The notes below the pieces were generated by a model. It had not been told where the DNA came from. It saw nothing but the letters and a program-made list of their open reading frames with translations, and did not search any database. From the NCBI GenBank assembly GCA_976226885.1, contig OZ320314.1:35588001-35652000 (forward strand): DNA of 64,000 bases, read 5' to 3'. The position numbers and the translations under genes are program-made. Positions within the stretch are counted from its first letter, which is position 1, and each line of letters begins with the position of its first letter. Source of the stretch: Iphione sp. A-MEVVRFRX5 (Eukaryota). Shown here piece by piece: positions 1-64,000 of this stretch.

Positions 1-633
1 TTTCCCGTGGGTTTTGTCTCAAATGGAAATTTTCCATCGGAGTTCTCGAGTAACATGACATGATAAAAGAACTACTGCCTTGATTATTCCGAGAGGATCG
101 CTTCCCGCCAAGTTACCCATCTCGGTCACTCGTTGCTAAATTTATTTCCGACCATTAGCCACCTCCAGCTAAACCCCGTCCCACCCGCAGGTACCCTTCA
201 CCGACCCATTCCTTCCTGCCGCTTACAGGCTGGAGCCGCGCCGGCCCCTCGTTTCACACTGCATCACCTGGCCAGGTGGCCTGGCCCATCTGTCACGGCC
301 ATCAACGTCAGCTCCGATCACGGCGCCTCATTCCTTCCTCGTTAGGCGTCGCCACCCCATGTCTCAATCACCAGAGGGCTCCACATTCGATAGGTTGGTT
401 GGGGATTCGGCCACATCGCGCCCACCGGAATGACGCCTCCAGCCGTGATGTTGGAGTCGGAACGTAGGCGGGTTTCTCACAGTGTGCTGCCCCAGGAGAG
501 GTTAGGTGTGTGCAAATGTGATGGAGACGTCCATTTCATGTTTGATTTGATCTCTGACCAGTATGAAACATGAAGTGGTTGTACTGCGGTCAGTGTCGGT
601 CCCCCTTCTTCCGAACTCGCATGCACAGCTGCA

Positions 634-732
634 AACACACAGACAGACAGAGAGACAGACAGGCAGACAGACAGACAGACAGAGACACACACATACATAC
701 ATACACACACGCGTGTGCGCGCGCACACACAC
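634..732. repeat. Compound microsatellite (CAGA)n/(CA)n
   Basis: Runs of acag/agac followed by cata/ca/cg dinucleotides, read directly. Confidence 0.95.
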
Positions 733-1269
733 AACACTGAAGTAGAAAACTCTTGATGATTATTTTTACGTCTGACCTCTGTCGTAAAGATCGAAAAATC
801 CAGAAGGAAGATGTATTATCTTCCCTGCTTGACATTTCGGCAACGAAATTCAATCACGATAAACACAGAGCTAATTGATACACTGTATATCAATATGCAA
901 GGTTTTGTTCATGTTGCCAATACCCCACCATTGTCAGCTTCTAATGCGTGCTTTACCAATGCGTATTTGCAATTACATGTAAATTACACACGCTGAATTC
1001 TTAAGCCCATCGTCACACATTGCTGATGACACTGCATGCAAATACATAATATATCAAATATCTCAATTACAAGTGTCACTGCAGCTACAGTGATGGAGAT
1101 AACTGTAGGCCTGATATTAAAAATCTACACGGTATATCACACATTATATGGCACTATCTTGATTATCTAAGAGCATCGTACCCATACTCTTCCACATTGA
1201 GAGTAAGGACGTCAGACGGGATAAAGCTGGTAGCGAAACTGCAAGCTCCAGAGGTTGCCAGTTCATGTA

Positions 1270-1718
1270 CAGTGAATACTCCAAATCCGAACGATCGCCA
1301 TTTCTGCCAAAATCGTTCGGATTTCGGAAAATCCAGACTTCAAATAATGGCCTAAGGCCATTTTTTAACATACCAGTCATATTCATAAGCCCTAAATTGG
1401 CAAAATTTGTCCAAAGATGGGTAATACTCAGCCAAATTCGTCTGAAAATCGGCCAAACTCGGCCAAATTCATCTGATAATTGGCAAAATTTAGGCAAATT
1501 TATCTGAAAATTAGCAAGAACTAGCCAAATTCATTAAAAGCAGCCAAATTTGTCCAAAAATCAGTCAAAATTGGCTGAAAATTGTTCAGATTTCCGATTG
1601 AAATGTTCGGTTATATGAGTGTCCTAACAGAGAAAAACAATTGGTACCAGCCAATTACATGTATGTTCAGTTTTTGGAAAATTCAGTTTTTGAGTGTTCA
1701 GTTTTGGAGTAACCTCTG
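1270..1718. mobile_element. pogo/Tigger-like (Tc1/mariner superfamily) MITE
   Basis: Left end CAGTGAATACTCCAAATCCGAAC vs reverse complement of right end CAGAGGTTACTCCAAAACTGAAC (18/23). TA on both flanks (1268-1269, 1719-1720). Internal GCCAAATT repeats. Confidence 0.75.
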
Positions 1719-2778
1719 TATACATATACATGCACAGTGTAATAAGCTTTACCCCTATTTGTCTGTTTCTTTGTATGTAAATATACTACACAAGATGATC
1801 TGTCAGTGAATTTGTAAACATTCATAGCCAGGTTAGTCATATAGATGTTTACTGTCCATGTACACCGAAAAACTAGAGTAAGGATGATGAAAATCAGGCT
1901 GATAGTTCTTGCATTCCTTTTTACTTTGCTTTCATGCACAACTCGCATGATGGTGCCATGATTGTTCAGGAAAAGTCTCTATATTAATTTTCATTCGCCA
2001 GGTTTGCACACCGTTTTTCGGACGGTGCTCCACATAGAATATAAACAGATGGAAACCATGGAGCTATGGATAATGAGGCTAAACCAAAGGCAATAAAATG
2101 AGTTTCCATTTCTTAGATGTGAAATCTTGTACACTATAGTAGTCGACCTGGTTGGTGAAGGCCATAAACACAAAGAGTGGGGAATGAAAGAAAGAGTCTA
2201 ATCAGAGGTGGACAGCAGGTCGGAGGAGCTCTTGAGCTTTACCTCTTCCTTCGTCCATTTAAAGTACCCCGACCTGGTGTTTATATAGATATAGCCCTAC
2301 CACCCCTACTTCAGTAAAATATACTTTTTGCATGAATTAATGTATGGGGAGACCATCTATACAGTGTTATCTATTGTAAAGCTCTTCACCATTGCCTCAG
2401 GGGACCCAATCCTCACCATAACTGACACATCATACAGTTAAATCAGATAAAGTCCTCATTAAGTGCTTTTCTTCCAATAAACTGCTTGTGCATGCAGCTC
2501 CCCTGGACTGTTTTATGTAAGGTCCCTGACTTGAATGTTATCACCCAGTTAACAATAATTAGTATGAAGAATACAATATACAAGAATGCCTTTCTTTAGT
2601 TTTCCATTCCCTTCGCCACTGCATCACAAACTACAGTATCCTATCATGAAAAAGCCTACCCAACTGCTATATATCCTATAGTGGCCTCTGAATCTCCCCA
2701 CTTAATACGCTTGGGAATAACAACTGCAAAGACCCATTCACTCAACTGGCAACCTTCACTGGTTTATCAATGCACTTA

Positions 2779-3412
2779 GGCCCAGGTTCCTTTCCTGTGT
2801 TGTTGTCCGGATACATTTCCATCCACTTCCCATCCATTCTCATCCGTTTTTATGAGCATAATAATTTCAATGAAGGGTACTCCTTACCTGTGGGTGCGGA
2901 AGGGTGCAGCAGGGTGCGGGAGTGTACATATGCTTGTCTTGGGGCAGTGCTTGGTATTTGTCTGGACACCCAGACACCCACAGAGCAATGCACTGCTATT
3001 TCTTCATTTTTACTCAGTTATCTTGATGAATTATGAATATTTACACAGATTTACACACTTATCGGTCCTTTTCTGGACGTTTTCCATCAATTTTGGCAGC
3101 TTTTGCCTGATTTTGTCCTTTTTGCCATCAATTATGGTGATTTTGGCCGTTTTTGTGCCTTTTCGTGTCAATTTTAGCAATTTTCACTCGTTTTGTCCTA
3201 ATTTTGCCCTTTTCCATCAATTTCAGTGGGTTTTGTTTGTTTTGTCCTTTAGCCTCTTAATTTTGGCCCTTTTCTTGCAGCTTCAATGCAGCCTTTAAGG
3301 ACACCCTTCGCTGTGAGGGTGCAGTAGGCTGCGGAAATGAAAAACACCTACCAACACACACGGTCACCTCCCGCACTCTCCTGCAGCCTCCTGCAGGTGA
3401 GGCTACTGGGCC
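2779..3412. mobile_element. Degenerate PIF/Harbinger-like MITE
   Basis: GGCCCAG...CTGGGCC termini flanked by TTA and TAA. The interior (ACACCC...CAATGCACTGCTATTT, pyrimidine-rich tract) matches the reverse complement of about 38810-39220. Confidence 0.55.
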
Positions 3413-4506
3413 TAACTTGCATCCAGAATTATTTATATGTATATGTGATCATATGTCTACTTAAATATTTGTTGTTCCGCATGGTGAGTGGACCATATTG
3501 AACACTTTAAAAGTACTTTTGTCTTCTGAAAAGTGTAATTATCTTTTCTTGATTCCCCAATGATTAGTTTGATACATGGGACGAAAGGTTAGATTGCAAA
3601 GTTTAAACATACTTATGGTTTGGAGAGCAAGTATTGTATTCGCAGTATTCTAACACCTAATTGCAAAAGCCTCCCTGCACCTTTCTTCGTGATAGGCCAT
3701 CTGCCTTTTTACGAAATTGGACTCTTAAAATGATGTCAGGTTTAATCTGTCTCTGATTAGCTGCACAGAAATTCAACAGTAGAACTGTAAGATATATCAG
3801 GTACACAAATGAATGGACAAATAAGATTTTTGTCTGAAATGGCGATGTGTTTAGAATAGACCAGAGAGGCTGCTCGAGTTACGCTTGAGATAAACGGCTC
3901 ACATAGTCCCCGAAACTGCCGATGTTTTGGTGTGGAGTTCCTCTATACACATTGATATTTTACGATACAGAAACAAGAATCTGGCGGAGCATATACGCTT
4001 GAAGGCTATGAAACTTAGGCTCTCTGATGGAGTCAGTCCTCTTCTAGTAGGTAAAGTCCCTCTCGGGTCTCACAAGTAGAGAGAAGCACCGGCACTTTGT
4101 AAATTAAACAAGTCAGAAAGGGGTCTCCGACGCCACTAAGGTGATACAATAATTAGATAGTAACACATGGAAAATGTTTTTTTTAGTTACATTCAGACGT
4201 TTTAGGGAGCATTGAGGACCTAAGCAACACAGACATTCTTCTAGCTAGAATACACGGATCCCTGCGATAGCTTGTTCCGTGAAATTCAATTATATCTGTG
4301 TTCACTATCACAAGGGACACTCAAATCTCGTCTTGTCGGTTCCGTGTTCACCTTCGAAATGAAGCAGTCGATCAGAATATGCATTTTAGTTCGATCTTTA
4401 TTGAAATTAGCGAAAGCGTTTGATGTCATTGACCACAGGCTGATATTGTATAAATGTGCTCTAGTTGGTTTAGGTGATAACACTCATTTGGCTAGAGTGG
4501 TATTTA

Positions 4507-5523
4507 GGCCTGGTTTCCATATGTGCATAACCATCCATGTGCGTGACTGTGTGTGACTGTGCATATTTTATGAGTAAAGGCTTAACCATAGAGGAGTTTC
4601 TATATGTGCATACCCATCCATGTGCATGACCGTGCATGGATGATTATTGGTACATGCTCGATAATTCCATGCACACAGATGCTATACACACAGCAGTATA
4701 CATGATATGGCCTTTGAATCAAGTGAAATCTCTTGTAGAGATCTTGTAGAATTCCTGTCTAATATGCATAAATTGTGAGTTTTTTTTATGCAGATCTCAT
4801 AGAATTCCTGTCAAATTTATGTAAATTGTGAGTTTTTTTATGCAGATCTCATAGAATTCCTGTCAAATATGTGTAACTGAGTTTTTTATGCAAATTATAT
4901 GCAAATTAAATAATATTTCATACAATCTACAATCATTTCCTTGTCATTTCACACACTGTCCTTCACTCTCTTTCCTGGATGATGAAAGACACCCCTCTGC
5001 ATGAGAATGTGTGTAAAAAAACATGCATGACCACACATGCAACATTCACAATGTAGTGTGTGCGTGTAGAGAGAGCGTATAATGCTAAAGACTAGGCGGT
5101 CCATAGAAGCGATCCGCAGCAGAGTCTGTGATCCATGACAGGGTGAATCTGTGATGCTCGCGGATTCGAGTAACCTCTTAAAGGTACTGTGTAGTAAGGG
5201 TATACCGCGGACTTGTTTATTTACAGCATAGTATCTCCAGACCAGACATATGTCTGGACAACCTATTTTTAGCAACTCTTATGTAACACTGTCATATATA
5301 AACCCATGTTTTTCTGGAATAAACAGACCCTTTTCTCTTTGCACTTTTGAGAAGGACCATTCCATGCACAACTATATTAGTGTATTTGGAGTGAATGTTA
5401 TTCTTTTGTTTTTGTCAAATTTATTCATAGTACAGTCTTATTGGCTTCTAGAGCTCATCTTAATGATAGACACGTTACAACATGCATGACCATGCATGTT
5501 TCCGCATGTATGGAAACCGGGCC
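4507..5523. mobile_element. PIF/Harbinger-like non-autonomous element (MITE)
   Basis: TIRs GGCCTGGTTTCCATA vs GGCCCGGTTTCCATA (one mismatch). Exact TTA duplication at 4504-4506 and 5524-5526. Confidence 0.9.
4740..4892. repeat. Three tandem ~52-bp units inside the Harbinger MITE
   Basis: GATCT..TAGAATTCCTGTC units start at 4740, 4793 and 4845. Confidence 0.9.
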
Positions 5524-8500
5524 TTAGCAGGTCGCCAACAATTTCATGATATAACTGTCCATGGAATAGAATTTTAGCTGTGAATACATATTATTGTATG
5601 ATTTTGCCAGTATAAATAACGTAATAATAATAACAATACATGAGGTGTAACAATATGAACTCTGCAATATTACCAGTAAAATTCCAGGTACCTCAGGGGC
5701 GCCATATGGGCCCCCTGTTGTTTTCAATTATAGTTAATGACATGCCACAGTCTCAAGTCACAACTCAGGCCCTTCTGTATTTGGATGACATGACAATTTT
5801 CTCCTCAGCCTCTAATATCATGGCGCTGCGAAGGCACGATGGATGACCTTTAGGAAGAGTCAACAGTTTGCATTTGACATCACTTGATTCTCCAAAAATT
5901 AAGAAGGAGTCTTGTATAAGCTTTCTCGAGTTTAAAATAAGCGACAACCTGACATGGAAACCAATGGTCCAGACTGTAAGGAAGAAGATGAGGGTTAGAT
6001 TGCACTACATCTGTAAATTGATATCTTGCTTGTCATTTCACCACAAGGCCAGACTCTTCCAAATGTTCATTATACCTCTGGTCGATTACAGGATAATCTT
6101 CTACAGAAACCGGAAGAAATTACTTGACAACTTACGAATAAAACACGTCACTAATATCGCTAGTAACTCTCACTTTGGTAAAAAGCACAGCGGCTTTGAC
6201 GAGTGGTACAAGTTTGGCATTTCTTGAAGATAGAAAAGGCTTATTTGTTCGATAGCCTTATCTATAGACTGTATCTAATAGGCTTGTGTAAAGAAGAGCA
6301 AATCAGAAGATGAGCACGTTAAAGCCGGTCCACTAATGTAATGTAAACTTCCTAACCATGTAAAGACTACTACGTCTATGGCATCTTTCAAAGTATGTTT
6401 TAAGAGGTTGTAATGATGATTAGTACACTCTAGACTGGTCGATCACTGCTCTATAATAGCTGCAAAGCATTATGTCCACAACTGTCTCAAGCCTAGTGAC
6501 GAGACGTTGAGCAATGTATATTACAACCACATGTCCACTCTGTGAACGTTCGTGCAAACTGACATGTGATGCGTTAATCTATAGCCTCTTCTGATATCTG
6601 ATATTCCTTTTTAAATCCTTAATGATGTAGTATTTTCTTTTTTTTCTTTAATTTTTCCTCATCGGAAGATCTTTTGTACCCTTGTACCGAAGAAGTGATG
6701 AATAAACCTCATAAACCTTATAAACCTTAGATATGTTTTTTCCCTCCCTCCTGGTGTGAATTCTACGCACTAATCGCTTAACATAGGTTTCTGTGATCAT
6801 ATCGCTACTCTAGCCTCGCATTACAAGACAAATATTACTACGACAGTACAGTGTACAATGTATATTAACCTGACATTTTTCCCAATACAAAGTCTTTCCG
6901 TTGTACTTCGTAACCTCTTAGTCGTTCATCTGACGTATTGTTATTGAGCATTTTGGCACCTCTACTACATCATTCACCGTCAGTGATGAATAGGAGAAGG
7001 TCTACAACTGAGCCCAGATGAATGCAAAGCGAGAAAGTCCTTCTTCAGTGAACTGCTACCCACTGGTACCCCCCTCCCTCCCTTCAAGCATACACTCCAG
7101 ACAATCGCAGGCTTCACAATTTCACTGAAAATAAGTAGCTTTCCTGTGTCAAACTCATACATATATGCGTATCTTTCTATCGAAGTATCTATATGATTTG
7201 TTAAGATCGAACCATATTGCTTTTATATCCATTTTGTCCCAGACAATCAGAAATAGATCTATTGTGGTTTCCCAAGGTGAGTCTATGTCCAGTCGCATCC
7301 AGAAAAGGATGTTCTTTTATCCTTACAACGGCTTGATATAGGCAACCGAGCATGCACACACGCATACACGTATAGTGCGCAACATATTCAGTGGTGAGTT
7401 AAGATTTGAAGTGAACGGTCAAAACTATATCAATTACAAATACAAGTGTACACATGTACTCGAATGTTTTAGGCAAACATGATACGCCTAAGCGATCCTC
7501 ACAGTCTTCTGGAAAACTTGTCAACTTGAAATGTGAGAGCCTTCACGTGATGTGAAACACACTTTGGTACACGTTTCACACATGTATGTAAACGTTATGG
7601 ACTCTACTTTTTATCTGAGGATTATTTCCCAAGTCCTTCCAATGAGAGGCCCATAGCCTCTGAAAGAAAAGGCGTAAGGCCAAACAGATGATAGACAATA
7701 CAATAAATGAAAGAAATCAGTGAACTTCGGCATCAGTGCATTAGGGCTGGTTTCGATACTTGCATGACTGCATTGTATTTGCATTTGTGTTGCTAGTGTT
7801 CATCCAATAAGTGTTTTTCATAGATATTCCCCACAAAAGTGTCCTACTGTTTGTATTGAGTTAGCATTGTGTGAAAACATTTCCCAGCCTTACCCACTGT
7901 TTCAATGTGTTCTTTGACAATAAAATGGCTGACAAATTGTAAATTTAGTAAAACACCAATAAGTTGTGAATTTGATCAGTAAAATCCTGGTTGGTAACAA
8001 AATTTGACGAGAAAATGACTAGCACATCTTTTCAATATTTCTCATGCATTTGCTTCTGCTAGCATTGAATTATCGAACAATTTTAAGAACCAACAAAGCA
8101 AACGCAGCATAAATACAACATAAGTATGGAAACACCTCAATTGCTTATCGCCTCTTAGTGAAACAAATGCAATGCAGTACTAATGCACTGCGGTCGCAGA
8201 TGTATAGAACCATTCGCTTAATTTTCGTATAACTTTGGTTGCACATTTGCTAAAAATTATTTTGGTGTAGTAAGTTGAAATCGATTTGTTAGCGCTGTGT
8301 GTAATTTAATTTAAAACTGAATTATTCTCGATTAGAGAGGGCTGTCATTAACTTTAGTTGAATTTAAACATAAAATAGAGGGAAATCCATTGGGACTATG
8401 CGAAAAGGCCCTTTCCCACTGGTTGCCTCGCTCCCTGGATTGATCTTGGTTGGTACTCTAGTCAGAAGTAGACTCCCGTAAATACAGATAGCTTTACTAT

Positions 8501-8812
8501 TCGTTAAAACCCATCAAAAGGACGTCACCTTTACAAGTCATGTTTCCACACACATACATTTATACAGAGACAGACAGAGAGAAAGGAAAGGACACAAAGA
8601 AATCAGAGAGAGCAATTGAAAGACAGAAAGAGACAAACTTGGGCATTTCTAAAGTGGCAATATTGAACATTACCTGGCAGTGTGAGAGAGATATAGATAC
8701 AGGGGCCAGACAGACTACAGAGAAACAGACAGACTACAAACAAGAAAAAGAGACTTTAAAGTTGGGAAATTTTTTTGAAATGCTACTAATTCACATTGAC
8801 GTCGCCTAGCAA

Positions 8813-8817
<5 letters not shown>

Positions 8818-8851
<34 letters not shown>

Positions 8852-8915
8852 GACAAAAAAGAGGGCGATAAAGAGGGGGAAGAGAGAGAGATAGAGGGAG
8901 AGAGACGGTGAGAGA
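8818..8915. repeat. (GA)n microsatellite and GA-rich tract
   Basis: Perfect GA run at 8818-8848, then degenerate GA-rich sequence. Confidence 0.95.
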
Positions 8916-9514
8916 TATGGGAGAGTCTTCAAGCCTAGCATAGGGAAACAGAAGGACGTCAAACCTGGAAGAGATAGATACACAGGCTGAGAACGAATTC
9001 AAGGTTGGTTATTCTCTGAAGTTCTAATAATCGATGTTGCCCCAAGATTAGGATAATCGATGTGACACACTTTGCCAGTACCTTGGATGACACAAATAGT
9101 CAGCAAATTCGGAATGAAAGAATGAATTTCAAGAATGTTATTCCACTTCTCTTGTACAACACTGAATTATACATTTACATATTCCAGTGGAAGAACACAT
9201 ACAGAGACAGCACATACAAACAGACAAAAAACAGTACAATTAAATAGGCAGTAGCCTCCCCAATGGAGCCATACTCGGGAGTTTACTAGCTAGTCGCCTG
9301 TTTGTGAATATTTATAGAGTAAAATTTCCTTCATACAATGAAGTTTTACAAAATCTACTGAAACACTTGGTTAGTGCACTTCACAAAACAACTGATCCAC
9401 ATAATTCTACAATACATGTGCTTCATTTCCCACTATATTTCCCCTGGTCTCCAAATTTTTCGCAGAATAATTTGGACTGTTGGTTTCGTATTACAAATGA
9501 TTTTTTGCAAAATA

Positions 9515-10188
9515 CAGTAGAACCCCTCCACAACAGACATCGATGGGACTGACCTCAATCCGTCCATTGTCGGGGGTGTCCGCTGTGGCTGGGCTACCCC
9601 TTCTACCTCTCTCTCTTTCCAATATAGTTCAATAGGCCATAATTATAGATCAATATGGTAGAGGGAAGGTTGGGAGGGGCCGACTGAAGTGCGTCAGCAG
9701 TAGAGGGAAGGTAGGCAGGGGCAGACGCTCACAGACGTCCTTACACTACTCCAAGTGCTACCTGTAGACTAGGTCACCCTCCTGTCACTCACAGACATCC
9801 TCACACCACCCCAGGGCCTACCTGTAGACTTCGTCGCCCTCCTGTCGCTCACAGACGTCCTCACACCACCCCAGGGCCTACCTGTACACTTGGTCACCCT
9901 CCTGTCACTCACAAACATCCTTACACCACACCAAGTGCTAATTGTACACTTGTGCGCCCTCCTGCCGCTGACTGGGAAGGGTGGGTGTCCGCTGTAGACC
10001 CTGTAAAATAAGGGTTCGGGACTGTCCAGGGACTGTCTGAAGGGGGGTGTCCGCTGTCCCTGAGATGTCCACTGTGTCTGAGTTGTAATAAACATGATAT
10101 AGAGGGTTTTTGCTTGGGACTGTCCTGCAGGTGTCCACTGTAGGGGGTGTCCGCTGTGTCCGGGCGTCCGTTATCAGGGGTACCCCTG
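9515..10188. mobile_element. pogo/Tigger-like MITE with an internal 60-bp minisatellite
   Basis: CAGTAGAACCCCT..AACAGAC vs reverse complement of right end CAGGGGTACCCCT..AACGGAC. TA on both flanks. Subterminal GGGGTGTCCGCTGT repeats. Confidence 0.8.
9730..9969. repeat. Four tandem 60-bp units
   Basis: CACAGAC.TCCT.ACAC... units start at 9730, 9790, 9850 and 9910. Confidence 0.95.
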
Positions 10189-10326
10189 TATATGTATTAA
10201 AGAGTTTTCATTCAGAATTCAAACAGCTTAAAGAATAAAAAGCAGATTAATTACTCACTACTATGGTGTACATATATTGTCGGTCAAACACATTTTGCTC
10301 AAGGTCAATTTACATTATATGATTGG

Positions 10327-11150
10327 TTAAAGGAGTTTAAAAGCAGTTTCTTTTAACTAAAAAGACTGTTTGCAAATGTAAACATCATATTAACAAATTA
10401 AAGGTATTGGAATATGTATTTTTGGTTCTAGATGGCAGCCTTACCGATGCACTTGTTATGTTATTAGATCAGCATTGTAACACCTGTTCGTTTTGTAATT
10501 TTGCTGAAAAAAATGAAGCTTCATAATATGGCTTCATGTACTTATCTTCAAAAATAAACTGGCTGGTCCCTTGAAAAAAGGCAAGTGCTCTTTGCACGTT
10601 TCCCCTTATTTCAATCAGTTCTCTCTTAACTCCTGCCAGACCACCCAAATTAGAGAAATTTGTGTAAAAAGTTGAAGCTTGACATAACATTTTAACCAAG
10701 TTTTTTTGGTTAAGAACCTATCTGTTATATACCATTTTGAAACTTATTAATCATAGCATATTTTCCCAATACAATTTAGCTTCTTTTTGGGTTACCATGG
10801 CAACAACACCGAATTGAATATAAAACATTATACTATATACAAGAAAGCAGCAAGATATATTATTTCTACTAGAAAATATTCAATTATAAAGGTGTTTAAG
10901 AAGTGATTTGCAACATATCAGTATTTGTTTCTATATATCGATTCAATAAGTTTTATACAAATTTCTAATGATGTTTGTCAACATCCAAAAATGTCATTGG
11001 TATTATCAAAAAGTAGCAAGATTTTTTCATGGTAACAATATGTATAACAAATACTACTTGTTTGTTGAAGCTATGATTGTAACGAAATTCAACAGGATTA
11101 AAATAAATATATGTTAAATACATACTGTGTATTACAAATATAGAGTATGA
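10327..11150. repeat. AT-rich interspersed repeat (putative non-autonomous DNA element) related to 17503-18900; ends uncertain
   Basis: Starts TTAA|AGG. Contains GTTACCATGGCAAC at 10791-10804. The downstream ~200 bp aligns by eye with 17794-18050. Confidence 0.5.
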
Positions 11151-11193
11151 CATCGTACACTTTTTTCCCGTATGTGGAAATCCCTATGAGATG

Positions 11194-11369
11194 CAGTGTC
11201 ACCTTGCTAATATGACCCACATTGGTTCTGACCTTAAATGGTCTCAATAGGGAGTGGTCTTATTAGAGAGCGGCATTTATATACATGTATGTAATTCTGT
11301 TCCTTAACAAATGGTCCTAGTAGGGAGGGAGTCTGATTAAAGAGGTGGTCACAGTCTAAAGGGACACTG
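11194..11369. mobile_element. Short pogo/Tigger-like MITE
   Basis: CAGTGTC...TGACC termini in inverted orientation, flanks TG and TA, internal GTGGTC repeats. Confidence 0.55.
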
Positions 11370-11899
11370 TACACTGTTGGGACTGATAACGTTTAAGTAT
11401 TTTCTGGATAAAAGTTGATGGAATCTTTTAAAAGACATTCACAATGAATATATTGATGGGCATTATAATATAGTATAAAGATTCACTTTCCCGTGCTGCT
11501 ATGTATTTTGAATCTTACAAAGAAATAGTAAAAGTTGCTTCATATGCTAACTCAAAAAATGGCTGCCACATATATTTACACACAAGTCATGATTCGCTTA
11601 ATGATTACCTATAATTCAATTTGGTCAGTTTTTACCTAGTCATCTGCTTTACACTTCTTAGGACTTGTATTGTCTATTAATCTATAAAGTAGAGATTGAT
11701 AGTCAGGGTTTAGCAGAGGGGTTTTTCGCTGAAGAGGTTTTGTTCATTGGGAGATTGTGGAGGGAATTTCGCCATTTTGTGGAGGGTATTTGATCTGTAT
11801 AGAAATGCGTGTTTGTGGAGGAGTTGCTCAGTTGCCAGTTGTATATATGTTCCTATAATAAACTTTCCTGAAGGCAGAAGCAAAAAATATATAACTTGA

Positions 11900-14720
11900 G
11901 GTTATTCAGAAAAACCTATGGGTGGTCTAGTAGGGGATCAACAAACTGATTCCCGCTTAACCGAAGATATCTCCACTCAAATGAAGCCATCTAAACCGCT
12001 CCTTCCAAACTCATCTCCTTCCAAACCCGTCCCCCTGCACCGAACATATCCGCCCCTTAAACAGACATCCTGCCGCATTGAAACAATCTCCTCTCAACTC
12101 AATTCATCCCTCCTTAACCGAAGAGACACCTCTTAATGGACACTGAATCCTTTTTACTTTTCAACAAATCCGTAACTGAAATCCTCCCTTGCTAACCAGA
12201 TCCATCTTTCATTGGCTAAATATGCACGCTTGTTTATTGAACCCTTCATGTTTGTGAACTAAACCCCTTTAGCATTATCCCTGCCTTGTTAACCAAACAT
12301 CTCTCTGTATTAACTGAACATGCTCTCCCACTATCTAAACCCATGCCCAACTATCTGGACACATCCCATAATTACTACATTCCCTCTTTATTCACAAACT
12401 CTCATTACCTGAGCATGTCCTCTCATCATTTTAACAAGCTGCCTCATTATGCTAACATATTTTCTGATCATGCAAACATATTCTTCCATTATTCTTCCAT
12501 TATTCCTCCATTATCCGACACTTTGAGTATCACAAACACAACCTACGAGCCAGTCCTTTTTAAAGACGGCATTTAGATGTGTTTGCATAAGGGAAATGTA
12601 ATTTCGAAGACTGTTCAAAAGGCTCATTGCAAAAAATGATTTTAAAAAACGAGAAAACCGATATCCTACATGGAAGCTCAAAATGAAGGTGTGATGCTTT
12701 TTGGATAATTTAACTAAAGATTTTCTGATGACTCAGCTTGGTAGTATAATTCGAAAATTGAGAACTTTTTCTACATCTTTGGCGGTTTTAAGGAACTTCA
12801 TCACCATAGCAAAATACGACCATCATTACTTGGGAAACTATCTCAGTAGAGCCATTTATTTAAAACATGAGGTACAATTCCAAATGGCAATAAGGTCTAA
12901 TATTGGCGTTTCTGTGTTTACTGAGGATCTTGTGTTTATGGCGAGGAATCATTGGTGGTCGGGGGCTACTCTTGGGTGACTCATTCCTTGCATTATTTAC
13001 ACAGTTAGTCGCCACTTCCCCATCGCTCTTTATAATGGCACCAGCATTGCTAGTTCTCTGACAGTTTCTACACGTATCATGGCTGGACACATCAGTTACA
13101 GCCGTAGTCTAGGGTACGAAATTACGGAAAATTAAAGTGAATATTAAGCACGTGAATTCTGCATTTCATATGAGTGAAACATGAACAAAAATGGACTGAC
13201 GCGATTTGAATCCGTCTGTGTCATCTTCTACCAATTTAAACCATGAAAGTTGCGTATTGCCGGTTCTATAATTTGCTACCAGGCCGCTTTGAACATCGTA
13301 TACAGTAGGGTTAAAATTCGTTTACCCTTTTACCCTTTACCCTTACAACTTTTAGTATGTGGAATTTATCTTTTTCTCATGGATTTCATGACTAAAACAG
13401 CTTCACTCCAGGGTTAGCGCGTCTGCGATTGTCATTCTCTGCAGTGGGCCCTATTTATTCAAGTTACGGACTTTGAGTTCGAGCAATCCACTTGGATGAC
13501 CTGATGACCCTGCCACTGCTGCGTCTGGGCGGTCCGTCGTATCTGCGGGTCCTGAGACACTACCTCACTGCACAAATAAAACAATTACAGATTGCAGTGA
13601 CGCCACCTCTCAATAAATATACCGAACAGCATGTTTCAGGAGACCCAGGCTTAATTATCTATTCATTGGAATCTTGTGTAGAGAGAAGAGAGTTTTGTCC
13701 CTCCTGCCTCCATCGGGACCAACCTATTTCAGGGCGCTTATGGTGATGGAGTGGCGGACACGAATGAGTGTTAGCAGGCGTTCACGTCCAAGCAGAATTA
13801 CATCTTGATTTACACGCCCTCGGGATAGTCTCGGCTTTACGGCCGATGTAAATATTTTCGTAGGCACAGCATGCTTATTGCCCATTGTGCCTTATTGATG
13901 TACAAAAAGGCACCGCCTGACCGCCCGTAATTTCCAACCCTGACATACATTGGGCCATACTTTCTTAGAATCATTTACTACTATCTCGTTATATCCTAAC
14001 AATTGTTGGACGTAGTCATGAAAATGATTGTCCTGGCTAGTTTACTGGGGGGGGGGACGAATATCCCACCAACTCTTGTTGAAAAACTAATTGACAATTT
14101 CAATCCTCGCCACGGGTTATTGTCATGGCGAGTGAAACGATACCACTCCCCAAAGAACTATGTATTACAGCCACCGGATATTATGACACCCCTTAGAGAT
14201 AACATTCAACCCCTACCATTTCATTCATACGAGCATGACCTATCTTTCATTGCATACCCCGCCGGCTCATGGTTTTAGCTCGGCACGGTCAATCCCTGAT
14301 TCCAATTTCCCCACGTGCCACATCGGCGGTCTATCATACCCTCTCGATCAGGTGGATTAAAATAAGCGGCATCGTTTCATTAGTTTGGAGAGTAAGCTCA
14401 CCCTACCGGTGGGTAATTTGTATCACGTCCATGTACACCTTTACCGTGTGGAAACAGTCAATGGATGGTCTCCAGACTTCATATGGGTCTCTTAATTAGG
14501 TGGGTAGATTGTACCGGGAGCTCAGGATTGGTGTATTCAAAACAGCCCGTTACGCTCACTACACCAGCCTTACGGTTGTATTCTTCGTTATCACTGACCA
14601 GGCAATTTCCATAGCTGATATGAATCTTAATGTGTTGTGCATGATGTCCCTTCTCCCCTGTGTAGTGTTTGAACAGCATTGTCTAGGGAAACATCCATGT
14701 GTGAATTATTCAAGTTAAAA
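11900..14720 (+). pseudogene. Decayed multi-ORF island of unassigned mobile element (possibly DIRS/Ngaro-like)
   Basis: Long + strand frames broken by few stops: about 12600-13135 (2 internal stops), 13492-13746, 14003-14278 and 14269-14718 (1 internal stop). C-rich leader at 11950-12560. Identity not established. Confidence 0.3.
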
Positions 14721-17502
14721 AACGTGATTTGGTTTTTGGCTAGAAAAACATGAGGGGTCTTATAGGTTGTATGAATAGCTGCGGCTTTTTTTTCACTATG
14801 ATCGCATGATCACAATGAACGAAGTACATTTGGATCCATCAATAACCAAATCTTAGTCCTGATAGCAACTCACTCGGCTCGCTGCGACCCAACTGGGGGC
14901 CAAAAATACCGATCAGAAATATCGCAGTTAGAAAAGAAGGAAAGCATTGATTGAGTTGAGACATGACAAAGATCGTTTAGATAAAGGGCTTTTCGCCCTC
15001 TTATCTGCAGTACTCATCAACGAGAAAGATTATTTAAATCATCATTACAGAGTCTTCGCGTTATCATTCAGTTTTTTTCATCTTCTCGAGGAAATTACTT
15101 CAATAATTAAAGGCACAAAAACGCTTCTCTAATGACTGCTACTACGGTATGGGGCTTACTGTTTTCTCTTTGTGCTCTCGAATGAGACCAAAACATAAAT
15201 CTTTGATATTTGTTGCCCGTAGAGGAAACGATTATCCACAATTCCTTGCTCCATGAATAAGGATACATATAAAACGGACGAGCAGGACATTGTAACGTAG
15301 GATAAAAAAGAGACGAATCGATAAGAACAATGCCAGACAGGATTTTCATTGCTCGCTTGAGGTCCTTTTGATGACTACCACTGATGCATCGTTTGGAATT
15401 GGTCGATTATCTTATCTTTTCCATCATTCTCTTCACGAATACAGCCTATAGATAAGTGTTCCGACGATCACATCACAATAGAAGCCACATTCGACTGAAT
15501 AGCTCGGTGTTCAATGTAGGCACAACCTGTCGCGTGAGACGAGAGGAAGACAATATCATTTTCTTTCCGTGGGCTGAACACACCATATTTGCAAATGCAT
15601 GTACATGCGCGGTTTCACTTTAGAGGTGAAACAAATTCATACAACGTCCGTATCGAAATCTATCAGTAGCATATTGAACCCCTGGAGAATGCTAGGATAA
15701 TATTTTTATGCCTAAATGAACTGACTGTAAATGGCACGCTTGAATTGACACCACCCCATACTGCGCAAGTTAAACTCATCAATAATATTACTGCAAAATG
15801 GAATGGGACTCATGAGCTACACTTTGATGCAAAGTGGACTTAATCCCAAATATTCACCTATCAAATGTATATATATATATATTGGTCTACTCATGTACAG
15901 CAGCGGTTTAAGATAACAAACCTTAGACCATAATTGCAAGACTATCCTTTGTTAGGCGTCATCTGGAAAAGGGAAAAGGTAACATTGGTAAAAAGGTGCT
16001 CCGTAAAGGATAAGACGGTATGAATGCATGAGACCAAGCAATACTTCTAAATATTCCATCCGATTAGCATCATAACTTTATCGTTGTATATATCGTTGAG
16101 ATTTATATTTGCAAAGTTAAGATAATGACCAACCCATAGTAAGAATATCCTTGGGGAAAGAATCAGGGTAAATAAAATCGTTAAAAAGTTAGCCCTCTCA
16201 ATATATGCTACAGAACAAGTCAGAATGATCTAATTTTTGTTCGGCTGAGACCGAGCTTATGTAAGAATAGTATACGAGTGTTAAGCGGGACCAAAGACCT
16301 TTTAGTTGGACCTGACCAATTCATGCGTCGAGCAGGCGACCTGTCCGATTTCTATCGAACAGCGCCGGAGGAAGACGTACTGACACCCATTAGGCGACTG
16401 ATAAGTAGGTCTTACATGATGCTTGACCTTGGGAGCAAACATTCAATGAGAGTACAAAAATAGAAGGAGCGTTTGAAGTTCTGTGACTGACGTTCTCATC
16501 ATGCTTTGTCTCTTTTGAGTTCTTGGTTCATCAGCCGCACAGGTCGGCGAGTCGCTTCTCCCGTTGTTTTGAAAATGACCATTTATTATTAACGCGCCGA
16601 ACGTGCTAACAGTCATTCATCAGCTGCGGTGGCCTTCGAGGCAATGAAGCCAAAGTGAGCAGACGGGAGCAGCTGGAATGAAAGTTTCATTAAACCGCTC
16701 AGATCGACGCTCCCGAGTGGATCAAAGATGGTGAAATAAAACTGTGCCTTTCAAAGCGAGATGCGCGCGCACCAGGCGACCCTTTTAATGACAATATACA
16801 AAACCGGGGCGTCGGTCACGTGCAGCACGAGAATACCTTGTAGGAACCCAAGATGTGCAAATGAACTGCTTACTTCTCATTCGACCGATTAAACATTTCT
16901 GTGGCGGAGGGCTTTTCTATAATGTGATTAAAAAAGCGCTAAAGGTCAGTTGGTGTCGCCCGTATCTCTTCATGTTCTTCCAAACAATCAATGGCGATAT
17001 AACTGATGTCTATGTGCCTTCTTCATTTAAGTTGGAGGAGATGTTTGGCTTGATATCTAAACATATTCTTAGAAAAAATGCTAATGTGAAAACTTTATTT
17101 CAGATAATCTATTGATACATAAATAATCGTGGGAAGTCTCTTTTTGATACGTCGGTGATGGATCAATCATGCATCAGGGATTATTTACCGAAGATAATTT
17201 GCGGGACAAATGCCACTTCCTTTTAAGGAATCATTGTACGCAAATAAATCTTTGATAATTACAAGGCAAGCGCTGTCTGGCTCAAATGAAAATATGCCCG
17301 CGAAACAAGTTAAAAACAGTCCCCTTAGCAGACAACATTATCGAGCAGGACAATGAACCATTGGACGAAATACGCCACATCCCATTACTGCCATTTTTCA
17401 GATGCAAACATGAACGGTGGCTCCACCACAGGAGAAAACAGATACAGCGCAAAGCTGCATGTGCATATTAGAATTTGAAATCGCCATCTTCGCAAACAGC
17501 TA

Positions 17503-18900
17503 TTAAAGGGCCAGTGTGCTCAGTAGCATGTAAAGGATATGATGATAGAAGGTTTTGTTCTACCTAAAGCAAATGTTGTGGCATTAGTAATAAAACCAAC
17601 GATGCATTTATTTCGAGAACGCCTTAACTCTTTCCTGGCCACCATAAATAGGGTTTTCAGTAGATAGAGCTATCATACAAGTTATGATTTAATACTACTA
17701 GCCTTGTGGTGATGTTTGCTATATCATTCTATATATGAAACTAAACAATTTGAAATGGAGCTTCTCCTGTGATAGTACCATTTCATTTCATTGGTTACCA
17801 TGGTAACACCGCACAGTTGAATATTGGGTGTTATCGAGTAAAATTTGTAAAAAATTGCATAAATTTGCATAATTTCCAATAAAAGAACAATAAATATTTA
17901 CTTTAGAGAAAAATACCTAATTACAAAAATGTTCAGGAAGTGTTTTGCTACATTTTCATGTATTCATTGTTTATATGTGTGAAGGTAGTCATGTTTTATG
18001 AATATCTGTGATGTCATATGTTTGATGCCAAAATGGCTCATTTTTGACATCACTGACATCATTGATGTAAGAGTAAAGAATGTTGATATGTTGCCATGGC
18101 AACAGAACATAGAATTAATTCAAAACTAGTTTGGTTTGCATCTTTATGAAGTAAGATAAATATTTTATGAAAAGGTTTGGTATAAAAATATGCCTTTCTG
18201 GTATTGATGGTTTTCATTTTCATCACACAAATTATCATAATATGCAGATTCTAACAGAAACCATAAGCCATAAGTTGTTATCAGGATGACTTGGGGTTCC
18301 ATACTAACTATATGTTTTCCTTTAAGTATAAATGATGGAAACCTTTCAAAAATGTTTATTAGGAAAGGAAATTATATATTCTTAATTACAGATTGAGACA
18401 TTCTGATAAACTAATGAAGACTTATATTTAATAGGACACAGTTAACGGGTTATAATGTATGCTTTCTCTAGGTAAATTGACATGAAAAAAAACTGATTGA
18501 AATCCCAATTGGTCATGTGACCTGTTTCCATGGAAACAATAATTTCATGAATATGTCAGTAGAAATAAGAAGCAGGAGACTAGGTGACCACATTTCAATA
18601 AATGAAGCACAGACTTATTTAAAAGTCACATTTGTAGAAAGACAAGAAAACCATCATCCATATGTGGATGATATAGCATTGGTCGGCCAGGAAAGGGTTA
18701 ATACCCCTTGGAATACCCCCTCGCCACATACACTTACAAAAACAAATTGCCAGTCTTCAAAGGCAACACACAGTACCAAAATTGTGCTAGGCTTCAGATG
18801 AAACTGGGAGCCTTCCAATGAATTATCAGGTAGATAATACGATACGGACAAACAAAAAAGTCATAATTGTCTGCAAATATCAATTTTTTTTCAGACGGTC
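17503..18900. repeat. AT-rich interspersed repeat with three palindromic X-box motifs; right end uncertain
   Basis: Starts TTAA|AGGG. Palindromes at 17794-17807, 18090-18103 and 18524-18537. Related to 10327-11150. Confidence 0.5.
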
Positions 18901-19535
18901 TTGAAAGGAGAGGTAATATCTATATGAAAGCTTGACCGCACAAGTTTTTCCACAGGACCCAACCCGACAAAATACAGTGTTGCCAACAGAGACAGATAGT
19001 AAAACTTGTCTGATACCGCATTCCCATTAATACTGCAGTTCTTAAAAAAACTTAGAGCGCCTCACAAACTATAATTGCTAGTGTTCTTAGAAATGTTGAA
19101 GTCCTAAAATATCAATAGCTCATGTCTTATATATACATTATGCATTTTTCTAATGCATATTTATTATATGCACATAATGAGATACTAGATTCTTAATAAC
19201 TGCTCATAAAAGTTCAATTCTCCTCGGTCTCTCTGATCCAATGCAAAACGTTATGACTCATTGGCTATAACTACGAAGGTGTTATTGTCTCTTATGCACT
19301 GCCTAAATAACTGATGGCATGTTTAAGATGATTCATTATTGTTTTCTTGTAGGCTACCAAAGTAACGTATAATTTTGTTACTTGTAAGTGTCAGCAAATA
19401 CACCATTATATTGCTTGTGTTATGATATAAAAATCATATCAATTAAAACATACTTGGAATCACACTCAAACGTAACAGATGGCATATGCGTACGCCGCCG
19501 GAATATGGCACTCCATTGAAAAGTGATTCTCAACA

Positions 19536-20900
19536 AAGATTGAAGATTGGTTTTTATTGACTTCTTGGTATTACAGCAAAGAGATCTTCCAGTCAGTGGT
19601 AGAATATGATACAATACAAACATAGAAATGCATGCGGGGTGTATATGAGTATTAAGAAGAATAAACAATTAACTTAGACACAGGATTCAGATATCAAACT
19701 TTGAGCTTGGGGTTAAGATCATTCCATTCAGGAACACCTTGGTACCAGAGAGACCTTTTGTTCACTGCAGTACTTGGCTTTTTCTTTTGAGCTCTTGTTC
19801 GAACACTACGTCTTGTATTTTTGATAGATTTATGTAGCAAGAAAATGTCTATTAGATGTAGCCTATGCATTAGTATAATCAGCTGTGACTCACCCCTTGT
19901 CTCAGGGAAAGTGTGGATTGTTCGGTTCAATTTATGGTCAGAACACCCACCCCTGCTTTCAGAAGACAATTAATTACAAGGTTATGATTAATGATATTAA
20001 TTGCATTTGTCAAGTCTAAAAAGTCAAGTCATCTGTAGCATGGTAGATGTCTCTTAGGACAAATTGACACAGCCGTGGCCGTACTTTTCTGCTGCCTGAA
20101 GCCATGCTGTTCAGGGCAAAAGAAATTCGTGTTCTCAAGATGCTCCACCAACTGGTTATGCACCATTTTGTCCACCAGCTTACTAATCAGTGGCAGCATG
20201 GCTACGGGGCAGTAGTTCCTTTTGCCACTACGGTCTCCTTTTTAAAGTAATGTGTTATACAGGCAGATTTCTAGGTGTCAAGAGAGAGTAAGGACTGATT
20301 AACAATACAGCATTTGAGGTGAAGACAAATCAATAGAGCATCTTTGAGAATTCTACATGGAATATTATCAAAACCACATGGTTTGTGGACATCAGGGACT
20401 TCTTCATCTGTCAACCAATCTTTACCCTCACATAGATTAACACAACCCCTAGAATTACAGGTATCCCTTGTTAGTACCAATGATTTTAAACCTTGCCAGT
20501 ATTGGCCAGGGGACTTGCATTCACCTAGTACACAAGCAACATGTTATTTCTTTCCCTTTTAACCAATTTTACATCTTATTTCTAAAGAAACAGGATATTC
20601 TAAAGTCATCCATTTCCCTGGTTTGTTTAAGCTGATTTATGTAATAATTCCTATTCAGGATGGCTTCCGAACTTCTTCAGTTAACCAGTCATTTCCTCCG
20701 TTTATTACGATCTTCCTAATTGGACACAATGGTCGAATCCTTCCTCAATTTCCCCATGAAAGTGTGACCACTTTTCAGTAAATGATTGTATCTAAGATCC
20801 TTTTTGGCACTCTCTAGTCTTTCCTCCAGGTCTAGGTAACTGTTATTCCTCCAGGAACTTCCCATAACTCTAGTCTTTCTACGTTGTTCCCTCTCCTTTT
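19536..20900 (-). pseudogene. Decayed, internally deleted L2/CR1-group LINE
   Basis: Minus-strand motifs CPIRKIVINGGNDWLTEEVRK, KPCGFDNIPCRILKD, NYCPVAMLPLISKL, EQHGFRQQKST and the C-terminal RSLWYQGVPEWNDL. The YADD region is absent. 3' end is AATAAAAAC followed by (CAATCTT)2. Confidence 0.8.
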
Positions 20901-21132
20901 TACTGCATATAAAGACTGGGAAATGAATGGAAATGAAGATAATGGATAAGCATAAGCTTACTATCAGAGAGAAACAAATTCTCTCGAGGATAGTTCATGA
21001 AAAACAATTGAAACGTGGTTAAATAAAATGTAACATATTAATCGGATGATAATAACATCCTAGAATGTATAATACGCGTGTAAATATTATACACTATAAC
21101 CTTCATTCAAGGGGTCCCGCTTCTGCTCCGCA

Positions 21133-21555
21133 ATGCATGCGTATAGTTACGAGAAAGCCATGCAGAATAAGCAGGAGCGACTGGGCGCAAATATTAAGAA
21201 GTGTACTAGCGCCACAAAGGCAGAACGGTTAAGTGAGAAGATTGTTGAAACAAAACTTTGGAGAAATTCCTGTGTTGATGTGATGCGGCTGATATTAATT
21301 GCCAAATTTCAGCAGGACACAAGGGCCCTGAATGAACTACTAGCGACCGGTGACCATACCCTGATTGTCTCTTCATCTGACGACTTCTGGGGTACAGGCA
21401 TATCACCTTCATCCCCGCATTCAGAAGAGGACGGGCTAACAGCTACCGGTTTGAATCAATACGGCAAACTCCTGACGTGCCTGCGACGAGACCTGTCGTG
21501 GGGGAATCCAGCAAAGACGAGGAGAGCAGCCAGACCTGAGGGCATCGACTTCTAG
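21133..21555 (+). CDS. NADAR (YbiA-like) domain protein, N-terminally incomplete
   Basis: The frame is open from 21100 and reads FKGSRFCSAMHAYSYEKA...W...VMRLILIAKFQQD...LLATGDHTLIVSSSDDFWGTG...GLNQYGKLLTCLR. This matches the NADAR pattern F.G..F.S.EH.Y...KA / W....M......KF.Q / LL.TG / D..WG.G / G.N.LG..L. The N-terminal LSNF motif is missing. Confidence 0.85.
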   Translation: MHAYSYEKAMQNKQERLGANIKKCTSATKAERLSEKIVETKLWRNSCVDVMRLILIAKFQQDTRALNELLATGDHTLIVSSSDDFWGTGISPSSPHSEEDGLTATGLNQYGKLLTCLRRDLSWGNPAKTRRAARPEGIDF

Positions 21556-21611
21556 GCTACGGGCGCAGTGGTAGTACCTACGCTGACTGTGATAGCCGGG
21601 CACACCGCCAA

Positions 21612-22301
21612 ATGGCCAACGCAGGTGATGGGATGACAGACATTATCATAGTTGCCAGCAGTCATGGTGGGACAATTCTTAATGATCTTTTGTCGCTGCA
21701 CTGTTTTAGAGTGACAACTGCGGTTTATCCAGGTAAGGGTATCGAATACTTAGTCAAGAAATCCATTGATCACTGTAAATCTGGCAGATATAGGTACCTG
21801 ATAATCATTCCTGGAGCCAATGACATCACCAGAATATACCATTTCAAAAGAGGGTCACGTCATAAGAGTTATGTTTGCCCTAAATTTGACACATGGGATG
21901 AGGGAGTCAGCGCTCTGAGGGAGTTGTATGAACGTCAGAGCCTTTTGCTACGTGAAGGCCTAGCACATGCTGGTACTTTAGTTACATTCAGCACTGTCTT
22001 TGGTATGTCGTACTCTGATTATAACAAACATAGGTGCCATTTCACTGCCAATACGATTAGCAGTTTTGTGTTACAAGATATTATTAACCACTGTGTTATG
22101 GCCTTGAATGACATTATTCGCAATATTAATCAACTAAACTGTAGACCGACCTTGTACCTAGCTAGCCTAGTCCATACGTGGGATAAACAGCAAGTCAAAC
22201 ATAAGTATAATCGCCTACTGGATGGGTGTCACTTAAAGCCTCACTATAGCCTCAAAATGGCAGTACTGATCCGTGATTTTGTTGAGAAATTCTGTTGGTA
22301 A
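21612..22301 (+). CDS. SGNH/GDSL-type esterase (LINE ORF1-type), 229 aa
   Basis: Block I IIIVASSH, block II YPGKG, block III IIPGAND and block V LLDGCHL occur in order with typical spacing. Esterase ORF1s are known in CR1/L2 LINEs. Confidence 0.85.
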   Translation: MANAGDGMTDIIIVASSHGGTILNDLLSLHCFRVTTAVYPGKGIEYLVKKSIDHCKSGRYRYLIIIPGANDITRIYHFKRGSRHKSYVCPKFDTWDEGVSALRELYERQSLLLREGLAHAGTLVTFSTVFGMSYSDYNKHRCHFTANTISSFVLQDIINHCVMALNDIIRNINQLNCRPTLYLASLVHTWDKQQVKHKYNRLLDGCHLKPHYSLKMAVLIRDFVEKFCW

Positions 22302-22440
22302 CTGGTCGTGCCTATACGGTGTCACAGGGGTCAAATTAAGATTAGTCATTGTTCCTAGTCGTTAAGTTATTGCGTTGTGTTTATGCTTGATGACTAGATT
22401 TGCCAGCCACAAGCTCACCTATCCCCCCTAAGCAAGCTGA

Positions 22441-23165
22441 TGATCGGCCCGATAATCGGCTGAGGATGATAGGCTTGCCGCTGTCAGACCGGTTATGGAC
22501 CGATAACCAGTATCATCTATGTAACTGATCTTCCCTGTTTAACAGTTTCTTTTATATTTAAAAATTATGAAGGCACTCTTAAATAAAGAGAAGAAATGAA
22601 AAATGTGCTTTCTTTCATTGTTTCATATTATCGGCTGATCATCAGCAAAGGATGATTGGCTTGCCATCATTAGACCGATTAAGGACCGACAATTAGTATT
22701 ATTACATGACTGATATTTCTAGTTTATCAGTTTTTTTTATGTCAGAAAATTATGAAGGCACCCTTAAATAAAGAGCAGAAATGAAAAATGAGTTTTCTTT
22801 CATTTTTCCCTACGATCGGCTGACTATCGGCTAGGGATGATTGGTTTGCCATCATCAGACCGATTAAGGACCGACAATTAGTATCATTACATGACTACTA
22901 TTTCTAATTTATCAGTTTTTTTATGTCAGAAAATTATGAGGGCACCCTTAAATAAAGAGTAGAAATGAATAATTTATTTTTATTGTTTCTTATGATCTGC
23001 TGAACATTGCCAGGGGATGATTGGCTTGCCGTTATCAGACCAATTTGGGACCGACAATCACTATCATTATACATCCTTGATCAAACTTCCCTGTATATTG
23101 GTTTCTTTTATTTTGGAAAATTATGAAGGCACCCTTGAAAAAAAGTGTAGAAATGAATAATCTTT
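22441..23165. repeat. Four tandem ~185-bp subterminal units
   Basis: The anchor AATTATGA.GGCAC occurs at 22563, 22748, 22932 and 23119. Confidence 0.9.
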
Positions 23166-23356
23166 TTTTCAGTAGCTGAATGGTATTAAAACAGGGTGGG
23201 TGTAGAACTGTAATCAATACTTACACTTTACATTTTCATATACACTTTATACTACATTGTCATAGCAACATATATTTTATATCTGCAAAATGCTGAAAGC
23301 CTACTCTATTCAAATATGGCCCTGGTTTGGCTTTATCTATAGTTTAAATGCTTGTA

Positions 23357-24210
23357 AACTATGTGTCTGTATCATAAATAGCCTGGCCACAACAAATAAA
23401 AATGTATCACATCACAAAAACTGCAAATCACCTCACATGATTGACAAGAACTTAAAAAATTACTGGTGAACACATGAAGATTGTGAGAGAAATATGTATT
23501 CAATTTACACATATGATGTGTAAACTATGTGACTGTATCATGAAAAGCCTAGCCATGACGAATGAAAATGTATCACTGCAAATCTGAAAACCTCAAATCA
23601 GCTGTACATGACTGAGAGTAACTTAAAAAGTTACTAGTGAACACATGAAAATTCTGAGAGAAATATTTATCCGATTTACATATATGAGCTATCATATGAA
23701 AGGGAATTTTCAGGGCTTTCTGAATATGTAAACCATATGTCTGTATCATAAAAAGCCTAGCCGTGACGAATGAAAATGTATCATGTCAGGAAAACCACAA
23801 ATCGGCCATACACTATCAACAGTAACCCTAAAAATTACTCATGAACACATTAAGATTCTGAAAGAAATAATTGTGTGATTTACACATATGAGCTATCATA
23901 TGAAAGGAAATTTCAAGGGCTTTCCGAATGTGTAAACCATATGTCTGTATCATGAACAGCCTAGCTGTGACGAATGAAAACGTATCATGTCGGGAAAACC
24001 TCAAATAGGCCATACACAATCAACAGTAACTTCAAAAATACTCATAAACACATTAAGATTCTGAGAGAAATAATTGTGTGATTTACACATATGAGCTATC
24101 ATGTGAAAGGGAATTTCAAGGGCTTTCAGAATATGTAACCTATGTGTCTGTATCGTAAATAGCCTGGCCGCAACAAACAAAAACGTATCTTGTCGGAAAA
24201 ACCGCTTTCT
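23357..24210. repeat. About 4.5 tandem units of 165-209 bp
   Basis: The anchor AAC..(A/G)TGTCTGTATC.T.AA.AGCCT.GC recurs near 23357, 23522, 23731, 23935 and 24137. Confidence 0.85.
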
Positions 24211-24306
24211 CTCTAAACTAGTCGAGCTGGGGTTATATCTAGGTCATCTATAGCTTCACATCGCCGTTTTGGCGGGAAAAGTAGCGTGGGTAGCTGTCAC
24301 AGACAC

Positions 24307-24317
24307 AAAATGGCGGC
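24307..24317 (+). promoter_or_regulatory. YY1-like motif AAAATGGCGGC, putative internal promoter/5' exon of the DNA transposon gene
   Basis: Exact motif in a CpG-containing patch, followed by the donor-like ATT|GTAAGT at 24443. Confidence 0.3.
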
Positions 24318-24469
24318 GAACAAAATGTAAACAATGCGTCATGACTGTTTTTTCACCTGAATCACTGACTAGGAGAGCTCAGGAAGGCGCTGATGGAAGT
24401 GTACAACAAGAACTGTGTGTGCTGCAGACGTGGGATGCAATTGTAAGTTAATTAATTGTGATTTTCGCC

Positions 24470-25020
24470 TATCTCCCTCTCTCTCTACACCTCTCTCTCT
24501 TCCTGTATCTGTCTCTCTGTCAATCTCTCCAACTCTCCCTCTCACTCCCTGTTTTTCTCTCTCCATTTTCTCATGCCTCTTTCTCTCTATCTCTCTCTCT
24601 CTCTCTCCCTCTCTGTCTCCCTCTCTCTCCCTTCATTTTTCTGCCTCCTCCTCCCTCTCTCTTTTCCTCTCTTTCCATCTCCCTTGAGATCTCTCCTCAT
24701 TTCCATCTCCTCTATCTTCCTTTCTCTCCCTCTCTTCTATCTCTCTCCCTGCCTTTCTCCTTCTTTCTGCATATCTCTCTTCCTCTATCTCTCTCTCCCT
24801 CAATCTCTCTACCTCTCCATCTCCCTGCCTGTTTTTCTCTCTTCATTTTCTCATGCCTTTCTCTCTCTCTCTTTCTCTCTGTCTCTCTCTCCCTTCACCT
24901 CTGTTCCCCTTTCCCTCCCTTCCTGTACCTCCCCATCTCTCTCTTCATTTCTCCACCTCTCGCTCCTGTCCTTCCATTGCTCTCTCCTCTCATTCCCCTT
25001 TCTCCCTCTCCTCTATCTCA
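24470..25020. repeat. CT-rich low-complexity tract
   Basis: Degenerate (CT)n with an internal duplicated TTTTTCTCTCT.CATTTTCTCATGCCT segment. It explains the overlapping spurious ORFs at 24369-25123. Confidence 0.95.
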
Positions 25021-25268
25021 CAATCACCTGATTCACCATCACAGCTTAATAAGAGCATTAAATCTGATAACTAACCACTCACCTATAAAAATGCTTGGAA
25101 AACGTAATCACTTCTATGATTAATACATGAGCAATGGTACATATTAGGGTGTAAGGTACCTTAATTATCAAACCGGTATCTGAAAACAAATCTTTAGTCA
25201 CAAGTTTCCATTTTTACAACTTTAATCATTGAAATTGATGATTGTTTGTTATCTTTGTCTCAATTTAG

Positions 25269-25480
25269 GAGCTATGAAGATGAACCCCACAACAAACAAA
25301 GATACATGCAGAGAACTACAATTTGTGGTAGAAGACTATTTGAGGAATGCAGGAGACAGAGGAGGTGGCAGAAAGGAGTGGATGATTAGTACAGAGGCCA
25401 GGAAAAGTAACAGTGAAAAAAGGGAGCAAAGAACTCTAGAATGTGGCTCACCAGAAATGAGTGACATAGAATCAGAGTAA
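25269..25480 (+). pseudogene. Residual 3' exon of a BEN-like (DUF4806-type) transposon protein
   Basis: Acceptor TTGTCTCAATTTAG|G, then AMKMNPTTNKDTCRELQFVVEDYLRNAGDRGGGRKEW. This resembles the C-terminal E....I..WLR.A.DR.GGRK motif as I recall it for that family. Confidence 0.45.
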
Positions 25481-26379
25481 ATTGAGTAATCCTTTCTTTT
25501 TATTAGTGTGGAGAAGACATGCTACTAGTGTTTATTTGTTTTCGTATCTAAAATTCTGTATTTTGATAATTGTGCATATTTAATCTTTGATATTAAAATA
25601 ACATTTTAAAAACATACATTGTTTTGTCATGAATTGCTGGAATACTTTCTTTTCTAACAGTATTTATTAATTACTGCTCGATTGCATATATATTCAACAA
25701 GCAGTCATTTTATTACTACAGAACCCTTATGAAGAACATATTGACTGCAGAAAGTGACCTTTTGCAGAAGCAATTTTGGTATGATATTGAGGAGTATCAG
25801 CTTCTAGTATTAGATTGATTTAGCTCACAAAGTAGGGCCTGTTCTTTTGAAAATAATTTGTGGATTAATTAGTTAATTCTAAGTGCAAGATACAAGCCCT
25901 TTTTATATATGGAATCTTGGCCAATATCGGTAGATGATATAAAGCCGATGTTGGACCGACAAGTAGACAGCCATTATTGGACCATTCTCGGTCCACCAGA
26001 CTATTTTTTAGCAGTAACAGTAAACCAATTCAAGAGTATTCTAGAAAGGTAATTCATTGATATCATCATTAAACATATCTCAGTATCAAAGCCGATATCG
26101 GCAGCCGAGGATGGACCGGTGTATTTTGAGGGTGCAAAAAGATGTCGGGGTACAAACGGGTGCCGATGCTGGCCCGATGTCCTTGCCGATGTTGGTCCGA
26201 CAATTGACCGAAGGAGGCTTGCTTACAGGGTCTCTGATAGAGTCACATACATGACTGATCATGATGAGCCATTTAAGTTTTTTCTTTTTAAATTTTCATT
26301 GCTTATTTCGTTCTTTAAATCACGTTTATCTAAATGATTCGATTGATCACACACTTGTGCTGTTTAGCACGCATACACC

Positions 26380-29250
26380 ATGTTCGCATCCGTATCATTG
26401 CTCTCTCATTCCTGTGCATCTAGGATGCCTAGATTCATTCATCTCCTTATGGTAAAAATAGGCTACATCAACACAAGGAGTCTGGCCAAGCACTTAGATG
26501 ATATTAAGCTCATTTTGTTAAACCAGAAACTTAATTTGTTATTTATATCTGAAACTTGGTTGACACCCAACATTCCTGATTCTGCTATCGAAATTGACGG
26601 TTACATGATGCTTAGACAGGATAGGATATGTGAGGTCAGGAAGGGAGGAGGGGGTCTGGTTGTGTATTACACTGAGAACTTGCAAAGTAACCTATTACAT
26701 CTAACTGAGAATTGTATCTCTACAGCCGACTATGAACAAGTTTGCCTGTCTCTATCAGCCCAAGGGAGAAAGTGTATCTTAATTGGTGCTTATCGACCCC
26801 CCCGTGGTATAGTTGACTTAGGACTAAACTATATAAGAGAAACACTTGACTCTCCTAACCGACGCAGACTACTGCCGTTCGTGCTTTTTGGTGATCTGAA
26901 CATTGATCTTTTGAAACCAAGGAGCAGCGAGAAGCAGAAACTGGAAAATTTAATGATCGATCTGGGGAGTAAGCAGCTGATAAACGATCCCACCCGGGTG
27001 ACCATTGCGACTAGTAGCATAATTGACTTAATCATTACTAACAACAACGACATGATAACAGGATGTGCCACGGTCCTGGCTCCCTTTTCTGACCACATGC
27101 TGATAAAGAGTGATTTAAGACTAAAAAATTATACGCCTACTGTACGGGATGTGCATATAAGGAAGAAATCTGGGTGGGATGAAGAGTCCTTTATCACCGA
27201 GGCTGTAAACGGGGTCAGGAAAGTCCTTTGCTCCGATTATGCCCTAGAGCGGAAATGGAGTATTGTTCATTACATGTTGGTTAGTTTGTATGATAAGTAC
27301 AACCCACTGAAAACAATTAGGGTTAAGGGGAGGCCCAATCCCTGGATTACTGTTCACATCTTAGAACTAATCAGACTGAGAAATAATCTTTACAAGAAGG
27401 CCATTACAGTGGGTGATCTAGCTTCTTGGATTAGATTTAAGCAGGTAAGATCGGCGGTCTGTAAAGAAGTCAGATTAGCAAAACGCGAATATATCCTAAG
27501 ACAGGCCGAAAATAATAGAGTCGACAGTAGGAGATTCTGGAAGCATCTAAAGGACAACTTAGGACTTAATCGGCCAAAGAGTATGGACATCATATTGAAA
27601 CATGCAGACACAACTCTTGGAGGCCAGGATGTTCCCGAAATAATTAATAAGTTCTTTCTTGGTATAGGCAGATCAATCAATGCCAATATGCCCGATGAGA
27701 ATGTCACTACGTCTGGTACCTCCATGGTAACCGTTAACACTATGCCTGACATTGTAACAACGCACACTGAATTATGGGACATAGTTAAAAAACTTGATAC
27801 CAATAAATCTTCGCAAATTGGTGATGTACCCACTACTAGTATAAAAACTATCTTAGGGCGGGGGATCCAAGACTGGGTGGGATACATGAATGACAGCTTT
27901 CGCAATGCCCACTTCCCAGCTATGTGGAAAATTGCTAATGTCGTTCCTCTATGGAAGGGGGGTTCAAGACAAGAAGTTGGGAACTACCGTCCAATAAGTC
28001 TCCTAAATGTAATGTCTAAAGTGGTGGAAAGGATAGTCTTTAAGCAAACTATGCAGCATTTGCTGAAAAACGAGTTGTTGTGTGCTGAGCAATATGGTTT
28101 CAGGCCGGGGCGGTCAACTGAGGGGGCGATTAATAATGTGCTCAACTACATTCACAAAGCCCTAAATAGAGGGGAGAAAGTTGCAGGTCTTTTTGTTGAT
28201 TACAAAAAGGCCTTCGACTGTGTTGATCACGATATTCTGCTGATGAAGCTAAGGAGGTATGGGATAGAAGGTGTTAATTTGCAATGGTTTAAGAACTATC
28301 TAACAGATAGGTATCAGCATGTTACTTGCAATGGGATGACATCCAAAGATGGTAGAATAACATGCGGCATGCCCCAAGGCTCTATCTTGGGGCCGTTACT
28401 ATTTCTCTTATTCATCAATGACCTGCCTCGTCACATCCGTTCAGGAGTGTGTGTATTGTACGCAGATGACGTGGCAATTTTAGTAACATCCTCCACCAAA
28501 GAGGGATTATGGCATAAACTCATGTCTGCAGGGAAAGAGCTTGACCTGTGGTCGAGGACATCTAAGATCAGGGTGAATGTCGACAAGACCAAAGGTGTTG
28601 TTTTCTCCTACTCAGTTAAAGCCAAAGGTTTCTGGCCAAAGAGCATTGATTGGGGGGGAGGGGAAGTGGAAATAACTGACGCGGTTAAATACCTAGGAAT
28701 TTTTATTGATGAGAGGTTAACAATGACCAAAACCCATGTTTACACATGTCAAAAGCTAATGGCGAGATATATGTATTTTAGGATGATCAGGAAATATCTC
28801 AACCAGGAAACAGCAATAAAAATAGCCAGGGCTACCATATTACCTGTAAGTGAGTATGCGATGATAGTAAATACTAACACAGTAGCTAGGAGTTTTCAAC
28901 GACTAATGAGAATCCGGAAGAACATAGTTAACACGGCCTTTGGTTACCGCAAGTTTACAATGGCAGAAATCAAAGACGATTTCATATCGATCAGGGATAG
29001 AAGACTACTGATATTAGGGTACAGCCTAACTACCGTCAGGGAGACCAATCGAAGGACTAGAAGAAGTAGCATTCGTAGTATCCTGACTGATAGGCCCAGA
29101 CGCGAAGGATACCGTAGATCTCCTGAAAATGTCTATGGCAAATTATGGTCAGAAATTCCCACCTCTGTCGCGTCTCTACCGTATAAACAGTTTTGTTTGC
29201 AGTTAAGGAAACTAGGCAGAAAGTATAGACTCTCTTATAAGATAGATTGA
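26380..29250 (+). CDS. LINE ORF2: AP-like endonuclease + reverse transcriptase, intact, 956 aa (alternative start M at 26449)
   Basis: EN motifs YINTRSL, ISETWL, YRPP, GDLNID, IIDLI, FSDH. RT motifs NYRPISLL, QYGFRPGRST, FVDYKKAFDCVDH, GMPQGSILGPLLF, YADD, KYLG. No stops or frameshifts. Confidence 0.97.
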   Translation: MFASVSLLSHSCASRMPRFIHLLMVKIGYINTRSLAKHLDDIKLILLNQKLNLLFISETWLTPNIPDSAIEIDGYMMLRQDRICEVRKGGGGLVVYYTENLQSNLLHLTENCISTADYEQVCLSLSAQGRKCILIGAYRPPRGIVDLGLNYIRETLDSPNRRRLLPFVLFGDLNIDLLKPRSSEKQKLENLMIDLGSKQLINDPTRVTIATSSIIDLIITNNNDMITGCATVLAPFSDHMLIKSDLRLKNYTPTVRDVHIRKKSGWDEESFITEAVNGVRKVLCSDYALERKWSIVHYMLVSLYDKYNPLKTIRVKGRPNPWITVHILELIRLRNNLYKKAITVGDLASWIRFKQVRSAVCKEVRLAKREYILRQAENNRVDSRRFWKHLKDNLGLNRPKSMDIILKHADTTLGGQDVPEIINKFFLGIGRSINANMPDENVTTSGTSMVTVNTMPDIVTTHTELWDIVKKLDTNKSSQIGDVPTTSIKTILGRGIQDWVGYMNDSFRNAHFPAMWKIANVVPLWKGGSRQEVGNYRPISLLNVMSKVVERIVFKQTMQHLLKNELLCAEQYGFRPGRSTEGAINNVLNYIHKALNRGEKVAGLFVDYKKAFDCVDHDILLMKLRRYGIEGVNLQWFKNYLTDRYQHVTCNGMTSKDGRITCGMPQGSILGPLLFLLFINDLPRHIRSGVCVLYADDVAILVTSSTKEGLWHKLMSAGKELDLWSRTSKIRVNVDKTKGVVFSYSVKAKGFWPKSIDWGGGEVEITDAVKYLGIFIDERLTMTKTHVYTCQKLMARYMYFRMIRKYLNQETAIKIARATILPVSEYAMIVNTNTVARSFQRLMRIRKNIVNTAFGYRKFTMAEIKDDFISIRDRRLLILGYSLTTVRETNRRTRRSSIRSILTDRPRREGYRRSPENVYGKLWSEIPTSVASLPYKQFCLQLRKLGRKYRLSYKID

Positions 29251-29774
29251 AACTGAGTTTGATCCCCTCTCAAATAGTGGGAATTAATCTAAGTGCATGG
29301 GGCAGCAGCCGCTGCACTCACACTGTTACTTAATGGGTATAATGTTTCTGTTTGGATAGGTTTGCAGCATTGAGTGCACTGGGTTTTGGCTAATGTGTAT
29401 TACGTACAGGGACAAGTGGGGCAGTAGCCGCCTTATAACCCTAAGTTAAAGCAATTATTTTCCACTATAAACTCTCATGTAGCAAAGGGGCAACTGCGAG
29501 GCGGTTGTAAGCAGACCAACTAACAGCCAGATCTCGATTGGCAGACGTCAATGTAGACTCAGATAGACACGGTGACCAAAAGAGGGCATTAGCCGTCTTT
29601 GTGATTACCTTCTTATTTCTTAGATACTTGACGCACCCTCATTAATTGTTTAAAATCGCTGAACTTTGTACATCACCCCTCATCTCATTACATTACCTCA
29701 TTACATTGGGAGTCAAAGTTTGGATACTTGTACCTGGGCATGCATACATTTGATGTATATCGAATCCCAGAGGA

Positions 29775-29800
29775 AATAAAGATTTAAAAAAAAAAAAAAA
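29775..29800 (+). terminator. Polyadenylation signal and retroposed poly(A) tail
   Basis: AATAAA at 29775-29780 and A15 at 29786-29800. Confidence 0.85.
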
Positions 29801-30488
29801 TTCTAACCGACTGTGCCTGCAAGGGCGAGGCAATGGAATGCTCAAAGGATTCTTCAATGTATTGTTTCCCTCCGTAGCCGGAAATTTTGGTTGGAGATAC
29901 TGATTAGTGAGGTGTTAGAATAGGGAGGGGTTACTGTGCATGTAGGGTATTTGTTATATTTATAAAGTAATGATGACTGTTGAAGTAAGTGTGGTTGGGG
30001 GATCTCCCCTCTTTTATTCATGAATTCATGAAAAAATGGAAATTTTACATAGGGTTATCTGAACGATGCCTTTAATTTGTGAAAATATGGCAAACTGTAC
30101 TGGAAGATACACTACATGTGTCTTTAATTCAAGAAAAAAGGGAAGAATAGTTTGTATGGGATCTCCCTCCACAATGATTAAGAAAACATATACAAAGAAA
30201 AATCAATCATTAATAATAGTTGAACTTTTCATCACACATTAACACTTTAACATATATATATATAAATGTTAAAACACGCCTGTAACTATTGTCCAGTCTC
30301 TGTGGAACGATGGGTTATGATGCACACACCTGTATAGGTTATGTGTAGAGAAGTCAGGTCACACGGCAGAGCCAAGCTCAAATTCCCCTGCCAGGTACAA
30401 ACGTTAGGCCTGATCACAAGTATTACACACGGAAGAGACCATACAAACTGTAAATTTACTGGAAAGGAAATCACTCAAGGGGAGAATA

Positions 30489-30643
30489 CTGGCCCGTAGC
30501 CAGAAAGTCTTCTGGGGGGTTATCGGACGATACCCCCAATACCACACAGGTGGAGCTTTTTTTTACCTCTATTAAAGCCTATTTGCATTAAATTTTGGGG
30601 GGTATCGTCCGATACCCCCGATACCCCCTTGGCTACGGGCCTG
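30489..30643. mobile_element. Small TIR element (hAT-like termini)
   Basis: CTGGCCCGTAGCCA vs reverse complement CAGGCCCGTAGCCA (13/14), internal GATACCCCC repeats. Only a 5-bp flanking direct repeat (GAATA), not the 8 bp typical of hAT. Confidence 0.7.
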
Positions 30644-33619
30644 GAATAGGAATATAGAGGGGAAAAGGTGGCAGAGTTCTGTAAATCAATATATGTAATG
30701 CAGATAATCCCCGCTGTCTGAAATAGGTCACTTTTAGGCGATTCTCTTTGTCATAGAAATCGAATCAATGAAGACATACCTGAGTTTTATGAAAAGACAA
30801 TATTCAGTTGTTCATATTGAGACTATTCATGCTAGCAGATAAACTTTACGGTCATAAAATGGCACTCTACTCATAAATGTAAGGATCTTTACACAATTTC
30901 AGGCTCTGTCTGTTCTATTCATATATCGTCCTTGAGTAGCGAAACACGTAAGCAATTTTAACCCAGCACATTTTTCAAACACTTTAGCTAAGGTATGCTA
31001 CTTTCATGTACTGTAGATGCAAAAAGATATTTTAAAATAAATACACATGTTGTATGTCAGCATTTGGTTACACGATATGAGTAGTTTGTGGCAAAAAAGG
31101 GTCGATTTCCCATTAGACCCGGCAGTAATATTGGTGGGTCGTTGTGCAGAAGTAGACACGTATGTTACGTTCACGTACAGACTGTGAAACTCAGACATGT
31201 AAAATTTCCTTTTCCTATAGAGGCCAGCTCTAGAGGGCTGACGGTATTTGTCACCGGTCATCATCGGGTGCCACGACAGCAGAAGGTACGAGCAGACAAC
31301 AGCTAAATGCCAGGTGCTAATACTCCCGACCTCATTCAGATGCAGCCATGTAAGGCCAGATGCCCATGTCTACGAAGTTCACATATCGGATGAAGCACCT
31401 GAAATAAGAGACATTTCTTTGCCATTCGTGTGTACATACACTGCTTAGGTGACGCTGTATATATCATTCTGTACTGCCCGGTGCCCCTGTATATACATAC
31501 ACCAATGTGCACCATTTCTCATGTGACATTGTCATGGGATCAATATTTCCATCCACGTCCCAGGGCCAAACGGCCATGTAACCGAAGTTCTCATATTGGA
31601 TGATGCATCAGAAATGTGAACATTCTCGCCCACAGATATGATTATAGATGGTAAGACAAATATTTGGACTTCAGTTCATCATCCAATTTGCGAACTTTGT
31701 ACCCAGGGCCTGATACGGACGACTTGCAGGCATGCAGGCCAGGAATAAAATGCATAGCGATTTAATCAAGATGAAGTCATGGTTAACGTAATATTGCCCG
31801 GAAAGCCGGGTGTGTTCGCATTTTACATATCCTTTGAAATATACTAAGTTCCTTTGGGAATGATTCATTAAGGTGTTTAGTTAATTGTAATTTTATTTTA
31901 ATGTCATATATTAATGTGAAAGATTGTCATAGCAGACAACGTAATTAACAATTATGTGTACTAATAGCAGCCAATGCTACCGTGCCATCACTCCAAGTTA
32001 GTCGTGCAAAGAGACCCCGCAGTTCTTCTTGGGGCAGCAGATGGAAGGAATCTATTCTTAACACCCGTATAATTATGCAGGCGTATGTGCTGCCTCGACA
32101 GGCAAATCATTTTTACTGGCGATACAGATGTAGACAATTATTCAAAAGTCACCTCGTTTTTCAGTGACAGTGATACGAGTTGCCCTCACCGACTTCGACG
32201 ACATTTATCCAGCTGAATGTCCCAATGGGCGCTGTCTCTGGGGATTTGACATTTCCGTAGACGTCTCAATGTAAATGAAGAGGAGCCTGATGTCAATTTT
32301 GACTTTTAGGCTGGGTGTTTATGTGCGTGTGTCACTGTGACACTGTGTTGGTTCACACGCTTCTCTTAATCCATTGCTAATCCAATAACTGTATACATGC
32401 TATAATGCATTTATTTACTATGTTTTGTTTTACATGCCTGTTAACAATGATTGTATAAAAAATACCCAAAACACTTGTAACATGACCGTGGTCTCTGGAA
32501 GGTGACAAGAAATAATGACAACAATCTTAAAATATGGTTCACTCCAAATGCAGAAATTTAGCCTGCTGGAATGGTGCTCTCTCAGAGTGCAATTGAGAGA
32601 GTAACTTTTTATTACAGGAAAAAGTACATCCTTATATACTCCTATTGATAAGTTACATGGCACTGTGACTGTCTAGGCAACAATCTGGACCTGCTGGTAA
32701 AAATAGTAATGCTCCAACTCCAGGCTCCTGTTCTAACAATAGACACAGACAGACATTCTGTCTAGACTGTTGCCAAAAATAACTCCTGCAACCTTCTGAT
32801 TAGTTGCTCTTGTAAGATTACCTACTGCAACGTACTGATTGGTTGCTCCTGTAGTTTGTCCTGTAAGATTACTGCAGTGGTTACCGGAGCAGCCACATGA
32901 TCACTCTTACACAATACCTAGACACCAGATTATGCAATAACAATCAAACCTGATGTCATTTCTTAGCTAGTACTCACCACGTGGTGAGGAACTAGGGGAT
33001 GGCAGGCACGTCTCCGCTACACACTTGTCACTTTCATGGTGGAATGGGACATGTTGCATTCTTCAAACACATGGCATGCTGATATGGAAACATTTGTGAA
33101 TATTCATATATTCCTAAAAATCATGGTTACGACATGCTTACATGCCTCATTGGGTTGCGTACACATGGACACCCAGCCTTGACGTTACTTTCCTTATGGG
33201 GTTTTGATGTTTTTACTTTGAAAAAAGATTGTTAAGTGAATAACATGATCGGTAAGGGTAGCATAAGGCTTCATTTCCACGTGTCTGTGTAGCCTGCAGC
33301 ATGTTTTCATGGCCTTGAAGTACCATGAAAATGTAAGAGCATTTGAAAAAAACACTACACGGAGACACAACATGCTACATGCTACGTGCTACATATATCC
33401 ATGGAAACACTGCTTCACATAACCATGCAACACTGAGATATGAGCACTGATCACTGGGTCTAAGTTGAACTTGTTCATAGTGTATTTAGGTTGAGTATGC
33501 CGAAGTCGGCCTCAAATTAAACGTAACAAGGTAGTGAATCTCAAAATGAGGATGTACAACATGTGCATTCCTGGTCTGTACAAAGAATCATTTAATGAAG
33601 CCGATCAAATGTAAAGTAT

Positions 33620-34050
33620 CAGGGAATAAATAATTCAACATGATCATTTTGTGTACTTTGAAGTATTGACAAACGAAGCGTCTCCGTATATTCTCCAAGT
33701 CGGTGAATTTGCCAGGGAAACTCTAACCGTGTTTTATTAAACAGTGTGCCCAGGCTCATTGGCCAGTCGCCCCACGCGGCAGCCCACATGACCTCGTCAG
33801 AATGTGGGCTCAAGGTCAAAGGTCAGGGTAAGCAGTCTCGCTCGGGCTTATTGTCGTGGTGGTGGTGGAGGGGGTCCATGGTAATTATGTCTAATTACTA
33901 TTGGTTCGACCGGAACTTCGGGCAGCTTGTGGCAGCTGGGCCAGGGGAGGTCACCGCTATGGCAATCAAGATAAACCAGAGCAGCATGTTGCTCATTTAT
34001 ATAGGTAATAATACATCTGGCCCCGTGTGGTAACCATATGGCAAGCTGAA
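33620..34050 (-). pseudogene. Possible RTE-like LINE C-terminal remnant
   Basis: Minus frame SDEVMWAAAWGDWPMSLGTLFNKTRLEFPWQIHRLGE resembles the RTE post-RT pattern N.EVL.RA...SI..L...RL.W.GHV.RM. No core RT motif was seen. Confidence 0.3.
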
Positions 34051-37000
34051 GCAAAATGACAGTTGTCAGTGACCTGTCAAACGTGATTCTTATATTGATA
34101 TTTATTCAGAGTGTGCCCCCTTACTTTTGAAAAGTGGCTGGCCTAGAGAGCAAAGCCTTTCGTATATGGCATGATGTATACATGTACACACATTATCATC
34201 ATTCAGGAGCCTTGGCGATATTCACGTAGGAAAGTCGTGTACTTGTGGTCTAACTCCGTGTCGTATGAGTATAAAATTAATGCTACTATTGTGCCAATAT
34301 TATTGAGTTGATTCTGTTCGACTACGGAGTAAGCGTTCTTTGTTGTATTAAAAAACCTACTACCGGAGGATCATCTCTGGCTCAGTACAAGAACATGCTC
34401 GCCACTTCACACGGAAGGAAAGGTATGAGTAGATCTATTTATAATCACTCCATTATCTCATTCGCTATTTCCTTTTTCATAACGAGTGTATCTACTCATA
34501 TTTCATGGTGCAGCAAGTGAATCCGTCTCTGCTTCATGATCTGCTTAGGCTATTTGGTCATATTTCATCATAGATGGATGTTTTGCACCAGGAGAGGATG
34601 ATTTCCTATTTGTCTCTTCATTTAGCCGGTTGATTTTCCTGCCACTTGGGAGAGAGACTTGCCATTTTGACAAAGACAACTGCCATTTACATGTATTATG
34701 TCACAATATAGCCACGCGCAAGCACTTTGTGTCAGTTTAACGATCGTAGAAGAGCGGTGAATGGTTATTATCAATATCTGGGTAAAGATAAGGGTATTCA
34801 GGTAAAAAGTTTAGGATGAAAACAAGGTAAGGATTTGGGAAAGGTTCGGAATAACGGTGAAAATCAGGCTTTGGCTAAATCATTCCGTATCTACCTTAAG
34901 CTTGATTCTACACAATTTTACTTGCCCCTTGAGCCAGTATATCCTGCGAAATTTAATTTCCCAACACGTTCGTTCCATGAGCAGTTTTTCCCCTGGAGTT
35001 TTCTTCCAAGAACAATTTGTTGCAAAAGGTCTCCTTTCTGAACGGGCTTTCCCAATGGTATTTTTGTTTCCCAATTTTTCTCATGATGTTTCAGTCCCAG
35101 ACGATAGTCCCAGTCCTCTCCTCAGATTCATTCCCACACCGTTTCGTAGATATTTTAACTTGGAACCTGCGATATTTTGTTCCCATATTAACTTATCCCA
35201 ACTTGTATACTTGGACCAGCTGATCCTGGACTACTTCCTTCCTAAATATTCCTGTTTTAGTTTTAATTCATGTTCCTTGGTGTTTTATCCTTGTAGCAAT
35301 TCGCTCTAGGATGGTTCGTACTGGAGGTTCCGTCCTCAATCACGTCATCTCAGACTCAGACTATTTCATCCCCATATAATCTCTGAACCACTTCCTCCCC
35401 AGACTCCTAACTGATTCAGAGATAGACCGATTAGTGCAACTGCAAGGAAACAAAGATAACCCCCCAAAAAAGAGACATAAATGAAACCAAGAAAGAATGA
35501 GCAACGGGAGAGCGGAGGGAATATCCTACAGACGTAACTTAAACCTACATGGCCATTTACATGCATGCACGTAGAGATTATGGACACACTGAAGTTTTGA
35601 TCTCACCCACATGGACAGACGAACAGACGCACTGATTCGCACCATACACACAGTGGGCGGCCGCAGGTCGTGGCTTTTGATGGCACGTATTATGTGCGCG
35701 TACCTTCTTGCGTCAGATAACCTTGCTATTCAGTGGTATAGATAAGCCCACAACAGGACGCATTTCACAAATACATGGCGTTTCTGTTTGATGAGTGATA
35801 TGATACATGTACTCGCTGGATGGCAAAATCTGAGCCATTTCCCTCTTCCTGTGATCGTCATTGAGCGAAAAACACTGCAAAGCCGATGCATGATCCCCAA
35901 AATATGGCCTCTGTGAATTAGTGCTTGTGGTCAGTTTTGGGAATATTATTTACTCATTATCAAATCGGCCACAATACCCATGTGCACATGTCTTTGTAGC
36001 CAATGCCTCGAAGGACAGACCTGAAATTATCTAGCATTTCGGTTAGTAGGCTTTGGTAGCCTCCAGCACAGAGCCGAGTGGTACAGTCGAGAAGATGAGA
36101 GGTCTTGCACAGTTACATCCTCAGAAACCCGCTCACTCTCTGGATTTGCCATTGAAACCTGCTAGTTCAGGCTCTTTTGTCCTAAGCACGGAGGACTAAA
36201 CAAAGACGGGTGGTCCAATATTTCCGCCTCAACTTACCCACGGCCTAGAAAAGGAGAGGCAATTGCATGAGAATAATGTCAACACTGGAGCAGAGCTCAC
36301 GCTCCAGATAAGTAGCAAAGATGCATTTTATGGTACAGGCACCAATTACCTGGCGAGTCATCGTTGGAAGGCCTCCCCGCACAGATGACCGCTAGACATG
36401 TTATTGGATAATTTACCGGCAGTCTAATCCAAACATCTAAGCGTCGTCACGTGATATTTATACCATCCCTTTGTCAGGGAGAAGAGGTGAGTTAATTGAA
36501 ACCTGCGAGATAATTAAAGGATTAGAGGAGTTTAATAGAAAGCCAAATACGGTCATATAGGAATTGATAGCTGTTTTTGGATGAGGGATCATGTTTCTTC
36601 TATTGTAGATTTTATGCAATCGTATCACGTGAAATGATGCAATTTCCGGTATCAGTATATACATATGCTAACCAGCGCTACGGCTGCACCAAACTAGAAA
36701 CGGTGAAATTTATTACTAAAATGCTCAAAACCTCCTCCCATTCTTGAATACTCACGGCTTGTGGCGCGATATACTCAAATATGGTCATATGAAACTCAAT
36801 CAGATGCCACATGAGTAGTCTGCAAGGAACATAATGAAAACTATCTTTACTAAGCGGAGGCTCTATTAGCTGGATAAACTTCACTCGAGACGTCCTTACA
36901 AGCCTCAACACTTACTGAAAATTAAAATGCGTTTAAATCGGAATCGCTAATAATGCTTTCATAAAGCGGACTTTTCTGAAGGATTATTTCATGTATCGGA

Positions 37001-38809
37001 GCTAATAACCCTGTATTTGGTTCTTTTTGAACTTCATCTTAATAGCTAGAGGTCTGGACTCATTAGAGAGCCGCCCTCTACGGGAGAGACTACTGTAGTC
37101 AGTGAAGTGTTAGGGCCACGATCCAGTTATACAGGTAGGTCTGGTGTGTCTCTCTCAGTCTGTATGCAGACTCAGCGCACCAGTCTTCGATTAGAAGCGG
37201 GAGTCCGGTATCTGGCGTGTATCCACAATTCAGGTCCCAGATGGGCCACAGTACCTTAAGGCAAATATTGATAAATAGCAATGGATGATCGACAAATTTC
37301 ATGAATATTTGAATACTCGCGACGAACATCTTACATGCTCTTTAGAACTCATTACTTCTGAACCATCAAATCACGTCACGCCATACGAATATCTTCAAAT
37401 GACTGGGTGATGAAAGTAAAGGTGTTTTATCGTTAGCCATGATTTCAGCTGGTTTATTACCCAGTGGGGACAGTTTCTAGTGCTGCCTATTCAAAGGCTG
37501 CGATAAGCAGTAATTAATCAGCGTGAGTAAAAACGCACCGATATCCTAAATACATGCAATTATAAGATGGAAAAAGTAAATACATGTATTAGATAATTAG
37601 GACTTCATGATTTTGTTTAGGTGGTTTGAATTTGCATGAGGGAATGACCTTGTAACAATAATGTTATAGATGTATTAGAAAGTTTCATCTAATCACTCAC
37701 ACAATAATATTTACACAAGATTTAAGTAAATACGTATACAATGCTTCCTCAGGAACCAGTACCTCTGGTTCCTAACCATTTCAGTTACACAGAAATTGTC
37801 TGTTGTAGAAATAGATTATAGTAGAAGCTCCAGCTGCAGTGCTCTTCAAAAGTCGGTTGGTGAAGCAGTCCTGTTGGTTAAGTGGTTGTTGGCTCCGGAC
37901 GGATCACTTTGCTCTACTTCCGAGTAACTTTCCGTTTTTGAGGGTAGCCTGTAGCCACAATAAAACAAACGATTGCACATCAATCAAAGGCAATATGGGA
38001 ACGTTTGTCGCACTTCAGCAAACAAATTACTTGGAAATAGAATTACGACAGTCATAAAAATGCTTCACAAATGAAAGTCCATAAATATGCGTTATCCAGT
38101 AGCTCAGTGGCACCATTTTGATTTAAGGATTGAAATTGCACAGTCCGTTTAACGTGACTTCTACCTTTCACATTTCTCCTCTCCGTTGATCGCTATATAT
38201 CTCTGGTCACTATCAATAGTTTCTCTTGTGCCGTTCTCAGGACTCTTTGTGCATCCTTTTCTTAATTCATTCTGTACAATTACGAAGAACTATGTACAGT
38301 GTGTAGTTACTAAAAGACTCAGGGAAATTTTGAACATGTAATACAGAATTTCATTTCTTCCCTATGAATAGATCTGTCGAATGTACCCTTTTAGACCCTG
38401 TCGCTTTTTCTTAACGCTTTATCTACCATTTTTGTCCACTCTGTAAGCCATTAATGGGGAATCACGAGTGTTTCTGCAAATAGTAACTCGGATACAGCCA
38501 CTTAGGCTTTTATTTCCATTGCTGTCAGCGTAGATGGCCATAAATACATGGAGGGAAATATGCGTTCGTGTACAACAATATGTATAGGCAATTTGACTGT
38601 AGAGAATTACATGATATATCTACATGAGAGGATTTTCATCCGAAAAGAACATCACACCAAATCATTTACAATGTTGTCTGTACATTATCTATGCCTTCCT
38701 GTGCTGACTGTGCCCCCCTTTCATGCACTTCAGTGCCCAAAAGGAACCATGGTCCGTGAAGACAGGCATGTTCTCTGGATATATACCCATACATCAACAC
38801 ATGATTTAG

Positions 38810-39220
38810 AGGAAAAGTTTTAGAGGAAAAAGGGATGAATAATGCTAAAAGCTGCAAAAAAAGGGTGAAAATGACAAATGATTAAAACGGACAAATATAA
38901 TACTAAAAGCTGTGAAAAATGGTGAAAATGATGGGAAAAGGTCCAGAAAAGGATGAATATGTGCATAAATGATGCTTTAAAGTGAGGAAATGTGAAGAAA
39001 TATGAAAAAATAGCAGTGCATTGGTGTGTGGGTGTTCTCGTATCTGGAGAATTATTGAGCATGTACCAAAAATGAACAACACAAGGCAGTGCGAGGATAT
39101 GCACACAGACACCTCTTGCAGGTACGAAAACCAGGTCATTAGAAACAACATGATCAATACGAATGCATGCAGATGCAGCCTTATACACATGGACACTACT
39201 GTAGGTATGGAAACTAGGCT
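38810..39220. mobile_element. Partial PIF/Harbinger-like MITE (inverted relative of 2779-3412); left boundary approximate
   Basis: Right end GTATGGAAACTAGGC. The interior is the reverse complement of about 2900-3290. Confidence 0.6.
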
Positions 39221-39223
39221 TAT

Positions 39224-39839
39224 GGGCTGGTTTCCTTACCTGTGTGCACATGCATTTGCCTTCCATGTGTGTTTCCATGCATTTTACGTGTGGTTTCCTA
39301 TCATGCAGCCTCATGGATATGGGTGTCTTTTGACTCCGCATGAAGGCTGGAAGAAAAGTATGAAAAAGTATGAACATGATGCTAAAATCCACAACAATTG
39401 GAAAAATGAGGGGACAAGTGATGAAAAGGGACAATGATGATGCTAAAAAATGCAAAAAATGGCGAAAATGAGGGGAAAATTGATGAAAAAGGACTAAGTT
39501 GATGCTAAAAGCCATGGAAATCAGCAAAATTGAGGGGAAAATGATGAAAATTGACATGCTATGTGTGGCTATGTGCAGAAATGTGTTGAAATGTCCTGTA
39601 ATGTCCTGTACTATCCTCATTGCCTCCTTCAAAGGATATCTTCACTATACTTTTGTGCCTAGGTGTCCATATGCAATAAATTATTCGGCAAACCTCAAAC
39701 GGACCTCAATGGACCTCAATGCACAGAGACGTGCATGACACCTGTCATTTAAAGTCTATAGTTAAATAAAAATGCACACAAATACACCCAAAGTGCACCA
39801 AAAATGCACGAACACCAACACAGGTATGGAAACCGGCCC
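39224..39839. mobile_element. PIF/Harbinger-like MITE
   Basis: GGGCTGGTTTCCTTACCTG vs reverse complement of right end GGGCCGGTTTCCATACCTG (17/19). Flanks TAT and TTA. Same TIR family as 4507-5523. Confidence 0.8.
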
Positions 39840-42800
39840 TTAGGAATGAATATTTGCGGGGGAGTATCTGAAATTACAGAGGTGAAACTCTTGGCTAGAG
39901 AGGTGGAACACCTGGCGAGCATTCTGGGATATTCTGAACTACTGTCAAACATTTTAGAGCATATTTTTCTACAGGCCTGAAGGCAGGAAATTTTGTAGGG
40001 GGTACCTGAAATTAGAGATGGGGAACTCTTGGCTTTGTGTTGGGTATCGGATGAAACTCACTGATACCACGTGTACCTTGGTTACGGGCGTTAATGATGA
40101 TAATGATAAACGCTAATACTTGCGCATTTATTATCAGTAAATTTCTCATGGTAGATACAAAATCTCGTCGCTAGGCACCCCTACTCTGTGTCTGTGAAAT
40201 GCTAATTCACATTCCACTCCCAAATCTTTTTTTAAAGGAATGAGTACAAAAATGCTTTAAACATAACATAGTCTTACTTTCTATAAATGTACAATGATGC
40301 TTCTGATGTGAGTCCCTGAAATTCTGCAATTAAGACTGTGTAACGATTAAGCGCAAATAAATGTAACATGAGCAAGGATGTGGCCGTGCCGAGCAGATTT
40401 TGCGTTTTTACATTCAATAAAACACAAATGATGCTTCAAGGGGAAGGGGAGAGAGGGCAAGCATAAATATGTAATACATCGGCGGCAATAAACATGTGTC
40501 CTATTTATCTTTCCGAATAAAATTTCCGGTAGTGTTAATACGATTAGGTCATGTTGAATTTCATGATCGCAAAACGCGCTGAGGTCTCTCTTTTCTTTAT
40601 TGAACTAAACGAAATTGCGGAAATAGGGGGGGGGGGGGTCGTTTGCAGCTAATATTGCTCGCCTATGTCTTCCTCACAAGGGTGCGCCTTGCTCATGGAA
40701 ATATTTGACGATTTTTTGCAGCATAACTTAACTCTTAGAAGAATGTAATGGATAATAAATATGGTGGTGACGAATGTAACATCAATGTGTTTGTGAGTGA
40801 TTTGAATCATCTGGCAAGCAGAAGCATATACTATCCCCTCGGGAATACGACCATCCTTCATTCCAAGCTGATTTGGCCGGAATAGGGAGTGGTTGCTTCG
40901 ATGAGCGGTCAGTGAAGTTTATGAAATGAATGGCCTAGGAGGCTCAGCATGGTGACAGGAGAGGCAAGAAGGTAGGAAGAGAGTAGGAGGGATAGGATGG
41001 GAGCAGGAGACTCAAAGCATGAGGAAAGGCTTGAAGAGAGTTGTGAAGGTATGGTCTCAGGATGAGAGGAACTGTCAAAAACACCACAAGAAGATCACAA
41101 AGACACTGGAAAAGGTGCAAGAAGACACGTGCAGATGTGGTTGAAGGCTTAGTGGGGCGATCACAGGTATCTAAAGCCAGGAAAGACATGAGGAGAGGTG
41201 TGAGCATGTGGTTGTAAGGTGAGGTTAAATGTCAGAGATCCCTTGGAGTGGCTGGTGTACTGAAGGGTCCAGATAATAGATTATATAGGTATTATTTCTG
41301 TTCCTCGGATACTTGGCTGGAATAGTGAGGTGCCCAGATTACTGGGGTGGTTGCAGGTCAAGGGGATACCGCATGTTGCATTGTGGCAAAAGAAATCACA
41401 TATGCCACTAATCATATTAATTTCCCTTAAAATTATTGTTAGTGAAGCGGGCAAGGCAAGGACTTAATCCGTGAGGTCAGTTGAACCAGAGAATTACATC
41501 CCTTGAGGCTGAACGTTCCATTAATTTGTTTATAATGTATCTAGCTCTGGCTGGCGAAAGTTTGTATGGATAACAGATTATCCGGTTGACGAAATCACCA
41601 CCAATGCATCATCTAGCAGAGAAAACGTGGATAATAAGAAACATACAACCCTTTAACCTATTTTAGTCACTGTGCAGTGTTGTTTCTGTATTTATGGGGT
41701 AGTGGCCCACATGTGACGTATATATATTACGTTTAACCTATGTTAACTGTTCTGCTCTCTGTTGTTTCTAGTTTTAGGAGGCAATGGCTGGCTTTTCACA
41801 CTTACATATTAGTTGCTTTGTTCTGTCTATACACACTCATGGCTGGTGTTTCCTTTGTTGTAACAAATCCAGTTAAATGTGATTATTTAGTAAAGAAAGC
41901 ATCTAAAAATGGCTTGAAATACACTCCCGTTATGGTTAACAAAATCCACTTCAGCAGTTCATATTATAGTGAAAATTAATTGGTTATTCTATTTGGGTCC
42001 AGTTGCTTGCTGCAACTCTGGTAGGCGAGGTCCGAATGTATGTTGTTTTCTATTTTAGTCCTGCTTTCACTCATAGCTAGTGGTATGTAGGTTTGTTACT
42101 TTGTATCAATTTCATCTAACTCAGAATTATTACAGACATTCTAAGCATCTTGATGACAACTTATATCATTTTTCTATGACCAGCTTTGATTCGTGAAATG
42201 ATCTGAGCCTATGACCAGTGATTTTGTTGTATATAATTTTAACCAATTTAGCCATTCAATCCAACACATACCATGTATAAATTCATGTGGGTATTTATAA
42301 GGGGTGGGAGTGATCATTGAGTAATTTTTATATTTTAAGAAGGAAAGAAATAAACCTGGAACCTAAGAGAAGACCGTATTGGATAACATAAATATGTTTA
42401 CTTTAAAGATAATAAGACTGATCTGAATGCTTTCAGTGGCAATCTGAGACTGCTGTATCTGTGAATAGCAAACAAAAATCAATGAAGGATTACTTCTTGT
42501 ATGTTTTAACCAGCATTGCTCCCTGGAGAACTATAAAATAAAGCGAACCCCCCTGCTCTTAGTTGACGGCTAGAATTCACAAACTACAGTCAGAATGTGA
42601 CTATCAAATATGAATTTTGAAAAAGAAGAGATGCACAAATTTAGTTGATCATAAGCAAATTACCAGTTTTCACAGTAATCAAGTCAATTCAGCAATGACG
42701 ATTGCCAGGTTGATTTAGACAGGTAAGTCAGGAATTGATGGAGTGAGTTTGACAATATTGAAGGACATGTTAGTGATTAAATTGCTTTATTTACGAACCG

Positions 42801-45719
42801 TTTGTGAAGGTGTTTTTCGAGAGAGTTAAAGGTCTACTACAGTGCACCCATCCCTCAGCAATGATCTGTACGTGACTTTCGCAGAGCTTCAAATAGGCGA
42901 ACATATTTACTGCATTTTATAAATGAAACAGAAAATATCTTTAATTCGTACTTCATAATTCTTTATTACCATCTCCAAACGACAGTTACAAAGCTTGTGA
43001 ATGATAAACAAAAATAAAGTTTATGACATTAGTTCTTTTCATTTAATTATATATGATGTCAAAGGCACATTCAATTAACCCAGAGTTGAACTTTTATTGC
43101 CTGAAAGATTTATACAAAGGACATGTCATCAAAATAGCCATGCCTATAATAGGGAAGTTTTTTTTAAAAAACGGATTTTGATTTGCTATTTATCAAAAGG
43201 AGACTGTAGTTTGGGAAAGAACAGCCGGGGTCCGGTCTAGAAACTTTCTGCTGTACCCTGAAGCGGAACTTGTCCTCATATAGTGTTAAGAGCAACCGGT
43301 CAATTGTTCCACTGTACAAAAACAGTAGTCGCTTAGAACTATCCAATTTTTACTCATTATCTCTACTGTCAATTCTGTATAAATTGTTAGGAACCGTTTG
43401 GAATTGGTAATCACATCTTCACAGATTCCAGGTTTGGTTTAGAGATGGCAGGAGAACAGCTTATGTATGACCTGTGGAGTATTATAAAAAAACTTTTCAG
43501 GACATCAATGAAGGCCATCTATTATAAATGCATGTGGATATGTCCAAAGCATTAGGTTGTGTAGATGACAGTCTCTTAAAAACTATATATGCAGAGATAT
43601 ATCTCTCATAGAGATCACAACAAATATATTGCACTAGTTGTAAGAGTCAATCCAAAGACATTTTGGCTGGTATCTCCCAAGGATCACATTTCAGGCACCT
43701 GCTTAGTCTTATTAATGTTAAATGATAGTGTTAATCATGCATTTCCCTGTAAACTGAACGTACATGCTAATAATGATATGTGTTATACTTAAACGGCGAG
43801 CAAGGGCTTTGGCTTGATCTGTTAAACTACAGTACAATTTGTTTAACTTGTAAGTATTGTTGGGGAAATGCTACACGACAAAAAGCCCTAACAATTGTGC
43901 CTCTTGAAAGTTTCTTATTTTGATCTTAATTTGAGAACTGGGGAGTCACAATTGGAGAAAGTGCATGATTTCTCTTTTTTGGCTTTATATTAAATGGTTC
44001 TCTGAACTTTAAAATAAAGTTGATGAATTCAATGATGCTCATATTGCACAGTACGCATTCAATTTGTGTTTGGAAGGTAAAGAAAAACTTGCTCCATGAT
44101 GAGGTTCTTCAAAATTTTGTGGTTACCTCTTAACTGTGTGAAACACAATAGCTGCAATGGCTGAAACCGCAGAATATTAATCAGTCTGGAACAATTCATC
44201 TTTGTATAGGTAGTGATTTTGACCTACATTCTCTAGATTTCTCCTGAAGAGAAGAAGAGTATAATACACGCAGGCAAGATTTCCAATATCCTTCAGGAAC
44301 CTAAAGGGAATACAAACAATGCACCCCCTCGGATACTTGACCACCTACTGTGCAGGAGTTTCCACGTTTGCCTTTTTAGACAGATCTAAAGAACTTAAAC
44401 TCACTGAGCTGATAATGTGAATATTAACTTACATTATCCTGAAGAGCTCATTTGAGAAACATCATAAATGATTAGGCCCCACCAAAAATTGGTGTATTTT
44501 TGGATACCCATCCCTACCTAGTATATCCTCACCTACCTGAGCATTTTTTTTGCTAAAACGTTCCCTAGGCTGACTTCCTTAGATGTGTGTTTTGACATTG
44601 CATGTTTTGGGTAAATTCAGTTAGTCAATGAAAGTCATACAAATTCACAAACAAACCTACCAAACTCATGAAAATTGAAATAAAATGGTGAATTTCATCC
44701 AAACTGTGCCAGAAAAAGCAAAATAATTTTTTACTCATGCCAATTTAGCTGAACAATGACAAATGCATGAACATTTGGTAGAAGATGACAAAACTGCTAA
44801 ACAGGTGTAAGGAAAAGTGAGAAAATGTGAGGAAATATCTTGTTTTTTGCATAAAAAACAAATTTAACAAAGGCAATTTCAAGCCCACTTTTCATATACT
44901 GCAGTGCAAAACATGTATGCACATCCATGAAAATGCAAATATTTCTAATCTAAAAACATGGTGGCACATATATGAAAGCATGCTACATGTACTGTACACA
45001 CTACATAGTAGATGAATAGGGAAACAATTCTGGTATCTTCCATAGTTCTCCAAAGTACACACCATCATTGCTGTAAAACATGTCTTAGAAAATTCACAAT
45101 TTAGGTAAGAGACAGAGGATAAGGGAAATATACAAGGCCAAAACAAAATAGACTTTAAATCTTAAAATCTTATAGCATAGAGTACAAGTGATTTCTTTAG
45201 AGAGATAACTTGTCACAATCCCATGGAAACCCCATGGGATGGCTATGCCAATGGCTGATATGATATTTGTAACTACTGTATCCGTTCAAATGCCAAAATG
45301 ATCAAATCTCCTTTGGAGAAGTTTTAGTCTCTGAACCCTAAGTTTAAGGTATGTAGTGATGAAACTGAGCCATGCAAGGCCTTCTTCATATTGTCTTTAT
45401 TATCATCAAAAACCAGAGGAAGGAAGTAAAAAAAGAATTTAAAAAAGATTACCCCCTCCCTACCTAGGTTCTGTGCCCATCATAACCAGAACCACACCTA
45501 TTTTGGGGGCCCTATAAAGTCGCTCAATAAAACAATTTAAATTTCAGTATTGAATCAATGAATTCTGTATGAATTATACAAGTCATAAGAAAATCATCAA
45601 ATCCTTAACTTTCGGGAAATCAAAATGACAGAGGTGACATAACATTTACCCAGTGCTCCATTGAATACCTCGGGATGATGGCCTTTTTGTACAACGTGTG
45701 CACCGCTTGTATTATTATG

Positions 45720-45815
45720 TATTGCTGCAGTATCACAGACTGATGTTTATCATAGCTGCTGTGCTTATATTGCTGCAGTATCACAGACTGATGTTTATCA
45801 TAGCTGCTGTGCTTA
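45720..45815. repeat. Perfect 48-bp tandem duplication
   Basis: TATTGCTGCAGTATCACAGACTGATGTTTATCATAGCTGCTGTGCTTA occurs twice. Confidence 0.95.
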
Positions 45816-47577
45816 TATCTTCCGCCATCTCTGGATATTATAATGTTTCTAAAAGTCTACAGCTGTATCCAAATAAAAAAACTATTTTCCCATCAAACGC
45901 ATAAAGAAGCATTCTTGGATGTAGGTGTACTCATGTTGTAATCTGAGCGGCATGGACCTCATGTAAGAAGACACTTTTATAATACTTTATGTTCTGCCGA
46001 TCCTTCCAGCTTTATTGTTTTTATTTGTCTTTGTTGCTATTCTCACTTTATGCTTACTTCATGTTCAGTCTAACCGATGGACAGTGATAACTTTTCGACC
46101 ACAAGTTGCTTGTTCGATAAGAAATATGGAAAGATGCATAATATCCTATAACGTTTGGGAAATGTTTTCATCCTATTATCCAGAGCCAGCCCACTAAAAA
46201 TATGCATATTGTTGTTGCAGTTCGCCAGTGTTGCTTCTTGAAAATCATAAGCGTCAACATTTGCTTTTCCATGATTTGTACAAGAGCTGAAATAGTGCAC
46301 GCATGCTATTAATTGTCCTTGATAGGTCGACATTTCCCTATAGAGGCTGACCGATTTTGGGCATGCCATCTAGTATGCCCAGATTTACCTGACCTATACT
46401 ACTGGATATACAAATGTACTGCATCAGAAGAAAACAGATGAAGTATACATGTATATCATTTCATTGTATTTCTGTGCTCTGTATATTTGCGCTTGTTACA
46501 ATAATATCCTTTGTGTAGAGTGCTGTAGATAAAAAATGTATAATACCTATTTCTTTGCTGTCATTTTTCCCATTCGCTTCATTCAGTATTTCTTCGACCT
46601 TAATTCTGTGTGATATGTTTTTCATAGACTGATTAATATTCGTATGTCAATGCCTCTTTGCTGTCTTATTCTTTTCTGTTGATATCATATTCTGGGTCAA
46701 CCTGAGTATTTTTTGTTTCTTTACCATTTCGCTGGTGATAGTTTGCAGTATTTCTATCCCTTGGTTAGGATCAGGTTTATCATCTGCTCTGGTGGATATC
46801 CAGTCTATGTGTTTGCCCCTTGCATTGATGTATTGGATACATCAAAAGGCACATGTGCACAATTTGAGTCGTTAATGCTTCTTCTATATTGAAATTTCAA
46901 TTATCACTGGGTACAATTTATAACCTCAGTGACATACCAGAATATCATAGCTGGCTGAATGGCCAGCGTCCACATTTCCTTGAAAAATGATAATGTGGCA
47001 GCATTTTGATCTTTTTCGACCCCCCTTCCCCTCAATGAATTGGCAATAATCAGTAATTGCTTTGGGACATTCTACTATTTTTTTTAGAATCTTCCTGAAA
47101 TATTGTCTTGAACTGTCCTATTCACTAAAGATAGTTCCCTTCCATGAAAAGATGACAGAGCTTGTAAGAACTGTTTGTTTTGTTCATGTTGTCCCCAATA
47201 GAAAACTCCTCTTGGCAAAGTATTCTGTCACCTGGTTTATGGAGTCTTTTTCACAATTTCAGACATCAGCGTCTCTGGCAGCCCAGACCCATTCACTCTA
47301 ACTGTCCCACAAGCATCGATAACATGTTGAAGCAGTTCTTTTAAAAGGCTGACACTAGTCTAATAGCTGTCCAAGAAAACTGTATAGTTTTCCTAGTAGT
47401 CTAAAATTTTTGAAAATGTTAAAGTTGACATACTTAGCAAGTGACATTTTCTTCATATCTTCCTGCCCAAATCATGGGACAGTCCTCATGATTTATCCTA
47501 CAGATAGAATATAATAGACGTATCAAAATATCCCAAGATGATATTATTTGGAAAAATAAATGGTTTATGCATATATA

Positions 47578-47773
47578 CAATCAAACCTCTTTAACTGGAG
47601 ACTAAACAACGGGAAAACTGCATTAACTGGTACATGTACATACATATTGGAACAAATGTATTTTAGTAAATATTTGTTATCGGTAACTGGACTGTATTTT
47701 TTACTTTTAGATTGTCCAGTATCCAGACTACATTGACAGGATTGTGGGGTGTCCAGTTGATGAGGTTAAACTG
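47578..47773. mobile_element. Short pogo/Tigger-like MITE
   Basis: CAATCAAACCTCTTTAACTGGA vs reverse complement CAGTTTAACCTCATCAACTGGA (17/22). Flanks TA and CA. Confidence 0.65.
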
Positions 47774-50700
47774 CATATGTTCACCTGCAAAATTCATTTA
47801 CTATTATGTCTCAAGCCTATTCTTGGAGTGGAGAATCCGGTTACTTGGTAGGAGTAGGATGTAAACAAAGAGTTGTCAGGCCGAATTTAATACAGATTTA
47901 TGTGGCATCATAGGAATTCATTTAAAAAATCAAAAGGTTTATCTTAAATCTAAATGGTCAAATTAGTATCTAGAATTTTATCCTTTTCTAAAAGTTTTAA
48001 TTCAGCAAAAATACTACAGAGGTGAAAAGTGGGTGGTAATCAAGGAGTTTCTGTATACATGTATTCTTATGTGAACTTTAAGAGCTGGTGAAAACAAACT
48101 AATGATAATTTTGACATAATGCACTTAATCTAAAGGTAGTTCTACATTTGTCTCCATTATAATATCAGTGTCAACTTTCAAATCAATGCCAAATACATGT
48201 TATTATTATGGACATAAACACTACAATAGCTCAAACAGAGAAACCCACTACCTTTCACCTTCACATTGGGCACCCTGACCTACATGTGGCTAAGGGTACC
48301 AGGCTTATCAGACACTGTGCCGTCATGCCCACTGGAAGAATACTATATAGAAATTACCTGAGATGATACCCAGCATTCAATTCCCTGTTTTTAGATTTGC
48401 AGGCATGCACTGCTTGAAAGAGAGATATCCTTTATGTCATATTATGGTATCATCTATTAACTGCAGCCATCGTCTATACAGCCATTATGAAGTATTGTCC
48501 AGATGATTGAATAAGCAGAATATTTTTGGTGATGAGTATAGACATTAGTCCTTGGCTGCACTACCCCTTTCATCTCCAAGTGTTGAGAAACCATCAAAGA
48601 ATTAAACTTCCTGGAGTGTAGTACAAAAGATAAGTCACATCTGTCATTTGTGCCGAAGGGCATGAAACAAATTCTAAGTTGCCCTCCCAGGAGTGCCTCG
48701 AGGCATTAGCCGCCTGGATAGGGTTTTAATCTGCTTGATTATTGACCTAGCAGCGTACATGTATATAATAAAGGACTATTTTAATCGTAAAAGGCGGACA
48801 ACACGTCCGTTCCCCATTTTTGTGTCAACATTCTACGGACAGATTAAAATTTACTTTCTGCATTCAGCTGTCTCGAGTTGAGGAACGTCCTCACCACGAC
48901 TCCGCACGCCTCATGTCGATACACTTTTACTGTCCAGATACCTCGCCAGTGGGGCGACAGTATCTCATGGACCGCTCTACATAATCTTGCACTTATCATA
49001 GCGCAGGTTGTATCATTAGCCTGACGACTGCACGTTTGGTGCCACCATCAGTCGGGTCCCATCGCTTCGGCTTTCTAGGGTCCAACCATCATGTGCCGAT
49101 CTGTCAGTCATTCAGCTCTTCAGTGTTTGTGAAACCCTCCTCCTCTCTACTAACCCACTTCTTAAGCCACTCCCACCAGAAGAGGGCTCACCGCAGAGAA
49201 GCACTTGCCGGCCCCAGGCGTTGAGCTGCTCCAGGAAAGCGAGGAGCCGTCCCCGGAGGCCACGCGAGTCGCTCAGAGCTGATCCCCGACCATCGCACTT
49301 TACACTGGATTAGCCACCTCCTGCGATTTCTAATACGTGATAATTGCTCCTCCCACAGGAGCGGATCACTTAGCCTTACAGTAGCCATCCGTCCGCTCTC
49401 CCCGTCTGCCATCGGACGTCTAGTGCCTGAAGGTGAGTTTTTGCCCCTTCCAACTTGCTCTTCACTCTTAAGGTTACACGGGGTGAGTGTGCAGGTGCGT
49501 CCAGCGCAAAGCGACGGGTGGCACTGAAGCTTTGCTGTGTTTTTACTGAGGGCGGCGGTCGTCCATTGAGCCAACAGACTCGTGAGGGAAAGGTGCGCTG
49601 ACCCACAGATCGTATGATAGCCCCGTTTGATGCCCCGTGGAGATGTAAACGGGAGGTAACTACTCATGCCGCCCTTGTAGACACGGTTCAATACATACAA
49701 TGGGCCAGCTGAGTGACTCTTTTCAATCTAGACAACATAACTGTTTATGTCATTTTATTAAAACATATACACGTTCATTAACCCAATGGAGCCGGATATA
49801 TAAGATAGTATTGACCACACATGACCAGGATGTATTTATTCTTATACATCCTGCTACAGACGGCATGTATAATATCTTATACTTAATCAATAATTTCAGA
49901 AAGAGGTGTAATTTGAAGATTTATGTCCTAATATTCCTAGGTTTGGGCAGAAATAGTTAAGAATGTATGGAAATAAATATTTATTTATGATGAATAATAA
50001 TTTAACCCTTTTAATATACTTATTTTCAATCATAAGTTAACAAAAATACAAACATTTTCTCATTCCCCCAGCCTCAATGCAAGCTTATGTCACAGTACAC
50101 CCCGGTGTTAGTATTTACCTACTTCACCAGTTGCCGTCCTCATTGGGTTAACGACATTACAAAGCACATACACTATTGCACATTCCTTCCTTTTTGAAGA
50201 TGCGGACTATGTGTTTGGTTGGTAAAATCCCCTACATTCACAAACATATATGATTTTCACGGCATATTGAGACATTTTTCTCTTTAAAAACTATTCACAG
50301 GGTAAAGCGAATATAATGTATCTGATCCCGGAATCTGTTCTAAGTGTCCAGTACATTCTTCTCCCTCTACTTTCTCAACGTTTAAAAATTCCACTTCAGT
50401 ACATGCGGTGAACTGTTCTACGCACGAATTACGGTGCTCTTTTAAAAGCAAAACAGATTTTCGGTGTTATTCCTACAAACAATGAAAAAGAGAGAGCGTA
50501 GAAAACCGTCCTATTGCGAACTTGACAAGACATACATCAACATTGGCATAGGTTCACATGACCTTTTGACATGGGATGTTTTCTGTGTCTGGTTTATAGG
50601 CATATCTGCGGTAGTTTGGTCACAAAATACCTGAATCAGTCTTTTGTCCGATGGATAGCCATACGGTGTTCCCATCAAATCCATCTCGCCAACTCTTGTG

Positions 50701-53700
50701 GAAGGTCGTTTTTCCCCGTGTTTTGGTGAAGTTTAGATGTAGTGCCACGAGGTTATTCACAAGTGGCTGCCGATCAAATTACATAGAGTTTGACGATTTA
50801 CGTTACACATTCGATCCTCCTCCTGTACCTAGAATGTTTGCTTTGTAAAAGGCACTTGGATGAAATTGGAAAATTTGTCGATTGTATTATGAAACCGGTC
50901 TTATATTAAATGAGCAACTCGGACTATGGTGATTACCCGTTAAAATAGACATTCAGGTATGAATCTCCATCGGTTCAGGAATCCATTTCAGGATTGTTAT
51001 AACTGTCACCTGGGTATCCAAGGGTAATATATTCACCAAGGGAGCGCGGCCGATGAAGAAACCCAATGTGTGCCCATAATTAACGTTGCTGATAAGCCGT
51101 CTTGGCAGTTGGTTTATCCTTGGACATTTTATGGCCTGACTGTTATGACATTTTAGAGACACACCACGTGCACATACAAAACAATCTTAGACCTACATCA
51201 GTGAAAGACTGAAAGCTCTCTGTTCTTAGGTATCTAAAAACAAACAGGTTACTGTGAAACTTTTGCGTTCAGGGAATATATAGTCACGGCTCAGGAGCGA
51301 TGACTGATCCAGGGAAAAAAATGAACATAAAATTTCGAAGGGAATAAAATCATTAATAAGTAAAATTGGCCCGCCACTAAACACACGCGGTCTGTGTTTC
51401 TCTCCAACACGGACCTACAGTTTCCTCAGCTGTCGGCCAGTTTTATGTGTGCACACACCAAGACTGACATGGCGGAGGTTGAAGTGTCACGCACGAAAAT
51501 TCTGCACAGAGAGCGGTTTGATCAGAATCGATAAGATTTTAACTTCATGTGCCCAGCGCATGTGATACAAACTACTTCCTTTATGCGTGCTTTCCATAAC
51601 TACACAGGCACACAAAAACCATACTGCTCAACACAAACGTTGATTGGCAAACGCTCTGGCGTTGGAGGAAAAAAATTGAGTAAATTTGCGGATAATTTAA
51701 AGCCAGTGGGTGGCTGGATGGTCGGCCAGGACCACTATAGAAAAACGTTTGCCTCTGTAGGCGGGTGGGATGAAGGGGTGCCGGAGGCAGGCAGCCGGGA
51801 GACCGCATGCGCCCGCATGGTCGGCAGCCGGTAGCGGACGCCATAGTTCCGCCAGGTAAATCAACGCCGTCTGGCGGGCCGTGTGATCGTTGTCCGAGCT
51901 TCAAAGCGTCTGTGGGCTGGCTGTTCGCCGCAGCCCCCTCGAGCATCTCACGGCAACGGGCCTGGGCGCGGGCTTGCGGCCGAGCGATACGCCAACTTTG
52001 GCGAGCTGCTCGCGCCTTTAACGGGACTGAGATTTATGATCTGCTCAATGGTTGATTGTCTCTGACACAGCGGAACGGAGCTTAGGTGGGTGACGGGCCA
52101 CCGGTAACCTCCTGACGACACTGGTTCAAGTTTTACCAGCCACTTATCACCAAGCGAGAAGTTGATATCATATTTAAGTTTAAGCCAGTCATATTTAAGT
52201 TTCAGCCACAAAGGGACAACCTGTAACATATAACATGGGGCAAGGTTAGACAGAATATCAGCCTTTTTCACCCGCATCGTCGGCGATTTTAAAGCAGATT
52301 ATCGTGCTATAAACATTTGATCCTTCAAAAACATCCGTTCCAGAGTCTTCTAGTTGAGGCAATCAACAAGCAGTGTAGAAGTTTCTGGGTAGGTCTCCCG
52401 GAGCTAATGCGGCTATCGATCATTCTCTGTGTAAGTGACACTGAGAGATAAACCCCGTATTTCAGTGAAAATGGTAGAACAAACATACTACGGCGAGTTA
52501 GACTAATTTAGGGAGTACTGAGCTGAAGATATTTTTGTCGTCAACATTGCGGTCTTAGCAACCTTGTAGCCGCTATCGCCACTCACTTAGTAGAAGATGG
52601 AGAAGGACCAAGTACAAGGCGAACATTTCAGCGCGACCCAAGCCGGTCCCATGACTTATGTGTGACAGATCGGTGTGTGGCATCGTGCAGTTGGCGAGTG
52701 ATCATGATATATGACCAGGGAGGGGCGCGCCTGACTTGGGGCGGGGCAGTGCGCCCCGTCCACTACACGCTCGGCAGGGCTCCTCCCAGACACACTCACC
52801 GCCTCCCATCCTCCATTCTGATTCTGATTCATAATGCCGGTGTGTAGCGTTCGGCGTCAGGACGGGCACTCCTCCTCCTTCTTCTTCTCCTCCTGCTTCT
52901 CCCTCACCTCAAACATATGGGGGGGGGTACCTTCTTTGAATTTATGTTGCCGATGATTGGAGATAAGTGATAGCAGTAATAATAAAAATTTACCCACCGT
53001 TTATAGATAGAGTTTGAAATTTCTGATATACCCAGGCGCTATCTGCTCGGCATAACATAGAACTGTAAGTAGGAGAAGCAGTGACCTGCGGAAACCACGT
53101 CTACGGCTAGGTGCCATAGTTTGTAGTAGCCAGTCTATCTTCATAGGGGGTATACCCGTTCACCTGCTGTTGGCAGGATAACTCTAAAGTTATGATACCC
53201 GCAGCTGGGCAGGATTCCATAGGGATAATAGATAGGGCACCAGGGTAAAAGGTGGGGAGGGGCACACGAGGTGTGTGGCTGCCTGCTGTGACGAGGGGAA
53301 ACAGGTACCCGCGAGCAGCTCCGACCAAGAAGAGGAGCGGCTCATACACTCGAGGGAGGTATAGGTGGGGAAGCATGCAGAAGCGTCCATTTGGGTTATT
53401 AAACACAGCGTTTGTCGGCAAGAGGTGGAGAAAAATTCAAAGTCAAAGAGCTCAGGAAGTGAAGAGAGAGAGTCAGGGAGAGAGAGCAAGAGAGGGAAGA
53501 AGAGGGAGATGAGAAAAAAAGGGGAGATATAGTGAAGTGATTGCAGGGATACGGGCTTCGGGTGATTTTGTATACTGCTGAGAGAAACACATGCGCACAG
53601 ACTGAAAGCATAAAGATGTAAGCTTGGAAAGAAAATGGGATGGTGATGGATCGAGTACAAGGCATACTGGGATCTTTTTTCATGAGCCTGTAAAGAGCTT

Positions 53701-56700
53701 ATCAGAGCTTGTCAAGTTCATATTACTGCCTATTAAATATTCGGACTGTATCAGGCATAGTTCGGACGGTTGGAGTCATAGCCAACAATCATCAGGTTGT
53801 CAGTCATCACAGTAATAGTGAACGGATAATGTTCAAGCAATCCCCAGCTCTCGTAATCTAGAGGTGATTGACTCACCGGATATAAATTTACAAGTACATG
53901 AATATGTACCCGCATGCGCACTAAAGGGACGGCCAATTAAGATATTGCTTGCAGTATCATGCGGGGCATTTCCAAGGGATCGTGTACTAACATATATATA
54001 CAACGTTTAGTATATCGTTATTGCTTCTTCAACGATGATAATAATCCCACCCGAAATCTCATTAATTAGACTTATAGAGAAACATAACAGTCTCCAGAAG
54101 AACTGATTTCTATCTCAAAGCACACAAGAAGCACCGGTGTACATATACCTGACACTTAATTTAGCTTCGTATTTTCCGTTTATTATTTTCATTTTCGGTA
54201 AGAGAGAATCCACTTTAGTACTCTAAGTTGAAGATTCATTGGTGTATTTATGCCTCTACTCTGTGCTTCATCAGTCAAGGGCGGACTGTTTCCTTTGGGG
54301 ACATACACATTGCAATGGATGGCGGTACTTGTGTGGGTGGTCAGTGACAGGACGAAAGAGTGGTCAATGTTAAGGCATTCCTACGGTCGACAATGTTTAC
54401 ACTCTGTGTGCAATATCAGCACGGAATTGCCGGAACTCACGTTACCTTTACCTTATTTACTGAATTAAGCATATTGTAAGTAAAGATCTATAGCTTGCAT
54501 GTTCTTCCTGGTCCTTATTCACTGATCGCTCTGGGGAGCAATAACTCCGCTCAGTGTGAAATGACATCCCGCATCCTTCCTAGGCCCTTGCAAAGCAAAA
54601 CACTCAACTTTGAGTCCTTGGAACTTAGGAACTATTTGACCCCAAACACAAAATTTACCCTGAATCATTCTTAACATATCCTCTTGATGCATATAAAAGG
54701 AAATCATTCTATCTCTAATATTAACTAATATTTTCAACGCTTCCATTGACTTCAAGGTTAGACAGCTTTGTTTGTCAATGTTTGAACCTCCTTCCCTTTT
54801 TAAAGGATGCGCTCTGGTTGGCTAGACTCAACTGCCACTCACCAAAAGGGATCAGTGAATTGTAATCAATGTGCAGCATATAAATTTAAGGCTACTTTAC
54901 AGAGATTTATTGGAAAACGTAAACTGTATAAATATGTGGACATTGTCCGATACCTTAAAGATACTGAACCTATGGGCGGTCTACATTCTTGTTATAACTG
55001 TTTGATTATTTCATTACGGTTATTCCATTGGGAATGTTTTGTGAATGTTATATATTTGCAAAGTCCTTTGTAAGGAATATTTGATTCACAGTAAACAGTT
55101 AGAAACTGGGAATTCAGAGAATGAATATTTATCATAAAATTAATATATATTTTTCATATGGATAGGAACACATACAAGATTTCCAGCGTGAAGTATCTCG
55201 AGAAGAATCTATGAATTCGTTTATAGGAGAGTGTATGTAATAGGAGTAGCCCCACAGTCCTTCTGCAAGTGATTTTCCCCCTGACTTACTCCAAGAAATA
55301 ATTGTATCTCTAAAGATGACAGGAATAGACGTATACTTTCCATCAGGGATAAAATGGAAACCCTGCTTCACAGGTGATGATGGCTGCATATCAAAACTGG
55401 CAACAGAGAAAAAAGTGTTTCCGCTACATTAGCATTTGTCATGTGCAATAATTAGGTTGGTTCATTTTGATGTAGTTATGACGTCATCATCGGACTTGTT
55501 CCAATGTTTTCAGCAAGAAAAAAAGGAAGAGAAAGGGAAAGAGAAAAAGAGAAAGAGAGACAGAGGAATGGACAGGAATATAGAAAATATGATGGTGTGA
55601 GGAAATCCTGTGTAGCACAATCAGCAAAGCTCTGTCAATTAAACTCGCACAGGTTGCGAAATACGAGTCACTACAATTACTGTAGTACAGTTAAGTTTTA
55701 AGGGGGGAATATAAGGTAATTTGATAATCAATCGGAACAATCTAAGAAGATAGGTAATTTATGGTATAGCTGTTAGGATAGTTGTGTCCAAATAAGAGAC
55801 TATTTTGGAACATGCAACGCCATAAATGATACAGGTCTCTATTATAATGCTTATGGCAAGGTTATGAGGCGCATTAGAACGACCTCATTTAACATCAGTT
55901 TTATTATCTTACAAAAGCATTTAGTTACTTAATGCATAGCAAATAGACAGATCCGAGATGTATACATTCAGTATCAACGTCTATTTAATTTTCAATCTGC
56001 GTTGATTTCCATAGTACCCTTTATGAAATTATCGCTATTCATATTGGTGATAGTGTTTCTTTTATAAAAATTCTAAAGTTGTTTTGGTTGCGAGCAGAAT
56101 AAGCTTTAGAATATCTTTAAAGACACAGTCCACACCATCGAAAGTAAATTGTGAGATTTATTACCTGCATTAGCGTGGTCTGTTGTAGGACGTAATCTTA
56201 ACGGAATCATCTTTAAAATTCATCAGCATAAGACACCACATTAAGCGTTTATATAAATGCAGCAAGACATTCTCCGTATTTTGCACACGCTTACAACCCT
56301 CTCGGAAACTCATTCATCCTGAAGACACTACATTCCATGTTGTCCCTACTTAGCGACAGGATCGTCCAATTGACATTATCGTGATCTTGTCTACGTGGGG
56401 CAATTCATTACAGTTCTATGAATGATACATTAGCCATTGAGCCGGCTTCGTATCAGTCATCGCCCGTGCAAAACACACGTGATGTATAAATCAAAGGTGT
56501 CCCGATGCGTTGGCATCATATTTTGAGATTAGCTGGTTGCCGATGCCCTCACGTATATATACGACATTGATTTGCCAACACCAACACGCGACGATGGTAT
56601 AGGATACGGCTCCTAACTGAACACACCGGCTTGATATGGCGGGGAAAGCACATGCTAGTAGCGGTTGCTCGTCCTTTTCCGGAAGGTCAATATTGGGTGC

Positions 56701-58731
56701 GGGAATGTCAGAGTTGGTAGCCAGCGGCAACCGTATCAACACGTGTAGAGCATCACAGGGGGGTAAATGCATGTCGGTAAATTATGGGACGGCTGGAGAG
56801 GGCCATCGAGGTTTCTCCTATCTAGAGTGGGCGGGGGAGGGGGCGGTGTTTGAGGTGGGCGGGTTGGTTGCGGTCAAGGGGCAATGGGTGGGAAACGCGA
56901 TCGGCAAATTATAGAAGGGCGATATTATAGGAGCGTCCGGTTACCGGGCCAATCTTTCAGTTATCGGCGCAGCGGAATCGGTCCGCATGGTGGCGCCTCG
57001 ACGCCCGTGGTGTGGGGTTGGTACGTGGCTGGTGATGGGGGGGGACGTCTAGGGTGGAGGGATCAGATTGAGCTGATAACGTGCGATATCCGCCAAAGCG
57101 GCCATCTTGGTGTTGAGGCCACATGACAGACACTTTTCGTGATTTGTACGGACGCTTCAAAGGCATTCCCTCCTCACCTGGCCAATCAGGTAATCTCCAG
57201 CCAATGCCCGCTACTCGAATGTTTGAGGTTATAAAATGTCACTGTGTTAATGACTTTTCCCATTCCTTGAGCATCGCGAACCAAAGTTTGAACATGTGGA
57301 AACGGGTGCGTGTTTGCTTCATGGCATCGCAACGTCTCGGGGCCGGACGATACTGGATGAGGATGAGACCAATTCAAAGGAGGCGTAATCTATTGAAATC
57401 ACAACAATTTTGATAGAAAATTTATCTGAATGCATGTATTTTATCATGCCATACCTTCGAACGTACTGTCCGAATATAAAAAGAGGTTCTAAAATAGTCG
57501 TAAAGAATATTGCTATTGACTTGGATTTAGCATTGAGCATTGTATTGCATTGGTGACCCATTCAGTGTATTTTTTCGTGATATGAGTGGGTCAATAAATT
57601 TCCTAAAAATCATAACAAATACACATTTCACCATGTTCGAGTTACGATTAAAATTGTTTAGACGCGATTGGACGATCAACCAAAATTGGAGGGAAACAAA
57701 AACATCGTTATGGATAAGTTTGCCCATTATTGCAAGTTTGGTTTACCGTGCTGCTGTTGCACGTGACCGATTAGACGAGTTAGCCTGAGGCATATTTTGA
57801 TCTATTATCGAAATCCATTTCAGGAAAGTGTAAAATTACCACTCTGACTCCAGCTGTTTTATTCATTTACGTCATGTCAATCTTCCAAAACGGACAAAAG
57901 CCGATTGATTTTCTTGCTAGTCAAGTGCTACTTCAAAAGATTCGACAGAACGTTAAGCGATGATAGTGGAAGTCTCACTTTCTCACCGGAAGCGGAAAGT
58001 CACCTCAATTAGAGCACCCAACTCTAATAAACCGATTTCAATTGCCGGTTTTGCTCTAATGCTAACCAGATGGTTTGACGTCAAATAGGTTGGGCTTTTT
58101 TTTTCTCAAACTCAGTCTGCGGACGGTTAGTGGATGGAGGCAATAGTGATTGGTTGCATGTTATCAGTGGCCCCACGGCCATCTTCTGTCTAATCAGGCG
58201 ATTGATTGGCATTGCAACTATTAGGTGGATTGAAAGAGCATCTCATTAGGCACACGCAGTGGAAGACAATTACAGGGAATTCGCCTGCATGGAAAGTATT
58301 CAACTTACAAACAGCTAGAGGCTTGGGTTCATTTTAATTAAGACACTAGAAGCGTGGGGAGGGATATTTCATGAATACCTTCTAAATATAGGAGAACGTC
58401 TCGCAAAAGCACTCGGCCTTTCCTCAAGAAAGCTTAAGTCTATGGAAATGTATGCATGTCATCTTATATATGCGTGTGTTCAAATAAAGCGTGCAGAAAA
58501 GAGGCAGTGAGCCAAGAAAGAGAAAATGTGGCAGTACTCTATTTGTTAGACATTTTGCCTTGTTAACACCGTCCATGTCTGAGTCATTACAAAGAGGTCT
58601 GTCCTTTTACCCCAAATGTGATCTTCACATGATATTCTCACGTTGAGCAAATACAAAGTCATTCTAAGATAGAAGATACGTAAATGAGACTATCAAAACC
58701 AAGAGCAGGATAACAAACACCGACAGCGACA

Positions 58732-58734
<3 letters not shown>

Positions 58735-58764
<30 letters not shown>
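58735..58764. repeat. (CA)n microsatellite
   Basis: About 15 CA units. Confidence 0.97.
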
Positions 58765-58766
<2 letters not shown>

Positions 58767-60814
58767 ACATAGGCCAGTGTCATAAGAAGAGTGAAGACTG
58801 CCGACAACTGTAGAAGGCGTGACGAGTTGTTCCGAGGATGGCGAGCGGTGACACATAGAAAGGTGCTTATGCATTATGTCGAGTAGGTATGGAAGCAGAA
58901 GGAGGTGCAGGTATTAAAAATAGGCTGGGCTAGCGTTGTGGTAACGCCACACCACCTGCTAATACAGCTTCTTCCAAACTGACACCGCCATCGGAAGTAA
59001 TCTACGAGAGCACGCTGAATGTTCGCTCGGTCCCTGACACTGGCATGGCGGACGGGACGCCCGAAGGGAGATCAAAATGACAGTGGACGTGCCAGCCACC
59101 TCAAGCCGAACGGCGGAAAATGATTGATGAATGAAGAACCGCTGCCTGCAACACAGCGGTAACACCTATATAAGATAATTAGTCACAGTAAACCAACCCT
59201 GCCACAGTGCTAATAGCGCGTGATGGGCATATGTAGGCGACGTCCTGACAATGGCCTGCCACGATGGTGACGGTTACCCCGGGTGCACTTTAGCCCTGTC
59301 ATGAAAATGATTGGCCTGGCACGTATGCCCAGACAATGCGGATCTCAAACCATCACCAGAAGGTCATTTACCGCAAGAAGCAGTCTGCACGGGGTCGAGG
59401 AGAGACAGACACCGGTTTTTATTAGTTTTTGAGGAGACAGGATACAGTAAATGTCAGACGAAACGACGTCAGTGAAGTGGCATCCGAAGGAAAGACGGAT
59501 CCGCGTATCCGCACGTTGCATGTGTATAGATTACCGATACAACTTGGGTTCTATTTCTGGAACACATTCCACACACACAGCCAGCATTCCAGTCCCTCCT
59601 ATGCGACAATTACGTGAACATTTTTTTTTTTGCGTTTTGAAGGACAAGGCGGCGCCCTAGTCCGAGAGGTCTGAAGCCCGAATATACCCGAATGGCGCCG
59701 AAGACGCCGCGGCGCGCGCCACTATTGTCACCAGTTCGTCGACTGGTGGGGACTGCGTGCCAGGCCCCTAACGACGAGCTCACCCGGCGCGGCCACATGG
59801 CTCGCTGTTTTGAAAGTTGGGCGCCTCTTAATGGACGGGTGCTGTCGGCTGGAGGTGTAAGTTGTGAAATTGGAGAGAAGCTCTTCTTCCCATGGCGACT
59901 GTCTCACGGACTCATCGTCCATCGCGCCCTCTCGCACCAACGACACTCCAGGCAGGCCTGATGGAAAGGTCTGTGCTGTCTGCCTTGAGCCATGAAATCC
60001 GAATAGCTAAGATATCCCTCCCGATACCATGGTCGCCGCAGAGCACCTGTTGAGAGCCTTCTGGTGGGCACTTTATTCCTATCTGCTCAGGAGGTTCAAG
60101 TGTGTCTTGGGTTGTTTCAGTGCCGACGGAAATCTTCTTGGAAATGAAAATAAAGCGAAATTTAGTGACACATGCGCAGTGCACACACCGCAGATACATG
60201 AAGAATGGCTTGTTTAGACAACTTATGGTATAACCTATCAACCGACGACCCTGGTAAATTATCCAGGCCCTCCTAGAAAGAGTATTTGGACTGTACCCAT
60301 AGTCCATTAAACTGGCGCCCGCCTGCACCACTGACCGTCTGGACAGTGACAGTCCGAAATGAAAAATTGTGAAGTCATCAATCCTAGAGGCCATTGCTGT
60401 ACAGAAACGCTTTCTTCACAATGCAGGCCACATATTCCGATATATTAAGGCTCAAGAGCAAATGCATTGCCAATTCAGTCCTAGTTTGCAGCATGTTTAT
60501 AGATAGTTGACCTTTGGACTATGTGTTTTCATCCATTTTAAGGGACAGGTAACTTTGGTTGCTCGTATGGGTACGCATTCAGTGTAGCAGCATGAAGTCG
60601 ACAGGGTAAACTCTGGGCGAACTGTGAACAGCTCCGATCATGTATTTTCTCTTGAATGTGTTGTTTATAGAAGAACATAAACAAAATATGAAGAAATCCA
60701 CTCCTAGACAATAAACATGAAATAAAGGTGTATATTCCTCCTGGTGACAATTTCACAATGCGGCAACACCATATTTCCGTATTGCAAACATATATATGTA
60801 TATCATATGATATA

Positions 60815-60992
60815 CAGTGGAGTCTTTATTTGCGACCACCCCTTTGGACCAAGCTCAACTGGTCGTAATAGTGAATTTGGTCATAAATAGATCATTATTA
60901 ACTATAGAATCCAAACTTTTGTGCCCATCTGTATTGGTCGTAATAGCAAGAATGGTCGCAAATTGAGGTGGTCGCAAATTAAGACTCCACTG
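60815..60992. mobile_element. pogo/Tigger-like MITE
   Basis: 26-bp TIR CAGTGGAGTCTT(T/A)ATTTGCGACCACC (25/26). Flanks TA and TT. Confidence 0.9.
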
Positions 60993-61105
60993 TTTATTTA
61001 TATGTTTGCAATAAACCAACCCTGCCACAGTGCTAATAGCTCATGATGGGCATATGCAGGCTATGTTATACTGTCAATATAGTGTCTATGCTATGTCATA
61101 CTGTC

Positions 61106-61171
61106 AATATAGTAGCACTATTTAACAGTACATACCATATGGTATATACTGTTGAATAGTGCTGCTATATT
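61106..61171. repeat. 66-bp near-perfect palindrome
   Basis: 32-bp arms with 3 mismatches around a central TA. Confidence 0.9.
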
Positions 61172-61956
61172 AACAATCAATGCAGCCAGTTTTAGAACAT
61201 TTCTTAGAGTAGATTTTACAGAAATAAGACAATATACTATACATTTAAGAGTAGATTATATAATTATATTGTTTCCCCAATCTTTTCAAACTGACGGCTG
61301 AATTCTTGTGCCTCCCCCATTATATATTTTAATATTCAATATTGGATGATATCTTCCATATTGTACTAAGCAGTTGATTATACGATGAGTCATTACATAT
61401 GTTATAATATTAATCATCATATATAATATCACTATGAATTTCATAGTAATACTGTCAAATCACTCGTACAATTGTCAAAAAAGCATGGTACAGTGTGCAT
61501 TTTTTCATCTCAAGTGTCTCACGAGTATTTTCCATGTACATGTGTCACTGTGGCTGTGTTTGGCCACCATGATGTGCTGTGGAGCATGTCACCATATTGT
61601 TACCATGTCACCATGTTACCATGTCACCAAGTGTTTCCTGTATCACTCTAGTAGATGAGATTAGCCAACAAAAAATATGGTTACAACACAGCGACATTAA
61701 AATGGAAAATGGGACAAGTTCTAATCTGAAAACATTGTGACACAGATGAGCATGGAGGAGTAGAGACGCATGGGTACATGAAAAGATTCCACTTGTTACC
61801 AACAGTCACCCTTAAATAAATAATGATGGCAACATGGTGACTCAGCCGTCAAAATGTGTGTACATGGAAAATATGGTTTAAATATATGTGTGTGCATGCA
61901 TACATGTGGGTGCAGGCTTGTGTGTGTCTTGTGTTCACCTACTGAAATGACACATA

Positions 61957-62682
61957 TGGTAGAGTCTTGATTACCGACCTCTGCAATTTCCGACCAAACA
62001 GTCTATTGCGACCATTTGAGGTGAGAATTACATTTTGTCTACACATAACCAATATAGGAGGTGATTGATTTCTGACCGAATCAATTTCTGACCATTTTCA
62101 GTCTCCAACCAATCAATAATAGATCAATTCTAGTTTATTTTACTATCAATTTCCGACCTCTCTGATGTCTCTCACACCCTGGAGAGACTGATGAGGCTGG
62201 TGGGAGAGAGCGGGGGTGTCAATGGCGCCCTCTCTGATGTCTCTCACACCTTGGAGGGGCTGGTGGGAGGGCCCGGGGGTCTAAACCTGCCAATTTGCAG
62301 TCTGTGCCCACCAAAATTCACTGGAAAGAGACCGGGGGCATCAACGGCAACCCCTTTGATGTCTCTTCCACCCTGGAGAGGCTGGTGACAGAGAATGGGG
62401 TGTCAATGGCGACTTCTCTGATGTCCTTAGAACCCTGGAAAGGCTGGTGAGAGAGACTGGGACCATCAACGGCAACCACTCTGATATACCTCACACCTCT
62501 GTTAATGACTTTTCATATGTTAATAGAGACAGAGAGACAGAAAGAGACAGAGGCAGAGAGAGAGAGACAGAGAGATGTTGCTTCCAGCCCAGACCCCCCA
62601 CTCAATCGATTTCCGACCATTCTGACCATTCCGACCATTTGAGCTCGGACCCAATCTCTGGTCGGAAATAGAGACTCCACTG
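61957..62682. mobile_element. pogo/Tigger-like MITE with internal ~60-70-bp repeats
   Basis: Left TGGTAGAGTCTTGATTACCGACC vs reverse complement CAGTGGAGTCTCTATTTCCGACC (17/23). TA on both flanks. Internal CTCTGATGTC...CCCTGGAGAGGCTGGTG units at 62160-62495. Confidence 0.7.
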
Positions 62683-64000
62683 TATTTGTGTTGTGCTGCA
62701 TCGCGTTTCCCTGCATTTGCAGCGGTTTGCCCATTAACCACAAATTTGATGAGATATCTTCATTCCAACAGTACATCTAATAAGTAAAAATCCAATTAGC
62801 AGGGACTTTGATGACAAAATTTCAAATAGTAGTGAATTTGATGCAAATGTACAGAAACATGCAAAAACATGCCAAGAAGGAAGATCGTTACATGATCTAG
62901 CATATGTTCACACAAAAATGTACACGTATTATTGCCTTCTATAAACTCTATCTTCCATACCCTACTTGTATACGAGCATGCGTTTGCGTTAAAAGTTAAA
63001 GCACTGATGATGAACAACACAAACACAATGCAAATGCAAATACACTAACACAGTGCGGATCTATAGGAAGATCCCCATTGAGTCTCACCTTTAGGTAAAA
63101 AATGCTATCGTAATGGAAATGCAGTGCAAATGCAACAGTGCAGGTAAGAAATACGACCTAGGAGAGTACTAACAATATACTAACAGACCATTGCTATCTT
63201 AGTTACTACAACTACATTGTATGACGGCAGATTGCTTTCCTATTTCAATCGTGGACCTCTCCAGCACTAAAAGGAATATTTTCCGGAGGATGGATAAGAT
63301 ATAAACAAAAGTCAGAAATATAGTGGGATATGATGATTCTAAGAACCCAGGAATTATTTTTGCCACTAAAATGTAAGTATGATTACTGTGGGCATTATAG
63401 TGCATAAAAAATTAAAGGTGCAGAAGCTGAACAATGGGGGGGATGTCAATGGAAACAGGGTGTAGGATGAGACGCACATATAGTGAGCATTATCATGCTT
63501 TAAGTAGTATTTAATTGAGCTTCTCGGACAGGAAGGAATCTTTTACCCCAAACAGAAATACAGCGAAGGCGGCTGACTATTTCACATTTCAATTTGTTCG
63601 GCAATGCCTGATGGATAAAGTAGAACCACTGCTATTGGAGGTGCCTCAGCTGGCGTCCGCAGGTGCGAAACCGATGCGGAGGATTCTATAGACAAGAAAG
63701 CTCGTTAAGAAAGTGTTTTCCCATGATCTGTCGACCTGGAAAAGCACAGCTTTTCGAGAGCAAATGTATGGTGATCACAGGAGAACAAGGTAAAACTCCG
63801 CACCCGAATTACTAATCTTATCTCATTCCAAACTCGGGCCGCATCATGCAGTATTGGTCATACCAGAGAATGCGCAGATCTATTCATGATCTCTGGTCTT
63901 ATCTTCTCCTTGGACCAACCTCAGTTGGAAACATTGCAGGACTTGGTATCTCCAGGCTAAATGTCGTTGCTAATAACTCACCATAGGCCAAACTGCCAGC

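What the first reader, a model, noticed from the sequence alone, without database searches (positions are those of the whole stretch)
21103..29800. LINE retrotransposon apparently carrying a NADAR domain: NADAR - SGNH esterase - EN/RT
Seen: three same-strand ORFs (NADAR-like 21133-21555, SGNH esterase 21612-22301, intact EN-RT 26380-29250) ending in AATAAA + A15. The 4-kb gap shrinks to about 270 bp when the TIR/TSD-bounded insert (22424-26230) is removed. Established: CR1/L2-group ORF1s are modular (RRM, PHD, zinc knuckle, esterase). NADAR enzymes include the E. coli YbiA N-glycosidase and the DarT1 antitoxins that remove ADP-ribose from guanine in ssDNA. Some animals have guanine DNA ADP-ribosyltransferases (pierisins, clam CARP-1). 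I do not know of NADAR being described as a LINE ORF1 module, but I cannot check the literature here. Inference: this is a LINE family that captured a NADAR domain, possibly to erase or bind host ADP-ribose marks on its RNA or cDNA intermediates. That would be a transposon counter-defence analogous to viral macrodomains.
Basis: partly seen in the sequence, partly recalled or inferred. Interest (0 to 1): 0.9.

Follow-up and report, generated by a model that had tools for sequence, protein, structure and literature searches.

The report
Dead three-gene LINE with NADAR domain
This is a broken copy of a jumping gene (LINE) whose RNA-binding protein ends in a NADAR domain and which also carries a separate esterase gene; the design is real, old and abundant, but this lineage's NADAR has lost both catalytic glutamates yet is the most conserved part of the element.

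Summary
Window 21109-29800 is one LINE copy. It is 5'-truncated inside ORF1 and split by a 3.8-kb DNA-transposon insertion at 22424-26230.

Intact relatives in the same genome encode three products:
- ORF1: coiled coil, L1-like RRM, disordered linker and a C-terminal NADAR domain.
- A free-standing SGNH esterase.
- An APE-RT ORF2.

They end in a conserved 3' hairpin, AATAAA and poly(A).

This is not a one-off capture. The genome gave 4416 first-look NADAR candidates. All 150 that were scored pass the Pfam cut-off, and most lie in 500-700-aa frames. The ORF1 plan also gives 1559 public 50%-identity clusters at E<=1e-30, including abalone proteins.

A 2025 paper already notes NADAR in oyster LINE ORF1s, and this scan has reported the same design elsewhere in this genome.

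New here: all seven copies of the window's lineage replace both catalytic glutamates (E43 to M, E125 to V/I). Despite that, NADAR has the lowest dN of any part of the element (0.06), with synonymous sites saturated. I read it as an indispensable module that probably no longer hydrolyses, which disfavours the "eraser" idea for this lineage.

RT clade and biochemical function remain untested.

The parts
21109..21555 (+). 3' remnant of ORF1, holding roughly the C-terminal three quarters of the NADAR domain plus the ORF1 stop. The coiled coil, RRM and linker were lost by 5' truncation.
   Evidence: Pfam NADAR at E 6e-20, profile positions 42-162 of 163. Other copies align from 21109 onwards. Alignment to intact 509-567-aa ORF1s.
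21612..22301 (+). Free-standing SGNH/GDSL esterase ORF of 229 aa, intact.
   Evidence: AF2 model with mean pLDDT 88. Foldseek matches to GDSL esterases at E 1e-8 and VIA Z 17. Invariant S17, G19, G41, D204, G205 and H207.
22302..22423 (+). Inter-ORF spacer, left part.
   Evidence: Lies between the esterase stop and the left boundary of the insert.
22424..26230 (.). Nested insertion of an internally deleted DNA transposon. Terminal inverted repeats at 22424-22437 and 26217-26230, TC on both flanks, and a CT-rich simple repeat at about 24450-25100. It is not part of the LINE.
   Evidence: At least 30 other copies share exactly these ends. Inverted repeat I7. In some copies the two ends lie 11-15 kb apart. 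GC skew of -0.83.
26231..26448 (+). Inter-ORF spacer, right part. It contains an upstream in-frame ATG at 26380.
26449..29250 (+). ORF2 with an open frame: APE endonuclease at about 26473-27096 and reverse transcriptase at about 27976-28701, with a YADD motif.
   Evidence: Pfam Exo_endo_phos, Exo_endo_phos_2 and RVT_1. Collinear with intact ORF2s from 26449.
29251..29800 (+). 3' UTR with a conserved terminal hairpin (29734-29770), AATAAA (29776-29781) and A15 (29786-29800).
   Evidence: Sequence. The last ~80 nt are 81-86% identical among copies that are otherwise 65-73% identical. Alignment and consensus fold give 11 pairs, 1 of them compensatory.

Best explanation
Window 21109-29800 is a dead copy of a three-gene LINE. 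It lost its 5' end, and later a DNA transposon inserted between the esterase gene and ORF2.

A full-length element of this lineage is about 6 kb and makes three products:
- An L1-like ORF1 protein with a long coiled coil (presumably a trimer), an RRM, an ~80-aa disordered linker and a C-terminal NADAR domain.
- A separate SGNH esterase with an intact Ser/Asp/His triad.
- An endonuclease-reverse transcriptase. This presumably recognises the conserved 3' hairpin and copies the RNA at a nicked target.

Shown: the architecture, its conservation, and very strong purifying selection on NADAR.

Inferred: in most sister lineages the NADAR keeps its catalytic residues and is probably an active N-glycosidase or ADP-ribosyl-base hydrolase travelling with the LINE particle. 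In the window's lineage both distal-ribose glutamates are replaced by hydrophobic residues. There the domain most likely no longer hydrolyses ADP-ribosyl bases. It would be retained for an essential non-catalytic role, such as ligand or nucleic-acid binding or particle assembly. That role may stand in for the missing L1-type C-terminal domain.
For: Linkage and collinearity:
- At least 7 copies in the genome carry NADAR plus esterase over query positions 7-1201.
- Intact three-ORF copies are L021, L022 and L024; L026 is nearly intact.
- blastn shows the window is collinear with them and has a 3.8-kb extra segment.

ORF1 fold (L021 model):
- Helix 50-152, RRM 155-253, disordered 259-337, NADAR 338-492.
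- Foldseek matches 8bau NADAR at 1.6e-7, YbiA at 2.7e-7 and the human L1 ORF1p trimer at 2.9e-5.

Esterase.

Selection: synonymous sites are saturated. dN rises in this order:
- NADAR 0.061
- RRM 0.153
- Coiled coil 0.237
- Esterase 0.11-0.21
- ORF2 0.27-0.37
- Linker 0.61

Catalytic residues:
- phmmer alignments to 8bau and 2b3w and MAFFT alignment with 29 other LINE NADARs plus a host-like NADAR agree.
- The window lineage has E43 to M and E125 to V/I in 7 of 7 copies, while K50, W89, D130 and W133 are kept.
- The other LINE NADARs keep E43 in 29 of 29 and E125 in 24 of 29.
- The nearest outgroups show related losses: L016 has E125 to A; L018 has E43 to S, K50 to A and E125 to V.
- Mutating the equivalents of E125 and E43 abolishes in-vivo function of E. 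coli C7 NADAR, and D171A/N loses activity in vitro (PMC11543638).

NADAR tree: the window lineage has a long stem (4.85) and a short crown.
Against: - No biochemistry was done, and catalytic loss is inferred from alignment only.
- E88A (the E43 equivalent) had only a minor effect in vitro in E. coli C7 NADAR. The Met substitution alone is therefore not proof of inactivity.
- An invariant acidic loop (SEED) and the SSSDD motif could supply substitute catalytic residues or a new substrate specificity.
- The AF2 model rests on a shallow 22-sequence alignment, and I could not inspect the pocket.
- The role proposed for the domain (binding or assembly) has no direct evidence.
- No expression data are available: no sequencing run was listed.
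Confidence: 0.6

Rival explanations
1. The NADAR of this lineage is still an enzyme. It would have a rebuilt active site or a different substrate, using other acidic residues, and would remove a host-made modification from LINE RNA or cDNA.
For: - Purifying selection on the domain is extreme.
- K50, W89, D130 and W133 are retained.
- Invariant acidic motifs lie near the pocket.
- Sister LINE lineages keep a canonical active site.
- NADAR domains in RNA-virus polyproteins are proposed to remove host ADP-ribosyl adducts (PMC9503650).
- E88A in E. coli C7 NADAR is only mildly impaired in vitro.
Against: - Both ribose-contacting glutamates are replaced by hydrophobic residues in all 7 copies.
- Related outgroups lose different subsets of these residues, including K50. 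That pattern looks like relaxed need for catalysis, not a redesigned site.
- No DarT-like transferase was detected in the genome, although that search's control did not ring.
Confidence: 0.25
2. The NADAR segment is a decaying relic, or belongs to a neighbouring unrelated element or host gene. On this reading its adjacency to the esterase and RT in the window is accidental.
For: - In the window the NADAR ORF is truncated and begins at an internal Met.
- The 5' flank is unrelated sequence.
Against: - The same order and spacing recur in at least 7 diverged copies, with one continuous ORF1.
- NADAR has the lowest dN of the whole element.
- The layout recurs in other lineages and in other assemblies.
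Confidence: 0.02
3. The copies with intact ORFs are not active transposons. They would be domesticated host genes derived from a LINE, which would explain single-copy subfamilies with strong constraint.
For: - Each subfamily of this lineage is present as one or a few copies.
- No copy is more than 73% identical to the window's copy.
- Several copies nevertheless keep all ORFs open.
Against: - All copies end in the same 3' hairpin, AATAAA and poly(A).
- The window copy is 5'-truncated like a typical LINE insertion.
- Several copies are degraded (L019, L020, L023, L025, L027).
- Copies are dispersed across chromosomes.
- Many low-copy, deeply diverged LINE lineages are usual in invertebrate genomes (my own knowledge).
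Confidence: 0.08

Closest known systems
NADAR-bearing ORF1 proteins of Crassostrea gigas LINEs filed as Tx1 in Repbase, mentioned in PMC12477816 (Genome Biol 2025)
   Same: A YbiA-family NADAR domain sits inside the ORF1 protein of an invertebrate (lophotrochozoan) LINE. The paper suggests a role in processing the RNA intermediate.
   Different: - That paper gives one sentence, with no architecture, no esterase ORF, no selection analysis and no active-site analysis.
- I could not obtain the Repbase sequences, so direct relatedness and the Tx1 label are untested.
- The window's ORF2 (933 aa, with a PF14529 match and only 59 bits to human L1 ORF2p) does not look L1/Tx1-like.
Esterase-type (type IV) ORF1 proteins of CR1, L2 and RTEX LINEs and Penelope-like elements, e.g. 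zebrafish ZfL2-1 (PMC3905857; PDB 4c1b)
   Same: - It is an SGNH esterase encoded upstream of EN-RT with a conserved catalytic triad.
- The His directly after the nucleophile Ser, said to be transposon-specific, is present here (SSHG / DSHG).
   Different: - Here the esterase is its own small ORF with no coiled coil, and it lies downstream of a separate L1-like ORF1.
- Sequence similarity to 4c1b is only marginal (E 0.36).
Human/mammalian L1 ORF1p (type II ORF1: coiled coil, RRM, CTD; PDB 2yko)
   Same: Coiled coil followed by an RRM. Foldseek E 2.9e-5 to the L1 ORF1p trimer.
   Different: - No L1-type C-terminal domain. A disordered linker and a NADAR domain follow the RRM instead.
- Pfam Transposase_22 does not hit.
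NADAR hydrolases: DarG1 antitoxins, Phytophthora NADAR (8bau) and E. coli YbiA (2b3w)
   Same: - Same fold, with TM 0.67-0.77 normalised to the target.
- Pfam hit above the cut-off.
- K50, W89, D130 and W133 equivalents are kept.
   Different: - E43 and E125 equivalents are replaced by Met and Val/Ile.
- The domain is fused to an RNA-binding protein of a retrotransposon.
- No partner transferase is known.
Macro and NADAR domains embedded in polyproteins of animal positive-strand RNA viruses (PMC9503650)
   Same: An ADP-ribose-processing fold carried by a selfish RNA-based replicator of invertebrates, including bivalve and annelid picornaviruses.
   Different: - Those domains are proposed to be active erasers of host ADP-ribosylation.
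- The window's lineage lacks the catalytic glutamates.
- No host ADP-ribosylation defence against LINEs has been shown.
Nematode SNA-3, a three-NADAR nuclear protein of the SL1 trans-splicing machinery (PMC9303266)
   Same: An animal NADAR protein acting in an RNP context. One of its NADAR domains also lacks the conserved catalytic residues.
   Different: It is a host gene with tandem NADARs, not a transposon protein. No sequence relationship was tested.

Membership tests
APE-type non-LTR retrotransposon (LINE) | APE endonuclease and reverse transcriptase in one ORF | tested here: met
   PF03372 and PF14529 at residues 32-242, and PF00078 at residues 533-774 with E 4.6e-37. YADD motif present.
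APE-type non-LTR retrotransposon (LINE) | Dispersed copies with variable 5' truncation and a common 3' end | tested here: met
   Copies lie on at least 8 contigs. The window copy starts inside ORF1. All copies share the 3' hairpin, AATAAA and poly(A).
APE-type non-LTR retrotransposon (LINE) | Target-site duplication flanking the insertion | tested here: inconclusive
   Only a possible 4-nt ATTC. No repeat of 8 nt or more, even with one mismatch allowed.
NADAR superfamily (PF08719) | Profile match above the curated cut-off, and the NADAR fold | tested here: met
   72.5 bits in the window and 77-80 bits in intact copies, against a cut-off of 35.1. Foldseek to 8bau and 2b3w with probability 1.00.
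NADAR superfamily (PF08719) | Catalytic glutamates (Phytophthora NADAR E43 and E125; YbiA-family signature) | tested here: not met
   E43 is Met and E125 is Val/Ile in 7 of 7 copies of the lineage. It is a member by fold and sequence but not a canonical enzyme.
NADAR superfamily (PF08719) | N-glycosidase or ADP-ribosyl-base hydrolase activity | not testable with these tools
   Needs biochemistry.
SGNH/GDSL hydrolase | SGNH fold | tested here: met
   Model with mean pLDDT 88. Foldseek E 1e-8 and 120 hits at E<=1e-3, all listed ones GDSL/SGNH. VIA Z 17.4, rmsd 3.6 over 185 residues.
SGNH/GDSL hydrolase | Block I Ser, block II Gly, block III Asn, block V Asp-x-x-His | tested here: met
   S17, G41, D204 and H207 are invariant in 16 sequences. 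GAND is present in the window lineage, while the block III Asn varies in other lineages.
SGNH/GDSL hydrolase | Sequence-profile membership (Pfam Lipase_GDSL families) | tested here: not met
   No Pfam hit at E<=1. The profile search against PDB is only marginal. Assignment rests on fold and motifs.
L1-like (type II) ORF1p | Coiled coil plus RRM plus L1-type C-terminal domain | tested here: inconclusive
   Coiled coil and RRM are present in intact relatives. There is no CTD, and a linker plus NADAR takes its place. Transposase_22 does not hit. All of this region is missing from the window copy.
CR1 group or Tx1 clade (RT-based LINE clades) | Placement of the RT in a phylogeny with clade reference sequences | not tested
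   No Repbase or Dfam references were available. Indirect hints only: the PF14529 match, a 933-aa ORF2, no C-terminal Cys motif, and weak similarity to L1 ORF2p. A poly(A) tail is unusual for the CR1 group (PMC13343379).

The most novel reading that the evidence does not exclude
NADAR-ORF1 LINEs could be a lophotrochozoan-wide answer to a host defence that ADP-ribosylates nucleic-acid bases. The window's clade would then have turned the eraser into a catalytically dead but indispensable 'reader' or decoy. That module would bind the modified nucleic acid or the host transferase instead of hydrolysing the mark.
Probability: 0.15. Interest if true: 0.8.

Novelty: new variant of a known kind. Interest (0 to 1): 0.58.

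Why it matters
LINE ORF1 proteins are known to be modular, but an ADP-ribose-related enzyme fold is not among the described module types. The only mention I found is one sentence in a 2025 paper.

This genome shows that NADAR-ORF1, with a separate esterase gene, is a major, ancient and diverse LINE design, not a curiosity. It also offers a natural experiment:
- Many lineages keep a canonical NADAR active site.
- One clade has lost it yet conserves the domain more strictly than its reverse transcriptase.

Comparing the two kinds biochemically would make the question "what does NADAR do for a retrotransposon?" directly testable. It could also reveal whether invertebrates use base ADP-ribosylation against retroelements.

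Tried and rejected
Searches that gave nothing:
- The search for homologous proteins with the full ORF1 of L021, and with its NADAR region only, returned nothing. This probably reflects database composition and says nothing about rarity.
- A metagenome-contig scan with the ORF1 alignment returned nothing.
- No sequencing run was listed, so there is no expression test.
- The DarT family (PF14487) gave no match in the own genome, but the control rang nowhere, so this is uninformative.
- Literature searches for YbiA with non-LTR, and for DUF1768 with transposable element, gave 0 papers.

Searches that did not settle the question:
- The best RT relatives, P0001 and P0002, have no NADAR or esterase upstream. 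RT similarity at 35% identity therefore does not predict the ORF1 type.
- RT clade could not be resolved. The ORF2 search, the Atlas and the PDB gave no clade-informative names.

Limits reached:
The 45-55%-identity intermediate NADAR lineages could only be sampled through L016 and L018.

Readings considered and rejected:
- That NADAR belongs to a neighbouring element.
- That it is a decaying relic.
- That the 140-aa ORF is a separate cistron.

The halves were searched separately.


Full report
**Observation**

- 21133-21555 matches Pfam NADAR at E 6.4e-20, 72.5 bits against a cut-off of 35.1. It covers only profile positions 42-162 of 163.
- 21612-22301 has no Pfam hit.
- 26380-29250 carries an APE endonuclease and RVT_1.
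- The 3' end reads AATAAA (29776-29781), GATTT, then A15 (29786-29800).

**The window copy is truncated and interrupted**

A DNA search of the window's own 1.18-Gb genome with 21103-22420 found at least 7 other loci. They cover query positions 7-1201 at 69-73% identity. I fetched 10 kb around eleven loci.

Three loci (L021, L022, L024) have three intact same-strand ORFs; L026 has the same layout, but its ORF2 is split into two frames of 511 and 431 aa:
- ORF1 of 525-567 aa, counted stop to stop.
- An ORF of 226-255 aa.
- An ORF2 of 934-951 aa.

blastn shows the window is collinear with them:
- 21109-22302 aligns to the ORF1 end plus the esterase.
- 26449-28949 aligns to ORF2.
- 29720-29800 aligns to the 3' tail.

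Three conclusions follow.
- The window copy is 5'-truncated at about 21109, inside the NADAR-coding part of ORF1.
- The ATG at 21133 is an internal Met codon, not a start.
- The esterase-to-ORF2 gap is 4147 nt in the window, against about 370 nt in intact copies.

The extra DNA is a dispersed repeat. At least 30 other copies begin exactly at 22424 and end at 26230/26231, at 74-94% identity. It has 14-nt terminal inverted repeats and TC on both flanks. In some copies the two ends lie 11-15 kb apart. The window's 3.8 kb is therefore an internally deleted DNA transposon.

I found no convincing target-site duplication for the LINE itself.

**Anatomy of the element, from intact natural relatives**

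ORF1 of L021 was modelled with a 22-sequence alignment:
- A helix at residues 50-152.
- A beta-alpha-beta RRM-like domain at 155-253.
- A disordered stretch at 259-337.
- A compact domain at 338-492.

Foldseek matched this model to Phytophthora NADAR 8bau (1.6e-7), E. coli YbiA 2b3w (2.7e-7), the human L1 ORF1p trimer 2yko (2.9e-5) and many RRMs. Pfam NADAR hits residues 371-505 of the stop-to-stop frame.

The middle ORF was modelled from the window's own sequence with 16 diverged homologues. Mean pLDDT is 88. It is an SGNH/GDSL hydrolase by Foldseek (E 1e-8; 120 hits at E<=1e-3) and by VIA (Z 17.4). The nucleophile Ser (SSHG / DSHG), the block II Gly and the Asp-Gly-x-His of block V are invariant. 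The His after the Ser is the position that Schneider et al. describe as transposon-specific (PMC3905857).

All copies share a 3' hairpin (window 29734-29770), AAATAAAGATTT and poly(A). One compensatory change supports the outer pair of the hairpin; the other pairs barely vary.

**How large the group is**

Searching the own genome with PF08719 gave 4416 first-look candidates. All 150 that were scored pass the cut-off at 93-176 bits, and most lie in open frames of 500-700 aa.

- One of them (L030, 176 bits) looks like an ordinary host NADAR gene.
- In the 29 other loci fetched, most have an esterase-like frame and/or the N-terminus of an endonuclease downstream of NADAR. The esterase matches at 20-30% amino-acid identity.

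The three-gene plan is therefore shared by very diverged lineages.

A profile of 22 ORF1s was searched against 1.84 billion representative proteins.
- It found 1559 clusters at E<=1e-30.
- Most of the best 150 match in a single stretch that runs from the coiled coil or RRM through NADAR, and many of them are 400-700 aa long.

Named members come from the abalone Haliotis rufescens. The ESM Atlas lists NADAR-only clusters of 415-489 aa, with Annelida the commonest taxon.

Three loci from two other public assemblies show NADAR-ORF1 followed by a 956-1021-aa EN-RT. One has a recognisable esterase in between, one a partial esterase, and one none.

The window's own lineage is small. About 12 copies have 64% or more NADAR amino-acid identity. 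No copy is more than 73% identical in DNA to the window's copy.

**Selection and active site**

Among L021, L022, L024 and L026, synonymous sites are saturated: dS is above 1 or undefined. Mean dN by region:

| Region | dN |
|---|---|
| NADAR | 0.061 |
| RRM | 0.153 |
| Coiled coil | 0.237 |
| Esterase | 0.11-0.21 |
| ORF2 | 0.27-0.37 |
| Linker | 0.61 |

NADAR is the most constrained part of the element.

The alignments to 8bau and 2b3w use the residue numbering of Schuller et al. (PMC11543638). They show that the two glutamates contacting the distal ribose are gone:
- E43 is Met (SAMHAY).
- E125 is Val/Ile (LIVSSSDDFWG).
- K50, W89, D130 and W133 remain.

This holds in all 7 copies, including the more distant L028 and L029.

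By contrast, 29 other LINE NADARs of this genome keep E43 (29 of 29) and mostly keep E125 (24 of 29). About 85% of 170 NADAR domains in the public top hits are canonical at both positions.

The nearest outgroups that I hold show other losses:
- L016 has E125 to Ala.
- L018 has E43 to Ser, K50 to Ala and E125 to Val.

In the NADAR tree the window lineage sits on a very long stem (4.85) with a short crown. This is what a functional shift followed by tight constraint would produce.

In E. coli C7 NADAR, D171A/N (the E125 position) loses activity. E88Q is dead and E88A is mildly affected in vitro. All of these fail to rescue cells from DarT1 toxicity.

**Mechanism**

Shown:
- This is a tricistronic LINE.
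- ORF1p is L1-like with a tethered NADAR.
- The esterase triad is intact.
- ORF2 is intact even in the dead window copy.
- A 3' hairpin is conserved.

Inferred:
- ORF1p trimerises and coats the RNA.
- The esterase may act at membranes, as proposed for ZfL2-1 (PMC3905857).
- ORF2p recognises the hairpin.

For NADAR, I think the canonical lineages carry an active N-glycosidase. The window's clade retains the fold for a non-catalytic, essential task (confidence about 0.6). A rebuilt active site or a new substrate remains possible (about 0.25).

**Comparison with what is known**

- PMC12477816 reports NADAR in Ectocarpus Gypsy Pol. In one sentence it also reports NADAR in the ORF1 of several oyster LINE families filed as Tx1 in Repbase.
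- Reviews of ORF1 modularity (PMC4120745, PMC13343379) do not mention NADAR or a separate esterase cistron.
- Earlier notes of this scan describe the same three-gene design at eight or more other places in this genome. Some also note lost NADAR residues. The present window is therefore a repeat sighting on other DNA, not a first.

**Limits**

- The RT clade is unresolved.
- The organism was not identified.
- There are no expression data.
- The active-site inference rests on alignments.

Noticed in passing
window 22424-26230: A DNA-transposon family with 14-nt terminal inverted repeats (CCCCCTAAGCAAGC...) and TC on both flanks. At least 30 copies exist in the genome. Some have their two ends 11-15 kb apart, so a large autonomous form probably exists. 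Superfamily not determined.
   Followed up: partly
window 24450-25100: A strongly strand-biased CT-rich simple repeat inside the insert (GC skew -0.83). It creates several spurious Leu/Ser/Pro-rich ORFs.
   Followed up: no
window 29720-29800 and many genomic sites: More than 30 short matches cover only the last 55-120 nt of the LINE (hairpin plus AATAAA plus poly(A)), at 78-91% identity. These may be extreme 5' truncations or SINEs that borrow this tail.
   Followed up: no
L030 (G000:C22:27636416-27636865, minus strand): The best NADAR match in the genome (176 bits), with fully canonical catalytic residues and no ORF1-like coiled coil or RRM. It is probably the ordinary host NADAR gene.
   Followed up: partly
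P0121/P0275-P0277 and P0123/P0278 (Haliotis rufescens XP_048255699 and others): Annotated abalone 'uncharacterized proteins' of 680-4850 aa contain up to 7 stretches matching the NADAR-ORF1 profile. They are likely TE arrays merged into gene models.
   Followed up: no
P0122, P0129, P0192: Public proteins with 3-5 tandem NADAR domains whose catalytic positions are mostly degenerate. This is a different architecture from the LINE ORF1.
   Followed up: no
L035, L037: A LINE lineage whose NADAR has Leu at the E125 position and Glu at the D130 position. It may be the sister of the window's lineage in the NADAR tree, but support is weak (68/15).
   Followed up: partly
L025:1-2169 and L027:2-2460: LTR-retrotransposon-like Pol and Gag frames lie next to degraded copies of the LINE, i.e. 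nested TE insertions.
   Followed up: no
window 38820-39632 (minus strand): A 270-aa ORF with no Pfam match. Not examined further.
   Followed up: partly
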